Shown: positions 1-64,000 of the stretch, in pieces
How the letters are laid out: each line of letters opens with the position of its first letter
How positions within the stretch are numbered: position 1 is the first letter of the stretch
Assembly (NCBI GenBank): GCA_034520965.1
Contig: JAXHMY010000008.1
Coordinates: 96,001 to 160,000, forward strand
Direction of reading: 5' to 3'
DNA: 64,000 nt
From: Spirochaetia bacterium
GTDB taxonomy: Bacteria; Spirochaetota; Spirochaetia; DSM-16054; Sediminispirochaetaceae
The notes under the pieces: model-generated
Told to the model about the DNA's origin: nothing
What the model saw: the letters and a program-made list of their open reading frames with translations, nothing else
The model's database searches: none
Position numbers and translations under genes: made by a program

Positions 1-72
1 AATGATGAAGTAAAGTGGGAAATGGGCATTTTCTCCTAAGCTTTTCTTAGTCCTCCTTAGTGGTCCAAGCCA

Positions 73-100
73 TTGACAATTCCTCGCATGCCGATACACT
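73..100 (+). promoter_or_regulatory. sigma70-type promoter for ettA
   Basis: TTGACA (73-78), 16-nt spacer, TACACT (95-100), upstream of SD AAGGA and ATG 140. Confidence 0.5.
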
Positions 101-139
101 ACTACATAAATACAGCAATAAAATAAAGGACACATACAG

Positions 140-1825
140 ATGGCAGAAGGCGATAAGAAGGTAATTTACTCCATGATGCGGGTGAGTAAATTGCATGGTA
201 AGAAGAAGGTTCTCAAGGATATATCTCTCTCCTATTATTACGGGGCAAAAATCGGCGTGCTGGGACTCAACGGTTCCGGTAAGAGCACACTGTTGCGGAT
301 CATGGCCGGAGTAGATACTCATTATGAGGGCGAAGCGGTGCTCTCTCCTGGTTACTCAGTTGGCTTTTTAGAGCAAGAACCCCATCTGGCGGCCGGGAAA
401 ACCGTACGAGAGGTGGTTGAAGAGGGTGCTCAGGAGGCTGTGAGTCTACTTGCTGAATACGATCGTATTAATGAGCAGTTTGCAGAACCTATGGAAGCGG
501 ATGAAATGGAAAAACTCCTCCAACGCCAGGGTGAGGTGCAGGAGAAACTCGATGAGGTAGACGCCTGGAATCTCGACTCGCATCTGCAGCTTGCTATGGA
601 TGCCCTGCGTTGTCCTCCTGAAGAGCAGGTGGTTGATAATCTATCAGGAGGTGAACGTCGTCGTGTAGCCCTCGTTAGGTTATTGCTGCAGAATCCGGAT
701 ATCCTGCTGCTGGACGAACCGACCAACCATCTGGATGCAGAGTCGGTGGAATGGCTGGAGCAGCATTTGCAGCAGTATGCAGGGACGGTTATAGCGGTTA
801 CCCACGATCGTTACTTTCTGGATAATGTAGCCGGGTGGATACTCGAGCTGGATATGGGGGAAGGTATTCCGTATCGCGGAAATTACTCCTCATGGCTGGA
901 GCAGAAGCGCGGCCGGCTTGAACTGGAGGAGAAGCGGGAAAGCGAGCGGCAGAAAACCCTTAGTCGTGAGTTGGAGTGGATTCGTATGGCCCCCAAGGCG
1001 CGGCAGGCAAAAAGCAAGGCCAGGATTAACTCTTACGAGGATCTTTTAACCCAGAATCAGGAAAAGCGACAGCAGGAGCTACAGATTTTTATTCCACCCG
1101 GTCCCCGTCTGGGAGATGTGGTAATCGAAGCGGACAAGGTGTCAAAGGCTTACGATAATCGGCTGCTGGTCGATGACCTTAGCTTCTCTGTTCCCCCCGC
1201 AGCGATAGTGGGGATTATCGGGCCAAACGGTGCCGGAAAGACTACCCTGTTTCGCATGATTACCGGGAAAGAGAATCCGGATAGGGGTACTTTGAAAATC
1301 GGTGAGACAGTAAAATTAGGGCATGTTGATCAGATGCGTGAAGCCCTTGAACCGGATAAAAGTGTTTGGGAGATGATTTCCGACGGACAGGAGGAAATTC
1401 AGCTTGGCAAGCGAACCGTCAACTCCCGAGGCTATGTGTCCCGCTTTAATTTCCTAGGGGCCGATCAGCAGAAGAAAGTGGGGGTGCTCTCCGGGGGAGA
1501 GCGGAACCGTATCCAAGTGGCTATGATGCTCAAAAGTGGAGCTAACTGTCTGCTGCTGGATGAACCGACCAATGATCTGGATGTAAATACGATGCGTGCC
1601 CTGGAGGACGGGCTTCTGGGGTTTGCCGGCTGTGTTCTGGTTATCTCCCACGACCGCTGGTTTCTAGACCGCATTGCTACTCACATTCTAGCCTTTGAAG
1701 GCGACAGTTCGGTACGTTGGTTTTACGGAAACTACTCCGAATATGAAGAGGATAGGCATCGGCGTCTGGGAATCGAAGCGGACACTCCGCATAGGGTAAA
1801 ATACCGTAAATTAACAAGGGATTAG
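140..1825 (+). CDS. ettA: energy-dependent translational throttle protein EttA (ABC-F ATPase)
   Basis: Two ABC domains (GLNGSGKS, LSGGE, LLLDEPTNHLD; GPNGAGKT), inter-domain ELEWIR..PKARQAKSKAR linker, C-terminal HRVKYRKL typical of EttA. Confidence 0.95.
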   Translation: MAEGDKKVIYSMMRVSKLHGKKKVLKDISLSYYYGAKIGVLGLNGSGKSTLLRIMAGVDTHYEGEAVLSPGYSVGFLEQEPHLAAGKTVREVVEEGAQEAVSLLAEYDRINEQFAEPMEADEMEKLLQRQGEVQEKLDEVDAWNLDSHLQLAMDALRCPPEEQVVDNLSGGERRRVALVRLLLQNPDILLLDEPTNHLDAESVEWLEQHLQQYAGTVIAVTHDRYFLDNVAGWILELDMGEGIPYRGNYSSWLEQKRGRLELEEKRESERQKTLSRELEWIRMAPKARQAKSKARINSYEDLLTQNQEKRQQELQIFIPPGPRLGDVVIEADKVSKAYDNRLLVDDLSFSVPPAAIVGIIGPNGAGKTTLFRMITGKENPDRGTLKIGETVKLGHVDQMREALEPDKSVWEMISDGQEEIQLGKRTVNSRGYVSRFNFLGADQQKKVGVLSGGERNRIQVAMMLKSGANCLLLDEPTNDLDVNTMRALEDGLLGFAGCVLVISHDRWFLDRIATHILAFEGDSSVRWFYGNYSEYEEDRHRRLGIEADTPHRVKYRKLTRD

Positions 1826-1829
1826 GCTT

Positions 1830-2738
1830 ATGAAAACATTGGCATTCGGCGAAGTACTGTGGGATATCATTAATGGAACAGAGTATATCGGAGGCGCCCC
1901 GTTTAATTTAGCCTCTCATCTGGCACAGATGGGGGCTGACTCGGCTATGGTATCGGCTGTTGGTGATGATGAGCGGGGAGTTCGCGCTCTGCAGAGTGTA
2001 AAAGAGAAGGGAGTCGTGGATAGCTATATTGCCACTCTCCCTGGTGTCCCTACCGGCATCGTAGAGGTGGAACTTGATGCAGCGGGAAAGCCGACGTATG
2101 TGATTCGAGAGGGAAGCGCATGGGATTCGATCGAGCTATCTGAAACTCAGATGAAGGCAATCCGCGTAGAAGACTGGGACATAGTGGCCTTTGGTTCGCT
2201 GGCTCAGCGTACAAAAAACAATCAGGCTATCCTTGAGCAGGTATTGGAGGCTGCGGCTCCCAAAGAGGTTTTTTGTGATGTCAATCTTCGCCTGGACTAC
2301 TACTCTAAGGCGGTTATTTCGCGCTCCCTGAAACACAGTACTATTTTGAAGCTGAATGATGAGGAAGTGCCGGTTATATCAAAACTGCTCTACGGTGAAG
2401 AGCTGTCGGACCGGGATTTTTGCCGGAGGATGACTGAGGACTGGAATATTCATACTACCGCCATTACCCGCGGCAAACAGGGTGCATCTGTGTACAGAGC
2501 GGAAGACTACATCCACGTTCCGGTTGTAGATGTTCCGGTGGTGGATACCGTTGGCGCCGGTGACAGCTTCTCGGCGGCTTTCTTGTTCGGGTTCTTCTTT
2601 ACCCATGATATCGACAAGGCGGCCAATTTGGCTTCTTTGGTAAGCTCGTACGTTACTTCAAGGAGCGGAGCTATACCCCACTATGATGAACCGGTGCAGA
2701 AGGCGATTGAACGGGTCCATCGCGAGGCTATAGAATAG
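1830..2738 (+). CDS. PfkB-family carbohydrate kinase (fructokinase-like)
   Basis: GEVLWD, GGAPFN, DVNLR, KLNDEE, DTVGAGDSF motifs. Confidence 0.9.
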   Translation: MKTLAFGEVLWDIINGTEYIGGAPFNLASHLAQMGADSAMVSAVGDDERGVRALQSVKEKGVVDSYIATLPGVPTGIVEVELDAAGKPTYVIREGSAWDSIELSETQMKAIRVEDWDIVAFGSLAQRTKNNQAILEQVLEAAAPKEVFCDVNLRLDYYSKAVISRSLKHSTILKLNDEEVPVISKLLYGEELSDRDFCRRMTEDWNIHTTAITRGKQGASVYRAEDYIHVPVVDVPVVDTVGAGDSFSAAFLFGFFFTHDIDKAANLASLVSSYVTSRSGAIPHYDEPVQKAIERVHREAIE

Positions 2739-2761
2739 TACTGTATTCCGTCCGGCAGTTA

Positions 2762-3106
2762 TTAATCAAATATTATAACAGCCGTCATTATCAGAGGGAT
2801 TCGGCCGATGTTGGCGATGCTGTGTGATTCTCCATCTCTGGTAATCACTACATCTCCGGGACCGACCTTTTTGCTACCCTCCGACTCCTCGACTTCCCCA
2901 TCTCCCTCGTGAATTAGGTAGTATTCAGTTTCGCCGTCATGTTGGTGCGGGCCTATACTGGCACCGACTGGAATGTCGATACGAGCCATGAGCCGACCGT
3001 TTTTTATCTGATCTTTATCCACTAAATGGGTGATAGCGATAGTTCCGGAACCTCCTCGCATATTCTCTTTCAGTTCAGTCTGCATTGCATCTCTTTTGTT
3101 GATCAT
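2762..3106 (-). CDS. cupin domain protein
   Basis: IGPHQHDGETEYY..G and GD....DGESHSIAN cupin motifs; SD GGAGG upstream. Confidence 0.85.
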   Translation of the reverse strand: MINKRDAMQTELKENMRGGSGTIAITHLVDKDQIKNGRLMARIDIPVGASIGPHQHDGETEYYLIHEGDGEVEESEGSKKVGPGDVVITRDGESHSIANIGRIPLIMTAVIIFD

Positions 3107-3124
3107 CTGCTAGCCTCCATGCGT

Positions 3125-3400
3125 TTATTTTCTTGGTGGAAAATCGTAGTGTCGCTCAAACAACTTTTTTACTTGAGCAGCCACTTTTTCGTCGTCCGGT
3201 CCTTCTACTCTTATTTTTACTTCATCCTTCTGTACAAGGCCAAGCGAAAGCAGCCCCATGACGCTGTTCAAATTGACACTGAAACCATGTGCTTCAGCGC
3301 TGATTTTGCCGGAGTAATCTCTTATCTCCTCAATGATAACTCCCGAAGGACGGACATGAATGCCGGCTTGGTTTTGTACAACAGCGGTTTTTTCTACCAT
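3125..3400 (-). CDS. ptsH: HPr phosphocarrier protein
   Basis: GIHVRPS (His15) and NSVMGLLSL (Ser46); start moved to ATG 3400 (MVEKTAVV) to match HPr length. Confidence 0.9.
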   Translation of the reverse strand: MVEKTAVVQNQAGIHVRPSGVIIEEIRDYSGKISAEAHGFSVNLNSVMGLLSLGLVQKDEVKIRVEGPDDEKVAAQVKKLFERHYDFPPRK

Positions 3401-3577
3401 GGTGGTATTGTAATGCAAAGAATCTAATATTTGAAGCCGCATAATAAAAATTTATAGTTGAAGAATTACTATTTATTGAGGTAATCTGTGTAACAGAGTT
3501 GTATGGAAAATTTTGTGCTTCAGGGGTTGAATCTTATCTAAGTGATCTTAAACCGGAGTATACTCTGCATATAAACA

Positions 3578-3868
3578 ATGAAAATAGCCGAATACGGCTA
3601 TTCTCATACTAGTAAAAGGAAAAAGGAAATGAACGAATCACTCATACCCGGCCGCTGGTACAGGCTGGAGTTACCATTGGAAAAAATTTTTTATGCCGAA
3701 TACATTGTCGAAAAAAACAATCCCCAGGTTAGTTGGTTCCGTTTTCTTGATGGTTCCCGTAAGGCAACCGGAGATGTTCTTCCTTATGTAACTTCTATCA
3801 TAGAAATTGAGGCTCCCGAGAAAAGCCGTAATTACGATATCCGTGACTATACGGATGTGGAAGAATAA
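3578..3868 (+). CDS. hypothetical protein
   Basis: 96-aa ORF filling the gap; likely true start ATG 3629 after AAGGA; no recognised domain. Confidence 0.55.
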   Translation: MKIAEYGYSHTSKRKKEMNESLIPGRWYRLELPLEKIFYAEYIVEKNNPQVSWFRFLDGSRKATGDVLPYVTSIIEIEAPEKSRNYDIRDYTDVEE

Positions 3869-3877
3869 GGGGACGGG

Positions 3878-5074
3878 GTGAAGTTGCAGAGGCTGGATAG
3901 GGTGGCACTGTTTGCCGCCTTATCACTTTTTTTGTCGATAATCGAACTTGTCATACCCAAACCAATCCCTTTTTTTAGGCTAGGCCTGGCCAATTTGCCG
4001 TTGTTAATTGCTCTGACTTTTTTTAATCGGCGTGAATTTGTGCTTCTGGTACTTTTAAAGGTCTTTGGGCAGGGGATTGTCTCCGGTACCCTCTTTTCAT
4101 ACGTGTTTTTATTTTCTGCAACCGGAAGTTTTTCCTCCGGTGCGGTTATGCTGCTGCTGCGCAGATGGTATCCAAAGGGAATCTCTCTTGTGGGAATCGG
4201 GGTAGTGGGAGCCTTCGCAAGCAATAGTGCCCAGCTGCTGTTTGCCTCGCTGTATATTTTTGGACGGAGTACCTGGCTGATTGCACCACTATTTTTACTG
4301 ATTGGAACTGTCAGCGGGATGATTCTAGGCGCTACTGCCGGCTATCTATTGCAGCATTCAAGATGGCTGGCGGTTATGCCGGTTGAAGAGTCGCCGGACC
4401 AGCCTTCCCAGCCTCCAAAACATGAAAAACATGCGGAAAAGATGGATGCACCCGTTGTGCGGGTTACACCCATGGTCCGGCTCCTCACCGGTTTGTTGAT
4501 GATTGCTCCTTTTATAATGCAGCCTCAGATTCTCCTCAAGTTTGTCCATATTCTGCTGTTTGGTGTGGCTTCTCTCTACCTGGGAAAGCGTGTGCGAATT
4601 CTTCCCGGAATAATGATAGCTGCCGCAGTAACCGGAGCCCAATTGTTGACTCCTCTAGGCGAGGTGCTTACCTACATCGGCTCCTTCCCGATTACCGCTG
4701 GGGCCCTCCGGCAGGGTGTGCTGCGGGGGCTGAACTTGGTGGGATTGGTATATTTGTCACGGTATGCGGTTTCTTCGGGGCTGCCGATCCCCGGGAAATT
4801 GGGTGCGCTTCTCTACAGGGTGTTTTATTACTTTGAAGAATTGACTGCCTATAGGGTGGTACGGGACAGGAGTACCGGTTTTCGGGGGAATATCAAACAG
4901 GCTCTTATGGGAATAGACGGTTTTTTATTGGAGCTTTCGCTTTCATCAGCAGGAGCAGCTGAAGGCAGAGCGGCAAAGCTGGTTATGCCGGGACTCGGTG
5001 TCCATATAATACTGCCATTGGTGGGTGTAGGGCTCCATTGGATTCTATATGCGGTCGGGTTTGTATATTTATGA
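3878..5074 (+). CDS. Gx transporter / heptaprenyl-diphosphate synthase component I family membrane protein with C-terminal membrane extension
   Basis: N-terminal LSIIE..IPKPIPFFRLGLAN, SLVGIGVVGA..SN..QL motifs; hydrophilic linker, then a second hydrophobic domain. Confidence 0.75.
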   Translation: MKLQRLDRVALFAALSLFLSIIELVIPKPIPFFRLGLANLPLLIALTFFNRREFVLLVLLKVFGQGIVSGTLFSYVFLFSATGSFSSGAVMLLLRRWYPKGISLVGIGVVGAFASNSAQLLFASLYIFGRSTWLIAPLFLLIGTVSGMILGATAGYLLQHSRWLAVMPVEESPDQPSQPPKHEKHAEKMDAPVVRVTPMVRLLTGLLMIAPFIMQPQILLKFVHILLFGVASLYLGKRVRILPGIMIAAAVTGAQLLTPLGEVLTYIGSFPITAGALRQGVLRGLNLVGLVYLSRYAVSSGLPIPGKLGALLYRVFYYFEELTAYRVVRDRSTGFRGNIKQALMGIDGFLLELSLSSAGAAEGRAAKLVMPGLGVHIILPLVGVGLHWILYAVGFVYL

Positions 5075-5102
5075 AAAGGAGTATAAAATTTCGGCTGTTG
5101 TA

Positions 5103-5131
5103 TTGACATAGTTGTAGAGTACTGTTAGCGT
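5103..5131 (+). promoter_or_regulatory. sigma70-type promoter of the ilv-leu leader
   Basis: TTGACA (5103-5108), 17 nt, TAGCGT (5126-5131) preceded by TGn extended -10. Confidence 0.65.
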
Positions 5132-5174
5132 TCTTGTAACTATAAACTTTCACTTATTCTGAGGAGAATGCAGT

Positions 5175-5378
5175 ATGCAGAACGCAATAATGAACGTGAT
5201 GACCGCTATTTCAATTTCTATTATCGCCCTCATCATCATTATTATTGTTGCAAGTCTGTCTCTCCTAATTACCAACCTGCTACTAAGCCTATCGGGCATT
5301 ATTATTCTACTAATTAGTGGAGCTCGAGGTGAGTTCCATTGTTCCTGCCGTAGTAATACGGCCCCTGCACACTGCTAA
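5175..5378 (+). CDS. putative ilv-leu operon leader (attenuator) peptide
   Basis: SD GAGGAG 5161-5166; 15 Ile, 10 Leu, 2 Val in 67 codons; 6 of 10 Leu are CTA; directly upstream of ilvB. Confidence 0.8.
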   Translation: MQNAIMNVMTAISISIIALIIIIIVASLSLLITNLLLSLSGIIILLISGARGEFHCSCRSNTAPAHC

Positions 5379-5570
5379 ATAGCAGCCCGCAGCGGGAAAA
5401 GCATAGGAACAATGAAGCTACCTCGACTCATCCACCCTGGTTATAGGTATATCTAAAGTATAGATATGCAGGTAACCGGGGACCGGTATATCCTAAAGTC
5501 GAGAGCTGCTGCCGATTGTTCCTCCTTTTCTCACTCCTGCGGGAATGTCTTAAATTGAGAGGAGGAGAGG
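5322..5570 (+). promoter_or_regulatory. alternative-pairing RNA switch with anti-Shine-Dalgarno for ilvB
   Basis: Mutually exclusive complementarities 5324-5346/5405-5426, 5386-5427/5498-5543 and 5522-5533/5556-5567. Confidence 0.7.
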
Positions 5571-7238
5571 ATGAAAGGCGCGAGAATACTGGTTGAAGCA
5601 TTAAAAAAAGAGGGAGTTGATACTCTTTTTTGTTATAACGGCGGGGCCGTTATTTCGATTTTTGATGAGCTTTACACCCACGGTAAAGAGATCAATTTAA
5701 TCCAGCCCCGGCACGAGCAAGGGGGAACCCATGCTGCTGATGGGTACGCCCGTTCAACCGGCAAACCGGGGGTTGTATTAGTAACCTCCGGTCCGGGGGC
5801 TACCAATACCATCACCGGTATTGCTACCGCATATATGGATTCGGTGCCCTTGGTGGTGTTTACCGGGCAGGTGTCTACCGGAATGATAGGGACCGATGCG
5901 TTTCAGGAAGCTGATACGGTGGGCATCACAATGCCCATTACTAAAGCCAACTTTCTGGTAAAGAACGTAGAGGAACTTGCTTCTACGGTGAAGAAGGCCT
6001 TCCATCTGGCTATCACCGGCAGACCGGGTCCGGTGGTTGTGGACATCCCCAAGGATGTTCAGATGGACGAGACCGATTTTTCCTACCCCCTTACTCCCGA
6101 CTTGCCCGGATATCGGCCCAAGGATAGCGGCCATCCTCGCCAAGTGAAAACCCTGAAAAAATACCTTCATGAAGCCCGTAAGCCGGTGGTCATCTCCGGT
6201 GGAGGGGTAAACAGCGCCGGAGCAACCGAGCTGATGAACGAGTTCTGTGATCGCTACGGTGTACCGGTGGTGACAACTCTGCTGGGCCATGGAGTTTCCC
6301 CACAGCATGAAGAGCTCAATTACGGACCAATCGGAATGCACGGTTCTCTGTACGGTAACTATGCCCTGCAAAATTGTGACCTGCTTATGGCATTCGGGAC
6401 CCGCTTCTCCGACCGTATTATGGGGGATCCCGATGTGTTCGCCGAACAGGCTCGAATTGTTCACGTAGATATTGATGCTGCAGAAATCGGAAAGAACATT
6501 TCTGTTGATTTGCCGATAGTGGGGCCGATTTCCGGTGTGTTGGAGGAGCTCAACCGCGAGGAGAGCTACGCTGACTATTCCAAGTGGGTAGAAGAACTCC
6601 GAGCATACCGTAGCGAAAACCCCCTCGAATTTGATCAAAGCGATGTTTTAAAGCCGCAATACCTTATCCAACTTGCACAGAAGTACTTTCCCGAAAATAC
6701 CATAGTAGCCTCCGATGTAGGCCAGAACCAGATGTGGGTGGCTCAGTACTTTCACTTTCATCGCGGCCGTCGTCTGCTTACCTCCGGAGGCCTTGGTACA
6801 ATGGGCTACGGCCTGCCTGCGGCTATTGGTGCTGCAGTTGGGAACCCGGATGCCCAAGTACTGACGGTATCCGGGGATGGGGGCTTCCAAATGAATATGC
6901 AGGAAATGGCTACCGTGAAGCAGTACGGGCTGAAAGTAAAAATGCTGGTTCTGGACAATAGTTGCCTCGGTATGGTGCGCCAGTGGCAGCAGTTGTTATT
7001 TGATAAGCGCTACTCAGGTACATGCATGAATGATAACCCGGATTTCGGCTTGATGGCAAAAGCAATGGGTATTCCTTCATTGAAGCTTGAAAAAGTTTCC
7101 GAGGCCGAGCAGACAATGAAGGCCTTTGCCGAGAGCGAGGGGAGTATGCTGCTGCATGCCGTGATTGAGGGCGAAGAGAACGTGGTTCCGATGGTACCGG
7201 CGGGAAAACCTTTAGATAAAGTAATTCGCAAAATCTAG
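5571..7238 (+). CDS. ilvB: acetolactate synthase large subunit
   Basis: RHEQGG.HAADGYAR, TSGPGATN, TSGGLGTMGYGLPAAIGA, GDGGFQMN, LGMVRQWQ. Confidence 0.95.
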   Translation: MKGARILVEALKKEGVDTLFCYNGGAVISIFDELYTHGKEINLIQPRHEQGGTHAADGYARSTGKPGVVLVTSGPGATNTITGIATAYMDSVPLVVFTGQVSTGMIGTDAFQEADTVGITMPITKANFLVKNVEELASTVKKAFHLAITGRPGPVVVDIPKDVQMDETDFSYPLTPDLPGYRPKDSGHPRQVKTLKKYLHEARKPVVISGGGVNSAGATELMNEFCDRYGVPVVTTLLGHGVSPQHEELNYGPIGMHGSLYGNYALQNCDLLMAFGTRFSDRIMGDPDVFAEQARIVHVDIDAAEIGKNISVDLPIVGPISGVLEELNREESYADYSKWVEELRAYRSENPLEFDQSDVLKPQYLIQLAQKYFPENTIVASDVGQNQMWVAQYFHFHRGRRLLTSGGLGTMGYGLPAAIGAAVGNPDAQVLTVSGDGGFQMNMQEMATVKQYGLKVKMLVLDNSCLGMVRQWQQLLFDKRYSGTCMNDNPDFGLMAKAMGIPSLKLEKVSEAEQTMKAFAESEGSMLLHAVIEGEENVVPMVPAGKPLDKVIRKI

Positions 7239-7249
7239 GAGGAAAAACA

Positions 7250-7767
7250 ATGGGTGAAGATAAAAGTACTTATACAGATCATGTAATTTCAATGCTGGTT
7301 TTTAATCATCCGGGAGTGTTGTCAAAGATTACCAGTTTAATTACACGGCGGGGATTTAACATCGACAGTATTGCCGCCGGGCCGACCAAAGAGAAGGATA
7401 TGTTCCGGCTCACTATTATGGTAAAGGGGGATGATCGGAGTATCGAACAGATCCAGAAGCAGTTATATAAGATTGTGGACACCTTCAAAATTATGACTAT
7501 CCACCCGGCTCGGAAGGTTGAGCGTGAAATCGGCCTGATCAAAGTGAAGGCTCCGATGGAAGAGCGAAACGAGGGCTGCAGATGGTAAAATGTATTCAAA
7601 AGGTTCAGATACCTGACTCAAGTACCAGTCGGTTTGTTGTTGGATAACCAGAGCAGTGATGAGGTCGATTGCTTTATCAGTTTGTTTCCACTGTTAATCA
7701 GATTGTGGAAGTCGCCAGGACAGGAATCGTGGCGATGGATCGTTGGGAGAAAAACGGTGCATCTTGA
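7250..7767 (+). CDS. ilvN: acetolactate synthase small (regulatory) subunit, frameshifted
   Basis: N-terminal [26 protein letters not shown]-terminal [14 protein letters not shown] in another frame ending TGA 7765-7767; indels between about 7570 and 7700. Confidence 0.85.
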
Positions 7768-7810
7768 GGTGCAGTGGGAAGCAATAAAATTAAAATTTAA
7801 GGAGAAAAAA

Positions 7811-8804
<994 letters not shown>

Positions 8805-8814
8805 GGAGATAGAT

Positions 8815-10494
8815 ATGAGCAATCAGGTAAAGGTGTACGATACGACCCTGCGGGACGGCGCTCAGTCGGTGGGGGTTACCTTTCTCTCTGCATGATGAAG
8901 TGCGGTGATGGAAGCCCTTGATGATATGGGGATGCACTATATCGAAGCCGGTTGGCCCGGTTCGAATCCGAAGGATGCGGCTTTTTTTGAGGCCGCCCAG
9001 TCCATACGGCTGCGTAACTCACGCTTAGCTGCTTTTGGTTCAACCCGTATGAAGAATACCAAAGTTGAACAGGACCGCAATCTGGACTTGCTGCTGCGCA
9101 GCAATGTGCCGGTGATTACCATTTTCGGAAAGTCCTGGGATCTGCATGTGCTTGAGGCGTTGGGGACAAGTCCTGAGGAGAACCTGGAGATGATTTACTC
9201 TTCCGTACGTTACTTAAAATCGCGGGTGGATGAGGTAGTGTTCGATGCCGAGCACTACTTCGACGGAGTGAAAGCGAATCCCGAGTACGCCTTTGCCACT
9301 TTGAACGCAGCCGCGGAAGCCGGAGCGGATTGGCTGGTGCTGTGTGATACCAATGGAGGTACTCTCCCGGACGCCTTCCAGCGTGAGACAGAGAAGGTTA
9401 TCGACCGCTACTCTTTGCCGGTCGGCGTTCATGCGCATAACGATTCTGATTCGGCTGTAGCAAACTCACTTTTAGGGGTGGGAGCCGGTGCGCAGATGGT
9501 GCAGGGAACCATTAACGGTTTAGGCGAGCGATGCGGGAACGCAAACTTGTGCAGTGTAGTGCCGAATTTGAGCCTGAAACAGTCCTATTCAACGGTCGGT
9601 GAGGAGAATATCCGCAAACTGCAGAAGGTCTTCTCCACTTCTCGTATCGGAGATGTCGAATACTACCCCGATCGAGCACATGCCCTTTGTGGGACAGCAT
9701 GCTTTCAGCCATAAGGGGAGAATTCGTGTATCAGCGGTACGCAAAAACCCCCTGACCTACGAACACATTGACCCCGAGCTGGTCGGAGACAGTCGTTTTA
9801 CCACTGTCTCAGAGCTCTCGGGAAAGAGTAATATTATTGAAAAGACTAAAAATATGGGTCTTGGTCAGGAGTTGAGCGGTGAGGCAGCCGGCAAAATTGT
9901 GGAAAAGGTAAAAGAACTGGAGTCACAGGGCTATCACTTTGAGGGTGCGGAAGCCTCCTTCGAACTTCTATCGGCCGCTCTGATGGGTTCACTGAAAGAG
10001 TACTTTACCCTGCACGGGTACCGAATTATGATCTGGAACAATGGGGACGGGAATACCTGGTCTGAAGCTACTATAAAAGCCTCTGTTCCGGAGGATGTGT
10101 CCCATCAACAGGGTCACAGTGAAGCTGTTGAACACACCTCTGCCGACGGCAGCGGACCGGTTGAGGCCTCTGGCAGAAGCCGCTGGAAAGGCGCTGGAGA
10201 AAATTTCATCCGCATATTAAGAATACCCGCCTTACCGATTACAAGGTGCGTATTTTGAACGAGGAATCGGGAACCTGCGCACTTACTCGGGTAATCATAA
10301 ATACTTCCGATGAAGAGACCAGCTGGGGAACAGTGGGAGTTTCGGAGAACATAATAGAGGCCTCATGGCAGGCTTTAACCGATTCTCTCATTTACAAATT
10401 GAAAAAAGACGAAGCCAAACGGGCTGCTGACGGCGAAAAAACAGATGCGTCAGTCGATAATGGAAAGGAGCATGTATATGGGACGATATCTTAA
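8815..10494 (+). CDS. cimA: citramalate synthase, several frameshifts
   Basis: YDTTLRDGAQ at 8836; YIEAGWPGSNPKD, GKSWDLHV, FDAEHYFDG, LCDTNGG, GERCGNANL, VSELSGKSN, FEGAEASFEL, WGTVGVSENIIEASWQAL across four frame segments. Confidence 0.88.
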
Positions 10495-12067
10495 AATTTT
10501 TGATACCACATTACGCGATGGTGAACAGTCGCCGGGGGCCTCAATGACCCTCGATCAAAAGGTGGAAATGGCCGAGGCCCTTGAGAGCCTCGGGGTGGAT
10601 GTCATTGAAGCCGGATTTCCGGTTTCCTCCAAGGTTCAGTTCGAGGCGGTACGCCGCGTTGCCGGAACCCTCAAAAAGGCAGCGGTGGTCGGCCTTTCGC
10701 GCTGTGTAAAAAAGGACATTGATATCACCTACGAAGCGGTGAAAGATGCGGTGCATCCGATGCTGCATCTCTTTATCGCCACCAGTCCGCTACACCGGGA
10801 ATTTAAACTAAAAAAGGACCGCAGTCAGGTACTCGAGTCGATTGCAACGCACCTCGATTATGCGCGTCAGTTTTTTAAGCGTATAGAATTTTCACCTGAA
10901 GATGCATCCCGCACCGAAACTGATTTTTTGTTAGAGGTGATTAAAACAGCGATCGCCCACGGGGCAACTACCATCAACATTCCCGATACCGTGGGCTTTT
11001 CCATGCCCGACGAGTTCGGACAGTTAATTGAGAAGCTGGTGAAGGAAGTTCCGGAATTCCAGAGCGGTGCTGTTGATCTTTCAGTGCACTGTCACAACGA
11101 TTTAGGCTTGGCAGCCGCCAACTCTCTTGCTGCGGTAAAGGCCGGTGCAAGCCAGGTTGAAGTAACCTTGAACGGGATCGGTGAACGGGCCGGAAATTGC
11201 GCCTTGGAAGAGCTAGTGATGGGGCTGGAGGTGCGCCGTGACCTCTACAATGTGGATACCCACATACAAAAGGAGTATCTGTATCCAACCGGAAAACTGC
11301 TGCAGAACCTGACCGGGCTTCTGTTCCAACGGAACAAACCTATTTTTGGGGACAACGTGTTTACCCATGAGTCGGGAATACATCAGCATGGGGTCCTCGC
11401 TCACCGGGAAACCTACGAAATTATGAATCCCAATACCATCGGCCGTCACAGTGAAAGCCTGGTAATGGGACGCCATTCGGGAAAGCACGCACTCCAGGAA
11501 AAACTGCGCCAGTACAATATCCGTCTATCCGAGGAGCAGTTCCAGAAGGTGTTTGAACGTTTTGCGGAGATAGCGGACAAGAAAAAAGAGGTCTACGATG
11601 AGGACCTGTTCTCGATTGTCTCCAATGTGCTCGGTGGAACAATCGACGGGTATCGGATGCCCTATTTTCATGTGTACACCGGTAATACCTTGATTCCTTC
11701 GGCGACGATTAAGCTGACCGAGAAAGACGAGGAGTATATCGCCTCCGCCACCGGTGACGGTCCGGTTGATGCGGTGTTCAATGCTATCGATAAGTGTTGT
11801 CACATCAAGACCAGACTTGAAGAGTACATTATTCAAGCAGTTGGTTCCGGTAAAGATGCGCAGGGACAAGTAAAATTGATGCTTGAAATTGAAGATGAGT
11901 TGTTTGCCGGGAAGGCTTCCTCGACGGATATTGTTGAAGCATCGGCTCTAACGTATTTGAATGCAGTGAACCGGTATGTTCTTAAGCGGCTTTCCAATGG
12001 GCATTCAGGGGGAGACGCGCAGGATTCTCAGATGGCTGAAACCACCGGTAAGGGCCGGGCAGAGTGA
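10478..12067 (+). CDS. leuA: 2-isopropylmalate synthase
   Basis: IFDTTLRDGEQSPG, HCHNDLG, GIGERAGN, HESGIHQHG, regulatory domain GDGPVDA; SD AAGGAG. Confidence 0.95.
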   Translation: MGRYLKIFDTTLRDGEQSPGASMTLDQKVEMAEALESLGVDVIEAGFPVSSKVQFEAVRRVAGTLKKAAVVGLSRCVKKDIDITYEAVKDAVHPMLHLFIATSPLHREFKLKKDRSQVLESIATHLDYARQFFKRIEFSPEDASRTETDFLLEVIKTAIAHGATTINIPDTVGFSMPDEFGQLIEKLVKEVPEFQSGAVDLSVHCHNDLGLAAANSLAAVKAGASQVEVTLNGIGERAGNCALEELVMGLEVRRDLYNVDTHIQKEYLYPTGKLLQNLTGLLFQRNKPIFGDNVFTHESGIHQHGVLAHRETYEIMNPNTIGRHSESLVMGRHSGKHALQEKLRQYNIRLSEEQFQKVFERFAEIADKKKEVYDEDLFSIVSNVLGGTIDGYRMPYFHVYTGNTLIPSATIKLTEKDEEYIASATGDGPVDAVFNAIDKCCHIKTRLEEYIIQAVGSGKDAQGQVKLMLEIEDELFAGKASSTDIVEASALTYLNAVNRYVLKRLSNGHSGGDAQDSQMAETTGKGRAE

Positions 12068-12075
12068 GGGAGAAT

Positions 12076-13368
12076 ATGAGCACAGAAGACCAGAAACAGA
12101 CTCTCACCGAAAAGATTTTCAGCGACAAAGCCGGACGAGTTGTGAAGGCCGGCGACTACCTGCTGCTGGATGTTGACGTTGCTTTAGGCAATGATATCAC
12201 GGCGCCGGTAGCAATCAAGGAATTCGAAAAATTCAAAGGCCGCCGGGTATATGATCCGGAGCGGGTCGTGTTTGTAGCCGACCATTTCACACCCAATAAG
12301 GACATCCAGTCGGCGATGCAGGTAAAGATGGTTCGCGATTTTGCCCGGGCCCACGGTATTAAAAACTTTTTTGATGTGGGGAAGATGGGCATCGAACATG
12401 TGCTTTTACCGGAACAGGGTTTGGTGAAGTCGGGGGATCTGGTAGTTGGTGCCGATAGCCACACCTGTACCTACGGCGCTCTGGGAGCATTTTCGACCGG
12501 GGTGGGGTCAACCGACCTGGCGGGGGTGTTTTTTACCGGGAAGGCGTGGTTCAAGGTACCCGAGGCAATCCGGGTAGAGCTAAAAGGGCAGTTTTCACCG
12601 GGAGTATCCGGAAAAGATCTTATTCTGCATCTTATCTCTCTGCTGGGGGTCGACGGGGCTAATTATCAGGCTCTGGAGTTCACCGGGCCGGGAGTTGCGG
12701 CAGTAAGTATGGACTCTCGGTTTACCGTCAGCAATATGGCAATCGAAGCTGGAGGAAAGGCGGGCCTGTTTCCGGTAGATGCCGTTACCCAAGCCTATGA
12801 GGATGCTCGGGGTATAAAGGTTACTCCACGCAGCGCCGATGAGGACGCCGTGTACAGCCGCAGCATAGAAATTGATTTAAGTACTCTAGAACCAACGGTC
12901 GCCCGCCCGTTTCTGCCGGATAATGGCGCGACTATCAGCAGCTTGACTGCAGAAAAGATAAAAATTGACCAGGTGGTCATAGGCAGCTGTACCAACGGCC
13001 GGATCGAAGACCTGCGGGCTGCTGCGGCGGTGTTGGGCGATGAGCCGATAGCCGAAGGCCTGCGCTGCATCATTCTGCCCGGATCGCAGGAGGTGTATCT
13101 GCAGGCCCTGCGGGAGGGATTAACTGAAAAATTCGTAAGTGCCGGCTGTGCATTTTCAACCCCCACCTGTGGTCCCTGTCTGGGCGGACATATGGGTATT
13201 TTGGCTGCGAAGGAGGTGGCGGTCTCTACCACCAACCGTAACTTTGTCGGCCGAATGGGTCATTCCAGCAGTGAAGTCTACCTTGCATCTCCCGTGGTTG
13301 CTGCAGCCACTGCTGTAAAGGGCTATCTGTGTGGCCCGGATGCTGCGGCCCTCGAGAGGCTGACATAG
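12076..13368 (+). CDS. leuC: 3-isopropylmalate dehydratase large subunit
   Basis: GADSHTCTYGA, IGSCTNGR, CGPCLGGH, STTNRNFVGRMG. Confidence 0.93.
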   Translation: MSTEDQKQTLTEKIFSDKAGRVVKAGDYLLLDVDVALGNDITAPVAIKEFEKFKGRRVYDPERVVFVADHFTPNKDIQSAMQVKMVRDFARAHGIKNFFDVGKMGIEHVLLPEQGLVKSGDLVVGADSHTCTYGALGAFSTGVGSTDLAGVFFTGKAWFKVPEAIRVELKGQFSPGVSGKDLILHLISLLGVDGANYQALEFTGPGVAAVSMDSRFTVSNMAIEAGGKAGLFPVDAVTQAYEDARGIKVTPRSADEDAVYSRSIEIDLSTLEPTVARPFLPDNGATISSLTAEKIKIDQVVIGSCTNGRIEDLRAAAAVLGDEPIAEGLRCIILPGSQEVYLQALREGLTEKFVSAGCAFSTPTCGPCLGGHMGILAAKEVAVSTTNRNFVGRMGHSSSEVYLASPVVAAATAVKGYLCGPDAAALERLT

Positions 13369-13455
13369 AGGCTGACATAAAGTCTGAATGAAGGATGCGC
13401 CGCATTTGAGTTGGAGAGAAGAGAAACGCAATAAACGAAAAGAGTGAGGATATAA

Positions 13456-13974
13456 ATGATACGAGAAGGTAAGGTCTTTAAGTTTGGAGACCACATAAAC
13501 ACCGATGAGATTATTCCGGCCCGTTATCTGGCCACCACCGACCCTGAAGAGCTGGCAAAGAACTGTATGGAGGATGCCAGGCCGGGTTTCGGGCGGCGGG
13601 AGGATGTGTCCGGCAGCATTATGGTGGCCGGCGAGAATTTTGGCTGCGGCTCATCCCGTGAGCATGCACCAATAGCGATAAAGGCTGCCGGAATTCAATG
13701 CGTAGTTGCAAAGAGTTTTGCCAGAATTTTTCTGCGAAACTGCATTAACATTGGGCTTCCGATTGTGGAACTGGATCAGACCGATACAATAGAAGAGGGA
13801 AATTACCTCAAAATAGATTTTAATGCTGGACAGGTATCAAATATTAGCCAGGGTACAGAGTATACTACCAATACTTACCCGGAGTTTCTGCAGCAGATTA
13901 TTCACAGCGGTGGTTGGCTGACCTATGCTACCACTAACCTGGCTCCTAAATGGGTTCTGGAAGGGGAGCGTTGA
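13456..13974 (+). CDS. leuD: 3-isopropylmalate dehydratase small subunit
   Basis: INTDEIIPARY, NFGCGSSREHAP, SFARIF.RNCINIGL. Confidence 0.93.
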   Translation: MIREGKVFKFGDHINTDEIIPARYLATTDPEELAKNCMEDARPGFGRREDVSGSIMVAGENFGCGSSREHAPIAIKAAGIQCVVAKSFARIFLRNCINIGLPIVELDQTDTIEEGNYLKIDFNAGQVSNISQGTEYTTNTYPEFLQQIIHSGGWLTYATTNLAPKWVLEGER

Positions 13975-13975
13975 A

Positions 13976-15043
13976 ATGAAATATAAGATAGCGGTTTTAC
14001 CTGGTGATGGAATCGGGCCTGAGGTGATGGAGGCTGCCCAAAGGGTACTTGCAGCGGTGAGCAAAAAGTTTAACCTCCAGTTTGAGTTCAGCTACGGACT
14101 TATCGGAGGGGCGGCTCTGGATGCGGAAGACACCCCCCTTCCGGAGGAAACCCTTAAACTGTGCCGCAGTGCCGACGCAGTCTTGCTGGGCAGTGTCGGG
14201 GGCCCCAAATGGGATACCCTCCCGCCGGAAAAGCGACCCGAACGGGGCGGTTTATTAGCCCTGCGGAAACAGCTGAATCTGTTTGCTAATTTACGGCCGG
14301 TGCGGGTGTATCCGTCCATTTCTCACCTCTCTCCTCTCAACAGCCGCCGTCTTGAAAACGGGGTGGATCTGTTGACGGTCCGGGAACTTTCCGGCGGTAT
14401 CTATTTTGGTGAGCCGAAAGAAAAGGGCGATACGAGTGGACTGGATACTATGTACTACGACAAGCAGACTATCAGTCGAGTAGCCAGGCTTGCCTTTGAG
14501 GCTGCCGGTCGCCGGCGGAATAAGCTTACTTCGGTTGATAAGGCAAACGTGTTGTACAGTTCGCTTTTATGGCGGGAGACTGTCGAGGAAATAGCTCCCG
14601 AGTATCCGGAGGTAGAACTGGATCATATGTATGTCGATAACGCGGCTATGCAGATGATCGTCAACCCGGGGCAGTTTGATGTAATTCTCACGGGAAACCT
14701 GTTTGGGGATATCCTGTCCGATGAGTCCGCCGCCCTGCCGGGTTCGCTGGGGGTCTTGCCCTCGGCCTCGCTGGGTGATTCGGTACATCTGTTTGAACCG
14801 GCCGGCGGATCGGCACCGGACCTTGCCGGACTGGACAAGGCTAATCCGGTGGCACAAATATTATCGGCGGCCATGATGTGTGAGTACGGATTGGATTTAC
14901 CCGATGCGGCTGCAGCTATCCGAGAAGCGGTTGAGCAGAGTTTTACTGAAGGAATCTGTACTGCCGATTTACTCTCCGGTTCCGAAAGCCCGGCGGCCGG
15001 TACCACCCAGGTTGCTCGGGCGATTGCAGGGTATATCAAATAG
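13976..15043 (+). CDS. leuB: 3-isopropylmalate dehydrogenase
   Basis: LPGDGIGPEV, VGGPKW, RELSGGIYFG, SVDKANV, NLFGDILSDE, EPAGGSAPD. Confidence 0.95.
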   Translation: MKYKIAVLPGDGIGPEVMEAAQRVLAAVSKKFNLQFEFSYGLIGGAALDAEDTPLPEETLKLCRSADAVLLGSVGGPKWDTLPPEKRPERGGLLALRKQLNLFANLRPVRVYPSISHLSPLNSRRLENGVDLLTVRELSGGIYFGEPKEKGDTSGLDTMYYDKQTISRVARLAFEAAGRRRNKLTSVDKANVLYSSLLWRETVEEIAPEYPEVELDHMYVDNAAMQMIVNPGQFDVILTGNLFGDILSDESAALPGSLGVLPSASLGDSVHLFEPAGGSAPDLAGLDKANPVAQILSAAMMCEYGLDLPDAAAAIREAVEQSFTEGICTADLLSGSESPAAGTTQVARAIAGYIK

Positions 15044-15193
15044 TTCGATCCATTTGACCGGTGCTTTGGTATCTATATGCTATTCTATAAATGTGCTTGC
15101 GAAAAATCAATTTTTACTATGTAATAGATCATTGATCGGGCCGAGTGGAGACTGTAACACAGCCCGGTCCAAATTATCAGTGAGAGGCGTTGT

Positions 15194-16054
15194 ATGAATA
15201 AGGTCCTTGAAAAGCTTCAGCTATCCGATCAAGTGTATAAGATGAAGCTTGAAGCTCCTCTAATTGCCCAGGAGCGAAAACCTGGTCAATTTGTAATAGT
15301 ACAAAAAGACACAAATTTTGGTGAACGAGTTCCCCTTACCATCGCGGATGCTGATCCGGAGGAAGGCTCCATAACAATCATTTTTCAGGCTGTCGGTAAA
15401 ACGACCATTGAGTTGTCGCAATTTGAGCCGGGTGATTCAATTGAGAATGTCCTGGGCCCATTGGGACAACCCACCCATATTGAAAAGCTGGGTACTGTGG
15501 TATGTGTCGGCGGAGGAATCGGGGTTGCCCCTATGCATCCGATTGCGAAAGCTATGAAGGCTGCCGGGAACAAGGTGGTCATAATTATCGGAGCCAGGAC
15601 TAAAGAATTGGTGATTATGGAAGAGGAGATGAAGGCGATCGCCGATGAGCTGATTGTTGTAACCGATGACGGCAGCTACGGGCGCAAGGCGCTGGTTACC
15701 GAACCTCTGAAGGAGATTTGCGAACAGGATCCCCCCGATCAGGTAGTGGCAATTGGTCCTCCGATTATGATGAAATTCGCCGCCGAGACAACTCGGCCCT
15801 TCGGAGTTCACACTGTGGTGTCCTTGAATACTATTATGGTTGACGGCACCGGTATGTGCGGCGGCTGCCGGGTTACAGTTGGCGGCAAGACCAAGTTTGT
15901 CTGCGTCGACGGCCCCGAGTTTAACGGCCACAAGGTCGATTTTGAAAATATGATGCTGCGCTTAGGTGCGTATAAAGAACAGGAAGAGGAGCATGCCCAT
16001 AAATGCCTGCTCGATGCACAGATTGAACAGATGCAAGGAAAGGAGTCCAAATGA
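15194..16054 (+). CDS. nfnA: NfnA/SudB-like FAD/NAD-binding [2Fe-2S] subunit
   Basis: PGQF, ERVPLTIAD, GGGIGVAP, MVDGTGMCGGCRV, CVDGPEF. Confidence 0.85.
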   Translation: MNKVLEKLQLSDQVYKMKLEAPLIAQERKPGQFVIVQKDTNFGERVPLTIADADPEEGSITIIFQAVGKTTIELSQFEPGDSIENVLGPLGQPTHIEKLGTVVCVGGGIGVAPMHPIAKAMKAAGNKVVIIIGARTKELVIMEEEMKAIADELIVVTDDGSYGRKALVTEPLKEICEQDPPDQVVAIGPPIMMKFAAETTRPFGVHTVVSLNTIMVDGTGMCGGCRVTVGGKTKFVCVDGPEFNGHKVDFENMMLRLGAYKEQEEEHAHKCLLDAQIEQMQGKESK

Positions 16055-17532
16055 AGCCTGCCGAAGAACTAAAGCGTGAAGCGGATGAACTGTTCTCTGA
16101 AATTGAAGGTATAGAACTGAAAAACAAGGATCGTCTTAAACTGCCCCCCCAGGACATGCCTAATCAGAATCCCCTGGAACGGATTCAGAATATGAATGAA
16201 GTAGCTACAGGCTATTTCGAGCCGCAGGTGCGGGTAGAGGCCGCCCGCTGTTTACAGTGCAAAAATGCTCCCTGTATCCAGGGCTGTCCGGTAGAGATAA
16301 ACATTCCGGCCTTCTTAAAAGCCGCCGAAGAGGGCGATTTTGATAAATCGGTTAAAATTATCAAAGAGAGCAGCCTTCTTCCGGCAATCTGCGGGCGTGT
16401 ATGCCCCCAGGAGACCCAGTGCCAGGCTACCTGTACCGTGGGCAAAGCAAAAAAGGATCCCCTCAAATCGGTTTCTATCGGACGAATAGAGCGCTATGTA
16501 GCCGATATAGAGCGGGAGAGCGGTAAGAAATCTATACCTGAGATAGCCCCCGAAACGGGGAAAAAGGTGGCGGTTATCGGATCCGGGCCGGCGGGCATAA
16601 CCGCTGCTGCGGACTTACGCAAAGCCGGACATCGGGTAACCATTTTTGAAGCCTTCCATCGGCCGGGCGGAGTTATGATTTACGGTATCCCCGAATTTAG
16701 GCTGCCGAAAGCGATTGTCCAGGAAGAGTTTGATACTTTAACTGCGATGGGGGTTGAGCTGCAGACCAATTTTCTGGTCGGACGGACCCGAAAACTCACC
16801 GACTTAATTGAAAAGGACGGATATAACGCCATTTTTATCGGCAGCGGAGCCGGCCTTCCAAAGTTTATGAATATTGAGGGCGAGAATCTGGTGGGAGTTT
16901 TCAGTGCCAACGAGTATTTGACCCGCTCCAACATGATGAAAGCCTACGATGAAGACCGTGCGGATACGCCAATTTACCACTCAAAGCGGGTTGCCGTGCT
17001 TGGTGGTGGAAATGTAGCCATGGACGCCGCTCGTACTGCCCTGCGGTTGGGTGCTGAAAAGGTGTACATTGTATATCGCCGGACCGAAAAAGAGATGCCC
17101 GCCCGTGTCGAAGAGGTTCACCACGCAAAGGAAGAGGGAATTGAGTTCCTCCTGCTCCACAACCCCAAACGGATTCTCGGCAATGAAAAGGGGCGTGTAG
17201 AGGGCCTGGAACTTTTAAGCTACGAGCTTGGTGAGCCGGATGACTCCGGCCGGCGTCGTCCCATCCCAATCGAGGGCAGTGAAAGCATTCTGGATGTAGA
17301 TACTGTGATTGTGTCTATCGGAAATGATTCAAACCCACTGCTTGAGCACACCACCGACAACCTTGAAACCAACAAATGGGGCAATATCGTGGTAAACGAG
17401 GACCTGGAAACCTCCATCGACCGGGTATATGCCGGAGGCGATATTGTGCTTGGTGCTGCAACGGTTATTCTGGCGATGGGGCAGGGGCGTACGGCCGCCG
17501 CCCAGATCAATGAGCGGCTGGCAAAGGAATAG
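16051..17532 (+). CDS. nfnB: NfnB/SudA-like (GltD-homologous) flavo-Fe-S subunit of electron-bifurcating transhydrogenase
   Basis: RCLQC...C..GCP, CGRVCPQE.QC, GSGPAG, YGIPEFRLPK, GGGNVAMD; ATGA overlap with nfnA; no GltB large subunit nearby. Confidence 0.85.
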   Translation: MKPAEELKREADELFSEIEGIELKNKDRLKLPPQDMPNQNPLERIQNMNEVATGYFEPQVRVEAARCLQCKNAPCIQGCPVEINIPAFLKAAEEGDFDKSVKIIKESSLLPAICGRVCPQETQCQATCTVGKAKKDPLKSVSIGRIERYVADIERESGKKSIPEIAPETGKKVAVIGSGPAGITAAADLRKAGHRVTIFEAFHRPGGVMIYGIPEFRLPKAIVQEEFDTLTAMGVELQTNFLVGRTRKLTDLIEKDGYNAIFIGSGAGLPKFMNIEGENLVGVFSANEYLTRSNMMKAYDEDRADTPIYHSKRVAVLGGGNVAMDAARTALRLGAEKVYIVYRRTEKEMPARVEEVHHAKEEGIEFLLLHNPKRILGNEKGRVEGLELLSYELGEPDDSGRRRPIPIEGSESILDVDTVIVSIGNDSNPLLEHTTDNLETNKWGNIVVNEDLETSIDRVYAGGDIVLGAATVILAMGQGRTAAAQINERLAKE

Positions 17533-17572
17533 TAACTAGGCCGCTTCCTCCGAAGTGCTTCTCCCGAGGAGC

Positions 17573-18223
17573 TTACTCGGAAGATGTACAGCGAATATGC
17601 TCTCCCCCAATAATCAACTGGGGGAGGGTTTGGTCATGTTCATCAAAGGGCACCGTTTCCAGTAGCTGGACCGAAAAACCGATACCTACGGGGGTCATCT
17701 CTTTCGCATCTATGTGCGAGATATGCCGGCTAATCCACTTATCGTAGAACCCTTTCCCACGGCCTAAACGATTGCCCCGGCGGTCAAAGGCCAGTCCGGG
17801 GGTGGCAATAAGACAGTGAACCCCCTGCTGAGGGGGAAACACCGGGGCTGTACTGCGGGGCTCCCAAAGCCCGTAGGGGTTGTACTCAAGGTCAAGCTTT
17901 GGCTCAAGTATCTCAGAGTCCGACTGAGCTTCCCATATCAGATGGAACTCCATCTCATTGCCGTGAAGCCGCGGGGCCCATATCCGTTTACCCTGCAAGA
18001 CAGCTGCCTTGATCAGCCCTTGAGTATCGATTTCACCCTTCATGGACAGAAACAGCAGCACATCATGGCTCGAATCCCACTCCGGCAAGCCGAGAAACTT
18101 CTCCGTCATGGAAGTAGCCTCCTGTTTCTGCAGTTGTACCGGAAACTCTTTTATACGGCTGCGTACTTGTGAGCGCAGCCGAGCTTTTTCTGATTTTTTG
18201 TTCTTATTATTTTTGTCCGGCAT
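17573..18223 (-). CDS. 5-formyltetrahydrofolate cyclo-ligase
   Basis: KARLR, EIDT, GLWEP, PGLAFDRRGNRLGRGKGFYD, HDQ. Confidence 0.9.
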   Translation of the reverse strand: MPDKNNKNKKSEKARLRSQVRSRIKEFPVQLQKQEATSMTEKFLGLPEWDSSHDVLLFLSMKGEIDTQGLIKAAVLQGKRIWAPRLHGNEMEFHLIWEAQSDSEILEPKLDLEYNPYGLWEPRSTAPVFPPQQGVHCLIATPGLAFDRRGNRLGRGKGFYDKWISRHISHIDAKEMTPVGIGFSVQLLETVPFDEHDQTLPQLIIGGEHIRCTSSE

Positions 18224-18233
18224 TGCAGCACCT

Positions 18234-19481
18234 CTATTCCCCTTTCTTTTTGTGTGAACCCGCAAGTTTCAGGGCTACTGCTGTTTCCAGGTGATAAGTG
18301 TGGGGAAACATATCCATTGGCTGTAGTTCTGTAATTTCATAGCCGGCGTGTATAAAAGAGACCAAGTCCCGGGCAAGAATCCCTGGATTACAGGATACGT
18401 AAAGGATTAGGGGAATACCCAATGCAGCCATCGATTCCGCCTTTCCATCCAGTCCCTGTCGCGGAGGGTCGAATATCGCCACTTGGGTCTGCGAAGCCAG
18501 TTCGGTGATAGTCCGGATGATTTCTTGGAAAGGGGCCTTGCGGAAGGAATAGCTGCTTGCAGTGCCAGTCTCAGCCTCTACCCCAGCTCCGGGTTTGGCC
18601 TGGTTCTCTGGCCCGGAGGCGTCAATTTGCTCAGCAGCCCGGCGGGCCTTTTTTATGGCAGGCCGGGAAATATCATAGCCAATTACTTGTACTCCCAAGT
18701 TTGCCAAAGGAAGGGAAAGGTTCCCATCTCCGCAAAACAGGTCCAAAACAGTTTGCCCGGTCCGGCCGGTCCGGTCTGCTTGGACATGCGGCCGGACGTG
18801 GCGGAGGATAAACTCCTGCAGATGCGTATTTACCTCACGATTGGCCTGCAGAAAGCTTTGAGTGGAATGCCGGCCCTTATATATGAAATGGAAGGACGCC
18901 GATTGTCCATCCTCCGATATAATTTCAACCTCCACCGGAAGCTGTGCTGATTCTTTTTCCTGTAATCCCGCAAGTTTCTCTTTTATCCGTGGAATTACCG
19001 CATTCAAGGCCGGCTCCATTACCAGGCACTGGTCAATTGGAACTACCGTGTTGCTGTGTTCTCTGAAAAACCCCAGCTCACCGGAGGCATTTACCTTAAG
19101 CTGGGCGGTGCGGCGATAGTTGTAGGTTTTTGGTGAGGCGATGGCCGCGGGTACAGGGTAGTCGATTTTAGCGGACTTGTGCAGTACGTGCTGCAGGTGC
19201 GCCCGCTTGGACCCCAGTTGTTGCGAGTAGTCGATATGCTGCCACTGGCATCCGCCGCACTCGCCAAAGTAAGGGCAGGGGGCCTCGACTCTTTTGGGAG
19301 AGGGGGTGTCGAAGGCGACCACCCTTCCACGCAGAAACTTTTTCTTGTGCTGGGTGATCTCTACCTGCACTATATCCCCCGGCGCGGTGAAAGGTACAAA
19401 GCACACCATGTTTTCGATCCGTCCCACGCCTTCGCCGCCAAAGGCCAGATCATTAATTTCAATTCGATATAATTCATTCAT
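18234..19481 (-). CDS. TRAM-domain 23S rRNA m5U methyltransferase (RlmD/TrmA family)
   Basis: GEGVG, CPYFGECGGCQWQH, FLQAN, LDLFCGDG, DPPRQG, YVSCNP, DMFPHTYHLE. Confidence 0.9.
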   Translation of the reverse strand: MNELYRIEINDLAFGGEGVGRIENMVCFVPFTAPGDIVQVEITQHKKKFLRGRVVAFDTPSPKRVEAPCPYFGECGGCQWQHIDYSQQLGSKRAHLQHVLHKSAKIDYPVPAAIASPKTYNYRRTAQLKVNASGELGFFREHSNTVVPIDQCLVMEPALNAVIPRIKEKLAGLQEKESAQLPVEVEIISEDGQSASFHFIYKGRHSTQSFLQANREVNTHLQEFILRHVRPHVQADRTGRTGQTVLDLFCGDGNLSLPLANLGVQVIGYDISRPAIKKARRAAEQIDASGPENQAKPGAGVEAETGTASSYSFRKAPFQEIIRTITELASQTQVAIFDPPRQGLDGKAESMAALGIPLILYVSCNPGILARDLVSFIHAGYEITELQPMDMFPHTYHLETAVALKLAGSHKKKGE

Positions 19482-19576
19482 TACCGTCAATAGTGGTTTA
19501 AGCTTGGAAAAAAATCAACACTGCTGTACAATATCTCAAATACTCCGAGCATTATAATATCAATTGGCGGGTCTGG

Positions 19577-21034
19577 ATGCTAAGCTTTTTTAATATTGGC
19601 TCAATTTTACTCTTTATCTACTTTGCCTTCGTAATAGTGCTTACTATTCAAATTGTGCTGGATAACAAGCCCCCTGAGGTTGCAGTGGCCTGGTTACTTG
19701 CCATTTACTTTCTCCCGTATTTTGGGGCGGGGCTGTTTCTTTTAAGCGGGGTGAATTGGAAAAAAAGAAAAATCATGAAACAGCTCCCGGAACGCAGCTT
19801 TAAAACCTACCTTGGTCCTATCCTGGAGCAGCAGAAAACATTTTTGCAGGAAGCCCATACCAATAACGAGCTTGACAATGATATGGTCAAAGCCATTAGT
19901 TTAGCCCTGCAGGCCGGCAACAGCATTGTTACTCTTAATAATAGGGTTGATCTGTATTATGAGGGAGGGAAGTTTTTTGATGACTTAATAGTCGATCTGG
20001 AAAACGCCCAAGAAACCATTAATCTGGAGTTTTTCGTTTTTCGGTCGGATGAACTTGGGCGTCGCATAACGACTATTCTGGAGCGTAAGGCCCGTGAAGG
20101 GGTAAAGGTCAGGCTGCTTTTTGACGGGGTCGGCTGTTTTAACAAGCAGAGCTGGAAATTTAAACGTGAATTGAAGAATTCCGGGATCGACGCTCACTAT
20201 TTTTTGGACCCCCTGAATATCCTCTCCAGTCGTTTGTTAAACTATCGTAACCACCGTAAAATTGTGGTAATCGACGGACAAATCGGATATACCGGCGGCA
20301 TGAATATTGGGCTTGAGTATATTGACGGGGGGCCGCAGTTCCATCGCTGGCGTGATACCCATGTTCGTATGGTTGGAGAGAGTGTGCAGCTGCTGCAGGG
20401 TGTGTTTTTGTCCGACTGGTACAATAGTGGAGGAGATGTAGTTCAGGATGCTCGATTTTTCCCGCTTCCGGCTGCTCGGGGTGACTATTTGCCGACCCAA
20501 ATTGTGGTCAGTGGTCCCGATTCCGATTGGAATTCTATCAAGAAGTTGTTTCAGCTTCTTATAAGCAATGCAAATTCCCGAATTTGCATACAAAGCCCCT
20601 ATTTTATTCCGGATCAGTCACTGATGAACGCCCTCGAAACGGCCGCTCTCAGCGGGGTAGAGGTAAATTTGATGATGACCGGCTTGCCGGATAAACGAGT
20701 TCCCTTCTGGGTTGCCCATACGTATTTTGAAGATCTGTTAAAGGCGGGGGTACACATTTATTTATATGAAGGGGGTTTTTTGCATGCCAAGGTTTTGATT
20801 GTTGATGAAATGATGTCGACTGTCGGCAGCTGTAATATGGATATTCGTAGTTTTCATCTGGATTACGAGGTAAATGCATTTTTTTATAATGCAGAAATTA
20901 CCGCCGATCTTATTGCACAATTCAACGCTGATGTTGCAGAATGTAAAAAGATCACCTTTGAAGACATCCGGGAGTTTTCAATTCTCCGTCGTCTGAGAAA
21001 CTCGATTTTTAGAATGATTGCTCCCGTGCTGTAA
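19577..21034 (+). CDS. cls: cardiolipin synthase
   Basis: Two HKD motifs (RNHRKIVVIDG, LHAKVLIVD), two N-terminal TM helices, SPYFIPD. Confidence 0.93.
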   Translation: MLSFFNIGSILLFIYFAFVIVLTIQIVLDNKPPEVAVAWLLAIYFLPYFGAGLFLLSGVNWKKRKIMKQLPERSFKTYLGPILEQQKTFLQEAHTNNELDNDMVKAISLALQAGNSIVTLNNRVDLYYEGGKFFDDLIVDLENAQETINLEFFVFRSDELGRRITTILERKAREGVKVRLLFDGVGCFNKQSWKFKRELKNSGIDAHYFLDPLNILSSRLLNYRNHRKIVVIDGQIGYTGGMNIGLEYIDGGPQFHRWRDTHVRMVGESVQLLQGVFLSDWYNSGGDVVQDARFFPLPAARGDYLPTQIVVSGPDSDWNSIKKLFQLLISNANSRICIQSPYFIPDQSLMNALETAALSGVEVNLMMTGLPDKRVPFWVAHTYFEDLLKAGVHIYLYEGGFLHAKVLIVDEMMSTVGSCNMDIRSFHLDYEVNAFFYNAEITADLIAQFNADVAECKKITFEDIREFSILRRLRNSIFRMIAPVL

Positions 21035-21071
21035 CCGGCCTAAAAGGGAGCACTAATAAGAGGTAGTGTAA

Positions 21072-23033
21072 TTGAATAAATTTTTGCTTCACAGCAGTTC
21101 CATGGTGGTGCTCCTTTCTTTATTTTTGATGTCTATTCCCCAGTTCGTCTTTGGTTCCGACATCTCCTCCGGTCAAGATCTCGGACTTACCCATATTGCC
21201 CGGGCCGATAACGGGGGAATGTATGCCCTGTCGAGTAATAAGGGGGCCTTGTATTCAAAGGACCGCGGCCGTAAATGGCAGACTATCAATCAGGGATTGC
21301 CCCTTGAACAAGTGTGGCCCTTTGACCGGAGACATTACCGTCGGTTTACCTCCTTCAGTCTTGATAGTCAGGATACCCACCGGTTAGCAGCTACTACCAG
21401 TTCCGCCCTGTACACCAGCAGAGACGCCGGCCGTACTTGGGCGGAAGTGAGGCTTAGCTATCCGGTAAAATCCAGGGATTACCTCACTGCGGTGAGCTTT
21501 GATCCCGATCAACCCCGGCGGATATACCTCGGCACTTCCTTTAACGGACTGTTCGTTAGTGAAGATGAAGGCCGCAACTGGAGAAAAGAGTCCGAGTACT
21601 TGGATAAGCTCTATCGGGGAGCCGGCTTTTATGAGGAAATTACCGATCTTACGATGGTTCCCGGCCTGGAAAAGCAGCTTTTTATTGCTTCCAGCTTTGA
21701 TAATCTCATTTACCGGTATCATACCGAGACCCACGAGATTTCTGTTATTGAACTCCCGGAGCAGGTGAAAGGATTGCTGTCCATTAATAATTACAGGGGG
21801 GGAATTACAGACGACCCGTCTCTGGAGGTGCATTCTGAAGGCAGCCGGGGGGTGTATAACTTACAGAGCAGACAGTGGAGTTTTCGACCGCCCCTGCTGC
21901 GGTCACAAAATCGTGGAAACAGCGATCCAAGGGACAACGAGATCGAAGCTGCACAAGAAGAAATCCGTGCAATATATCTGAATGCCTATAATGTGACCGG
22001 AACGCGGCTGGAGGACCATATCTCTTTTATGAAAGAGCATGGGTTTAACGGTATCGTGGTGGATGTAAAAGATGATTGGGGCCGTTTGACCTACGGCTCG
22101 GAGCTTAAGCGCCCTGCAGAAATCGGCGCAGTTCATACGGTTTTTGATATTGAAGAACTGCTGAAGAAAGCCCATGACGAGGGCTTGTATATTATCGGTC
22201 GGATGGTTGTGTTTAAGGATAAGCGCCTGTATCAAGCTGATAACTACGCCCAGGCTCTGTGGGATGTAGAAAAGGATGCGCCCTGGGGGCACATGGTTTC
22301 TGAAACATATGAACAGGAGGGGAAACAGAAAAGCCGCTTTGTGCAGCGGGAGTTCTGGACCGACCCCTTTAGCGAGGCTGTGTGGGATTACAACCTAGAA
22401 ATTGCGGAAGAACTCGAAGCCATGGGAATAGATGAAATACAGTTCGATTACATTCGATTTCCTTCCGACGGTGACCTCTCGACAGTCCGTTATCGGCACC
22501 GTAAACCGGGCATGCAGAAGACTGAAGCCATCGAGTCGTTTGCGAAAAAGGCAGCAGCTAAACTCTCAGTTCCAATTTCCGCAGATCTGTATGGGTTCAA
22601 TTCATGGTATCGGATGGGAAATTGGATCGGACAGGACATCGCTATGCTGGCCGAATATGTCGATGTGATTTGCCCGATGTACTATCCCTCCCATTTTCCT
22701 CATCAGTTTCTTTCACAGGATAATTACATCGAGCGTGCCTTTGAACTGTACAAGAAGGGCACCCAACGGGCACAGCTGATTGTCGGGGCAGGTACCAGTA
22801 TCCGTCCCTATGTGCAGGCTTTTCTGATGGGCCATGAATTGTCGATGGAGGAAGCGGAATACCACAGCTATCTCAACCGTCAGTTAGAGGGCATACTCCA
22901 GGCTGAAGGAGGCGGCTACACCCTGTGGAATAATATGAACAAGTACTATATGGTAAACGGAAGGGTGTCGGAATTGAACCAGTGGATGTTGGAATTAGAA
23001 GAGGCGGGAGAGACGCCGAATCCGACACTATAA
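21072..23033 (+). CDS. secreted putative glycoside hydrolase (DUF4015-like TIM barrel) with N-terminal Asp-box propeller
   Basis: Signal peptide; S.D.G..W repeats (SKDRGRKW, SRDAGRTW, SEDEGRNW); VVDVKDDWG, RMVVFKD, DEIQFDYIRFP, PMYYPSH. Confidence 0.8.
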   Translation: MNKFLLHSSSMVVLLSLFLMSIPQFVFGSDISSGQDLGLTHIARADNGGMYALSSNKGALYSKDRGRKWQTINQGLPLEQVWPFDRRHYRRFTSFSLDSQDTHRLAATTSSALYTSRDAGRTWAEVRLSYPVKSRDYLTAVSFDPDQPRRIYLGTSFNGLFVSEDEGRNWRKESEYLDKLYRGAGFYEEITDLTMVPGLEKQLFIASSFDNLIYRYHTETHEISVIELPEQVKGLLSINNYRGGITDDPSLEVHSEGSRGVYNLQSRQWSFRPPLLRSQNRGNSDPRDNEIEAAQEEIRAIYLNAYNVTGTRLEDHISFMKEHGFNGIVVDVKDDWGRLTYGSELKRPAEIGAVHTVFDIEELLKKAHDEGLYIIGRMVVFKDKRLYQADNYAQALWDVEKDAPWGHMVSETYEQEGKQKSRFVQREFWTDPFSEAVWDYNLEIAEELEAMGIDEIQFDYIRFPSDGDLSTVRYRHRKPGMQKTEAIESFAKKAAAKLSVPISADLYGFNSWYRMGNWIGQDIAMLAEYVDVICPMYYPSHFPHQFLSQDNYIERAFELYKKGTQRAQLIVGAGTSIRPYVQAFLMGHELSMEEAEYHSYLNRQLEGILQAEGGGYTLWNNMNKYYMVNGRVSELNQWMLELEEAGETPNPTL

Positions 23034-23057
23034 CTACGTGAGGAGTCGCGCAGAGGT

Positions 23058-23864
23058 ATGGATTTATTCAGTGATGTATGGCTAGTAACGAATGTCCTGA
23101 GGCCGTTCTTAGATATCTCTATTCTGGCCTTTCTGTTCTACCAGATCTACAAGCTTATTGCTCAGACTCGTGCTATTCAGTTGATAAAAGGGGCTATGTT
23201 TCTTTTATTGATTTATGCGGTGGCCTTTTTCTTTCATCTGCAGACCCTGTTGTGGATTATAAACAGTTTAGCTACAGTGCTGGTGATTGTTATAGCGATT
23301 GTATTTCAGCCGGAACTGCGCGCAATGTTTACGCGTATCGGACGGGGGGAGCTGTTTCGCTTTGCCTCTCGGGCTAACGTGGAACATATTGAAACCGTTA
23401 TCAATGCCTTGGAAGTGCTGGCAGGCCGTAAAAGGGGTGCTTTGATTGTATTTCCCCGGCAGGTAGGTCTAAAAAACCTAATCGACAATGGAACCCGTCT
23501 GAATGCCGAGCTGTCATCGAGCCTGTTAATTACAATTTTTGGCTTTGACACTCCCCTCCACGACGGAGCGGTGGTAGTGCAATCGGGAAAGCTGGTTGCG
23601 GCCGCCTGTTTTTTACCTTTGAGTGAGCAGGTAGATATACGCCGCAGTTTTGGTACACGACACCGAGCGGCACTGGGAATGGCTGAAGAAACCGACTCGG
23701 TAATTTTGGTGTTGTCCGAGGAGACCGGAGCCTTGTCTTTGGCATACGATGCAAACCTCTATTATGATCTGTCCTCAAAAGAGGTGCGTCGGACACTGGG
23801 GAACCTGCTGGGAGTATCCGGGGAATCAGCGGAAGAGAGTGAGGATATTTCAGTTGCATCTTAA
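23058..23864 (+). CDS. cdaA: diadenylate cyclase CdaA
   Basis: Three N-terminal TM helices, FQPELR, TPLHDGA, GTRHRAALG, SEETG. Confidence 0.93.
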   Translation: MDLFSDVWLVTNVLRPFLDISILAFLFYQIYKLIAQTRAIQLIKGAMFLLLIYAVAFFFHLQTLLWIINSLATVLVIVIAIVFQPELRAMFTRIGRGELFRFASRANVEHIETVINALEVLAGRKRGALIVFPRQVGLKNLIDNGTRLNAELSSSLLITIFGFDTPLHDGAVVVQSGKLVAAACFLPLSEQVDIRRSFGTRHRAALGMAEETDSVILVLSEETGALSLAYDANLYYDLSSKEVRRTLGNLLGVSGESAEESEDISVAS

Positions 23865-24807
23865 TAAAATTTTTGAACGAATCACCCATAACTGGCCCAT
23901 AAAAATTCTCTCGATTACAGCGGCGGTACTGCTGTTTCTGTTTAATCAAATGGCCACACTTGAAGAGCGCTTTCTGAGCGTTCCCTTGGAAATTCGTACC
24001 AGCGAACAGTATATACCTGCAGAGAATTACCCGCACACAGTGCGAGTAACAATGCGGGGGCAGAGTGAGGACATAAACCTCGTGTTGGAAGATGATGTAA
24101 AAGTATATGCTGATTTTAGCGAATACAGCCGGGAGGGGCGGTACACTGTGCCTATCCGGGTAGTGAAAGAGGGCCGCTTGGCCCATATAGACCCCCTTGA
24201 ACTGCATGTAGAGCCCAAAAAAATAAGCTTAAAGATAGAAAAAAAACTATCTAAAAGTGTAGATATAGAACCGCGCTTAGTCGGATATCCAGCTAAGGGA
24301 TATGAACTTACCCAATATTTTCTCACCCCGTCATCAGTTGAGATAGAAGGGGTGGAGAGTACTGTAAAGGGCCTTGAATCTATAGAGACGGAACCCATCG
24401 ATCTGTCGGGAAGGAACGAAGATTTTACCGTGCGTTTACGATTGAAGAAGCCGGATCAGTTTACAGCATTTCCCGGGGGCGATACGGTGGAGTTTTTTGG
24501 TATAGTACAAGAGAAGACTATTCTTAAGACTGTTGAGGATATCGATTTAATAGCTCTGGATCTGGCCGGTGATTTAGCAGTTTCCGGAGTACCCGAAGAC
24601 GCCTGGATGACGGTACAGGGGAGTCAGTTACAGCTGGAGCAGGTGAATAATGAAGATTTTATGCTTACCTTTGACTGTTCCGATATTGAAGAGCCGGGTA
24701 CATACACTCTTTCGGTAACACCGGATGTGCCGCGGGGAGTGCTTGTGATGAAATACAGCCCCACCAGTGTAGAGATAGAAGTTTCCGAATTAGAGGAGCC
24801 GGAATGA
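23854..24807 (+). CDS. cdaR: CdaR/YbbR-like regulator of CdaA
   Basis: NWPIKILSI..AVLLF anchor and repeated P..V.V...G YbbR-type units; follows cdaA; start (TTG 23854) uncertain. Confidence 0.85.
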   Translation: MHLNKIFERITHNWPIKILSITAAVLLFLFNQMATLEERFLSVPLEIRTSEQYIPAENYPHTVRVTMRGQSEDINLVLEDDVKVYADFSEYSREGRYTVPIRVVKEGRLAHIDPLELHVEPKKISLKIEKKLSKSVDIEPRLVGYPAKGYELTQYFLTPSSVEIEGVESTVKGLESIETEPIDLSGRNEDFTVRLRLKKPDQFTAFPGGDTVEFFGIVQEKTILKTVEDIDLIALDLAGDLAVSGVPEDAWMTVQGSQLQLEQVNNEDFMLTFDCSDIEEPGTYTLSVTPDVPRGVLVMKYSPTSVEIEVSELEEPE

Positions 24808-25178
24808 TTTTAGGAATGGGTATAGATATAGTAAGCGTAGAGCGGATGCGTCACTGGTGGAAAAACGATAGGCTGCTGCGTCGGTTTTTTCATGACGATG
24901 AAATTGAGGCGGTGCACCATAGAAAAAGCGGCTCTATACTCTCTTTGGCAGCCCGTTTTGCTGCGAAAGAGGCCTTCGGCAAAGCTCTCGGAACCGGTAT
25001 GCGAGGTTTGGTTCTGCGGGATATTCAGGTAGTGAACTCTCATAATGGAAAACCGGATATTCAGCTGCACGGTACTGCCTTGGAGGCTTTCCATCGGCAT
25101 CGAGGCCATTCAATTCATCTTACCATGACCCATGAACACGATATGGCAGTAGCTTTAATAGTAATAGAGGGAGATTGA
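24804..25178 (+). CDS. acpS: holo-ACP synthase
   Basis: GMGIDIV, LAARFAAKEAFGKALGTG, GKP, THE. Confidence 0.93.
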   Translation: MILGMGIDIVSVERMRHWWKNDRLLRRFFHDDEIEAVHHRKSGSILSLAARFAAKEAFGKALGTGMRGLVLRDIQVVNSHNGKPDIQLHGTALEAFHRHRGHSIHLTMTHEHDMAVALIVIEGD

Positions 25179-25179
25179 G

Positions 25180-26028
25180 ATGAGTGTAAAAGCCGGCGAT
25201 TCTATTACCTTTTTTTCTAAAAATAGTATCACTTGTCCGGTGTGCAGCAGTGAGTTTTATAGGGAAGATTTGCGTACAGGACGCGGTCGCTTGATTGCAG
25301 GCTCGCTTACGGAGGAGCTGCGCCGGCTGTATGAACCTACCGAAAAATACGGTGAGGTGTATCCCCTGATCTACAGTATAACCGTCTGCCCGGAATGTCT
25401 CTATGCAGCTTTTCCACAGGATTTTGACGCTATCCCGCCGGCTACAGCCACCGCCTTGGATGAGTCCCGCGAGAGCCGCCGGAATAGTCTGTTGAAAATA
25501 TTTCCCGATTTGGATTTTACTCAACCCCGTGATTTGCCCTCAGGAATTGCCTCCTACCACTATGCAATGATGAGTATGGAATCCTTCCCCCCTGAGATGA
25601 GTCCCACTATCAAAAAAGGTCTGTGTTCCCTGCGGGCTGCATGGTTATGTAACGACCTTCACCGTAAGCAGCCCGGAGAACATTATGACTATCTTGGCCA
25701 GCTCTACTATCATAAGGCCTGGTTTTTTTACTTAGAAGCCCTTCGGTATGAAGAGGAGGGGAAGGAAGGCATCACGGATGCCGGTTTTCTCGGACCTGAT
25801 TTAGATCAGAATTACGGCTATGACGGAGTATTGTATATTTCCGCTTTGCTGGAGTTTAATTACGGAGCACAGGACAATGAGGAAACACGTCGGATGTCTC
25901 TGGAACGGGCTAAAACTACTGTAGGAAGGCTGTTTGGATTGGGTAAGGCCTCCAAAGATAAACCTTCGACATTGTTGGAACGGGCGCGCGACCTGCATGC
26001 GAGTATTAACAGTGAACTAAAAGGTTGA
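25180..26028 (+). CDS. DUF2225-like protein (N-terminal zinc ribbon, helical C-terminus)
   Basis: CPVC...P..Y.I.VCPECLYAA and LRAAW motifs. Confidence 0.75.
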   Translation: MSVKAGDSITFFSKNSITCPVCSSEFYREDLRTGRGRLIAGSLTEELRRLYEPTEKYGEVYPLIYSITVCPECLYAAFPQDFDAIPPATATALDESRESRRNSLLKIFPDLDFTQPRDLPSGIASYHYAMMSMESFPPEMSPTIKKGLCSLRAAWLCNDLHRKQPGEHYDYLGQLYYHKAWFFYLEALRYEEEGKEGITDAGFLGPDLDQNYGYDGVLYISALLEFNYGAQDNEETRRMSLERAKTTVGRLFGLGKASKDKPSTLLERARDLHASINSELKG

Positions 26029-26038
26029 TTGAGAGTAT

Positions 26039-26806
26039 TTGGCAATGGCGGCTCGAATAAAAGTGACAATTGCGTATGATGGTACGCGTTATGCCGGGTG
26101 GCAGATTCAGCCTAAAGACCCGACGATTCAGGCGGAAGTAGAGCGAGCTGCTGCTGCGGTGCTGAATCAAAAAGTAGCGGTAGTTGCCTCTGGGCGGACC
26201 GACTCAGGAGTGCATGCCCGCGGTCAGGTGTGTCACTTCGATTCTCCTAACGAGCGTATGCCACCGGAAAAGTACTCCCTGGCGCTGAACCGCCACCTTC
26301 CGCAGGATATACGGGTTCTTGAAAGCCGCCTGGTTGCGAATGATTTTCATGCCAGGTATAGTGCCGTTGCGCGGGAGTACCGCTACTATCTGCTTCAATC
26401 ACGCATTGCCGAGCCCTTTGACCGTCCGTACTGTTATTCCCATTCCCAGCTTCCACCGGTAGCACTGCTGGACGCATATGCCGCCTGTCTGGTTGGGGTG
26501 CATGACTTTACCACTTTTTCTGCAATCGGTGACGAAAGCCTTTCTAAAGTAAGAAAAGTCCACTCGGCTTCGGTTTTTATGCAGAAGGGAGCAGTGGTGT
26601 TTCGGATTGTTGGAAATGCCTTTTTATGGCGGATGGTACGGTCCTTGGTAGGAACAATGCTGGAGTTGGGACGAGCCGGGGAAGATCCCCAATGCATGGC
26701 ACGGCTGATCCATCGGCAGGAGCGAACCGCAGCCGGGGCGACCGCCCCGCCGCAGGGTCTATTTTTACATAAGGTGAGTTATGGAACATCCGACAGAAGA
26801 AGATAA
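26039..26806 (+). CDS. truA: tRNA pseudouridine(38-40) synthase
   Basis: YDGT.YAGWQ, SGRTDSGVHA, FHARYSA, HDFTTF, FLWRMVR. Confidence 0.95.
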   Translation: MAMAARIKVTIAYDGTRYAGWQIQPKDPTIQAEVERAAAAVLNQKVAVVASGRTDSGVHARGQVCHFDSPNERMPPEKYSLALNRHLPQDIRVLESRLVANDFHARYSAVAREYRYYLLQSRIAEPFDRPYCYSHSQLPPVALLDAYAACLVGVHDFTTFSAIGDESLSKVRKVHSASVFMQKGAVVFRIVGNAFLWRMVRSLVGTMLELGRAGEDPQCMARLIHRQERTAAGATAPPQGLFLHKVSYGTSDRRR

Positions 26807-27593
26807 ACTTAAAATTTATTGGCACATATTGCGCTCTGCCGAGGCGTATTTGCAGGGCGGGTGGCCCGTAGATACCTCCGACCCGCCCCAGAAGCTGTAT
26901 CCACCGGGTACCCGAAGTGTCGACCAGGGTTTCGATCAATTGCGCTCACACTTCAGTGGGGATTCCCGGTATCGGGAGGAAACCCAAGGCCGGTCCCAGG
27001 GCAGTGCCGACTCCCAAAGCCCCGCTTTTGATACCCTCGATCAGATTTCCGCTGAAATTCGGACGTGTCAGAAATGCCGTCTCGCGGGAAATCGGATTAA
27101 TGCCGTGCCCGGAGACGGGGCTCCCAATCCAAAACTTATGATTATCGGCGAGGCTCCCGGTGCGCAGGAGGATGCAAGTGGTCATGCCTTTGTTGGACGT
27201 GCCGGGCAGTATCTTGATAAATGGCTACAGGCTATAAATTTAGACCGAGCCCGGGATGTGTTTATCGGAAACATTATAAAATGCCGGCCCCCCGATAATC
27301 GTGACCCCCTGCCGGATGAAACTGCAGCATGTATGCCTTATTTGCACCGACAGTTGGATATTATACAGCCGAGGGCAATTTTAACTCTTGGAAGAATATC
27401 TACCCATATTCTAACCGGCACAAGCGATGGAATTGGCAAGCTCCATGGCCGAACTTATCATTTCAGGGGTGTTCCGCTTATTCCCACTTATCACCCCAGC
27501 GCGGTGTTGCGGAACCCGGTCTACCGCAAACCCGTATGGGATGATCTGCAGAAGCTGCAGCGACTCATCGAACAGCAGGAAGCGGGGGCCTAA
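26781..27593 (+). CDS. uracil-DNA glycosylase family 4
   Basis: C..C.L, IGEAPG..ED, FVGRAG, KCRPPDNR, TYHPSAVLR. Confidence 0.9.
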   Translation: MEHPTEEDKLKIYWHILRSAEAYLQGGWPVDTSDPPQKLYPPGTRSVDQGFDQLRSHFSGDSRYREETQGRSQGSADSQSPAFDTLDQISAEIRTCQKCRLAGNRINAVPGDGAPNPKLMIIGEAPGAQEDASGHAFVGRAGQYLDKWLQAINLDRARDVFIGNIIKCRPPDNRDPLPDETAACMPYLHRQLDIIQPRAILTLGRISTHILTGTSDGIGKLHGRTYHFRGVPLIPTYHPSAVLRNPVYRKPVWDDLQKLQRLIEQQEAGA

Positions 27594-27596
27594 AGG

Positions 27597-29624
27597 GTGA
27601 CGTCTGAAGAGTCAAACGCAGCAGCACCGGATGAGTTTCTTCAGGTGGTGTTCAACATACCCGTGGAAGGCCCTTTTACCTATCGCCGGCCCGAACCAAA
27701 AGAGAAAACGGGTACTAAAAAATCGCGAAAAGAACCCGCTCTGGTACGAAGGGGAATGCGGGTAGAGGCACCCTTTCGGGGGCGCCTGATGACCGGTTTT
27801 GTTGTGGATACTTCTACAGAGCGCCCCGAGGGAGATTTCAAAATACTGCCGGTAAAGCGAGCCCTTGATACGGAGGTTCTGTTCGGAGACACTCAAATTG
27901 ACTTAGCCCGGTGGATCTCCCGCATGTATTTCTGCTCCCTGGGAGAGTCTCTTTCGGTTATAATTCCCGGAGGCAAACGGGAGAGCAGTGCCGAGTTTAT
28001 CCCCGCCGAAGAAGATTCCTTTCATATACCCGCACAGCTCTCCCCAGCCCAGGAGCAGGCCTTGGAACGGATTGCGGCGGGAACAGAGCGGATGTATTAC
28101 CTGTACGGGGTCACCGGGTCCGGTAAAACCGAGGTTTTTTTACAGCTTGCCAAACATACTATTGAGGCCGGCGGAGCTGTCATTTATTTGGTGCCGGAAA
28201 TTGCCCTTACTCACCAGCTTATTCAACAGGTGCAGTCGCGCTTTGAAGGTGCCGCCGCGGTCTGGCATTCAAAGCTTACCCCCTCGCAAAAACTGAAAGA
28301 GTGGCGCCGCATGCAGGCGGGGGAAGTACGTTTTGTGATAGGTGCGAGGAGCGCAGTGTTCAGTCCGATGGATAACATAGGATTGATAATCGTAGATGAG
28401 GAGCACGAGAGCTCTTATAAATCGGGCCAAACTCCCCGCTACCACGCACGGCAGGTGGCCATGAAGCGCTGCATACTCGCAGAGGCAAAGCTGGTGATGG
28501 GCAGTGCAACTCCAAGCCTGGAAGCTTATGAGCTTATGAACCGCGGCCAAATAGTTAAACTGGAGTTGCCCGACAGAGTATCCGGGGGACAGATGCCGGT
28601 GGTCGAGTCAGTTTCGATGCAGGGGCAGAAGCGGGCTATCTCCGACCGCTTAACCGAGGAAATTCACAAGACCGCCGCGATGGGAAAGCAGACTATCCTG
28701 TTTCTCAACCGTCGCGGATTCAGTTACTTTTTTCACTGCCGGAGCTGCGGATACGAGATGAAATGCAGTCACTGTTCGGTGAATCTTACCTATCATAAGG
28801 GCAAGCACAGAATGATCTGCCACTATTGCGGCTACAGCCGCAGGCCGGTGGATGTGTGTCCGGAGTGCGGCTCGCTGGATATAGGATACTCGGGTTTTGG
28901 AACGGAAAAAATCGAGGAAGACATCCGCCAGTTGTTCCCGCAGCTGAGGATTGCCCGGGTTGATACCGATTCAACCCGTAAGAAGGGGAGTCTGCAGGCA
29001 ATTTTAAAAGATTTTAAGGCCGGTGAATACGATCTGCTTTTAGGGACCCAGATGGTTGCGAAGGGACTGAACTTTCCTAAAGTGCGGCTGGTTGGAATTG
29101 TACTGGCCGATAGTGCACTGAATCTTCCCGATTTTCGCGCCGGTGAACGGACTTTTAACTTAATAGTACAGGTCTCCGGCAGGGCCGGCAGGTTTATGGA
29201 AGAGGGGAAGGTGCTGGTTCAAACCTATAAGCCCCAGGTCTCGGCCATTAAAAAGGCGGTTGAACATGATGTTGCCCGCTTCTACGAGGAGGAGCTTGAA
29301 ATCCGCCGTCAGCTGATGTTTCCACCCTTCTACCGACTGTTTCGGATAGTGGTGAGGGGGCGTGATAAGGGCCGTGTACTTTCGGTAATTGAACATATCG
29401 AAGCTCAATTAGCACCGGTGGAACAGGTAGATTCCACCACCGAAGTGCTGGGCCCCTCTCCCTGCCCAATTGAAGTAATTGCCGGAAACCATCGTGAGCA
29501 ACTGCTTATTCGCAGCCAAAATTTTGCAAAAGTCCACTCTTTCCTCTACCAGTGGCATCTCAGCTTTGAAAGGCCGAGGGCTGTCCATGTCGAAATTGAT
29601 GTAGACCCGGTGAGCCTGCTATAA
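27597..29624 (+). CDS. priA: primosomal protein N' (PriA helicase)
   Basis: GVTGSGKTE, LVPEIALT, DEEHE, SATPS, four CxxC motifs, GTQMVAKGLNF, QVSGRAGR. Confidence 0.95.
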   Translation: MTSEESNAAAPDEFLQVVFNIPVEGPFTYRRPEPKEKTGTKKSRKEPALVRRGMRVEAPFRGRLMTGFVVDTSTERPEGDFKILPVKRALDTEVLFGDTQIDLARWISRMYFCSLGESLSVIIPGGKRESSAEFIPAEEDSFHIPAQLSPAQEQALERIAAGTERMYYLYGVTGSGKTEVFLQLAKHTIEAGGAVIYLVPEIALTHQLIQQVQSRFEGAAAVWHSKLTPSQKLKEWRRMQAGEVRFVIGARSAVFSPMDNIGLIIVDEEHESSYKSGQTPRYHARQVAMKRCILAEAKLVMGSATPSLEAYELMNRGQIVKLELPDRVSGGQMPVVESVSMQGQKRAISDRLTEEIHKTAAMGKQTILFLNRRGFSYFFHCRSCGYEMKCSHCSVNLTYHKGKHRMICHYCGYSRRPVDVCPECGSLDIGYSGFGTEKIEEDIRQLFPQLRIARVDTDSTRKKGSLQAILKDFKAGEYDLLLGTQMVAKGLNFPKVRLVGIVLADSALNLPDFRAGERTFNLIVQVSGRAGRFMEEGKVLVQTYKPQVSAIKKAVEHDVARFYEEELEIRRQLMFPPFYRLFRIVVRGRDKGRVLSVIEHIEAQLAPVEQVDSTTEVLGPSPCPIEVIAGNHREQLLIRSQNFAKVHSFLYQWHLSFERPRAVHVEIDVDPVSLL

Positions 29625-29631
29625 GTGAACC

Positions 29632-29773
29632 CAGCAATTCGCAATTTGAAATTTTTTGGAAAAATTTCAAATTGCGAATGCTTACATTTTGTTTAAGATA
29701 AGTAGTTTATCTTAAAGATGTTGTGGGTATTCTCATTTTGGAAGTCTTATGACTTCCAAAATGAGAATTCCTG
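29632..29773. mobile_element. MITE-like non-autonomous element (142 bp)
   Basis: Exact 9-bp flanking direct repeat AAGTGAACC (29623-29631, 29774-29782); imperfect terminal inverted repeats CAGCAATTCGCAATTTGAAA vs CAGGAATTCTCATTTTGGAA (16/20); three internal palindromes. Confidence 0.75.
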
Positions 29774-29790
29774 AAGTGAACCGGCTATAA

Positions 29791-29819
29791 TTGACGGCAA
29801 GGGTTCTTTTTAGTACTAT
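29791..29819 (+). promoter_or_regulatory. promoter for def (probably leaderless)
   Basis: TTGACG-N17-TACTAT, then 6 nt to ATG 29826; no SD. Confidence 0.6.
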
Positions 29820-29825
29820 TAAACC

Positions 29826-30314
29826 ATGTTAGATATAGTAACTCTAGGCGATGATGTTCTAAGGGAACAGGTCGATGAAATAAAAGATGTAGACGGTGAA
29901 ATTGCCGACTTAGCGCAAAATATGATATCAGCGATGTACCACGGCGACGGTGTGGGCTTAGCCGCACCACAGGTAGGATTGCTGAAGAGCATGTTCGTAT
30001 GTCACGTAAACGGTGATCAGCCGCGGGTGTTCATAAATCCCCAGATTATCGGGACCAGTCAAGAACTTTTTCCGTATGAGGAAGGTTGTCTGAGTATTCC
30101 CGGAATGTACGGCGATGTAATTCGCCCGGCTATGGTCACTGTACAAGCCGTCAACGAGCAGGGCAAACCCTTTAAACTGGATGCAGAGGGCCTGTTGGCC
30201 AGAGTAGTTCAACATGAAATTGACCACCTAAAGGGTGTTCTGTTTATTGACCATCTAGACGAAAAGCAGCGTGAGCGCTTGCTCAAAGCGTATAGCAAGA
30301 AAATGCGGAAATAG
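29826..30314 (+). CDS. def: peptide deformylase
   Basis: GVGLAAPQ, EEGCLS, QHEIDHL. Confidence 0.96.
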   Translation: MLDIVTLGDDVLREQVDEIKDVDGEIADLAQNMISAMYHGDGVGLAAPQVGLLKSMFVCHVNGDQPRVFINPQIIGTSQELFPYEEGCLSIPGMYGDVIRPAMVTVQAVNEQGKPFKLDAEGLLARVVQHEIDHLKGVLFIDHLDEKQRERLLKAYSKKMRK

Positions 30315-30321
30315 CCGGAAC

Positions 30322-31275
30322 ATGCGTATCCTCTTCGCCGGTACCCCGGAAATTGCGGTGCCCTCGCTGAAAGCCGTTGCGGCACAGCATACTGTCGTTG
30401 GAGTACTTACCAATCCTGATCGGGCCCGCGGTCGCGGCCGTACACCTGAACCACCCCCGGTTAAACAGGCAGCCGGGGAGCTTGGGCTTCCGGTCTTTCA
30501 ACCGCCTGTGCTCAAAAGTGAGGCCCGGCAGCTCCTCTCACCATTAATGGCCGATATATTAGTAGTATTTGCCTACGGGCGTATATTCGGTCCCAAGTTT
30601 TTAGGCCTTTTCCCCAAGGGCGGGGTGAACGTGCACCCCTCGCTGCTTCCGCGTTACCGGGGGAGCATCCCGATTATTGCGCCGATTATAAACGGCGATC
30701 CTGAAACAGGGGTGACGGTACAGAAAATCGCCCTTGAGATGGACACCGGGGATATTTTAGCTCAGAAGCGCTTCGCTCTGGACTCAACTATTACGGCGGA
30801 TCAGCTAACTGTGTATGCGGCGGATACCGGTGCCGAATTACTTCTCTCCGCCCTGTCCGATCTGGAAGCAGGAACTGCAGCTCCGATGGCTCAGGATCCT
30901 TTGTATGCCACTTATTGTCGTAAACTCAATAAAGGCGATGGTAAAATAAACTGGCAGCTTCCGAATTACATGATCGAGCGCATGGTACGCGGGTTTTTCC
31001 CCTGGCCTAAGGCTTTTACGGAGTGGAATGGCAAGCGTCTTACCGTGTTAGAGGCATCGTTGTCCTCGGAGTTGTCCTCGGAAACGACAAAGGGCAAGGC
31101 GGGTACGGTGCGTGGTATAGACAGGGAAAATAGAATTCTGGTACAAACAGGAAGGGGCGTATTGGCTATCCGCAGACTACAACTGCAGGGCAAGCAGCCC
31201 CTTGAGTCGCAGGCTTTTGTAAACGGGAATAAAGAGATAATCGGATCGCAGCTTGGAGATAATCTTTGGAGATAA
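30322..31275 (+). CDS. fmt: methionyl-tRNA formyltransferase
   Basis: MRILFAGTPE, NVHPSLLPRYRG, MDTGD. Confidence 0.95.
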   Translation: MRILFAGTPEIAVPSLKAVAAQHTVVGVLTNPDRARGRGRTPEPPPVKQAAGELGLPVFQPPVLKSEARQLLSPLMADILVVFAYGRIFGPKFLGLFPKGGVNVHPSLLPRYRGSIPIIAPIINGDPETGVTVQKIALEMDTGDILAQKRFALDSTITADQLTVYAADTGAELLLSALSDLEAGTAAPMAQDPLYATYCRKLNKGDGKINWQLPNYMIERMVRGFFPWPKAFTEWNGKRLTVLEASLSSELSSETTKGKAGTVRGIDRENRILVQTGRGVLAIRRLQLQGKQPLESQAFVNGNKEIIGSQLGDNLWR

Positions 31276-31278
31276 TCA

Positions 31279-32354
31279 ATGAACCATGAAACGGATAATA
31301 TGAATAACAATCAGAACCACGGTGCCGGTGGGTTTTTTAAGAAAAAGGGTTTTCCTAGAAAACCGCAGAGTCAGGAGAGTCGTTTTTTTCGAATGATCCT
31401 CTACTTTTCTTTAGGTACCATAGGAGCAGCCCTTTTAATTGGTATTGTAACTTTCATGATTACCCTTGAGGGAAACGAGGAGACCAAGGTCCCGGACCTG
31501 CGGGGTATGGAACTGGCCAATGCAATTATTGAACTCCAAGATAAAGCCTTATACGGTACTGTACAGTTACGATACTCAAATAAGCTTTCCGACAAGGGGA
31601 CGGTGCTCGGACAGGATCCGATACCGGGGGCGGTAGTGAAAGCGAAAAGCGAAGTGCTCCTGCGGGTGAGCAAGGGTGCAGCTGTAGAGAAGCTGGATAA
31701 TTTTGTGGGCTGGAATGTGAGCGAGCTGGAGACCCACTTAAAGAGTCTCGAATCGGTCTACGGGCCGCTGCTCAAGCTGCAGAAACCCTATATCCGTGTA
31801 TATGATGAGTCCCCCTCAGGTACTATTTTAGAGCAAAAGCCGTCTCCCGGAACTGAGTTGACCGTACTAACCGAGCTTGAGCTGGTGGTAAGCCGCGGTC
31901 CGGAAGGTCAAAGTACTGAAGTGAAAGACTATATTGATATGGAATGGCGCAGAGCTCTGGCCGAGATAGTCTCAGCCGGTTATCCCTTTATTTTTACAAT
32001 GACCAATCAGGAAGAGGGTGAACCGGGAACAGTGGTATCTCAAAGTCCGAATCCGGAGAGTGAGGTACCAACCGAGACCCTGCGGCAGTTGATGATAAAG
32101 GCTCCGGAGGAAGTAGAAGAGGACTACCGGTTTGGAATTATTGAGCGGGAGTTGCCCGAGTACCCGGTACATGTACCGGTGCAGGTCGAACTTATTCGAA
32201 CCAGCGGGGAGAAAGGACAACTCTTATCTCCTTTAATCACAAGGGCGGTCTGTTGACTATTCCTTATCTGGAAGAAGTAGGCTCCACACTAGTCATTCAA
32301 ATCGATGGTGAGGAAGTCGTACGGCATAGGGTCCAAGAGCAGCCCTTGAATTAG
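31279..32354 (+). CDS. membrane-anchored PASTA-domain protein, frameshift near 32222
   Basis: TM helix then three PASTA-like repeats (VPDLRG, GTVLGQDP.PG, GTILEQKPSPG, GTVVSQSP); reading continues in another frame to TAG 32352-32354. Confidence 0.8.
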
Positions 32355-32380
32355 GCGCCGGCCTCCAGGGCGACGCCTAA
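32351..32380. terminator. hairpin after the PASTA gene
   Basis: TTAGGCG...CGCCTAA inverted repeat; no clear U-tract. Confidence 0.35.
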
Positions 32381-32382
32381 TG

Positions 32383-32411
32383 TTGACATATAAAAAGTAA
32401 TCTACTACTCT
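32383..32411 (+). promoter_or_regulatory. promoter for tRNA-Gly
   Basis: TTGACA-N17-TACTCT. Confidence 0.65.
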
Positions 32412-32430
32412 CTGAGTAGATATTTCCGAT

Positions 32431-32501
32431 GCGAGTGTGGTGAAATGGTATCACGAAAGCTTCCCAAGCTTTAATTGGGGGTTCAATTCCCCTCACTCGC
32501 T
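32431..32501 (+). tRNA. tRNA-Gly (CCC)
   Basis: Acceptor GCGAGTG/CACTCGC, anticodon arm AAAGC-TTCCCAA-GCTTT, T arm GGGGG-TTCAATT-CCCCT, discriminator U; CCA not encoded. Confidence 0.93.
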
Positions 32502-32518
32502 GTTCCGTCACAAACTGT

Positions 32519-33412
32519 CTAAGGCACCCACTCCTGCACGGCCTCGGGGTTGTTCTGTACCCACTCCTTGGCCACTTCGTAGGCCTCTTTGTCGCTGTCG
32601 TTCATCATTCCCATTACCGTTCCCAGCTGCTGGTCGGTCAGCATAAAGTTCTCCAGAAACTTAGTGACATCTGGAAAATCTTCACGGAAATCGGTATGGC
32701 CCACCGCCCAGGTGTTTTCCACCTCGCCGTAGATCTTTTTCGGGTCTTCGAGAAACTTCAGGTCCCAGCGGGCGAACTTCCAGTGGGGCTTCCAGCCGGT
32801 TACCACCACCCACTTATTCTCTTCAATCGCCCCCTTCAAAGTAGCGGTCATGACCGGGCCGCTGGAGGCCTTCAGGTCAAAGTCGAGCCCGTACTCTTCA
32901 ATAGCCGTGTTGGTGGTTTTCATTATGCCGGCGCCGGTGTCGATTCCGATAATGTCCCCGTCGAACTTCTCTTTGTTGGCGTTCAGCTCGGCGATCGAAT
33001 CGATATCCACATATTCGGGCACCACTAAACCGATGCGCGCGCCCTGGAAGGTCTGGCTGATTTTTTCCAGATCCTCACCGTACTCCTCCATGTAGGTCTT
33101 GTGGGTCACCGGCAGCCAGGCATCCACATACAGATCGTAATCCTTCTGTGCGATGGACGAGAAAATAACGGCGATATCGGCATAGGTAGTTTCGACCGTA
33201 TAGCCGAGCTCCTCTTCCAGAATAACTCGGACAATGTTGCTCATGGCAATACTGTCGGTCCAATTTACAATACCGATTCGGATCTTCTTCTCTTGTTCGG
33301 CAGCCTCTTCGCCGCCCTTGGCATCTCCGCCGCATGCGCTCAGCAGCAGGGTTGCCGCAACAATTACTATTAGAATGCTCCACAGTTTTTTACTTCTTCC
33401 TTCAGTTTTCAA
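32519..33412 (-). CDS. glycine betaine ABC transporter substrate-binding lipoprotein (OpuAC/ProX type)
   Basis: Lipobox LSAC; AWLPVTH, GLVVPEY, GIDTGAGIM, VVTGWKPHW.F; permease and ATPase not adjacent. Confidence 0.9.
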   Translation of the reverse strand: MKTEGRSKKLWSILIVIVAATLLLSACGGDAKGGEEAAEQEKKIRIGIVNWTDSIAMSNIVRVILEEELGYTVETTYADIAVIFSSIAQKDYDLYVDAWLPVTHKTYMEEYGEDLEKISQTFQGARIGLVVPEYVDIDSIAELNANKEKFDGDIIGIDTGAGIMKTTNTAIEEYGLDFDLKASSGPVMTATLKGAIEENKWVVVTGWKPHWKFARWDLKFLEDPKKIYGEVENTWAVGHTDFREDFPDVTKFLENFMLTDQQLGTVMGMMNDSDKEAYEVAKEWVQNNPEAVQEWVP

Positions 33413-33625
33413 AACTAACTCCTTCTTCTATACACGTAAATTTTTAATGTGTATAACTTAAGGGTATTAAAAGCAGCCTCGAAGGTCAAATTTGCCGGCA
33501 ACATCCGCTCTGCCTTGCAGGGCTTCGCAAAAAGCCTTACCATGACTGATGGGGATAAAATTTATGGTAGATGCTCTTCCAGGAGAGAGCGGGCCCGCGG
33601 GCCGGGAGAGGTACGCCCTGAGGGC

Positions 33626-33835
33626 TTACTTGTCCCGTTCGGTCTTGGTGGAAATATTCAGCATCCGGTACAGCGGGCAGACCCCCGCCACAGCGGTAAA
33701 CACCAGCACCACCGCGGCAATTCCCAGCAGCAGGGCTATGATGGGGTGGATATTAACGGTAATGTTGAGGGCTACAATAGCCACCACCGCCAGAATGCGC
33801 ATCACCTTATCAGTTTTTCCCATATTTTCCTTCAT
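33626..33835 (-). CDS. DUF2892 (YgaP-like) membrane protein
   Basis: NMGKTDKVMR...two TM helices...G.CPLY.ML.IST. Confidence 0.85.
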   Translation of the reverse strand: MKENMGKTDKVMRILAVVAIVALNITVNIHPIIALLLGIAAVVLVFTAVAGVCPLYRMLNISTKTERDK

Positions 33836-33845
33836 TTTTCACTCC

Positions 33846-34649
33846 TTACAGGGGACGCAATTTTTCAGGCTCGGCGGCTGCGATCATCCCCCGGGCCAGG
33901 GCCAGCACCGGATCGATCAGTGGCACACCCCCAAAATCTAAACCGGGTAGGGCCAGGGGAATCTCGGTGCAGCCAAGGATCAGGGCTTCCGCACCGGCAT
34001 CAATTAGCTGCTGTGCGTAGCCTTCGATACGCTGCCGCGCTTCCGGACCAGCCGGGCTGAGGGCTTTCAGGCCCCACTCTTTATGATAAATAGCCTCGTG
34101 CAGGCCCTCCTGCTGCTCTTCAGGAATCTGCAGCACCCGGTAGCCGCTGCCCTCCAGCAATCGGTTCCATACCCCGCTGCGGCGGGTACCGGTGGTAGAC
34201 ATCAGACCGATAGCCTGAGCCCCCGGCCGACGCTGTGTGATCAACTCAAGGCTCTCCTTGAGCATGTGCACCAGCTGCAGGTTAGGTCCGATTTTAGCGA
34301 GCTCCCGGGAAAACTGTTCATAGATGGCCGGGGCGTGAAAGGTATTGCAGGGAACCCCCACGATGGCCGGGGCGCGTAGCCGTCCCGCGGAGTTCAGTAG
34401 ACCGCAGAGTCCCAGCTTCACTACAGAGGCCATCTGGATGCCCGGGTTCTCCCGGTTCGCCTCCAGCAGATAGGCGGTGCGGTCGCCGATGGCATGGGCT
34501 GCGGAGAGGTGGATGACATCCAGATGCTCCTGGTCGCCGCCGGCGAGGGTCTGCTGGATAATTGTGCGGTGCAGTTCGACTCCGGCCATCGGGCCGAGCC
34601 CCCCGCCGAGGATCAGAGTCGGCCGGTCTTGTGGATCATAGCTGTGCAT
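33846..34649 (-). CDS. aspartate/glutamate racemase family protein
   Basis: GGLGPMAG, DQEH, PCNTFH, ILGCTEIP catalytic Cys pair. Confidence 0.88.
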   Translation of the reverse strand: MHSYDPQDRPTLILGGGLGPMAGVELHRTIIQQTLAGGDQEHLDVIHLSAAHAIGDRTAYLLEANRENPGIQMASVVKLGLCGLLNSAGRLRAPAIVGVPCNTFHAPAIYEQFSRELAKIGPNLQLVHMLKESLELITQRRPGAQAIGLMSTTGTRRSGVWNRLLEGSGYRVLQIPEEQQEGLHEAIYHKEWGLKALSPAGPEARQRIEGYAQQLIDAGAEALILGCTEIPLALPGLDFGGVPLIDPVLALARGMIAAAEPEKLRPL

Positions 34650-34701
34650 GGTGTATTGCTCCCACGGTATTGATAGGTTACAGTATAGCAGGAGTTACAC
34701 A

Positions 34702-35082
34702 ATGGATAAACAGAGCGTTATACAACGATTGAAAGAATTGAATATCTACCACCTGTTCAGCTACCGGCCTGAGGTAAAGGTGGTGCCGGCGGTGATGCCG
34801 GAGGGCGAGACGATCGAGGCTGCCACGGCGGGGATCAGCAACGGCAAGCGCTGGATGCTGGTATTTGGGAAAAGTCATGTCTATTTTATTCATGTGCATC
34901 CGATCAATGGTACCCACAGCCGGAAGGTAGCCTATAGCGATTTGACTGGATACGAACTTCGCAAGGGCTTGATTTTTGGAAAAATCAATCTGGAACTGGG
35001 CAAAGAAAGCATGAAAGTTGACAACGTCCACCGCCGGACCATCGGGCTGATACAGGCTGTGCTGGATAAATATGCCGGTTGA
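34702..35082 (+). CDS. bacterial PH-domain-like protein
   Basis: SD AGGAG; E.I.....G....L.F......F and KGLIFGKI pattern. Confidence 0.6.
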   Translation: MDKQSVIQRLKELNIYHLFSYRPEVKVVPAVMPEGETIEAATAGISNGKRWMLVFGKSHVYFIHVHPINGTHSRKVAYSDLTGYELRKGLIFGKINLELGKESMKVDNVHRRTIGLIQAVLDKYAG

Positions 35083-35231
35083 GCTGGGGTACGACCGCTT
35101 CGGCAATCCGAGGCGAAAAAAGTGAATATATGCCGGGCACTGGCTTCATGTGGAAAGGCAGGAGGAATTTGTGAACGCGGTTATGGAAGGACTTGACATA
35201 TAGATAGCATTAGCGCAATATTATAGCTAAT

Positions 35232-35570
35232 AGCAACGACGGAGACGAGTAAGAGGGTTCTACTGTCCACAGAGAGGGCGGCCGATCCGCAGAGGCGGGG
35301 GCTGGAAGTCGCTCGGCAGCACCATCTGAAAACCACTCCAGAGCTGCCTGCGGAAAATTGCCGAGCCGGGCCCCAGCCCGGAAGCACGTGGCGATGAGTA
35401 AGTGAGGCCGTATTCCGGCGTAAACGGGTAAACGAGAGTCGCGGCCGGCGACTGTAAGAAGTGAATGAAAAAAGCCGGGCGTGGAAGTAAGGTGGAACCG
35501 CGGAAAACCTTCATGTTTTTCGTCCTTGCACTTAGGTGTGGAGGACGTAGAACGTGAAGGTTTTTTTATT
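35232..35570 (+). ncRNA. T-box riboswitch, threonine (ACC specifier)
   Basis: Stem I GGAG/CTCC with AGTA, AGAGA and GCTGGAA motifs; specifier GAAA-ACC-A (35332-35334); T-box AAGGTGGAACCGCG (35489-35502) pairing with CGTCCTT; overlapping terminator. Confidence 0.9.
35504..35570 (+). terminator. T-box intrinsic terminator
   Basis: AAAACCTTCATGTT..CGTCCTT / GAGGACG..AACGTGAAGGTTTT stem followed by a T-run. Confidence 0.85.
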
Positions 35571-35582
35571 AAGGATTAAGTT

Positions 35583-37331
35583 ATGTCACAAGATGAACAA
35601 TGCCATAAGATACGCCACTCGATGGCCCATGTCATGGCCGAGGCGGTGATTGAAAAATTTCCCGGGACCAAGGTGGCCATCGGTCCGTCGATTGAGGACG
35701 GGTTTTACTACGATTTCGACCTGCCTCGGCAGCTGAACGAGGAAGACCTGGAGGCGATTAGCGAGCGGATGCAGGAGATTATTGAAGAGGGCCACGAGTT
35801 TCAGCGCAGCGTGGTCAAACGCGAAGAGGCCTATGAGCTTTTTAAAAAGCAGGATCAGGACTACAAGCTGGAGCTGCTGGAGGCGATTCCGGAAGGGGAA
35901 GAGGTGTCCCTGTACAATCAGGGCGGCTTTGTCGACCTGTGCCGTGGACCCCACGTGGATGATACCGGCCAGCTGAATCCCCAGTCCTTTAAGTTGCTGA
36001 ATATTGCCGGCGCCTACTGGCGGGGGGATGAGAATAACCGTATGCTCACCCGTATTTACGGCACCGCCTGGAAGAATCCCAAAGAGCTGCGTCAGTATCT
36101 GCAGCGCCTGGAGGAGATGCGCAAGCGCGACCACCGCAAGGTCGGCCGCGAGCTGGACCTGTTCTCCACCCACGAAGAGGCCGGCCCCGGGCTTATTTAC
36201 TGGCACCCTAAGGGAGCTCGCATCCGCTTGGCAATCGAGGATTATTGGCGGGCGGAGCATCTTAAAAACGGCTACGAGATGCTGTACACCCCCCACGTGG
36301 GCAAGTCCTGGCTGTGGGAGACCTCGGGACACCTCGGTTTTTACAACGAGAATATGTACAGCCCCATGCAGGTGGACGAGAACGACTACTACATCAAGCC
36401 GATGAACTGTCCCTTTCATATAATGATTTACAATACCAATTTGCACTCCTACCGCGACCTTCCCCTGCGCTGGGCCGAGCTTGGAACGGTGTATCGCTAC
36501 GAGCGTTCGGGGGTACTCCACGGACTGCTGCGGGTGCGCGGCTTTACCCAGGACGATGCCCACATTATCTGTACCCCCGACCAGGTGGAGGATGAGATTT
36601 TGGAGGTGCTGAGCTTTTCGTTAGCTATGTGGAAGGCCTTCGGCTTCTCGGATATTAAAGCCTACCTGGCCACCCGTCCCAGTGAGGACAAGAGCGTTGG
36701 TGATGACTCGGCTTGGGAGCAGGCCTCGGATTCACTGAAAAAAGCCATCGAGGCCGAGGGGCTGGACTACGAGGTAGACGAGGGCGGCGGCGCCTTCTAC
36801 GGGCCGAAGATCGATCTGAAGATCAAAGACGCCCTGGGCCGGGAGTGGCAAATGACCACCGTGCAGTTCGACTTTAACCTGCCCGAGCGCTTTGACATGA
36901 CCTTTGTGGACCACGACGGCAAGGAAAAGCGCCCTTACATGGTGCACCGTGCCCTGCTTGGTTCTATTGAACGCTTTTTCGGGGTGCTGGTCGAGCACTA
37001 CGGCGGCGCCTTTCCGATATGGCTGGCTCCGGTGCAGGCCAGGGTAATTCCGGTGGCCGACCCCTTTAACGAGTATGCCCAGGAGGTCAAGAAGAAGCTT
37101 ATGGCTGCCGGCCTGCGGGTAGAGGCGGATGTGAGCGATAACCGGATGAACGCCAAAATCCGCAACGCCCAGAACGAAAAAATACCCTATATGCTGATCG
37201 TCGGCGAGAAGGAGAAGGACGACGAAAGCGTGTCCCTCCGCCGTCGCACCGGCAAACAGCAGGATGTGATGACCGTGGAAGAGTTTATCGGCTTTGCAAA
37301 CCGAAAAATAGCCAATAAAGAAGAAATTTAG
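35583..37331 (+). CDS. thrS: threonine--tRNA ligase (short form without N-terminal TGS domain)
   Basis: RHSMAH, GFYYDF, DLCRGPH, RDHRK, KPMNCP, RVRGFTQDDAH, HRALLGSIERF. Confidence 0.97.
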   Translation: MSQDEQCHKIRHSMAHVMAEAVIEKFPGTKVAIGPSIEDGFYYDFDLPRQLNEEDLEAISERMQEIIEEGHEFQRSVVKREEAYELFKKQDQDYKLELLEAIPEGEEVSLYNQGGFVDLCRGPHVDDTGQLNPQSFKLLNIAGAYWRGDENNRMLTRIYGTAWKNPKELRQYLQRLEEMRKRDHRKVGRELDLFSTHEEAGPGLIYWHPKGARIRLAIEDYWRAEHLKNGYEMLYTPHVGKSWLWETSGHLGFYNENMYSPMQVDENDYYIKPMNCPFHIMIYNTNLHSYRDLPLRWAELGTVYRYERSGVLHGLLRVRGFTQDDAHIICTPDQVEDEILEVLSFSLAMWKAFGFSDIKAYLATRPSEDKSVGDDSAWEQASDSLKKAIEAEGLDYEVDEGGGAFYGPKIDLKIKDALGREWQMTTVQFDFNLPERFDMTFVDHDGKEKRPYMVHRALLGSIERFFGVLVEHYGGAFPIWLAPVQARVIPVADPFNEYAQEVKKKLMAAGLRVEADVSDNRMNAKIRNAQNEKIPYMLIVGEKEKDDESVSLRRRTGKQQDVMTVEEFIGFANRKIANKEEI

Positions 37332-37341
37332 GGGAGCGCTC

Positions 37342-38877
37342 ATGAGCAAGGCCTTCAAGAAGTTACAACAGATAGATAAAGAGATAATTCTTTTAGAACA
37401 TACCTCCGCTCTGCTGCAGTGGGATCAGGAAACCGGCATGCCGGCGATGGCGATTGAGGAGCGTTCCGACCAAATTGCACTGATGCAGGGATTGGCCCAC
37501 GACCGGATGACCAGCCCGGAGGTAGGCGAGCTGCTCGGACAGGCCCGCAATGAGGCCCACGAAGAGGAGGCTGAGGGAGCGGCTCTGCCGCCGGAGGTTG
37601 ACCCCCGGTTTTTCAGCCGTGCCTTTTTGCGTCTCTTCGGCCGTCACTATGAACGGGAGGTAAAAATCCCGCGCCGTCTGGTCACCGACTTAGCCCAAAC
37701 TACCAGCCGGGCCCAGGCGGCCTGGATCGATGCCCGCAGGGCGGACGATTTTTCACTGTTTCAGCCCCATCTTGAAAAGATTGTGGCTCTTACCCTGGAG
37801 AAAGCCGAGGCCCTGGGCTATCCGGAACAGCCCTACGACGCCCTGTTAGACGAGTTTGAGCCGGGAATGCGCACCTCCCAGGTGGAGGAGGTCTTCGCCG
37901 ATCTAAAAACCGAGCTCACACCGCTGGCAAAGCGGATTACCGAGGCCCAGAGGGTCGATGACAGCTTTCGCAGCCGGGGGTATCCGGCCGCCGGGCAGCG
38001 GGAGTTTAGCTTGAATCTTCTGCGGGAGATGGGCTACGATTTTGATCGCGGCCGGCTGGACGAGAGTGCCCACCCCTTTACCACTTCCCTGGGGGACAAC
38101 GATGTGCGGGTAACCACCCGCTTTCACGAGGACGATCTGTTCTCGGCGATTTTCGGTACTATCCACGAAGGCGGCCACGGACTCTACGAACTTGGAATAG
38201 ACCCCGCCTACCACGGCAGCAGCCTGGGAGAGGGAACCAGTCTGGGTATCCATGAGTCCCAGTCCCGGACCTGGGAAAACCTAATTGGGCGCAGTCTGCC
38301 CTTCTGGCAGCACCACTTTCCCAACCTGAAGCGCATTTTCCCTGACCAGCTTGGGGATATCGATGCGGAAACTTTTGGGCGGGCGGTCAACCGGGTGCAG
38401 CCGAGTCTCATCCGCATTGAGGCGGATGAAGTAACCTACAGTCTGCATGTAATTTTACGCTTTGAATTGGAGCTGGCCCTGGTAAATGGGAAGCTGGAGG
38501 TAAAAGACCTGCCCGAAGCCTGGAACGACCTGATGGAGCAGCTGCTTGGAATCCGTCCGCCTTCGGATGCCGATGGAGTACTCCAGGATGTACACTGGTC
38601 GATGGGTGCCATAGGCTATTTTCCAACCTATGCTCTGGGAAATCTTTTTGGAGCTCAGTTTTTCAACCGCCTGCAGCAGGACATTCCTGATGTTGATAGG
38701 AGAATCGGCGGTGGAGACCTGCTGAGTATTCGTAGATGGCAGCAGGAACACATACACCGGCACGGTGCGGTATATACAGCACCGGAATTGGTTCGCAGGG
38801 TAACCGGGGAATCATTGAACCCGCGGTATTTTATAGACTATCTTGAACGTAAGTTTTCAAGGCTCAATGTCCTGTAA
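37342..38877 (+). CDS. carboxypeptidase, M32 family
   Basis: WDQET, HPF, DVRVTT, HEGGHGLYE, HESQS, IRIEADE, QDVHW, GYFPTYALG. Confidence 0.93.
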   Translation: MSKAFKKLQQIDKEIILLEHTSALLQWDQETGMPAMAIEERSDQIALMQGLAHDRMTSPEVGELLGQARNEAHEEEAEGAALPPEVDPRFFSRAFLRLFGRHYEREVKIPRRLVTDLAQTTSRAQAAWIDARRADDFSLFQPHLEKIVALTLEKAEALGYPEQPYDALLDEFEPGMRTSQVEEVFADLKTELTPLAKRITEAQRVDDSFRSRGYPAAGQREFSLNLLREMGYDFDRGRLDESAHPFTTSLGDNDVRVTTRFHEDDLFSAIFGTIHEGGHGLYELGIDPAYHGSSLGEGTSLGIHESQSRTWENLIGRSLPFWQHHFPNLKRIFPDQLGDIDAETFGRAVNRVQPSLIRIEADEVTYSLHVILRFELELALVNGKLEVKDLPEAWNDLMEQLLGIRPPSDADGVLQDVHWSMGAIGYFPTYALGNLFGAQFFNRLQQDIPDVDRRIGGGDLLSIRRWQQEHIHRHGAVYTAPELVRRVTGESLNPRYFIDYLERKFSRLNVL

Positions 38878-38887
38878 TGCGGTTGAT

Positions 38888-39646
38888 GTGCAAAATCTGT
38901 TCTTCTGGCTGGTCTTGTCCGCCGGAGGAATAGGGGGCACGATTGGTGCCTTGCTTAAGGCGGTGAAGACCTCCCGTAAGTCCCCGGGCAACAAATTGCT
39001 GGTAAAAATAAGTTTGTATTTGTCCGCATCCCTGGCAGCGGTAATCGGCGCAATTGTGTTCTTAGATTTCTCTCAGGTGGAGTGGAACCGGTTTTTGCTC
39101 ACCTTCTTTCTCTGTGCTGTCGCTGGGTGGACCGTTTTTTACATCGGCTTCCGCTGGCTGGTGGTTCCTGTAGTGCTGGTGGCGGTGCTCTATATTGTAG
39201 TGGTGTCCGGGCTGGTTCGACAATGGGGCTGCTGTCTTGCCTCTGAGCAGCTTATGCAGGTAAAGGTGATTGCTCAGCAGGAACAAGCGGGGCAGAGTTG
39301 GACAGAGCTGGAAATTTACACAGCCGATGGCCGGCGAAGTGAGTTTACGCAAATCCAGGGCAAGGGGCTTGCAGTTACTCTGAGGCTTATGGAGCTTCAG
39401 CCCTGGATGTTTTACCCGAGTTGCGAATTCCTTTTTCAAGTGGAAAAAATGGAAGGTCTGACAGAGCAAGATACAGACCAGACGGATATCTCTTTGGGGG
39501 AAGAGGTCGGGGCAGTGGCCGCCCTGCTTACGGTGGGCGCTGCAGAACTGCGAGAAATTACGGTAGTCCAGCGTGAATTAGACGTATTGGGCACTTACGA
39601 ACTTGTGGTTGAGGAAGGCGGCTTGGTTTTTGAGCACTCCAAATAA
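38888..39646 (+). CDS. hypothetical membrane protein
   Basis: About four N-terminal hydrophobic helices then a soluble tail; start uncertain. Confidence 0.6.
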   Translation: MQNLFFWLVLSAGGIGGTIGALLKAVKTSRKSPGNKLLVKISLYLSASLAAVIGAIVFLDFSQVEWNRFLLTFFLCAVAGWTVFYIGFRWLVVPVVLVAVLYIVVVSGLVRQWGCCLASEQLMQVKVIAQQEQAGQSWTELEIYTADGRRSEFTQIQGKGLAVTLRLMELQPWMFYPSCEFLFQVEKMEGLTEQDTDQTDISLGEEVGAVAALLTVGAAELREITVVQRELDVLGTYELVVEEGGLVFEHSK

Positions 39647-39741
39647 GAAGCCCAGCCGATCGCTGTGAGTAGCCGATCGAACGTGAGTCTCCCGCTCCAG
39701 TTTTAGCGGATGTCTGCCGATAGGTGCAGTAGGATGAAGAT

Positions 39742-40050
39742 ATGATTATTCTTTTGCGTAAAACTACCCCTAAGGGGACCCACTACTATTACACTCTGCA
39801 TGACCGGCAGGCGGGGCTGTTCGAACACTATACCCTTACTACCATGTGGGGTTCCTCTCCCGATGGAGGGCGGCAAAAAGCTTACAGTTTTTCAAGTGCC
39901 CGGGAGCTTGACGTAAAACTGCGGCAGCTCATGAGCCGACGGCTGCGCTCCGGGTATAAAGTGCTTTACAGCTACTCCCGCGATGAAAATTACCGTGCTG
40001 TACTGCAGGAATATTTGGATATAAAACCTCAGCATAGATCAGCAAATTGA
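39742..40050 (+). CDS. WGR-domain-like protein
   Basis: YYTL....LF..Y.L...WG....G and R.RSGY pattern resemble stand-alone WGR domains. Confidence 0.6.
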   Translation: MIILLRKTTPKGTHYYYTLHDRQAGLFEHYTLTTMWGSSPDGGRQKAYSFSSARELDVKLRQLMSRRLRSGYKVLYSYSRDENYRAVLQEYLDIKPQHRSAN

Positions 40051-40074
40051 ATTCTTGAAATTATCTGCTTTGAA

Positions 40075-40103
40075 TTGACAGGGGGGGATAAAACCCGTAC
40101 AGT
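40075..40103 (+). promoter_or_regulatory. promoter for pgsA (probably leaderless)
   Basis: TTGACA-N17-TACAGT, then TTTTTT and ATG 40110. Confidence 0.65.
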
Positions 40104-40109
40104 TTTTTT

Positions 40110-40685
40110 ATGAATTTACCTAATACCTTAACCGTTATTCGAATCATATTGGCACCGGTTTTCTTTGTAGCTTTTTTCTTTCCTGAATGGACAGGTGCCG
40201 GACACATAGCCTCGCTCATTGTGCTGGTAATCGTGTTTGTGGTGATGGAAGTGTCCGATTTTCTTGACGGATATTTTGCCAGTAAATATAAGATGGTAAC
40301 TGATATAGGAAAAGTAATTGATCCCTTTGGGGATGTGATGAGCAGAATGACCTATTTTTTCTGTTTTACCCTTATAGGTCTCATGCCGGCCTGGATTTTT
40401 CTGATTCTGTTGTATCGAGAGCTTGGAATTACCTTCCTGCGTATGTTGATGATTCGTCGCGGAATTGCTATGGCTGCCTCGGTATGGGGTAAAGCAAAGG
40501 CTGTAACCTATGCCGCCGGCGGGGTACTCGGCTTGTTATATACAATAAGTATACGGTTTGATCCAAGCCTTGGGTTTCTTCCTTCTTTGAAAGCTTTTAC
40601 CCTCGCTGTGTTTATTCTCGGGGCGATCTCTTCAGTCCTCTCTTTTCTCACCTATATTCGTACAGCCGCTTCCGATCTGAGGTAA
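40110..40685 (+). CDS. pgsA: CDP-diacylglycerol--glycerol-3-phosphate 3-phosphatidyltransferase
   Basis: MNLPN.LT..R, SDFLDGYFA.....VT..GK..DP..D. Confidence 0.88.
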   Translation: MNLPNTLTVIRIILAPVFFVAFFFPEWTGAGHIASLIVLVIVFVVMEVSDFLDGYFASKYKMVTDIGKVIDPFGDVMSRMTYFFCFTLIGLMPAWIFLILLYRELGITFLRMLMIRRGIAMAASVWGKAKAVTYAAGGVLGLLYTISIRFDPSLGFLPSLKAFTLAVFILGAISSVLSFLTYIRTAASDLR

Positions 40686-40688
40686 ACC

Positions 40689-41495
40689 ATGAACAGGACA
40701 GCCTTACAACCGGTCTCACAACTACATGGAGATGCGCGCAAGATACGTTTTGTGCTTACAGATATTGATGATACTTTGACCGACGAGGGAAAGCTTGCAG
40801 CGGAAACCTACGCCGCATTGTGGGAACTGTATACACAGGGCTTTATTATCATCCCGGTTACGGGCCGTCCCGCCGGCTGGTGCGATATGATAATTCGGCA
40901 ATGGCCGGTCCATGCGGTGGTGGGAGAAAACGGTGCCTTTGTATATTATACGGTACAGGACGGAAGTCTGTCGCGAATTAAAACCCTTTTTCACCCGGAG
41001 ATAGCCCAAAAGGATCCGCAAGGGCAGCTGCAGAAGCTTCGGGAGAAGGTGCTCGCAGAGATACCCGGCACCCGAATAGCAAGGGATCAGCCGGGACGGC
41101 AATTTGATTTAGCGATTGATTTTCGGGAAGATCCCCCTGACCTGGGTTTTGCTGTAGCCGAACAGATTAAGAAACTATGTGAGGCCGAGGGGGCCATGGC
41201 AAAGGTCAGCTCCATCCATGTAAATGCGTGGTACGGGAACTACGACAAATTATCGATGACAAAACATTTTTTTGACACACAGTTCGGTCTCTCCGACGAG
41301 GATATTCGCAGGCAAGTGGTCTTCTGTGGCGATTCTCCAAATGATCAGCCGATGTTCGAGTTTTTTCCCTATTCATGTGGTGTTGCCAATGTCATGAGTA
41401 TGATTGACCACATCTCCTTTCCACCGACTTATGTAACTAAAAAAGCCGGCGGAGCCGGCTTTGTGGAGTTGGCAGAGATTCTGTTGGAAGGTTAA
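40689..41495 (+). CDS. HAD-IIB family hydrolase
   Basis: DIDDTLT, VTGR, GENGA, SSIHVN, GDSPND. Confidence 0.88.
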   Translation: MNRTALQPVSQLHGDARKIRFVLTDIDDTLTDEGKLAAETYAALWELYTQGFIIIPVTGRPAGWCDMIIRQWPVHAVVGENGAFVYYTVQDGSLSRIKTLFHPEIAQKDPQGQLQKLREKVLAEIPGTRIARDQPGRQFDLAIDFREDPPDLGFAVAEQIKKLCEAEGAMAKVSSIHVNAWYGNYDKLSMTKHFFDTQFGLSDEDIRRQVVFCGDSPNDQPMFEFFPYSCGVANVMSMIDHISFPPTYVTKKAGGAGFVELAEILLEG

Positions 41496-41496
41496 G

Positions 41497-42543
41497 CTAG
41501 TTATATACCGGCATCAGAAACAAATTCTGTACCACAAACAGCAGAATATAGGCAATCAAGCCGGAGGTGATTGGAGTGGTGACCCATCCGATACTAATCC
41601 TTCCCAGTACTCCAAAGTTGATATTGCGTCCCCCCTTAGCAAGTCCGATCCCGATCACCGCACCAACTACCGCCTGGGAACTGGAGACGGGTACTAGGGG
41701 AAAAGTGGGAAGCCCTCGTGAGGCAAGCCAAAACTCGAGGCTTTCAGAGGCAAATAGAAACAGGACCGCAGAGCTTGCCAGCACTACCACCAGGGCGGCC
41801 ACTGGAGAGAGCTTATACAAATTTGAGCCGACGGTTTCCATCACTTTGTGGGAATAGGTAATAATGCCGGCTGCAATTGCCAGCCCTCCCAATAGAAAGA
41901 GCTTCTGGGCACTGGAAAAGGAAAAATTCAATATTTCGGTTGTCTCGAAGGGGGATATCGACACAAAAACCCCCATTACGTTGGCAATGTTGTTTGCCCC
42001 TAAACTGTAGGCACCGAAAGCACCTACCACGATTAACGCCAAACGGGTGTAGGCATCCAGTCTTATGATGCTGCAGCGCATACGTGAGACTCCGAAGCGG
42101 AAAATATAAAAGAACAGGAAAGCGAATAGAGCCGACAACAGAGGACAGAGCACCCAGGTAGTGACAATTTTGGTGAGTGAGGAATAATTGGTGGGTAGAT
42201 TCGCGTATAGGTTCCATCCTATGATCGCCCCGACAATGGATTGAGAAGTGGATACCGGCAGTTTAAGGCGAGTCATCCAGAGTACTGTTAAAGCGGCGGC
42301 CAGAGCTACCGTAAAGGCCCCGGGAAGGGCATTGACCGCACCCAACTTGCCAAGGGTTTCCGTCGCGCCGGCTCCGCTGATTACTGCACCAAGGATGACG
42401 AAGATGCTTCCAACTATGGCCGCTGTGCGGAACTGGATCATCTTGGTGCCGACGGCAGTGCCGAAGATATTGGCCGCGTCGTTTGCACCGAGTGACCACC
42501 CTAAAAATAGACCGCTTGAGAGTAAAAAAAACAACTGGAACAT
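41497..42543 (-). CDS. PiT-family inorganic phosphate transporter
   Basis: GANDAAN, LPVSTSQS, GANNIAN, PVSSSQA. Confidence 0.92.
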   Translation of the reverse strand: MFQLFFLLSSGLFLGWSLGANDAANIFGTAVGTKMIQFRTAAIVGSIFVILGAVISGAGATETLGKLGAVNALPGAFTVALAAALTVLWMTRLKLPVSTSQSIVGAIIGWNLYANLPTNYSSLTKIVTTWVLCPLLSALFAFLFFYIFRFGVSRMRCSIIRLDAYTRLALIVVGAFGAYSLGANNIANVMGVFVSISPFETTEILNFSFSSAQKLFLLGGLAIAAGIITYSHKVMETVGSNLYKLSPVAALVVVLASSAVLFLFASESLEFWLASRGLPTFPLVPVSSSQAVVGAVIGIGLAKGGRNINFGVLGRISIGWVTTPITSGLIAYILLFVVQNLFLMPVYN

Positions 42544-42551
42544 AACTAACC

Positions 42552-43202
42552 TCAGATAGACCTTTTGATCGAGTAGACGGATAAGCGTTCGGCAACATCC
42601 TCCGCGTCGTCAGCTAAGCCGGAGATGTAGGTAACAAAATCTCTCAGCTGTAATTTTTCAGCCAGACTGCCTATTTCCTCGGAGCGAAAAATGATTTTTT
42701 TCAATTTCTCCTCGATTCTGTCCGCCTCATGCTCATGGAAATGAACTTTGTGGATATAGTCATGGATGATATTGCTGTTCTTGAAGAAAGCACGGTTTGC
42801 CTTTACTAAACTTGAAAGGGCACTCACCGCAGATTCGGTTAATTTGAGGAAATCCGAGTTGAGGCTGTCCGGTATATTTGGATATTCGATGTCGAAATGG
42901 GAGAGCACCGTTTTGGTTGTGTCAATAACGTTGTCGGAGGTTTCGAGCAGTCCCAGGACATCCCCCCGGGATTCGGGAATCAGCATTTTTGTGTAGAGAT
43001 AGTAGCGTATCTCCCGCCGAAGACTGTCGGCCTCATTTTCCTGTTTATTTATTTGTTCTATTCTACTATGGAACTGTTCGAAATCTCCCCCAAGGTAATC
43101 CTTGATCCCGGCAGTGAAAATAAGTCCCGCCTCGGAAATTTTATCAAAAAACTGTTCGATTTCAGCTTCAATATTTTTGGCTTTGCCAAATAAGATGCTC
43201 AT
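42552..43202 (-). CDS. DUF47 / PhoU-like phosphate transport regulator
   Basis: ENEAD.LRR, EHEAD, ADDAEDVAE; paired with pit. Confidence 0.88.
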   Translation of the reverse strand: MSILFGKAKNIEAEIEQFFDKISEAGLIFTAGIKDYLGGDFEQFHSRIEQINKQENEADSLRREIRYYLYTKMLIPESRGDVLGLLETSDNVIDTTKTVLSHFDIEYPNIPDSLNSDFLKLTESAVSALSSLVKANRAFFKNSNIIHDYIHKVHFHEHEADRIEEKLKKIIFRSEEIGSLAEKLQLRDFVTYISGLADDAEDVAERLSVYSIKRSI

Positions 43203-43495
43203 TTTTAACTTTCCTCCATTTATTCAAAAAATATCTAAAATAGGCTCCGACAAAACTGCCGGAACCCGTGTAGTACATATCTAAGACTTGCATGTAAAAA
43301 ATAAATATTTAACAGAAAACTAACAAAACACTAATCGGTTATACTATCAGATAATGTAGGATTGTCAAATGAGTATAGAAGATTTAAGACCGAAAAAGGT
43401 TTTATTCCCGCATGGACGTGTCTATGGCTTGCTTCAAAGTAGCCATCTTAGCCTTGCATTAGGAAACTGTACTATGATTTATGCACTGATGAATA

Positions 43496-43608
43496 AGGGA
43501 TCTCATTTGGAAGTATATTCCAAATGTACATAGCTTTAAGATAATCTACTTATGTTAAACAAAGTACATTCGATGGAGATTTTAAAATTTCACATTGCGA
43601 TATGATTG
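43496..43608. mobile_element. degenerate copy of the 29632-29773 MITE (opposite orientation)
   Basis: Colinear similarity to all three palindromes; central TTTAAGATAATCTACTTATGTTAAA matches 23/25. Confidence 0.65.
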
Positions 43609-43697
43609 AATAATAAAGTAGTCTAAAAGTTAGTTATTGTTCATAAAGAATTAAAAGCATGCATGTGCTTTTATATATTATTAAGGAGGAAACGAAG

Positions 43698-44688
43698 ATG
43701 AAGAAAATTTTAGCCGTGTCTTTGCTGCTTATGCTAAGCCTGACAGTAGTGTTTGCAGGGGGACAACAGGAGGCAGCAACAGAGGTCGAGGAGTGCACGC
43801 AACCGTGGTCTGCTCGATACAATGTTCTGTGACGAAAATGAAGATTTGGTTGCTGATCTGCCTAAGGATGAGAGTGAATGGGCCGATCCCGATACGCTGA
43901 TCTTTGCCTATACCCCCGTGGAAGACCCGGCGGTATACCTGGATATCTGGAAGCCCTTTATGGATCACCTGTCGGACGTAACCGGACGAAAGGTACGTTT
44001 TTTCTCGGTAGACTCTTACGCCGCTCAGGTAGAGGCTATGCGGGCTGGACGTTTGCACATTGCCGGTATCTCAACCGGACCTACCCCTTTTGCTGTTAAT
44101 TTGGCTGGATATGTTCCGTTTGCCATTATGGGTGGCGAAGATGGAAAGTTTGGTTATACCCTGCAAGTCTATGTACAGGCCGATGGTGATATCTATGAGT
44201 TGTCGGATCTGGCGGGCAAGCGAGTTGCCCATACCAGTCCCACTTCAAACTCCGGAAACATGGCCCCCCAGGCATTATTCCCCGAATACGGTGTAGTACC
44301 TGGCGAAGATTACGAGATCGAATTCTCCGGAAGCCATGAAAACTCCGCCCTCGGAGTGGTAGCCGGCGACTATGATGCGGCACCGGTTGCATCGGAAGTA
44401 GTAGACCGAATGGCCGAACGTGGACTCTTCGATCCTGATGATATCCGGATCGTTTTTGAAACTGAACCCTTTCCCACCACTTCCTACGGCCATGCACACA
44501 ATCTGCATCCCGACCTGGTAGAGAAAGTCAAGGAGGCGTTTCTCTCTTATGATTTCAATGGCACTCCCCTTGGCGAAGAGTTTGGAGTAGATGGTTTTAT
44601 CGAAATTAATTACAAGGATCAGTGGAAACAGATCCGCACAATCCAAGAGCACAACGGTGTTGAATACACCTTTGAAGGTCTTGATTAG
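43698..44688 (+). CDS. phnD: phosphate/phosphite/phosphonate ABC transporter substrate-binding protein, frameshift near 43800
   Basis: SD AAGGAGG; signal MKKIL...VFAGGQQE; then RGLLD..CD...DLVAD, SYAAQVEAMRAG, SPTSNSG, SGSHENS. Confidence 0.85.
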
Positions 44689-44719
44689 GGCTAATCTTTA
44701 GAATAGTCAATGTACATAT

Positions 44720-44760
44720 ACCGGTGTCCCCATCGAAAACTGAAGGGGGCGCCGGTTTTT
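44720..44760 (+). terminator. intrinsic terminator-like hairpin after phnD
   Basis: ACCGGTGTCCCC / GGGGGCGCCGGT followed by T-run. Confidence 0.65.
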
Positions 44761-44784
44761 AGAATAATATATATGTGAGGAATT

Positions 44785-45566
44785 ATGCTTGAAATTAAAG
44801 ATCTAGTAAAAAGCTACGGTGCCGGTGAGCCGGTCTTAAAGGGGTTGAACTTTTCCACTGAGGGTAAAAAGCTAACGGCGGTTATCGGCTCCTCCGGGGC
44901 AGGTAAGAGCACCATGTTGCGATGTATCAACCGCTTAGTTACTGCGGATTCGGGGCAGATTATTTTCGAAGGGGTTGATCTACTGAAACTGCAGGGTAAG
45001 GCTTTGCAGAACGCACGTAGACAGATAGGGATGATTTTCCAGGCTTACAATTTGGTGGACCGTTTGACGGTGATGGAGAATGTCCTCTCCGGCCGTCTTG
45101 GATATGTGCCCTTCCTTCAGGGCGCCTTTCGAAAATTCCTCAGGATGATATCGATCACGCCTACCAACTGCTCACACGTGTGGGATTATCGCAGTATGTA
45201 AACCAGCGCTGTGATGAGCTCTCAGGTGGTGAGCGTCAGCGGGTAGGAGTTGCCCGAGCTCTTATGCAGAATCCTCGGATTCTGTTGGCCGATGAACCTA
45301 CCGCTTCTCTGGACCCTAAAACATCCGAACTCATCATGGAACTGATTGCCAATCTCACTGACGAGCTGCATCTTCCGGTTCTAATCAACCTGCATAATGT
45401 TGCGCAGGCCAAGTATTATGCCGCTCGTATCGTCGGACTGCGAAATGGTGTAATGGTTTTTGATGGAAAGCCGGATGAACTGACGGATGAACATCTTGAG
45501 AAGATCTATACCAGTAAGGATGAGCTGAGCGAACAACTGAACCCTGAAATGGAGACTGCAAAATGA
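44785..45566 (+). CDS. phnC: phosphonate ABC transporter ATP-binding protein, frameshift near 45140
   Basis: GSSGAGKST.LRCINRL, ENVLSGRLG; LSGGERQRVG.AR, ADEPTASLDP, NLH. Confidence 0.88.
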
Positions 45567-46384
45567 GTGGAACATCCAATACGGTTTCCGCCAATCAGCA
45601 TTACATGTGGAAAAGGCCGCATTTTATAGAGAGCCTCTGGGTTCGTATCGGCATAATGATTTTGTCGGCTGTCTATTTATTGTACGCCTTCAGTACCCTT
45701 GAGATAGACTTTGAGAGGGTTGCCCGCGGTATTCCCAGGGCTATGCAGATATTCTCCGGAGCTATACCTCCTGATTTTGCTGCCCGAGGCAGTTTGATAG
45801 TCAGCGGTTTCATTGAAAGTATCCAAATAACTTTTCTGGCAACCTTTGTTGGGGTGTTGTTGAGTATCCCCTTCGGTTTCATGGCGGCCCGAAATGTTAC
45901 CATCCTGCCGGTATACGGATTAGGCCGTACAATCGTGATTGTGGCCAGAAGTTTACACCCGGTAGTACTTGGAGTGCTGTTTGTGAAGGCGGTTGGCTTT
46001 GGTGCGGTTGCGGGAGTTTTGACTCTCTTGGTTTACACCATCGGTTTTGTGGGAAAGCTGATTGCCGAGGCTGTAGAAGAGATCAAATATGGACAAATTG
46101 AGGCAATTCGCTCCACAGGAGCCGGTTATTTCACCATTCTCATCTATGCGGTGTTTCCTCAAATCATGCCGAGGTTAATCGGACTGACTATGTATCAGTT
46201 GGATATTAACTTGCGTGCCTCCGCCGTTATTGGTTTGGTAGGTGCCGGTGGAATCGGAAGTACTCTCAATTCAGCCTTTGGTCGCTACGATTATGGAACC
46301 GCATCAGCGATTCTGATCGTCATGATCGGCTTGATCCTGATAGCAGAAACAGTCAGTGGAAAACTGCGGAGGTTTACGAGATGA
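45563..46384 (+). CDS. phnE: phosphonate ABC transporter permease
   Basis: PPD, AARN, GKL.AEAVE, INLRASAVIGLVGAGGIG. Confidence 0.9.
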   Translation: MSGTSNTVSANQHYMWKRPHFIESLWVRIGIMILSAVYLLYAFSTLEIDFERVARGIPRAMQIFSGAIPPDFAARGSLIVSGFIESIQITFLATFVGVLLSIPFGFMAARNVTILPVYGLGRTIVIVARSLHPVVLGVLFVKAVGFGAVAGVLTLLVYTIGFVGKLIAEAVEEIKYGQIEAIRSTGAGYFTILIYAVFPQIMPRLIGLTMYQLDINLRASAVIGLVGAGGIGSTLNSAFGRYDYGTASAILIVMIGLILIAETVSGKLRRFTR

Positions 46385-47208
46385 GCAAACTAACATCAGG
46401 ACCACTTAGTGAACTTACAAATGAAAGCTACCATTGGGAGCGTTATACTTTTAAGCAAAAGATAAGCCGCTATGTAGCGTTCTTTGTCGTGGCGGGGCTC
46501 CTACTGTGGACTTTTAACACCATAGATGTGTTCTGGCCATGGGTGTGGTCTGCACCGGAAGAAATCCGGGATATGGTTTCTCGGATGATGCCGCCGAATC
46601 CCTATGCGATACCGAGGATACTGCCTGTTCTGATAGAGACAATCAACATTGCCACTATCGGGACCGTTTTTGCAGTTATAATTTCACTTCCTATCGCGTA
46701 TTTTGGAGCACGTAACGTGTCTCCCAACAAAATAACCCTTGGAATTGCCCGTTTGATTATTGTTGCAACCCGTTCAATTAATACTCTTATTTGGGCCCTA
46801 CTCTTCGTAGCTATTCTGGGACCCGGTCCTATGGCCGGAGTAGTGGCGATCGGCTTTCGCTCTATTGGTTTTATGGGCAAGTTGATAGGGGAGAGCATAG
46901 AAGAGATGGACTGGGGACCTGTGGAGGCCTTGCAGTCATCGGGGTCCTCCCGTGGACACATAATAAGCTATGCGATAGTTCCGCAGGTTATGCCGACCTT
47001 CTGGGCAGTAACCATTCTACGCTGGGACATCAATATTCGTGAGTCTACCGTACTTGGTATGGTGGGTGCCGGCGGTATTGGTATGCTCTTTCAGGTAGCC
47101 ATAGACCTCTTCCGTTGGAATGATGTTTCGATGGTACTGGTATCAATAGTCGTTGTAGTGCTCTTTGGTGAGGTTGTGACAGGCCTCGTACGGCGTAAAT
47201 TGATATAG
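46381..47208 (+). CDS. phnE: phosphonate ABC transporter permease (second subunit)
   Basis: GKLIGESIEE, INIRESTVLGMVGAGGIG. Confidence 0.9.
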   Translation: MSKLTSGPLSELTNESYHWERYTFKQKISRYVAFFVVAGLLLWTFNTIDVFWPWVWSAPEEIRDMVSRMMPPNPYAIPRILPVLIETINIATIGTVFAVIISLPIAYFGARNVSPNKITLGIARLIIVATRSINTLIWALLFVAILGPGPMAGVVAIGFRSIGFMGKLIGESIEEMDWGPVEALQSSGSSRGHIISYAIVPQVMPTFWAVTILRWDINIRESTVLGMVGAGGIGMLFQVAIDLFRWNDVSMVLVSIVVVVLFGEVVTGLVRRKLI

Positions 47209-47247
47209 GGTTACAAGAAGCTCGATACTGTCGCCTACACGCATTGT

Positions 47248-47298
47248 GCATGCCCCTTTAATGATAAGCTTTTGTCAGAGAGGGGTATGTGTTTTTTT
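47248..47298 (+). terminator. intrinsic terminator after the phn operon
   Basis: CATGCCCCT / AGGGGTATG stem followed by T7. Confidence 0.65.
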
Positions 47299-47319
47299 CT
47301 CCTTTTTTTCTGGGATGTA

Positions 47320-47527
47320 TTGACAATTTAAGGGCATTCATATACCTTGACACACGTCGCAGGGAAGCAGCGATAACGGCAAAAACAGCAGATTAACTTC
47401 GCTAAACGGGCTGTCACTTAATTGACAGTTTTTTTATGCAGAGTTATACTGAAAGTTCAGCCGAGAAAAGATTTAGCTTCTATTAACCAAAAGCACTTGA
47501 CACGAGTCAGTGTAATTTGGTATAAAT
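47320..47527 (+). promoter_or_regulatory. tandem rRNA operon promoters
   Basis: TTGACA-N17-TACCTT (47320), TTGACA-N17-TATACT (47422), TTGACA-N18-TATAAA (47497); boxA-like GTTCTTTTACA near 47570. Confidence 0.7.
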
Positions 47528-47719
47528 CTTTCACGGTCGGCGGTACTGAGGTACGGCGGCCGAAGAGAAGTTCTTTTACAGATGAAATAGGGAAGGGGAG
47601 AGAAAAAGAGAGCAGGGTGCAAACCGCCCCGCGAAGCTAAGCCGTAAGGCGAGGTGGAGAGGAGCGAGTTTGAAAGATGAATTAAATAAGACTTTAGCGC
47701 CTTCGGGCGTTGAAGATAT

Positions 47720-49266
<1,547 letters not shown>

Positions 49267-49366
49267 GCTAAGAAAGGTCAGAGGCGGCTACGTCGGCTGC
49301 CTCGAAGAATTGCCTGTTAGGCCTCTCTGCTCTTAAATATCTCTCCTTCCCTATTTTAATCTGTAA

Positions 49367-49443
<77 letters not shown>

Positions 49444-49592
49444 GACTATGCAAGCCAAGGGTCAGGGTTAGATTGCCCTTCCTGGAGCATATAGTTCTTT
49501 TACAAAAGATCGCCGGTCACAGCCGCATGGAAGCGCGGCGCATCAAGATGTGTAGACACGGAGTGACATAGAGAAGGATTACAGGAAAATAT

Positions 49593-52576
<2,984 letters not shown>

Positions 52577-52674
52577 TATTTTTCAGTAATCCTTCCCTTT
52601 TCGCTGAGTGGCGAAGGGCTGCCGGCCCGACAGGCTCGGCAGCGAGCACACTCAGCGAGAAGAAAATTATTTAG

Positions 52675-52785
<111 letters not shown>

Positions 52786-52798
52786 TATTTTTTTGTCC

Positions 52799-53082
52799 GA
52801 AGGAGAAAAAAATAGCCTGGGAACCCCAGCTGCGTACCGCAGACCACGAGGTGGTCGAGGAACGCAGCGAGCCCGAAGGGAGGCTTTTTTCATTTGAAGG
52901 AGAAAAAAATAGCCTGGGGACCCCAGCTGCGTACCGCAGCACGAAGTGCGAGGAACGCAGCGAGCCCGAAGGGAGGCTTTTTTCATTTGAAGGAGAAAAA
53001 AATAGCCTGGGAACCCCAGCTGCGTACCGCAGCACGAAGTGCGAGGAACGCAGCGAGCCCGAAGGGAGGCTATTTTTATTTT
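52799..53082. repeat. three tandem copies of a 93-97 bp structured repeat
   Basis: Units start at 52799, 52896, 52989; near-identical; each is a nested inverted-repeat structure ending in a T-run. Confidence 0.93.
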
Positions 53083-53149
53083 AAATGTAATAAAATCTTG
53101 AGAAAACAGGTCTCTCCTGCTTACAATGGAGTGTAAAGGGAGGCAACTA

Positions 53150-54007
53150 ATGATAAAAACAATTTTAGCCCCGATAGATGGCTCTCCCGCCGCGTTTTCC
53201 GCATTTCAGTATTCACTTAAGTTGGCGCAAATGTTGGAGGCTGCTGTAGAAGTACTGTTTGTGGTAGACCAGCGTAAAACACAAGTACCGTTTATGTATG
53301 CAGGTGGAGCCTATGATATTACCTACGAGCGCATTTATATCCCCCCTGATCAAGAACTACGCGACTTTTATGAACGAATAAAAGCGGATCTGAATGAGTT
53401 TGCTGCCCGTTGTAATCGACGCTGTCAAGAATTAGCGGAAGGGGCCGGGGTAAGCATCACCACAAAAGTGATTGAAGGTTATCCCGCAGAAGCAATACAG
53501 AACCATGCTTTAGGCGCCGATTTACTTGTATTAGGTCGGGATGGTGAGAATGCGGGAACCAGGCAGGAGACCGTCGGTTCAACTACCGAAGAGCTGGTCC
53601 GTAAATCACCACGTCCGGTGATTGTTTGTCCTGAAGAGTTTTCTGTTCCTAAAAAGGTGCTCTTTCCTTACGATGGAAGTAGAAGTGCAGAAAATTGTCT
53701 TCAATTTTATACTGCCCATTTGAGCTATAAAATACCTAAGCTGATGTTTTTATGCGCCGAATGCGGTGATGAAAGCGAGCCTTATCGAAATGAGATAGAT
53801 TATCTAAATCAGCACAGTGCAGAGGTAAAATTGATTCAACAGGAAGATGGACCTATTAAAGCTATTGATAGCGTAGTGGAGCAGGAGATGCCGGATTTAA
53901 TCATGCTCGGTTCCCACGGGCGCAACAAGCTGGTGGATTATCTGCTTGGATCGACGACAATTCATGTGGTTCGCAAAAGTAATCTGCCTGTGTTGATAGT
54001 CTATTGA
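53150..54007 (+). CDS. universal stress protein (tandem Usp domains)
   Basis: ILAPIDGS, DLLVLG, VGSTTE.LVRKSPRPV; PYDGS, LIMLGSHG, LGSTT..V.....PVL. Confidence 0.9.
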   Translation: MIKTILAPIDGSPAAFSAFQYSLKLAQMLEAAVEVLFVVDQRKTQVPFMYAGGAYDITYERIYIPPDQELRDFYERIKADLNEFAARCNRRCQELAEGAGVSITTKVIEGYPAEAIQNHALGADLLVLGRDGENAGTRQETVGSTTEELVRKSPRPVIVCPEEFSVPKKVLFPYDGSRSAENCLQFYTAHLSYKIPKLMFLCAECGDESEPYRNEIDYLNQHSAEVKLIQQEDGPIKAIDSVVEQEMPDLIMLGSHGRNKLVDYLLGSTTIHVVRKSNLPVLIVY

Positions 54008-54077
54008 TACCAAATAGCAGTTAGTATTGCAAATTTGAAGTAACTCGATTATTCTATTCATGTTGCGAGGAGGTGAC

Positions 54078-54560
54078 ATGGCTGACGGCGAAGAAAAACA
54101 GATGCAGCTGGTTACATTCCAACTCGGGGCAGAACTATATGGTATCGATATTATGTCGGTGGACGGTATTGTTCGGGTTGAGGATGTACGGACTATTCCT
54201 AATGCTCCTGCCTATGTTGAGGGGATATTTAACCTGCGTGGAGATATAATCCCGATTATAAATTTACATAAGCGGTTTCATTTGAAACGTGCTGCACTAA
54301 GTGAAGAGGATAAACTGCTAAGCGGATTTATCATAATAGATATCAATGGTATGAAACTGGGAATGGTTATAGATAAGGTTTCGCGGGTTCTTACAGTGGA
54401 TATGAACAAAATGCAGCCGCCTCCTCAGATGATATCCGGGATCGGAGCTGAGTATATTCAGGGAGTTTTTAATCGGGAGGATGGATACCTGATAGTACTT
54501 GATATCCAACGGCTTTTCGATCCAAAAGAGCTCCAGCAACTCGGAGATATCGCAACTTAA
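54078..54560 (+). CDS. cheW: chemotaxis coupling protein CheW
   Basis: QLVTFQL..E.YGIDI, IPNAPAYVEGIFNLRGDIIPIINL; SD AGGAGG. Confidence 0.93.
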   Translation: MADGEEKQMQLVTFQLGAELYGIDIMSVDGIVRVEDVRTIPNAPAYVEGIFNLRGDIIPIINLHKRFHLKRAALSEEDKLLSGFIIIDINGMKLGMVIDKVSRVLTVDMNKMQPPPQMISGIGAEYIQGVFNREDGYLIVLDIQRLFDPKELQQLGDIAT

Positions 54561-54575
54561 TTTATTGGAGAGCCA

Positions 54576-55595
54576 ATGATCCCTGTATTCCGACCTTCAA
54601 TCCGGCGCAAAGAGATGGACGCCGTTTTGTCATGTCTTGTATCAGATAGCATTAGCAATGGGCCCATCGCTAAGCAATTTACCCGGGAACTGTCTGCTTT
54701 TTTTGAGACGGATGGCGGGGTTCTGCTGCGCGAGTACGAACGGGCCATTGATATATCCTTAGAAGCCCTCGAATTAGAGCAGGGTTCCGGTATTATTATC
54801 TCGCCTTTAAGCTCTTCCTTGTATAAGCAGCGGATTGAAGCGAAAGGGTATGTAATGCTGTTGGCAGATGTCGATCCTGATACTCTGACTATCGATCTGA
54901 GTAAAGCCGAAATACTTGCTGAGGAAGCATCGGCCATCGTTGTGGACTCTCCCTTTGGTTTTATCCCGGATATGGACCGGATAGTTGAATTGGGCCTTCC
55001 AATTGTAGAGGACATAAGTATGTCTATTGGCGGGAATACGGGTAATTCACTGTGCGGTTCTTACGGAGATATTGTGATACTTCGAATGGAACCGCAGGAC
55101 CCACTCAATGCGGGGGGTGGAACTGCGGTTATCAGCTCAAGAAAAAAGTATACTTCAAAACTGAAAAAAATTTATGCAGAATGGCCGCCGCAAAGGCTCC
55201 TTCCGGATCTAAACAGCAGTCTTGGATTTGCACAATTTAAAGATCAAGAGAATTTTTTTCTGAAGCGACGGGAGATTTTCAGCCTCTATATTAATGCGGT
55301 TAGAAAAGGACGTCATACCACGCCGGTTCAGAAGGGCGAGGCTGAGCATGTGCCGTGTACCTTCCCGGTGTTTGTGAAGGGCGGAGTGAAGGATGTGCAA
55401 GCCTATGCCCGTAAAAAAGGGGTTGCTACATTGCAGGCTTTTTCCGACAGTATTATTGCATTCAGCGATGCAGATACGGATTCCTGCGAAGGTGCCCGGC
55501 AAATTTACCGCCGCTGTGTACTTTTTCCTTTGTATCCGATGCTGTCTAACTATGAAATAGAGACTGTCAGCAAGGTCCTTTCAACCTTGCCGTAA
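54576..55595 (+). CDS. DegT/DnrJ/EryC1/StrS aminotransferase-like protein, apparently degenerate
   Basis: IPVFRP, GP....F, DVDPDT.TID, IVED, GSYGD, LFPLYPML fold motifs; PLP-lysine motif altered. Confidence 0.75.
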   Translation: MIPVFRPSIRRKEMDAVLSCLVSDSISNGPIAKQFTRELSAFFETDGGVLLREYERAIDISLEALELEQGSGIIISPLSSSLYKQRIEAKGYVMLLADVDPDTLTIDLSKAEILAEEASAIVVDSPFGFIPDMDRIVELGLPIVEDISMSIGGNTGNSLCGSYGDIVILRMEPQDPLNAGGGTAVISSRKKYTSKLKKIYAEWPPQRLLPDLNSSLGFAQFKDQENFFLKRREIFSLYINAVRKGRHTTPVQKGEAEHVPCTFPVFVKGGVKDVQAYARKKGVATLQAFSDSIIAFSDADTDSCEGARQIYRRCVLFPLYPMLSNYEIETVSKVLSTLP

Positions 55596-55606
55596 TAGGA
55601 TAAGCA

Positions 55607-56461
55607 ATGGTGCGAATGATCAAAAGAGTTTTAATAATCGCTAATCTTCACAAAACCGAAGCAACTGAGCTGATCAAAGAGATTAAAGGTTATATGGGTG
55701 AGCGTGGTATTGAAACAGAGGTTTTCGGCTTTAAGGGCAGACCCCAAATTCCCTCGCTTGAAGGCATAGATTTTGTGTTCTCCCTTGGAGGTGACGGAAC
55801 TGTACTGTTTAGCTCCCGTATAGTCGAAAGCCGGGGAATACCTATTTTAGCGGTTAATCTAGGCGCTTTTGGTTTTATTACTGAGATTTCCCAGCATGAA
55901 TGGCGCTCTGCATTTGAAAAATATGTGGAGGGAGAATTGGGCCTTTCAAGGCGCATCATGGTTAAGGTAATGGTAGAGCGCCAAGGAAAGCGAATTGCCA
56001 CTTTCAGAGGCCTCAATGATGCGGTTATCAGCGGTGTAGGTATTTCAAAGATCGTCAGTCTCAACTTAACCCTCAACAAAACCTCCCTGGGACAATACCG
56101 TGCCGATGGAATTATTGTCTCTACACCTACCGGATCAACAGCTTATAGTGTTGCCGCCGGCGGGCCCATTCTGGATCCTGAGATCGAAGCTTTTATACTC
56201 AATCCGATTTGCCCGTTTACTCTCAGCAATCGGCCGATTGTTGTTTCGGGAAATGATGTTATTTTTGCAAATGTAGAGCCCGAACAACGGGCAGAATTGC
56301 TGCTTTCTATAGATGGACAGGAAGAATTTCCCCTTGAAAAGGGCGATAACATTATTTTTGAGAAATCCCACAGCAAAGCCCTCCTGGTACGCTCCGATAA
56401 AAGAAACTTCTATGAAGTTCTCCGTTCAAAACTGAATTGGTCCGGAGGTTCGAATGCTTGA
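55607..56461 (+). CDS. nadK: NAD kinase
   Basis: LGGDGT, NLG.FGF, LND, DGIIVSTPTGSTAYS.AAGGP. Confidence 0.94.
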   Translation: MVRMIKRVLIIANLHKTEATELIKEIKGYMGERGIETEVFGFKGRPQIPSLEGIDFVFSLGGDGTVLFSSRIVESRGIPILAVNLGAFGFITEISQHEWRSAFEKYVEGELGLSRRIMVKVMVERQGKRIATFRGLNDAVISGVGISKIVSLNLTLNKTSLGQYRADGIIVSTPTGSTAYSVAAGGPILDPEIEAFILNPICPFTLSNRPIVVSGNDVIFANVEPEQRAELLLSIDGQEEFPLEKGDNIIFEKSHSKALLVRSDKRNFYEVLRSKLNWSGGSNA

Positions 56462-58145
56462 GGAGCTTACAATTCGTAATTATGCCCTCATTGATCAACT
56501 TGACGTGCATTTTGAACCCGGTCTAAATATTCTTTCAGGTGAGACAGGTGCCGGTAAGTCGATTGTAGTGGGAGCTCTCGGACTGTTGCTGGGTGATAAG
56601 GGAGAAGCGGGTGCAATCCGCAGCGGGAGTGAACAGGCAGAGGTAACCGGTTTAATTAGGGTCGATGCTCACCCTGAAGCACAGCAGTGGCTGGAGGCTC
56701 GTGATCTGCAGCCGGAGGACGGTACTGTGCTCTTGCGCAGATTGGTGCGGAGCTCAGGGCAGGGCTCCAGTTTTATTCAGAGTTCCAAGATAACTCGTAA
56801 GGATTTACAGGAGTTTACTTCTTTTCTTATAGATATGCACGGGCAGCACGAACACCAATCGCTGTTGTCTATCGATAACCACCGGCGTCTGCTCGATCAA
56901 TACGCCGGAAATGTTGAGCTGGCGGCTGCCCTTTACTCTGATTTTTACCAGTTGAGCAGACTGAAACAGGAGTTGGAGCAATTAAAGAAATCTGAACAGC
57001 AACTGCTGCGGGAGAAGGATCTGCTGGAGTTTTCGATACAGGAAATCGATCAAGCCGAACTTAAGCAGGGTGAAGAAGAAGATTTGATCCAAGAGCGAAA
57101 TATGCTGAACCAGTACGAGAAACTGTTTGGCCTGTTTCAAAGCTGCCGCGGCAGTTTAGCTGAAACGGAAGGAGGCAGTCTGGCTTCTCTTCGGGAAGGG
57201 GTACGTGCGCTCCAGCGGATTGCGGAAATCCTTCCGGATATGGCCGAGCATAGTTCGCGCCTGGAGAATGCGTTTTACGAGGTCGAGGATATCCTGCAGG
57301 CAGTAAAGGCGCGGCAGGATGGTATCTCTTATAGCCCGGACCGGCTCGAGGCCTGTGAGGAGAGACTACAGCAGATACATAGGCTTGAGAAAAAATACGG
57401 TGAGAGTATTGAAGCGGTATTAGCCTATCGTTCAAGCTCACAAGAGCGTCTCTCCTCGATGGAACACCAAGAGGAACAGCAGGCTAAGCTATCGGCGGAA
57501 ATAGAGAGTCTAGAGGCCCAGGTGGTGAACCAGGCAAAACAGCTCTCGAGTCGCCGAAGGTCCGCTGCCGACGAATTAGAGAAGAAGATAGAAGCAAAGC
57601 TGCACTCCCTGGGCATGGAAAACTCCCATTTTAAGATCGCCAGTACCTATCGTGAAAGTAAAAACGGGGGACACGCCTGCGGGCCCTACGGGTATGACAG
57701 AATTGAATTCCAAATTTCTCCTAACCGCGGTGAGGAGATGCATCCATTAAAGGATATTGCCTCGGGCGGGGAAATTTCCAGAATAATGTTAGCTATTAAA
57801 AGTGTTTTTGCCGAAACTGACCACATTTCCGCCTTGATTTTTGATGAAATTGATGTGGGTATCGGAGGCGAGGTAGCCAGAGCGGTAGGCGACCATCTTG
57901 CCCAGCTTGGAGTACACAAGCAAATTCTCTGCATCACACACCTTGCCTCAATCGCTGTTCGTGCCGATAATCATTTAAAAGTGGTGAAATACGAGCAGGA
58001 AGGCAGAACCCTTACTAAAGTAGAACCGGTACAGGACATACAGAGGGTAGAGGAAATTGCACGGATGCTTTCCGGAGATCGAAAGGATGAAACTTCTAGG
58101 CGCCATGCATTGGAATTGCTGGAACGTTATCATCCGGAGGAGTGA
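56454..58145 (+). CDS. recN: DNA repair protein RecN
   Basis: SGETGAGKS, HGQHEHQ, coiled coil, ASGGEISR.ML, FDEID.G, ITHL. Confidence 0.95.
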   Translation: MLEELTIRNYALIDQLDVHFEPGLNILSGETGAGKSIVVGALGLLLGDKGEAGAIRSGSEQAEVTGLIRVDAHPEAQQWLEARDLQPEDGTVLLRRLVRSSGQGSSFIQSSKITRKDLQEFTSFLIDMHGQHEHQSLLSIDNHRRLLDQYAGNVELAAALYSDFYQLSRLKQELEQLKKSEQQLLREKDLLEFSIQEIDQAELKQGEEEDLIQERNMLNQYEKLFGLFQSCRGSLAETEGGSLASLREGVRALQRIAEILPDMAEHSSRLENAFYEVEDILQAVKARQDGISYSPDRLEACEERLQQIHRLEKKYGESIEAVLAYRSSSQERLSSMEHQEEQQAKLSAEIESLEAQVVNQAKQLSSRRRSAADELEKKIEAKLHSLGMENSHFKIASTYRESKNGGHACGPYGYDRIEFQISPNRGEEMHPLKDIASGGEISRIMLAIKSVFAETDHISALIFDEIDVGIGGEVARAVGDHLAQLGVHKQILCITHLASIAVRADNHLKVVKYEQEGRTLTKVEPVQDIQRVEEIARMLSGDRKDETSRRHALELLERYHPEE

Positions 58146-58960
58146 AGGTGGCAAAGGTAAGCAGTGAAGCAAAACGACGATATTATGAAAAAATAAAAGA
58201 ATACAAGAGTATTGTCGATAAGATGTCTCAGCATGAAACCAGTATTCAACAGATTATGGATAACCAGGAGAAAGGGCAGGCGTATAAACGTCTGACTCTG
58301 GCCGATGAAGGTCTGAATATGGTTTCATATTATCTATTGATGAATCATCTCTCGGTTTCACTGCTTGGTATTAAAAATGAAGGCTTTCTTAATAATGCCA
58401 GAAAGGCATGCTACAAAAGTATTATCTACCTAGAAGACGTAGTGACCAACTATATCGATGTTCCCTATTCGGAATATGAAGCTTATCTGGACGAAATAGT
58501 TGAATTTGATTATAAACAGAGGTGGGAGCTGCTGTCGAAGCTCGGATTTGCAACCGATGCTATTATTGAAAGCTATGGGTCAAACTCAAAGTGGAAGTGG
58601 TCGTTTGTTGAGCTCGAAGGGCGATTCGCCACTATCTCAAAAAATATGCTGAATCTGAAGCAGCTGGTTGGACAACTCGATCCCAGAGCCGAGGGCTATA
58701 AAGTATACAAGGCTCATCTGACAATGGTAAAGCAGCTATTAGGGGAAGCATCCAACAATTACCGGCAAAAGTATGAGCTGTCGACCCTTAGAATCGATGA
58801 CTTCAAACTGGCAATCCGTTATCTCGCAGCTCTGCGGCGTTTACACATGCTGCTTGGCGAGGTTGAAGAGAGCGAAGTGATTAAGAAAAAAATAGATGTA
58901 TGGAAGAGCAAAATGGAAGCAGATAGTAAAAGCCAAGAAAGCACAAAAAAGCGTGGTTAG
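58142..58960 (+). CDS. hypothetical helical protein
   Basis: 272-aa ORF overlapping the recN stop; no recognised catalytic motif. Confidence 0.75.
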   Translation: MKVAKVSSEAKRRYYEKIKEYKSIVDKMSQHETSIQQIMDNQEKGQAYKRLTLADEGLNMVSYYLLMNHLSVSLLGIKNEGFLNNARKACYKSIIYLEDVVTNYIDVPYSEYEAYLDEIVEFDYKQRWELLSKLGFATDAIIESYGSNSKWKWSFVELEGRFATISKNMLNLKQLVGQLDPRAEGYKVYKAHLTMVKQLLGEASNNYRQKYELSTLRIDDFKLAIRYLAALRRLHMLLGEVEESEVIKKKIDVWKSKMEADSKSQESTKKRG

Positions 58961-58967
58961 ATAGTCT

Positions 58968-60070
58968 ATGAGCATTGACAGAGGGTTTCTCTTCAGGGCT
59001 ATCGCAATTATTGCTGTTCTGGTGTATGCGCTTTTGGGAAGTTACACAATTAAACCTGGTAATGCGTATATACAGGAATGGACAATTGATGTTCAAACAA
59101 AAACTATTGATTCGGACTCAACTGATTCAGACTCAACAGAGGGAATATCTGCAGAGGAATGGATACCCTTTCGAGTAGAAGACTCTTTTGGTTTTGTAAG
59201 TGCTGGCGGGAAACTCCTTCAGAGCTCTTCAATAGATTGGAATATAGCTCTTGGGGAAAGTAGCCTATTGTAACTATACAAATCAGGGGAGTGATCTGGT
59301 AATCAAGAGATCCTATTCGGGATTACTCGTACCCCTTAAGTGTTGAAGGATATCCGGTAGTACGTGGCGGCGATTATTTTGTTCTAAGCCGGGATTTAAC
59401 CGGGGTTTTTGCGTACAGTGCCGCCGGGGAATTCTTATTCAGTAAAGAATTTTCAAGCATCATAACCTCTCTTGATGCGGTCGAGGATACTGTTGGAATA
59501 GGTTTACTCAATGGCAGGGTTGAGTTGTTTAATAAGGACGGCAGCTACCAGACAGGCATACGACCAGAAACCAGTCGAATTAATGTAGTATATGGTACAG
59601 CTTTGTCTTATGCAAACCAGAAAGCAGCTATTGTTCATGGTATCGATCCACAGTTTCTTTCCCTGTACCAGTTTGATGGAAAAAACCCCCAGCGCCTCAG
59701 CCAGATTGAGATCTCGGATCCCAGGCGTTCTCAGGCAAAAATAGCTTTTTCAGAAAATGGCGAATATCTTTTATGGGAGACTGCGACGGATGTACTGGTT
59801 ATGTCGACTGAAGAGCCAATAGAAAGCTTTTCGCTTCCCCTCTCCGGTACGCTGGTCGATTTTGAATTTTTCTCCGAATTGGATGCGATTTATGTATTGG
59901 AGGAGGAGCAGGAATCGGCTGTATTGTATATTTATTCTGCCGATGGCAGGCGGTACAGTAAAGAAGCGTTCTCCGGCCGGCCGCAGTGGCTATCCCGGGC
60001 TGAAGGTAATCTTTATCTAGGAACCGGTTCTCTTTTAAGGAAAGTAGCTATCGAGAGGTTTTCTAAATGA
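58968..60070 (+). CDS. membrane-anchored beta-rich (propeller-like) hypothetical protein, frameshifted near 59270
   Basis: N-terminal TM ORF 58968-59273 and C-terminal ORF ending 60070 with coding-like sequence between. Confidence 0.55.
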
Positions 60071-60953
60071 AGAATGTAATTTCTATATTAGTGCTCAGTA
60101 TGTTTTTTTATTCAGCAGTTTCAACTTTGTATTCCTTTGAGTGGCCGGTTAAGGATCCCCAAATAGTATCAAGCTTTGGAAGTAAGGCCGGTGAGAGTTA
60201 TAATAAGGGGATTGAGATATTCTCATCCGCAGGAGTTGTCTCTCCGATTGAGGCCGGGGAGCTTGTATTGCGCTCCAGTGAATATGCAAAGGGGGTGCAT
60301 GATCTGCCTTCCCCCCTGGGCAACTTGGCGGTTCTTCAGCATGAGCGCGGAATTCAGTCGATCTATGGTCATCTTGGTTCTCCTGGGCAATGGAGGAAGT
60401 TCCTTTTTATGATATCACCGATCAGCTCGGTACAATCGGAAGCAGCGGAACTATAGAGGCGGAGTTTGTATATCTGCAAATAATTGACAGTGAAGTAAAT
60501 CGCTACGTGAACCCCCTGCTGTCACTGCCGTCAATAGGTGATACCGCTGAGCCGCAGCTGAAAGAAGTGACCTTAAGCAGTGCTATAGACTCATTTCCTT
60601 TGGAGAGTACTACAATCGTTCCACAAGGCAGCTATAGGCTTTCCATAAATACCTTTGATGAAAGTAGCGCCGGAGGCACAGTGCATAGGATGGCCCCCTA
60701 TTCCATAAAGGTATATATCAACGGTGAGGCTAGGGATGCGTTAAGCTTCGAATCACTGACTATTCGAGACTGGAGTGCAGTGCCTACAGCTCCGCCGGCT
60801 CAAAAGGCCACACAGCTCTATTCCAGCCCCTGGGAATTCCAATTGGGGGATGTAACTCTACAACCGGGTGAGGCTGCAGTTGAGATTTTTGTGAATGATT
60901 TTTCCGGGAACGAAGCTGTCCGAACTTACCGAATAGAGGTGTCGTCCAATTGA
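60067..60953 (+). CDS. M23-peptidase-like secreted protein, frameshift near 60385
   Basis: Signal peptide, WPV....SSFG, GN..VLQH, YGHL, then G.IGSSG and VNP in next frame. Confidence 0.7.
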
Positions 60954-61807
60954 AAACCTTCTCTAAAACTCCTCAGGAGGCCACATCCATACATATAAGC
61001 TGCCCAATTTGCGGAGATGTTCCCTTTACCGCTGCATGGAAACTGGAAGGATTCACCTTTTCACGATGTTCCGGCTGTAGTTTACTCTATCAGAATCCCC
61101 AGCCCGTGCAGAGCGAGCTTATAGAACGGTATGACGACGAGTACTTTGAATATGAAATTGAAAACCAGGAATCTTTCCTTCAGCTGAATTTGCTCGGCTT
61201 AAAAGATGTCGGTTTTTTCGATAATATACAACCAGAGGTCTTTGCAGGGCAGACAATCCCCCGCTTCTTGGATGTGGGCTGCGCAACAGGTCGTTTGCTT
61301 GAGTATCTCCAGCAGCGGGGGTGGCAAGAGCAGGGGGTTGAGGTATGTGAATCTGCGGCTGATTACGGGCGTCGGCTCCGAGGTGTTTCTATCTTTACAG
61401 GGACCCTGGAAGAGGCTCATTTGCCTGCTGCAGGCTTCGAGATAGTGCATGCGAGCCATGTCATTGAACACCTGCAGTCTCCAGGAGATTTTATCAGCGA
61501 GGCCTACCGCTTATTAAAGCCTGAAGGGTATTTAATTTTAATTACTCCAAACAGCGACGGTTTTCAGGCTAAGCTGATGCGCAGCCGGTGGAGGTCTGCA
61601 ATAGCCGACCACATGGTGTTATTTTCCCGGAAGACTCTCACACTCCTGCTTGAAAAACACGGATTTTACGTCGAGCAGAGCGCCACCTGGGGAGGAATTC
61701 CCCAGGGTATGGCCCTGACTGTAATTAAGAAAAATGCGGACCGAATAGCTAAGTACTTTGGCTGGGGAGATGTTATGGCGCTTCGCGCTCGTAAAAAACA
61801 TGGGTGA
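60950..61807 (+). CDS. class I SAM-dependent methyltransferase with N-terminal CxxC pairs
   Basis: CPIC..CSGC.L...NP, LDVGCATG, HVIEHL, LKPEG.L...TPN. Confidence 0.88.
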   Translation: MKTFSKTPQEATSIHISCPICGDVPFTAAWKLEGFTFSRCSGCSLLYQNPQPVQSELIERYDDEYFEYEIENQESFLQLNLLGLKDVGFFDNIQPEVFAGQTIPRFLDVGCATGRLLEYLQQRGWQEQGVEVCESAADYGRRLRGVSIFTGTLEEAHLPAAGFEIVHASHVIEHLQSPGDFISEAYRLLKPEGYLILITPNSDGFQAKLMRSRWRSAIADHMVLFSRKTLTLLLEKHGFYVEQSATWGGIPQGMALTVIKKNADRIAKYFGWGDVMALRARKKHG

Positions 61808-61809
61808 TA

Positions 61810-64000
61810 TCATCTGCATAAATACCCATCACCTGGGAAAGATTCAAAACCATTTCTAATTTTTCCTTTTCCTTCGAGCTTAAAGCCGATAGTTTCATTC
61901 TTATCAATCTCTTTATAGAAGCCTCGCTGTTTTTTTACCAGTTTCTTCCGATATCGATTCAGCTGTGCAAATACGACTTTTTGCGGGATGGTGAAATCGG
62001 GCTCGATAGATACTAAACGGAGTGCATGAATGAGACGTACCATATAGGCGCACTCTTTCATGCAGCCATCGGCTTTAAGCTGTTCAAAAAACGTCCAGAG
62101 AAGCTGGGTAAGTTGATCGGTGATGCGTTTGGTTTCAATATTTATGCTAAACCGTGCAGAGAACTGGAGTATATCTTCTACTTTTCCAATATCCTCTTCC
62201 GATAAGATGCGTGTTCCCAGCTGCAATTGACGGTAGAGCAGGGTTGTAACGGCTATTTCCGCGGAATGACGAATAACCGGAGGTATTTCAGTGCCCAGTT
62301 TGGCGGCCTCTGTTACCGCAAATCGAATATCTTCAAAAGTTTGCGCGGAGTTTTCAGCAAGGGTGGTTTCGGTAGATCGTACGAGATAGTCAGTTAAGTT
62401 CTGTCGCAATTCCAAGGGCAGTTGTGACAGGTCCTCAATAAACTCCTTGGCCTGACTAAAGAGCAGATTTTTAACGGTAATGTGAAGGCTTCCGACATCC
62501 TTCGTCTCAGCTTTGAATTCAAATTTAAAATTCTGCTGCCGGGTGGTATCAATCAGGTGTAGATTGGCGGTGAGAGGGCTTTTCGAGATTTCCTGCATGT
62601 CTAACAGTGCAAAATACCCATATTGTGATCGAGATTTTTCCTGTCTGTATATTAGACGACGAATAAAAAAATAGGATGCAGCTTCAATCCCATCCGTCTG
62701 AGCTAAGGCTGCTTCCCGTTCGAGTATATCCCGGCCCGAGCCTTCAGATTTATGGTTGCTTAAAGCCGTTTCCAGATCAATGGATAGTATTTTATACAAG
62801 TTTTTTGAAGTAAAAGAATTATATAGAGTAAGAGCTTTTAATGCATAACGTATATTCTGCACTGGTTCTATGCCGGCGATGTCGGCAAAAAACCAGCCGC
62901 AGGAGGTAAACATGTAAAGACGATATTTTTGTCCCTCCAACAAGCTCAATAGGGTGGCAATATGTTCCTCGCTTTGCTTTTCAGAGAAAAGATGTTTTTG
63001 GGCAAACTCCGTAGGTGTAGTCTGTTGAGTTAATACCTGTATGTATTCCTGCAGCAGCAGTTTAGGTACAGTTGCGGTGAGACGGGGAACCTCGTTCTGA
63101 AATACTTCCAACATTTGATCACTTAGCTTTTGAAAGCCCTTTCTCAAGGGAGTCCTCCACTTCTGGTTCCAGCTTGGTTTGCCGCCGGTTGAACAACCGC
63201 AATCTTTGTACCACCGCGATACTCCATGATGGCAGCTCCACGAGCTGCCCCGCTTCTCTTCCCCCTTCCTAAGACGAACTTTGTATTTGGGAGGGAACTG
63301 CTCTAAATAGTTTGCGTAATTAGTAAACTCGAAATGCGAATCCTGCTCGATGTGCTGTTGCAGGGCAGCCAGGCACATGTCACCAAAGGGTTCATGGTGT
63401 CCGTAAATCTCACCGTCTGTAGCAACATGAATCAAATGCCCTGGGTCGGCATTGTTATGGTAAGTCAACAGGCGGTTATAAAGGGCATCGGCACTTCGAA
63501 GGTAATGCTCAAAGCTGATCCCCTGGGCCAGCTCTTGATTGTAGAAAAATGCAGCTAAATCACCGGCCGGCCGTTCTATTTTGTAGGATCGCCAGAAGGG
63601 TGCCGGCTCGTTTTCAAGCTCCTGCCATTCTTCGGATCCTTCAGCGTATATAGCCTCCGCCTGCCAGGGAGAAAGAATTACATAATTAACCCCCAGATCC
63701 AGCAGGATGTCCGCCACCGTTTCGTTTACCGCTGTTTCGGGCAGCCAAATCCCCTCTGATTTCCGTCCAAAGTGGTATTCAAAGTCGGCCAGCCCCCACT
63801 CAATCTGAAGGCGAGCATCTTCAGCGGAGTCCAGAGGTAGAATTGTGTGGTTGTACGCTTGGGCGATTGCATTTCCATGGCCGTTATTCTGTGTAACACT
63901 TAGGCGGTCGGCCTCGATAATGGCTTCATACACATGGGGTGCATGGGTTTTCAACCACCAAAATAGAGTGGGCCCGAAAGTTAAATGAGAGTATTTTGTA
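61810..64000 (-). CDS. GH57-like / DUF3536 domain protein, 5' part outside window
   Basis: AQAYNHTILPL, GIWLPETA, TDGEIYGHH, SSWSCHHGV.RW, MFTSCGWFF; SFNFGPTL motif at window edge with a 1-nt indel near 63980. Confidence 0.85.
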   Translation of the reverse strand, partial: TKYSHLTFGPTLFWWLKTHAPHVYEAIIEADRLSVTQNNGHGNAIAQAYNHTILPLDSAEDARLQIEWGLADFEYHFGRKSEGIWLPETAVNETVADILLDLGVNYVILSPWQAEAIYAEGSEEWQELENEPAPFWRSYKIERPAGDLAAFFYNQELAQGISFEHYLRSADALYNRLLTYHNNADPGHLIHVATDGEIYGHHEPFGDMCLAALQQHIEQDSHFEFTNYANYLEQFPPKYKVRLRKGEEKRGSSWSCHHGVSRWYKDCGCSTGGKPSWNQKWRTPLRKGFQKLSDQMLEVFQNEVPRLTATVPKLLLQEYIQVLTQQTTPTEFAQKHLFSEKQSEEHIATLLSLLEGQKYRLYMFTSCGWFFADIAGIEPVQNIRYALKALTLYNSFTSKNLYKILSIDLETALSNHKSEGSGRDILEREAALAQTDGIEAASYFFIRRLIYRQEKSRSQYGYFALLDMQEISKSPLTANLHLIDTTRQQNFKFEFKAETKDVGSLHITVKNLLFSQAKEFIEDLSQLPLELRQNLTDYLVRSTETTLAENSAQTFEDIRFAVTEAAKLGTEIPPVIRHSAEIAVTTLLYRQLQLGTRILSEEDIGKVEDILQFSARFSINIETKRITDQLTQLLWTFFEQLKADGCMKECAYMVRLIHALRLVSIEPDFTIPQKVVFAQLNRYRKKLVKKQRGFYKEIDKNETIGFKLEGKGKIRNGFESFPGDGYLCR

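Follow-up and report, generated by a model that had tools for sequence, protein, structure and literature searches.

The ilvB-ilvN-ilvC-cimA-leuA-leuC-leuD-leuB operon in the 64-kb window (the whole stretch of DNA that was analysed, 64,000 nucleotides) is preceded by a long Ile/Leu-rich ORF, which is a real and conserved element, very likely regulatory, that acts like a leader-peptide attenuator but falls outside the terminator type. By analogy with the enterobacterial leu and ilv leaders, the initial annotation had taken this ORF for a ribosome-stalling sensor of Ile and Leu. The sensor part of this claim is well supported; the ORF appears to register the speed of ribosomes on Ile and Leu codons, because it is invariably linked to ilvB, its codons are biased towards CTA and ATT, it shows no protein-like conservation and it is accompanied by matching RNA switches. 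The enterobacterial analogy, however, failed for the output, as an intrinsic terminator is absent and the control is predicted to act on ribosome-binding sites. The features are collected in Table 1.

Table 1. Positions in the window of the leader, its predicted RNA segments and the operon.
Feature	Position	Strand	Details
Probable sigma70-type promoter	5103..5131	+	TTGACA 5103-5108, 17-nt spacer, TG-n-TAGCGT 5123-5131
Leader Shine-Dalgarno GAGGAG, also 5' arm of H0	5161..5166	+	sequence, fold
H0	5162..5266	+	predicted; Shine-Dalgarno, AUG and first codons pair with Ile/Leu codons 19-31 (5230-5266)
Leader uORF	5175..5378	+	Ile-rich zone A (codons ~12-33) as 3' arm of H0; zone B, codons 35-47, CTA-Leu/ATT-Ile, largely unpaired
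Segment 1 (codons 50-58), partner of segment 2	5324..5347	+	starts 9 nt past the last Ile codon
Two small conserved hairpins within the 1:2 domain, the second with the stop codon	5348..5385	+	fold; helix 3 98% paired
Segment 2 (core 5404-5414)	5386..5428	+	predicted to pair with segment 1 (OFF) or segment 3 (ON)
Spacer hairpin between segments 2 and 3	5435..5481	+	fold; might buffer time or act as a pause site
Segment 3, including the anti-SD 5516-5533	5497..5545	+	fold
Segment 4, ilvB Shine-Dalgarno and start codon	5556..5574	+	pairs with segment 3 in the predicted OFF fold
Regulated operon ilvB-ilvN-ilvC-cimA-leuA-leuC-leuD-leuB	5571..15043	+	ORFs, family matches

Leader ORF and Codon Usage

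The ORF list of the window gives the leader 67 codons, as had been claimed, and its GAGGAG is separated from the ATG by 8 nt; position 5161, given earlier as the start, is right for this Shine-Dalgarno sequence (SD) but not for the ORF, whose ATG is at 5175. Codons 12-47 contain 14 Ile, 10 Leu and one Val codon (25 of 36, the same count as in the initial annotation). CTA makes up six of the ten Leu codons, again as initially reported; its share of the Leu codons in 1275 long genomic ORFs is 6.2% (binomial P ~1e-5). The comparative analysis was based on 16 complete leaders from three genera, ten from the genus of the window (g1), three from g4 and three from g2, with the 5'-truncated L004 left out. 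When these leaders were pooled, Ile was encoded by ATT 168 times, by ATC 54 times and by ATA 16 times, Leu was encoded by CTA (65), CTC (35), CTG (14), CTT (7) and TTG/TTA (5), and the control region consisted of 39% Ile, 24% Leu, 14% Ser, 3% Val and 0.2% Phe. The view of CTA as the dominant control codon holds for the genus of the window, in which it accounts for 52 of 93 Leu codons, but is weaker in the two remaining genera (5 of 16 Leu codons in one, 8 of 17 in the other), where CTC is frequent. In the window leader, all six CTA codons are predicted to be unpaired and three of the four other Leu codons lie inside the hairpin H0; the choice of CTA is therefore not forced by structure. A Leu(CAG) tRNA, which bears on whether CTA and CTG share one tRNA, was detected only at a relaxed score, and the pattern search gave no match.

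At the peptide level, non-synonymous differences were at least as numerous as synonymous ones in four of four close pairs of leaders. The peptide had no match in NCBIfam and no usable match in the ESM Atlas, and its only five database matches were near-identical; a database relative (P0003) is labelled Spirochaetota bacterium. These observations bear on the possibility that the ORF encodes a small membrane protein, or is non-functional, and stands before ilvB by chance. Such a reading can draw on the 36 mostly hydrophobic, transmembrane-like residues and on the presence of the sequence in protein databases. The hydrophobic stretch, however, is almost devoid of Phe, Trp and Met and has little Val, and the free drift of its amino acids, the missing NCBIfam match and the few, near-identical database relatives also speak against a protein. 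Moreover, the initial annotation had named as contrary evidence a small membrane protein that is unlinked to the ilv genes and free of codon bias; we found an ORF that always stands before ilvB and has a strong CTA/ATT bias, and we give the membrane-protein or chance reading hardly any credence.

Leaders of the arrest-peptide type, such as MifM and SecM, carry a conserved C-terminal arrest motif. Such a motif was absent from our leaders, whose C-termini vary between genera, and the H/N-C-S letters that the C-termini have in common follow the RNA pairing motif. Two further candidates were rejected: Cys sensing via the C-terminal Cys codons, as Cys is absent in L013 and its positions are variable, and frameshifting at a hungry ATT run, which was ruled out by eye because both shifted frames meet stops within a few codons. 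The covariance models of Rfam 15, including those of the T-box and the ppGpp riboswitch, gave only two chance matches (E 2 and 3.8), both within ilvB. We are highly confident that the ORF is a real leader that senses branched-chain amino acids (BCAA), and it likely reports the levels of charged tRNA-Ile and tRNA-Leu. Its Ile and Leu content fits the operon, because cimA together with leuCDB yields the Ile precursor and leuA together with leuCDB yields Leu.

Distribution of the Leader

An orthologous ilvB was present in 15 of the 16 other family genomes searched, and all 15, as well as the genome of the window and the metagenome locus L131, have an Ile/Leu-rich uORF of 54-67 codons whose end lies 125-215 nt upstream of ilvB. 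The comparison proposed in the initial annotation, a search for BCAA-rich uORFs with CTA/ATT usage upstream of related ilvB genes, found it upstream of the orthologous ilvB in every one of the 16 family genomes in which that gene occurs, with the strongest CTA bias in the genus of the window. L131 was the one family-type locus among at least 160 ilvB matches listed, the others serving as an out-group control. A uORF with at least nine Ile, Leu or Val residues in 12 codons occurred at two of the 148 other-lineage ilvB loci among the matches listed, compared with 16 of 16 family genomes, which argues against chance. Since four relatives share the length of 67 codons and one has 66, this length is not an assembly artefact. 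In the sister family f30, whose ilvB belongs to the same clade, the leader was found at none of the eight loci (L012, L258-L264), two of which offered no more than 47 and 126 nt of sequence before the gene, and a promoter stands directly before ilvB. Judged from the sequences compared, the long leader is family-specific among the genomes searched. The f30 ilvB is often located behind the same upstream membrane-protein gene, minus the leader, which points to a gain or loss of the whole element.

Among the other ilvB-like loci that were sampled in the class, 19 of 54, a count that includes three of the family's own second paralogues, had an ILV-rich uORF with a hairpin and six or more T behind it. 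In the ten of these 19 short terminator-type leaders that were checked, the -35 box lies 31-44 nt before the start and an SD is missing, so that they look leaderless. Short ILV-rich terminator leaders were observed in many families of the class (L017, L019-L022, L025, L026, L211, L212, L217-L219, L229 and L247-L249). The second ilvB-like gene of the window's genome has a classical Val/Leu-rich leader of 38 codons with a terminator made up of a hairpin and T7 (G000:C7:108052-108168, minus strand), and a second ilvB-like gene with a classical Val/Leu leader was also seen in L242, L245 and L246. This would amount to a division of labour in one genome, with the Ile/Leu leader serving the citramalate-leucine operon and the classical Val/Leu terminator leader serving the second ilvB-like gene. 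No other operon of the genome was found to share the architecture of the long leader; of the 44 uORFs considered as candidates, the classical leader of the second ilvB-like gene and a leader of the Trp type alone were notable. A 30-codon uORF that looks leaderless and contains three Trp codons in tandem is followed by two serial terminator-like hairpins (G000:C9:241372-241464, minus strand), and the gene after it has an N-terminus that we take to be TrpB2-like. In L101, a record titled Archaeoglobus sp., a 28-codon ILV-rich uORF followed by a T-run lies ~117-30 nt upstream of an archaeal ilvB.

Promoter, Transcript and Operon

The promoter that had been claimed upstream of the leader is probable: TTGACA is kept at a similar place ahead of all 16 complete leaders, although the extended -10 element in the window agrees with the consensus at only three of six positions and the promoter was not called by a consensus scan. 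Transcription is expected to start near 5138. Contigs from RNA libraries of relatives (80-95% alike) covered the leader in four of four runs and positions 5000-5135 in none; they started at 5164-5171 in three of the four runs, and one contig, 5171-6208, spanned the leader and ilvB. These contigs hint weakly at a transcript from the leader promoter, with DNA carry-over being possible. In two RNA-library runs the contig depth was higher for the leader than for ilvB, a measure that cannot rank the parts. Downstream, the ilv-cimA-leu operon was found as initially described. Its ilvN, ilvC and cimA genes are frameshifted in the assembly of the window (7250-10494), and these frameshifts are probably assembly errors of the long-read type; cimA is a single full-length open frame in three of the five relatives searched, the other two matches being partial and at or near contig ends, and contigs of a DNA run indicate an extra base at 8903.

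Hairpin Predicted over the Leader's Own Start

The control codons are predicted to pair with the leader's own ribosome-binding site (RBS) in H0, which has a folding energy of -32.4 kcal/mol (z -4.0) that was matched by none of 200 shuffles and which is predicted in 16 of 16 leaders. The cost of opening the leader RBS was 14.2-25.2 kcal/mol in all 16 leaders, that is, in the 93rd-100th percentile of 250 genes of the genome (median 7.9). Per leader, this cost was reached by 0-4 of 30 synonymous recodings that drew on the family codon pool and by 0-3 of 30 codon permutations. With a ribosome placed at codons 15-25, it dropped to 2.5-10.2 kcal/mol, and by codon 40 it was back up. Real and recoded leaders could be told apart by the opening energy but not by the mean probability that the leader RBS is unpaired. 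Moreover, in a swap test from which L002, L003, L006 and L015 were left out as being close to kept sequences, the leader's own arm of H0 was better than the swapped arms in 12 of 12 cases, compared with 6 of 12 and 7 of 12 for control pairs, a result that is inflated by kinship. Within g1, none of the 15 consensus pairs of H0 had a change on both sides, and the RNAalifold consensus omits the pairing of the SD. It should also be considered that ATT, ATC and CTC codons by nature pair with AUG- and SD-like words. From these models, H0 is probably functional.

Predicted Switch between the Leader and ilvB

The whole leader folds better than its shuffles (z -6.9), and beyond the control codons the predicted fold comprises helices that exclude each other. 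Across the 16 leaders, segment 1 starts ~1-9 nt beyond the last control codon, and in helix 1:2 (5324-5347 with 5404-5428 in the window) 93-95% of the cells are paired across the ten g1 sequences. In the swap tests, subject to the same inflation by kinship, the own arms were better in 12 of 12 cases for 1:2 and in eight of nine for 2:3; the result for 3:4 was weak (seven of nine, with the small gap of -15.8 vs -14.4). The default fold is predicted to sequester the ilvB RBS and the alternative fold to free it, an effect that is weak in g2. In the window, the ilvB SD is predicted to be paired for each placement of the A site through codon 50 and open at 55-65. Similarly, the cost of the ilvB RBS drops by at least 3 kcal/mol only after the last control codon in seven of the ten g1 leaders, while in the other three (L008, L040 and L250) and in the g2 leaders L013-L015 most of the predicted opening has already occurred at the last control codon, which favours classical stall-driven attenuation; in L014 and L015 the cost only falls from 9.7 to ~7. 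In these two leaders, the ilvB start is TTG and its SD lies in the loop of a small hairpin common to both predicted states. Based on this modelling, we have good confidence that the control is exerted at the ilvB RBS.

No intrinsic terminator, i.e., a hairpin with a U-tract, was called or seen in the folds within 5378-5571. Nevertheless, helix 2:3 with its U-run could be regarded as an atypical intrinsic terminator with a long loop and 1:2 as its antiterminator, which would give the classical sign at the level of transcription. The geometry resembles that of the short spirochaete attenuators, in which stalling spares the antiterminator, and 4-7 T come after the 2:3 core in the majority of g1 leaders, L131 having 7. 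However, A residues further upstream pair with the T-run, the helix extends ~15 nt past it, L008 has no T-run, 2:3 is absent in g4 and no terminator was called in the leader. Such an antiterminator would also keep the ilvB SD buried in 3:4, and a terminator of this kind is very improbable. As regards control at the ilvB RBS, folding of nascent transcripts that do not yet include the ilvB SD gave 2:3 the advantage for most placements of the ribosome in the majority of g1 leaders; the OFF state therefore needs either 1:2 as a kinetic trap or a later win of 3:4.

Second ORF in Genus g4

In g4 (L009, L010 and L011), the segment-2 motif forms the RBS and the ATG of a second uORF that lies between the leader stop and ilvB. 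This ORF has 59, 48 and 40 codons, respectively, and although its sequence is poorly conserved, in three of three cases its end overlaps the start of ilvB in ATGA, for which the chance is ~0.04 each. The RBS of the second ORF is predicted to open only 4-6 codons past the last control codon in all three, its cost falling from 8.5-18.7 kcal/mol, when a ribosome occupies the last control codon, to 1.1-7.2 kcal/mol six codons later. The 2:3 pairing is absent in g4. Since the RBS of the second ORF is segment 2 itself, melting of 1:2 should mean ON here too, as it should in g1. For g1 itself, a second uORF was ruled out, as the candidates have 4-26 codons, are uncoupled in six leaders and lack the start motif in four.

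Proposed Mechanism and Simulation

We propose a two-hairpin relay driven by ribosome traffic, in which H0 gates reloading and ribosome passage melts 1:2, with no terminator; on present modelling, this mechanism has about an even chance of being correct. With ample Ile and Leu, the first ribosome would leave the ORF before segments 2 and 3 are transcribed, H0 would close and reloading would stop, 1:2 and 3:4 would lock ilvB OFF, and Rho polarity would probably silence the remainder of the operon. When Ile or Leu is scarce, ribosomes would dwell on codons 12-33 or form a queue that reaches back into them, H0 would stay open and new ribosomes would load; each late pass over codons ~53-65 would melt 1:2, after which segment 2 would capture segment 3 and turn ilvB ON. 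In the g4 version, a late pass that melts 1:2 would lead to translation of the second ORF into ilvB, likewise giving ON. The doubled length of the leader would be explained, because one control block guards the leader's own start while the second delays and queues ribosomes. Fast translation alone would switch the operon ON, which is the wrong sign, and the model therefore needs H0 to limit reloading.

A toy stochastic simulation with assumed rates, which addresses feasibility only, gave an ON time of 2-3% when unslowed, ~30% at 5-10x slowing on Ile/Leu and 0.4% at 100x, whereas without H0 the ON time was 86% even when unslowed and there was no induction. Induction exceeded 3-fold in 24 of 24 parameter sets, either amino acid alone was sufficient, and zone A mattered more than zone B (0.50 vs 0.17). 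The broader reading falls just short of an even chance: the control codons would gate re-initiation on the leader and thereby form a positive-feedback traffic switch, passage through the helix and not stalling would turn the operon ON, and two outputs, an anti-anti-SD cascade and an ilvB-coupled second ORF, would coexist in one family.

The same helices could serve classical translational attenuation of the ermC or Ms5788A type, in which a stall at codons 42-47 would unzip the base of 1:2, free a toehold and allow 2:3 to form, with H0 only limiting wasteful re-initiation. Segment 1 is close enough to the last control codon to be within reach of a stalled ribosome, opening at that codon is predicted in L008, L040, L250 and L013, and when this scheme was simulated, induction was 2.6-fold without H0 and far more with it. 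However, the 1:2 core is predicted to stay intact with a ribosome on any control codon in seven of ten g1 and three of three g4 leaders, and the majority of the control codons would be too distant on the upstream side to have an effect in this scheme. Classical attenuation is rather less likely than the traffic relay, but it is its main rival. Rho-dependent attenuation was also considered. Rho, which is present, would be enabled to load in rich medium by a ribosome-free, C-rich zone B and by the closed RBSs, stalled ribosomes would cover the site and the hairpins would be secondary. The largely unpaired zone B and the absence of an intrinsic terminator agree with this, and the accessible text on E. 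coli toiL-topAI provides a precedent for Rho acting downstream of RBS occlusion (PMC12121999). The C-richness, however, follows from the codons, the co-adapted 1:2 and 2:3 helices and the ATGA-coupled ORF of g4 would be left unexplained, and Rho is compatible with the traffic model as a downstream effect; as the main mechanism, it is improbable.

If ribosome traffic is what the leader gauges, the response would be switch-like and could be read again on finished mRNAs with no terminator needed. The element is portable (~450 nt), and the traffic model implies that breaking H0 should leave it always ON and that a stop after codon 48 should leave it always OFF.

Comparison with Known Systems

The enterobacterial attenuators of ilvGMEDA, ilvBN and leu have an intrinsic terminator and leaders of ~30 codons. 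According to the accessible parts of the sources, the uORF of Corynebacterium ilvB-II is also of the intrinsic terminator type (PMC10272879), as is the 13-codon uORF of Listeria Rli60 (PMC5864092), and the uORFs of Listeria and Corynebacterium have 13-17 codons (PMC5864092, PMC10272879). The three systems resemble ours in having a BCAA-rich uORF before an ilv/leu operon and mutually exclusive helices. The spirochaete leader differs from them in its 54-67 codons, the absence of a terminator and its predicted output on ribosome-binding sites. The initial annotation knew of no characterised example in Spirochaetota; for Leptospira ilvB, however, there is a published prediction of a BCAA/Thr-rich uORF attenuator, as stated in the accessible text of PMC10272879, which builds on PMC8632094, and short terminator leaders occur at the 19 of 54 other ilvB-like loci mentioned above. 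The Leptospira motif is similar in that a BCAA-rich uORF is predicted before ilvB in a member of Spirochaetota, but it comprises seven representatives, is Val/Thr-rich and lies ~70 nt from ilvB, and a self-occluding hairpin or a relay is not described in the accessible parts of these two papers (PMC8632094, PMC10272879). Moreover, the accessible text of a leader-gene survey that included Spirochaetales contains no occurrence of 'ilv' (PMC4833913). Predicted BCAA leaders in Spirochaetota are thus not new, while a long leader of self-occluding translational design, with control codons that hide the leader's own RBS, was not found in the open-access literature, to which our search was confined, subscription papers being outside its scope.

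Closer likenesses exist among systems that act on translation. In the mycobacterial polycysteine uORF Ms5788A (10.1101/834739) and the actinobacterial LEU element (PMC1262725), as far as their accessible texts go, a run of amino-acid codons in a uORF controls the initiation of downstream translation; the control codons pair with the downstream gene's SD and stalling opens it. In the spirochaete leader, by contrast, the predicted partner of the control codons is the SD of the leader itself, and the downstream switch is situated past these codons. The g4 arrangement resembles the relay proposed for ermA, from a first leader ORF (ermAL1) through a second one (ermAL2) to the main gene, in which, according to the accessible text, antibiotics induce arrest at both ORFs (PMC8274638). 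The second ORF of g4 differs in having no control codons and appears to be coupled through ATGA.

Single steps of the proposed relay also have counterparts. A downstream start is activated when ribosomes pass through a helix in the MS2 coat-replicase pair (the Min Jou helix) and in repY-repZ of IncI plasmids, and in the re-translation shut-down of the trp leader, the leader RNA limits its own re-initiation. To our knowledge, none of these precedents couples both steps to amino-acid sensing via control codons that act as an anti-RBS. In textbook attenuators a stalled ribosome covers or spares one helix, whereas the spirochaete leader appears to gauge the traffic of ribosomes.

Follow-up and report, generated by a model that had tools for sequence, protein, structure and literature searches.

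The window, a 64,000-nt stretch of DNA from a Spirochaetia bacterium of the family Sediminispirochaetaceae, was found to carry an operon in the order ilvB-ilvN-ilvC-cimA-leuA-leuC-leuD-leuB (genes other than ilvB were assigned by best NCBIfam match), with ilvB as the first gene and the pathways for Ile and Leu both represented. The leader element described here lies within the 497 nt that separate ilvB from an upstream gene carrying a heptaprenyl-diphosphate-synthase-I domain (Table 1). TTGACA and TAnnnT boxes at the spacing of the window were detected in all 15 leaders tested; a consensus promoter scan did not flag the window's own copy. Further downstream (7250-10494), ilvN (112 aa), ilvC (split) and cimA (in three pieces) are frameshifted, and single-base indels compared to the L002 locus (ilvN and ilvC) and to RNA contigs suggest assembly errors.

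Table 1. Predicted features of the ilvB leader (window coordinates).
Feature	Position	Strand	Details
Sigma-70 promoter, predicted	5103..5131	+	TTGACA 5103-5108, 17-nt spacer, TAGCGT 5126-5131; start near 5138
Leader ORF Shine-Dalgarno	5161..5167	+	AGGAG-type site ahead of leader ATG in 15/15
Hairpin S	5162..5266	+	leader SD and start paired with codons ~20-31; closes the leader's own RBS
Leader ORF, 67 codons	5175..5378	+	15 Ile, 10 Leu, 2 Val
Last control cluster	5298..5315	+	Ile-Ile-Ile-Leu-Leu-Ile
Hairpin P	5315..5341	+	11 bp; -14.3 kcal/mol; hides A; may act as protector or at a pause-type position
Segment A	5320..5347	+	inside leader ORF; named parts 5324-5330, 5337-5346
Hairpins h1, h2, h3	5347..5396	+	within A:B loop; h2 at stop codon; h3 hides 5' part of B
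Segment B	5386..5429	+	B0 5386-92, B0' 5394-5401, B1 5404-14, B2 5420-29; partner A or C
Inner hairpin	5435..5481	+	common to both states; ~100-nt spacer between B and C
Segment C	5498..5543	+	C1 5498-5503, C2 5515-23, C3 5525-32 with U4, C4 5537-43; anti-SD 5522-5533
Segment D	5556..5574	+	ilvB Shine-Dalgarno and start codon; opening cost in text
ilvB	5571..7238	+	acetolactate synthase large subunit; NCBIfam TIGR00118 above cut-off

Conservation was examined in 17 Sediminispirochaetaceae genomes of four genera; the taxonomic order contributed no further genomes. An orthologue of the window's ilvB was present in 16 of the 17, and in each of these 16 it was preceded by an Ile/Leu/Val (ILV)-rich leader of 54-67 codons. 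Searches of genome and metagenome contigs for further ilvB relatives added one such leader (L139, on a metagenome contig). When loose patterns of the leader DNA were run against 401 genomes of the class and genome contigs, only chance matches were returned; a plasmid search gave no match, and a look-up by sequence returned nothing similar. We regard the leader as a real, conserved and family-restricted regulatory element. Two further observations were made: family genome G011 (95% complete) gave no ilvB match with the window's ilvB as query, and the nearest ilvB orthologue outside the family (L012; 67% identity, same type of upstream gene) has no leader ORF before ilvB.

The leader ORF is C-rich, and all 27 ILV codons among its 67 fall within codons 1-47, leaving the last 20 codons ILV-free. 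CTA accounts for 6 of the 10 Leu codons compared to 6.2% genome-wide, and Ile is the final control codon in 14 of the 15 leaders listed. The leader peptide matched no Pfam or NCBIfam model; a functional membrane peptide was not favored, based on the missing domain match and on the coincidence of its conserved C-terminal residues with RNA helices. Further candidate reading frames, one starting with ATG at 5412 and several mini-ORFs within the loop of C:D, lack conservation and were rejected.

The initial annotation of this DNA had described a four-segment RNA switch. Its segments A, B, C and D were all recovered, and it had overlooked two hairpins, S and P. As soon as 100 nt of the ORF have been made, hairpin S was found to bring the opening cost of the leader RBS up to 9.3-18.8 kcal/mol, in 15 of 15 leaders (background median about 6 and 90th percentile about 11 kcal/mol). 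This cost was above the mean of synonymous shuffles in 14 of 14 leaders, with at most 2 of 40 shuffles as good in 7 of them, and covariation was modest (13 of 500 shuffles). A ribosome on codons 20-36 lowered the cost from about 15 to 8-10 kcal/mol. Self-closing of the RBS by +100 nt was also detected in 9 of 12 classical leaders at paralogous ilvB loci; in the paralogue leaders L047-L057, codons near a conserved Val-Pro-Gly-Phe end look complementary to the RBS. Hairpin P begins within the last Ile codon and showed two-sided changes at 5 of its 11 pairs, with 0 of 500 shuffles as good. It is weak in L008, L039 and L139 and absent from the leaders of genera g2 and g4. A hairpin between the last Ile/Leu codons and 5316-5322 was discarded as not needed: its stability is low, at -0.8 to -8.2 kcal/mol, and P prevails over it in 7 of 10 leaders.

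Three helices beyond these hairpins can be formed by the four segments. The two named parts of A pair with 5405-5414 and 5420-5426 of B; B pairs instead with C through 5386-92/5537-43, 5394-5401/5525-32, 5405-13/5515-23 and 5422-27/5498-5503, around the inner stem; and C pairs instead with D over 12 bp (5522-5533 with 5556-5567). All of these pairings had been proposed by the initial annotation and were confirmed, and its view of A:B, B:C and C:D as mutually exclusive helices in a ribosome-read leader is supported, with covariation in P, A:B and B:C. The minimum free energy (MFE) fold of the naked leader (5310-5590) was A:B plus inner stem plus C:D at -115.1 kcal/mol (z -6.69; 0 of 200 shuffles as good). 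Segment C is misaligned by MAFFT, such that RNAalifold and pair counts were unable to score B:C and C:D directly, and duplex shuffles and swap tests were used instead. Compared to dinucleotide shuffles, the A:B duplex scored between z -2.8 and z -7.0 in all 16 family leaders, starting at most about 6 nt from the final control codon in all 16; with two inner hairpins it was 92.8% paired with 4 two-sided changes. B:C scored between z -3.5 and z -7.3 in all 10 leaders of the genus-g1 type. It was not significant against shuffles in 3 of 3 g2 leaders, yet was the MFE fold there when A was masked, and the duplex shuffle test detected no B:C in 3 of 3 g4 leaders. For C:D the shuffle test was weaker: in 5 of 10 leaders, no more than 13 of 300 shuffles did as well. 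Cognate pairs outperformed swapped ones, p being 0.0014 for B:C on six representatives, 0.017 for A:B and, as a weak result, 0.028-0.067 for C:D, among kin that are not independent of one another. In L220 a three-way match was observed, with TTA in C and TAA in both B and D.

The proposal that C:D hides the ilvB SD was supported, with signs of selection in both opening cost and matched changes. C:D folds locally in 11 of 11 g1-type leaders (-12 to -27 kcal/mol). The local opening cost of the ilvB start in the window was 21.0 kcal/mol, a value reached by only 1 of 591 starts in the genome; among the 11 leaders the cost was within the top 5% of these 591 starts for 7 and ordinary for 4. With the leader naked, opening the ilvB SD cost 7.5-15.1 kcal/mol in all 11. 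Thus, the default fold of the naked leader is predicted to hide the downstream ilvB SD; judged from sequence and comparison, the SD is hidden in A:B plus C:D and freer in B:C.

The initial annotation further held that stalling in the last control cluster (5298-5315) lets the ribosome cover part of A and thereby favors B:C. This trigger was analyzed by constrained folding, in which the ribosome was taken to cover 12 nt past the codon (compare the 26-nt footprint of PMC13236596, with which this agrees), and by a home-made, helix-level simulation of co-transcriptional folding with borrowed rates and no pseudoknots. With the full leader and the A-site anywhere from 5286 to 5325, stalls on control codons included, C:D stayed at 0.99-1.00 at equilibrium, and the window SD opened only when the A-site was past 5328. 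Across 11 leaders, opening the ilvB start cost 1.7-5.5 kcal/mol with A covered versus 3.6-16.9 with a stall on the last codon; the stall on the last Ile/Leu codon lowered the cost by more than 4 kcal/mol in 2 of the 11 and raised it in 6. Before D is made, B:C was the MFE fold in every state, and thus kinetics decide. Naked RNA formed P, then A:B, then C:D in the simulation, which speaks against a default in which it stays in P plus B:C. When a stalled ribosome was included the SD was shut in 16 of 17 runs; the one open run (B:C 0.99) had the ribosome at the last Ile, a footprint of 12 nt and k0 at its fastest setting (1e8). The stall trigger therefore mostly failed, in the window at equilibrium and in nearly all kinetic runs; a stall on control codons did not free the SD directly, and the SD opened when A was covered. 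Among the other genera, the g4 leaders share A:B, yet no ribosome position opened their SD, and SD access changed little in 2 of 3 g2 leaders.

A single moving ribosome was found to set the outcome by its lag. At lags of up to 100 nt, A:B plus C:D formed with an SD-free fraction of 0.03-0.08; at 130-230 nt B:C formed, with an SD-free fraction of only 0.26-0.59; at 280 nt A:B was formed again. In these simulations the switch thus responds to a ribosome that crosses A, not to one parked on the control codons; B:C forms if the ILV-free last 20 codons are being read during transcription of C. We put at about an even chance that the element is a timing-based translational attenuator, an Ile/Leu sensor with access to the ilvB RBS as output, decided during transcription of the leader. 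In the folding models, B:C wins if C emerges while a ribosome that trails the RNA exit by 130-230 nt sits on A or at the stop codon, and A:B plus C:D forms otherwise. Hairpin S may restrict the leader to about one pioneer ribosome, and RNA polymerase may wait at hairpin P. When Ile and Leu are plentiful, the ribosome would be gone before C is made, A:B would re-form and C:D would hide the SD, with Rho presumably silencing the operon behind an untranslated ilvB. When they are short, a delay of a few seconds at the last control codons would leave the ribosome over A as C appears, such that B captures C and ilvB is translated. In some members, a ribosome on the last Ile may contribute by masking the outer part of A. 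This timing model gives no clear role to the long run of Ile codons further upstream.

The output is probably translational rather than a terminator, based on the selection on C:D, the extension of B:C past a U-run, the poor tail of the window, the restriction of loading by S, and the position of terminators in this genome mostly 24-35 nt after stop codons, as would be expected with transcription-translation coupling (crude scan; 139 terminators found, 25 of them within 12 nt). An SD output combined with the function of the operon points to the starved state as ON; this polarity, with B:C as the ON state, had been put forward by the initial annotation and is still the likelier one, though by way of ribosome timing and not of masking by a stall. 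In a race model with one ribosome synchronized at P, B:C rose from 0.07 (fed) to 0.62 as reading of control codons slowed from 15 to 1 per s; the response was non-monotonic, since B:C dropped back to 0.05 under severe shortage (0.25 codons per s). When ribosomes re-initiated at 0.3-1 per s, B:C was 0.67-0.91 in the fed state and fell on starvation, which is the terminator polarity. When re-initiation was gated by S and pauses were imperfect or finite, the gain in B:C was only about 1.3-2.7-fold and vanished in strong starvation, and ribosomes per transcript rose 2-5-fold. These models do not settle polarity, which in them depends on ribosome loading. Reopening of C:D by ribosome trains after transcription was rejected based on barriers of 16-21 kcal/mol (about 17 from a loop toehold); a C:D loop toehold of at least 5 nt is present in only 5 of 11 leaders. 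The slow late opening of C:D that these barriers suggest counts against the timing reading, as do the non-monotonic response, the small gain under S-gated loading, the terminator polarity under frequent re-initiation, the self-closing RBS of classical paralogue leaders and the g4 leaders without an SD switch.

The terminator scan detected no site in the leader, its sole match being inside ilvB. The initial annotation had reported no hairpin plus long U-tract: a canonical terminator (a compact GC-rich hairpin with a long U-tract) is indeed lacking, although a terminator-like run of U4-U7 follows the B1:C2 stem in 9 of 11 leaders (5526-5529 in the window) and is interrupted in L008 and L220. The tail after this stem in the window reads CCUUUUCU, and the stem closes a folded loop of ~100 nt. 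In the window's lineage a CC before the U4 gives a perfect anti-SD and a weaker terminator. In L007, L008 and L139, matched changes show B:C to continue beyond the U-run, which argues that B:C exists in read-through RNA. Rfam searches, with leader, T-box and riboswitch families included, returned no match to the leader up to E 10 and none at the gathering score in 8 loci. Paralogous ilvB loci provided a comparison: 12 of 13 in the family have a Val/Leu leader of 35-40 codons with a GC-rich hairpin and at least U6, their terminators combining U6-U9 runs with 12-bp GC stems. The second ilvB of the window's genome (L049; G000:C7, leader at 108168, minus strand) has a 38-codon Val/Leu leader without Ile and a canonical terminator of a 12-bp GC stem plus U7. 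The two ilvB paralogues thus appear to sense different amino acids. Classical terminators were also found in at least 7 outgroup loci among 30 ilvB loci. At six classical ilv leaders of Spirochaetia (L017, L019, L020, L022, L025 and L026) no SD precedes the leader ATG, which is only 0-3 nt away from where transcription is predicted to start, and these uORFs are apparently leaderless.

Six RNA runs had word shares of 0.05-0.07, and four were compared as assembled contigs of a relative of ~90-95% identity. Leader contigs begin at 5165-5238. One stops at 5515 and one aligns to 5529 with 34 letters unaligned; in the two other runs, contigs span the leader into ilvB. Termination near 5530 and a structured decay remnant fit the leader-only ends equally, and the models are not separated by them.

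These data bear on the main rival, classical polarity with a weak, atypical terminator, which we consider unlikely: P would act as protector, A:B as antiterminator in starved cells, and B1:C2 with the short U-run would terminate near 5530 in fed cells, where ribosomes occupy A, C:D being a second lock on read-through RNA that is opened by later ribosome passage. The order P, A:B, B:C matches I:II, II:III, III:IV as laid out in PMC1183508, stalls on ILV codons yield A:B, the U4-U7 runs and the contig ends in 2 of 4 runs (weak, as contigs only) are of the expected kind, and with frequent loading B:C falls monotonically on starvation with all 27 codons used. Set against this are tails that are poor next to those of the paralogues, with the window's stem drawn around a ~100-nt folded loop; a B:C fraction of just 7% for a coupled single ribosome when fed; a lock of 14-17 kcal/mol on the SD of read-through RNA that is not easily opened; and the two runs that cross into ilvB. 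According to PMC1183508, early release of the ribosome before region IV is available favors II:III; a long III-IV gap is thus poorly suited to a terminator, and the 100-nt spacer would make II:III the rule.

The parked ribosome as sole trigger, with B:C forming and persisting while the last Ile/Leu cluster is occupied and outer A masked, is improbable. Its points are the closeness of A:B to the last control codon in 16 of 16 leaders, a barrier from A:B to B:C that drops from 14.5 to about 11-12 kcal/mol with A1 masked, the single open run, and a working equilibrium in L220 and L013-L015. These are opposed by the 16 shut runs and the failed equilibrium in the window, by stalls on the two CTA codons, which melt P and favor A:B, and by a design in which only 1 of 27 control codons would count. 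We give similarly little credence to Rho-dependent termination or nuclease cleavage as the primary output, with the helices gating a Rho or cleavage site. Rho is encoded in 17 of 17 family genomes, the leader ORF is rich in C, and the g4 leaders (L009, L010 and L011), which are without B:C, have unstructured 40-nt stretches of C11-15/G1-2 between B and the ilvB SD; against this, the C-rich stretch of the g1 type is segment C itself, paired in both states with 4-9 G per 40 nt, and selection on C:D would be left unexplained. The g4 stretches resemble Rho sites. Least probable is an inverse switch, in which ilvB is translated only while ribosomes flow through the leader (long-range translational coupling) and Ile/Leu shortage is OFF: the equilibrium costs, read literally, agree with it in 10 of 11 leaders, where covering A eases opening more than a stall on the last codon does, a second ilvB exists in the genome, and starvation-OFF control is described for S. 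aureus rbfL in PMC13009471, but repression of an Ile and Leu operon on shortage would be maladaptive and hairpin S would cut ribosome flux when fed.

Returning to the timing-based attenuator, we tentatively suggest, at somewhat less than even chance, that it is a delay-timer turning the textbook logic round: early release of the ribosome, the leak route in trp, has become the OFF route, and stall position is no longer the signal. What would count is the moment, relative to synthesis of an anti-SD strand lying 180 nt further on, at which the sensor-free stretch is crossed by one pioneer ribosome, kept single by the self-closing leader RBS. Such an element would have originated alongside the classical paralogue in the same genomes, with sister genera placing simpler or Rho-type outputs on the A:B core. 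The leaders form a compact natural series on one A:B core: one genus has an SD relay, another a shorter version and a third a Rho-like one, and the genome itself also carries a copy with a classical terminator. This series makes testable how a terminator attenuator turns translational, and also whether a switch can take its signal from the timing of the ribosome instead of the place where it stalls.

Branched-chain attenuators are usually described as terminator switches, and to our knowledge the tested amino-acid-sensing translational attenuators are few. Like ermC, a multi-hairpin relay with a ribosome on the uORF, the present element would be thrown by the uORF ribosome; unlike here, the signal for ermC is drug-induced arrest. 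The same likeness and difference apply to vmlR (PMC9226507), which also uses pausing, responds to drug-induced arrest and ends in an intrinsic terminator. Our literature search found no description of this leader, subscription papers such as the 2010 survey cited in PMC4833913 being outside its scope. A Leptospira ilvB motif, given as a weak riboswitch candidate in PMC8632094, may bear on novelty.

The element shares with classical attenuators (trp and his, PMC1183508; M. tuberculosis ilvB, PMC13236596; C. glutamicum ilvBNC, PMC11857589; and the ilvB paralogue of the window's genome) a conserved uORF rich in codons for the products of the operon, rare CTA codons, a protector and mutually exclusive helices that overlap the end of the uORF near its stop. 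It differs in its 54-67 codons versus 23-40 in the classical leaders examined, in having no GC-rich hairpin with U6 or more, in the ~100-nt spacer between B and C, and in the extra C:D helix on the SD. In the actinobacterial LEU element (PMC1262725), Leu codons pair with the leuA SD to form a base stem, and there is a pseudoknot; its authors doubt a leader-peptide mechanism. Common to both are a branched-chain leader, the lack of a terminator and the proposed SD sequestration. Here, however, the ilvB SD pairs with C, more than 200 nt downstream of the codons, and the codons pair with the leader's own SD; with no base stem of Leu codons and SD, the suggestion of the initial annotation that the architecture is distinct from LEU is supported. 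The LEU pseudoknot was not seen, but the folding tools used predict none, and a B0:C4 loop contact would be one.

The sole tested amino-acid-sensing translational attenuator that our literature search found, the polycysteine attenuator Ms5788A of M. smegmatis (10.1101/834739), pairs its control codons directly with the SD; its default duplex hides the SD and shortage frees it, as reporter mutants showed. The two systems have in common an amino-acid-rich uORF, no terminator, and a default duplex hiding a downstream SD. In Ms5788A the control codons pair with the SD region, whereas here they never pair with the ilvB SD; the signal would instead travel via P, A, B and C over 250 nt, from a leader with its own SD and a self-closing hairpin. 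In its way of working the element resembles leader-peptide attenuators, most likely the translational Ms5788A, minus direct masking and with no canonical terminator.
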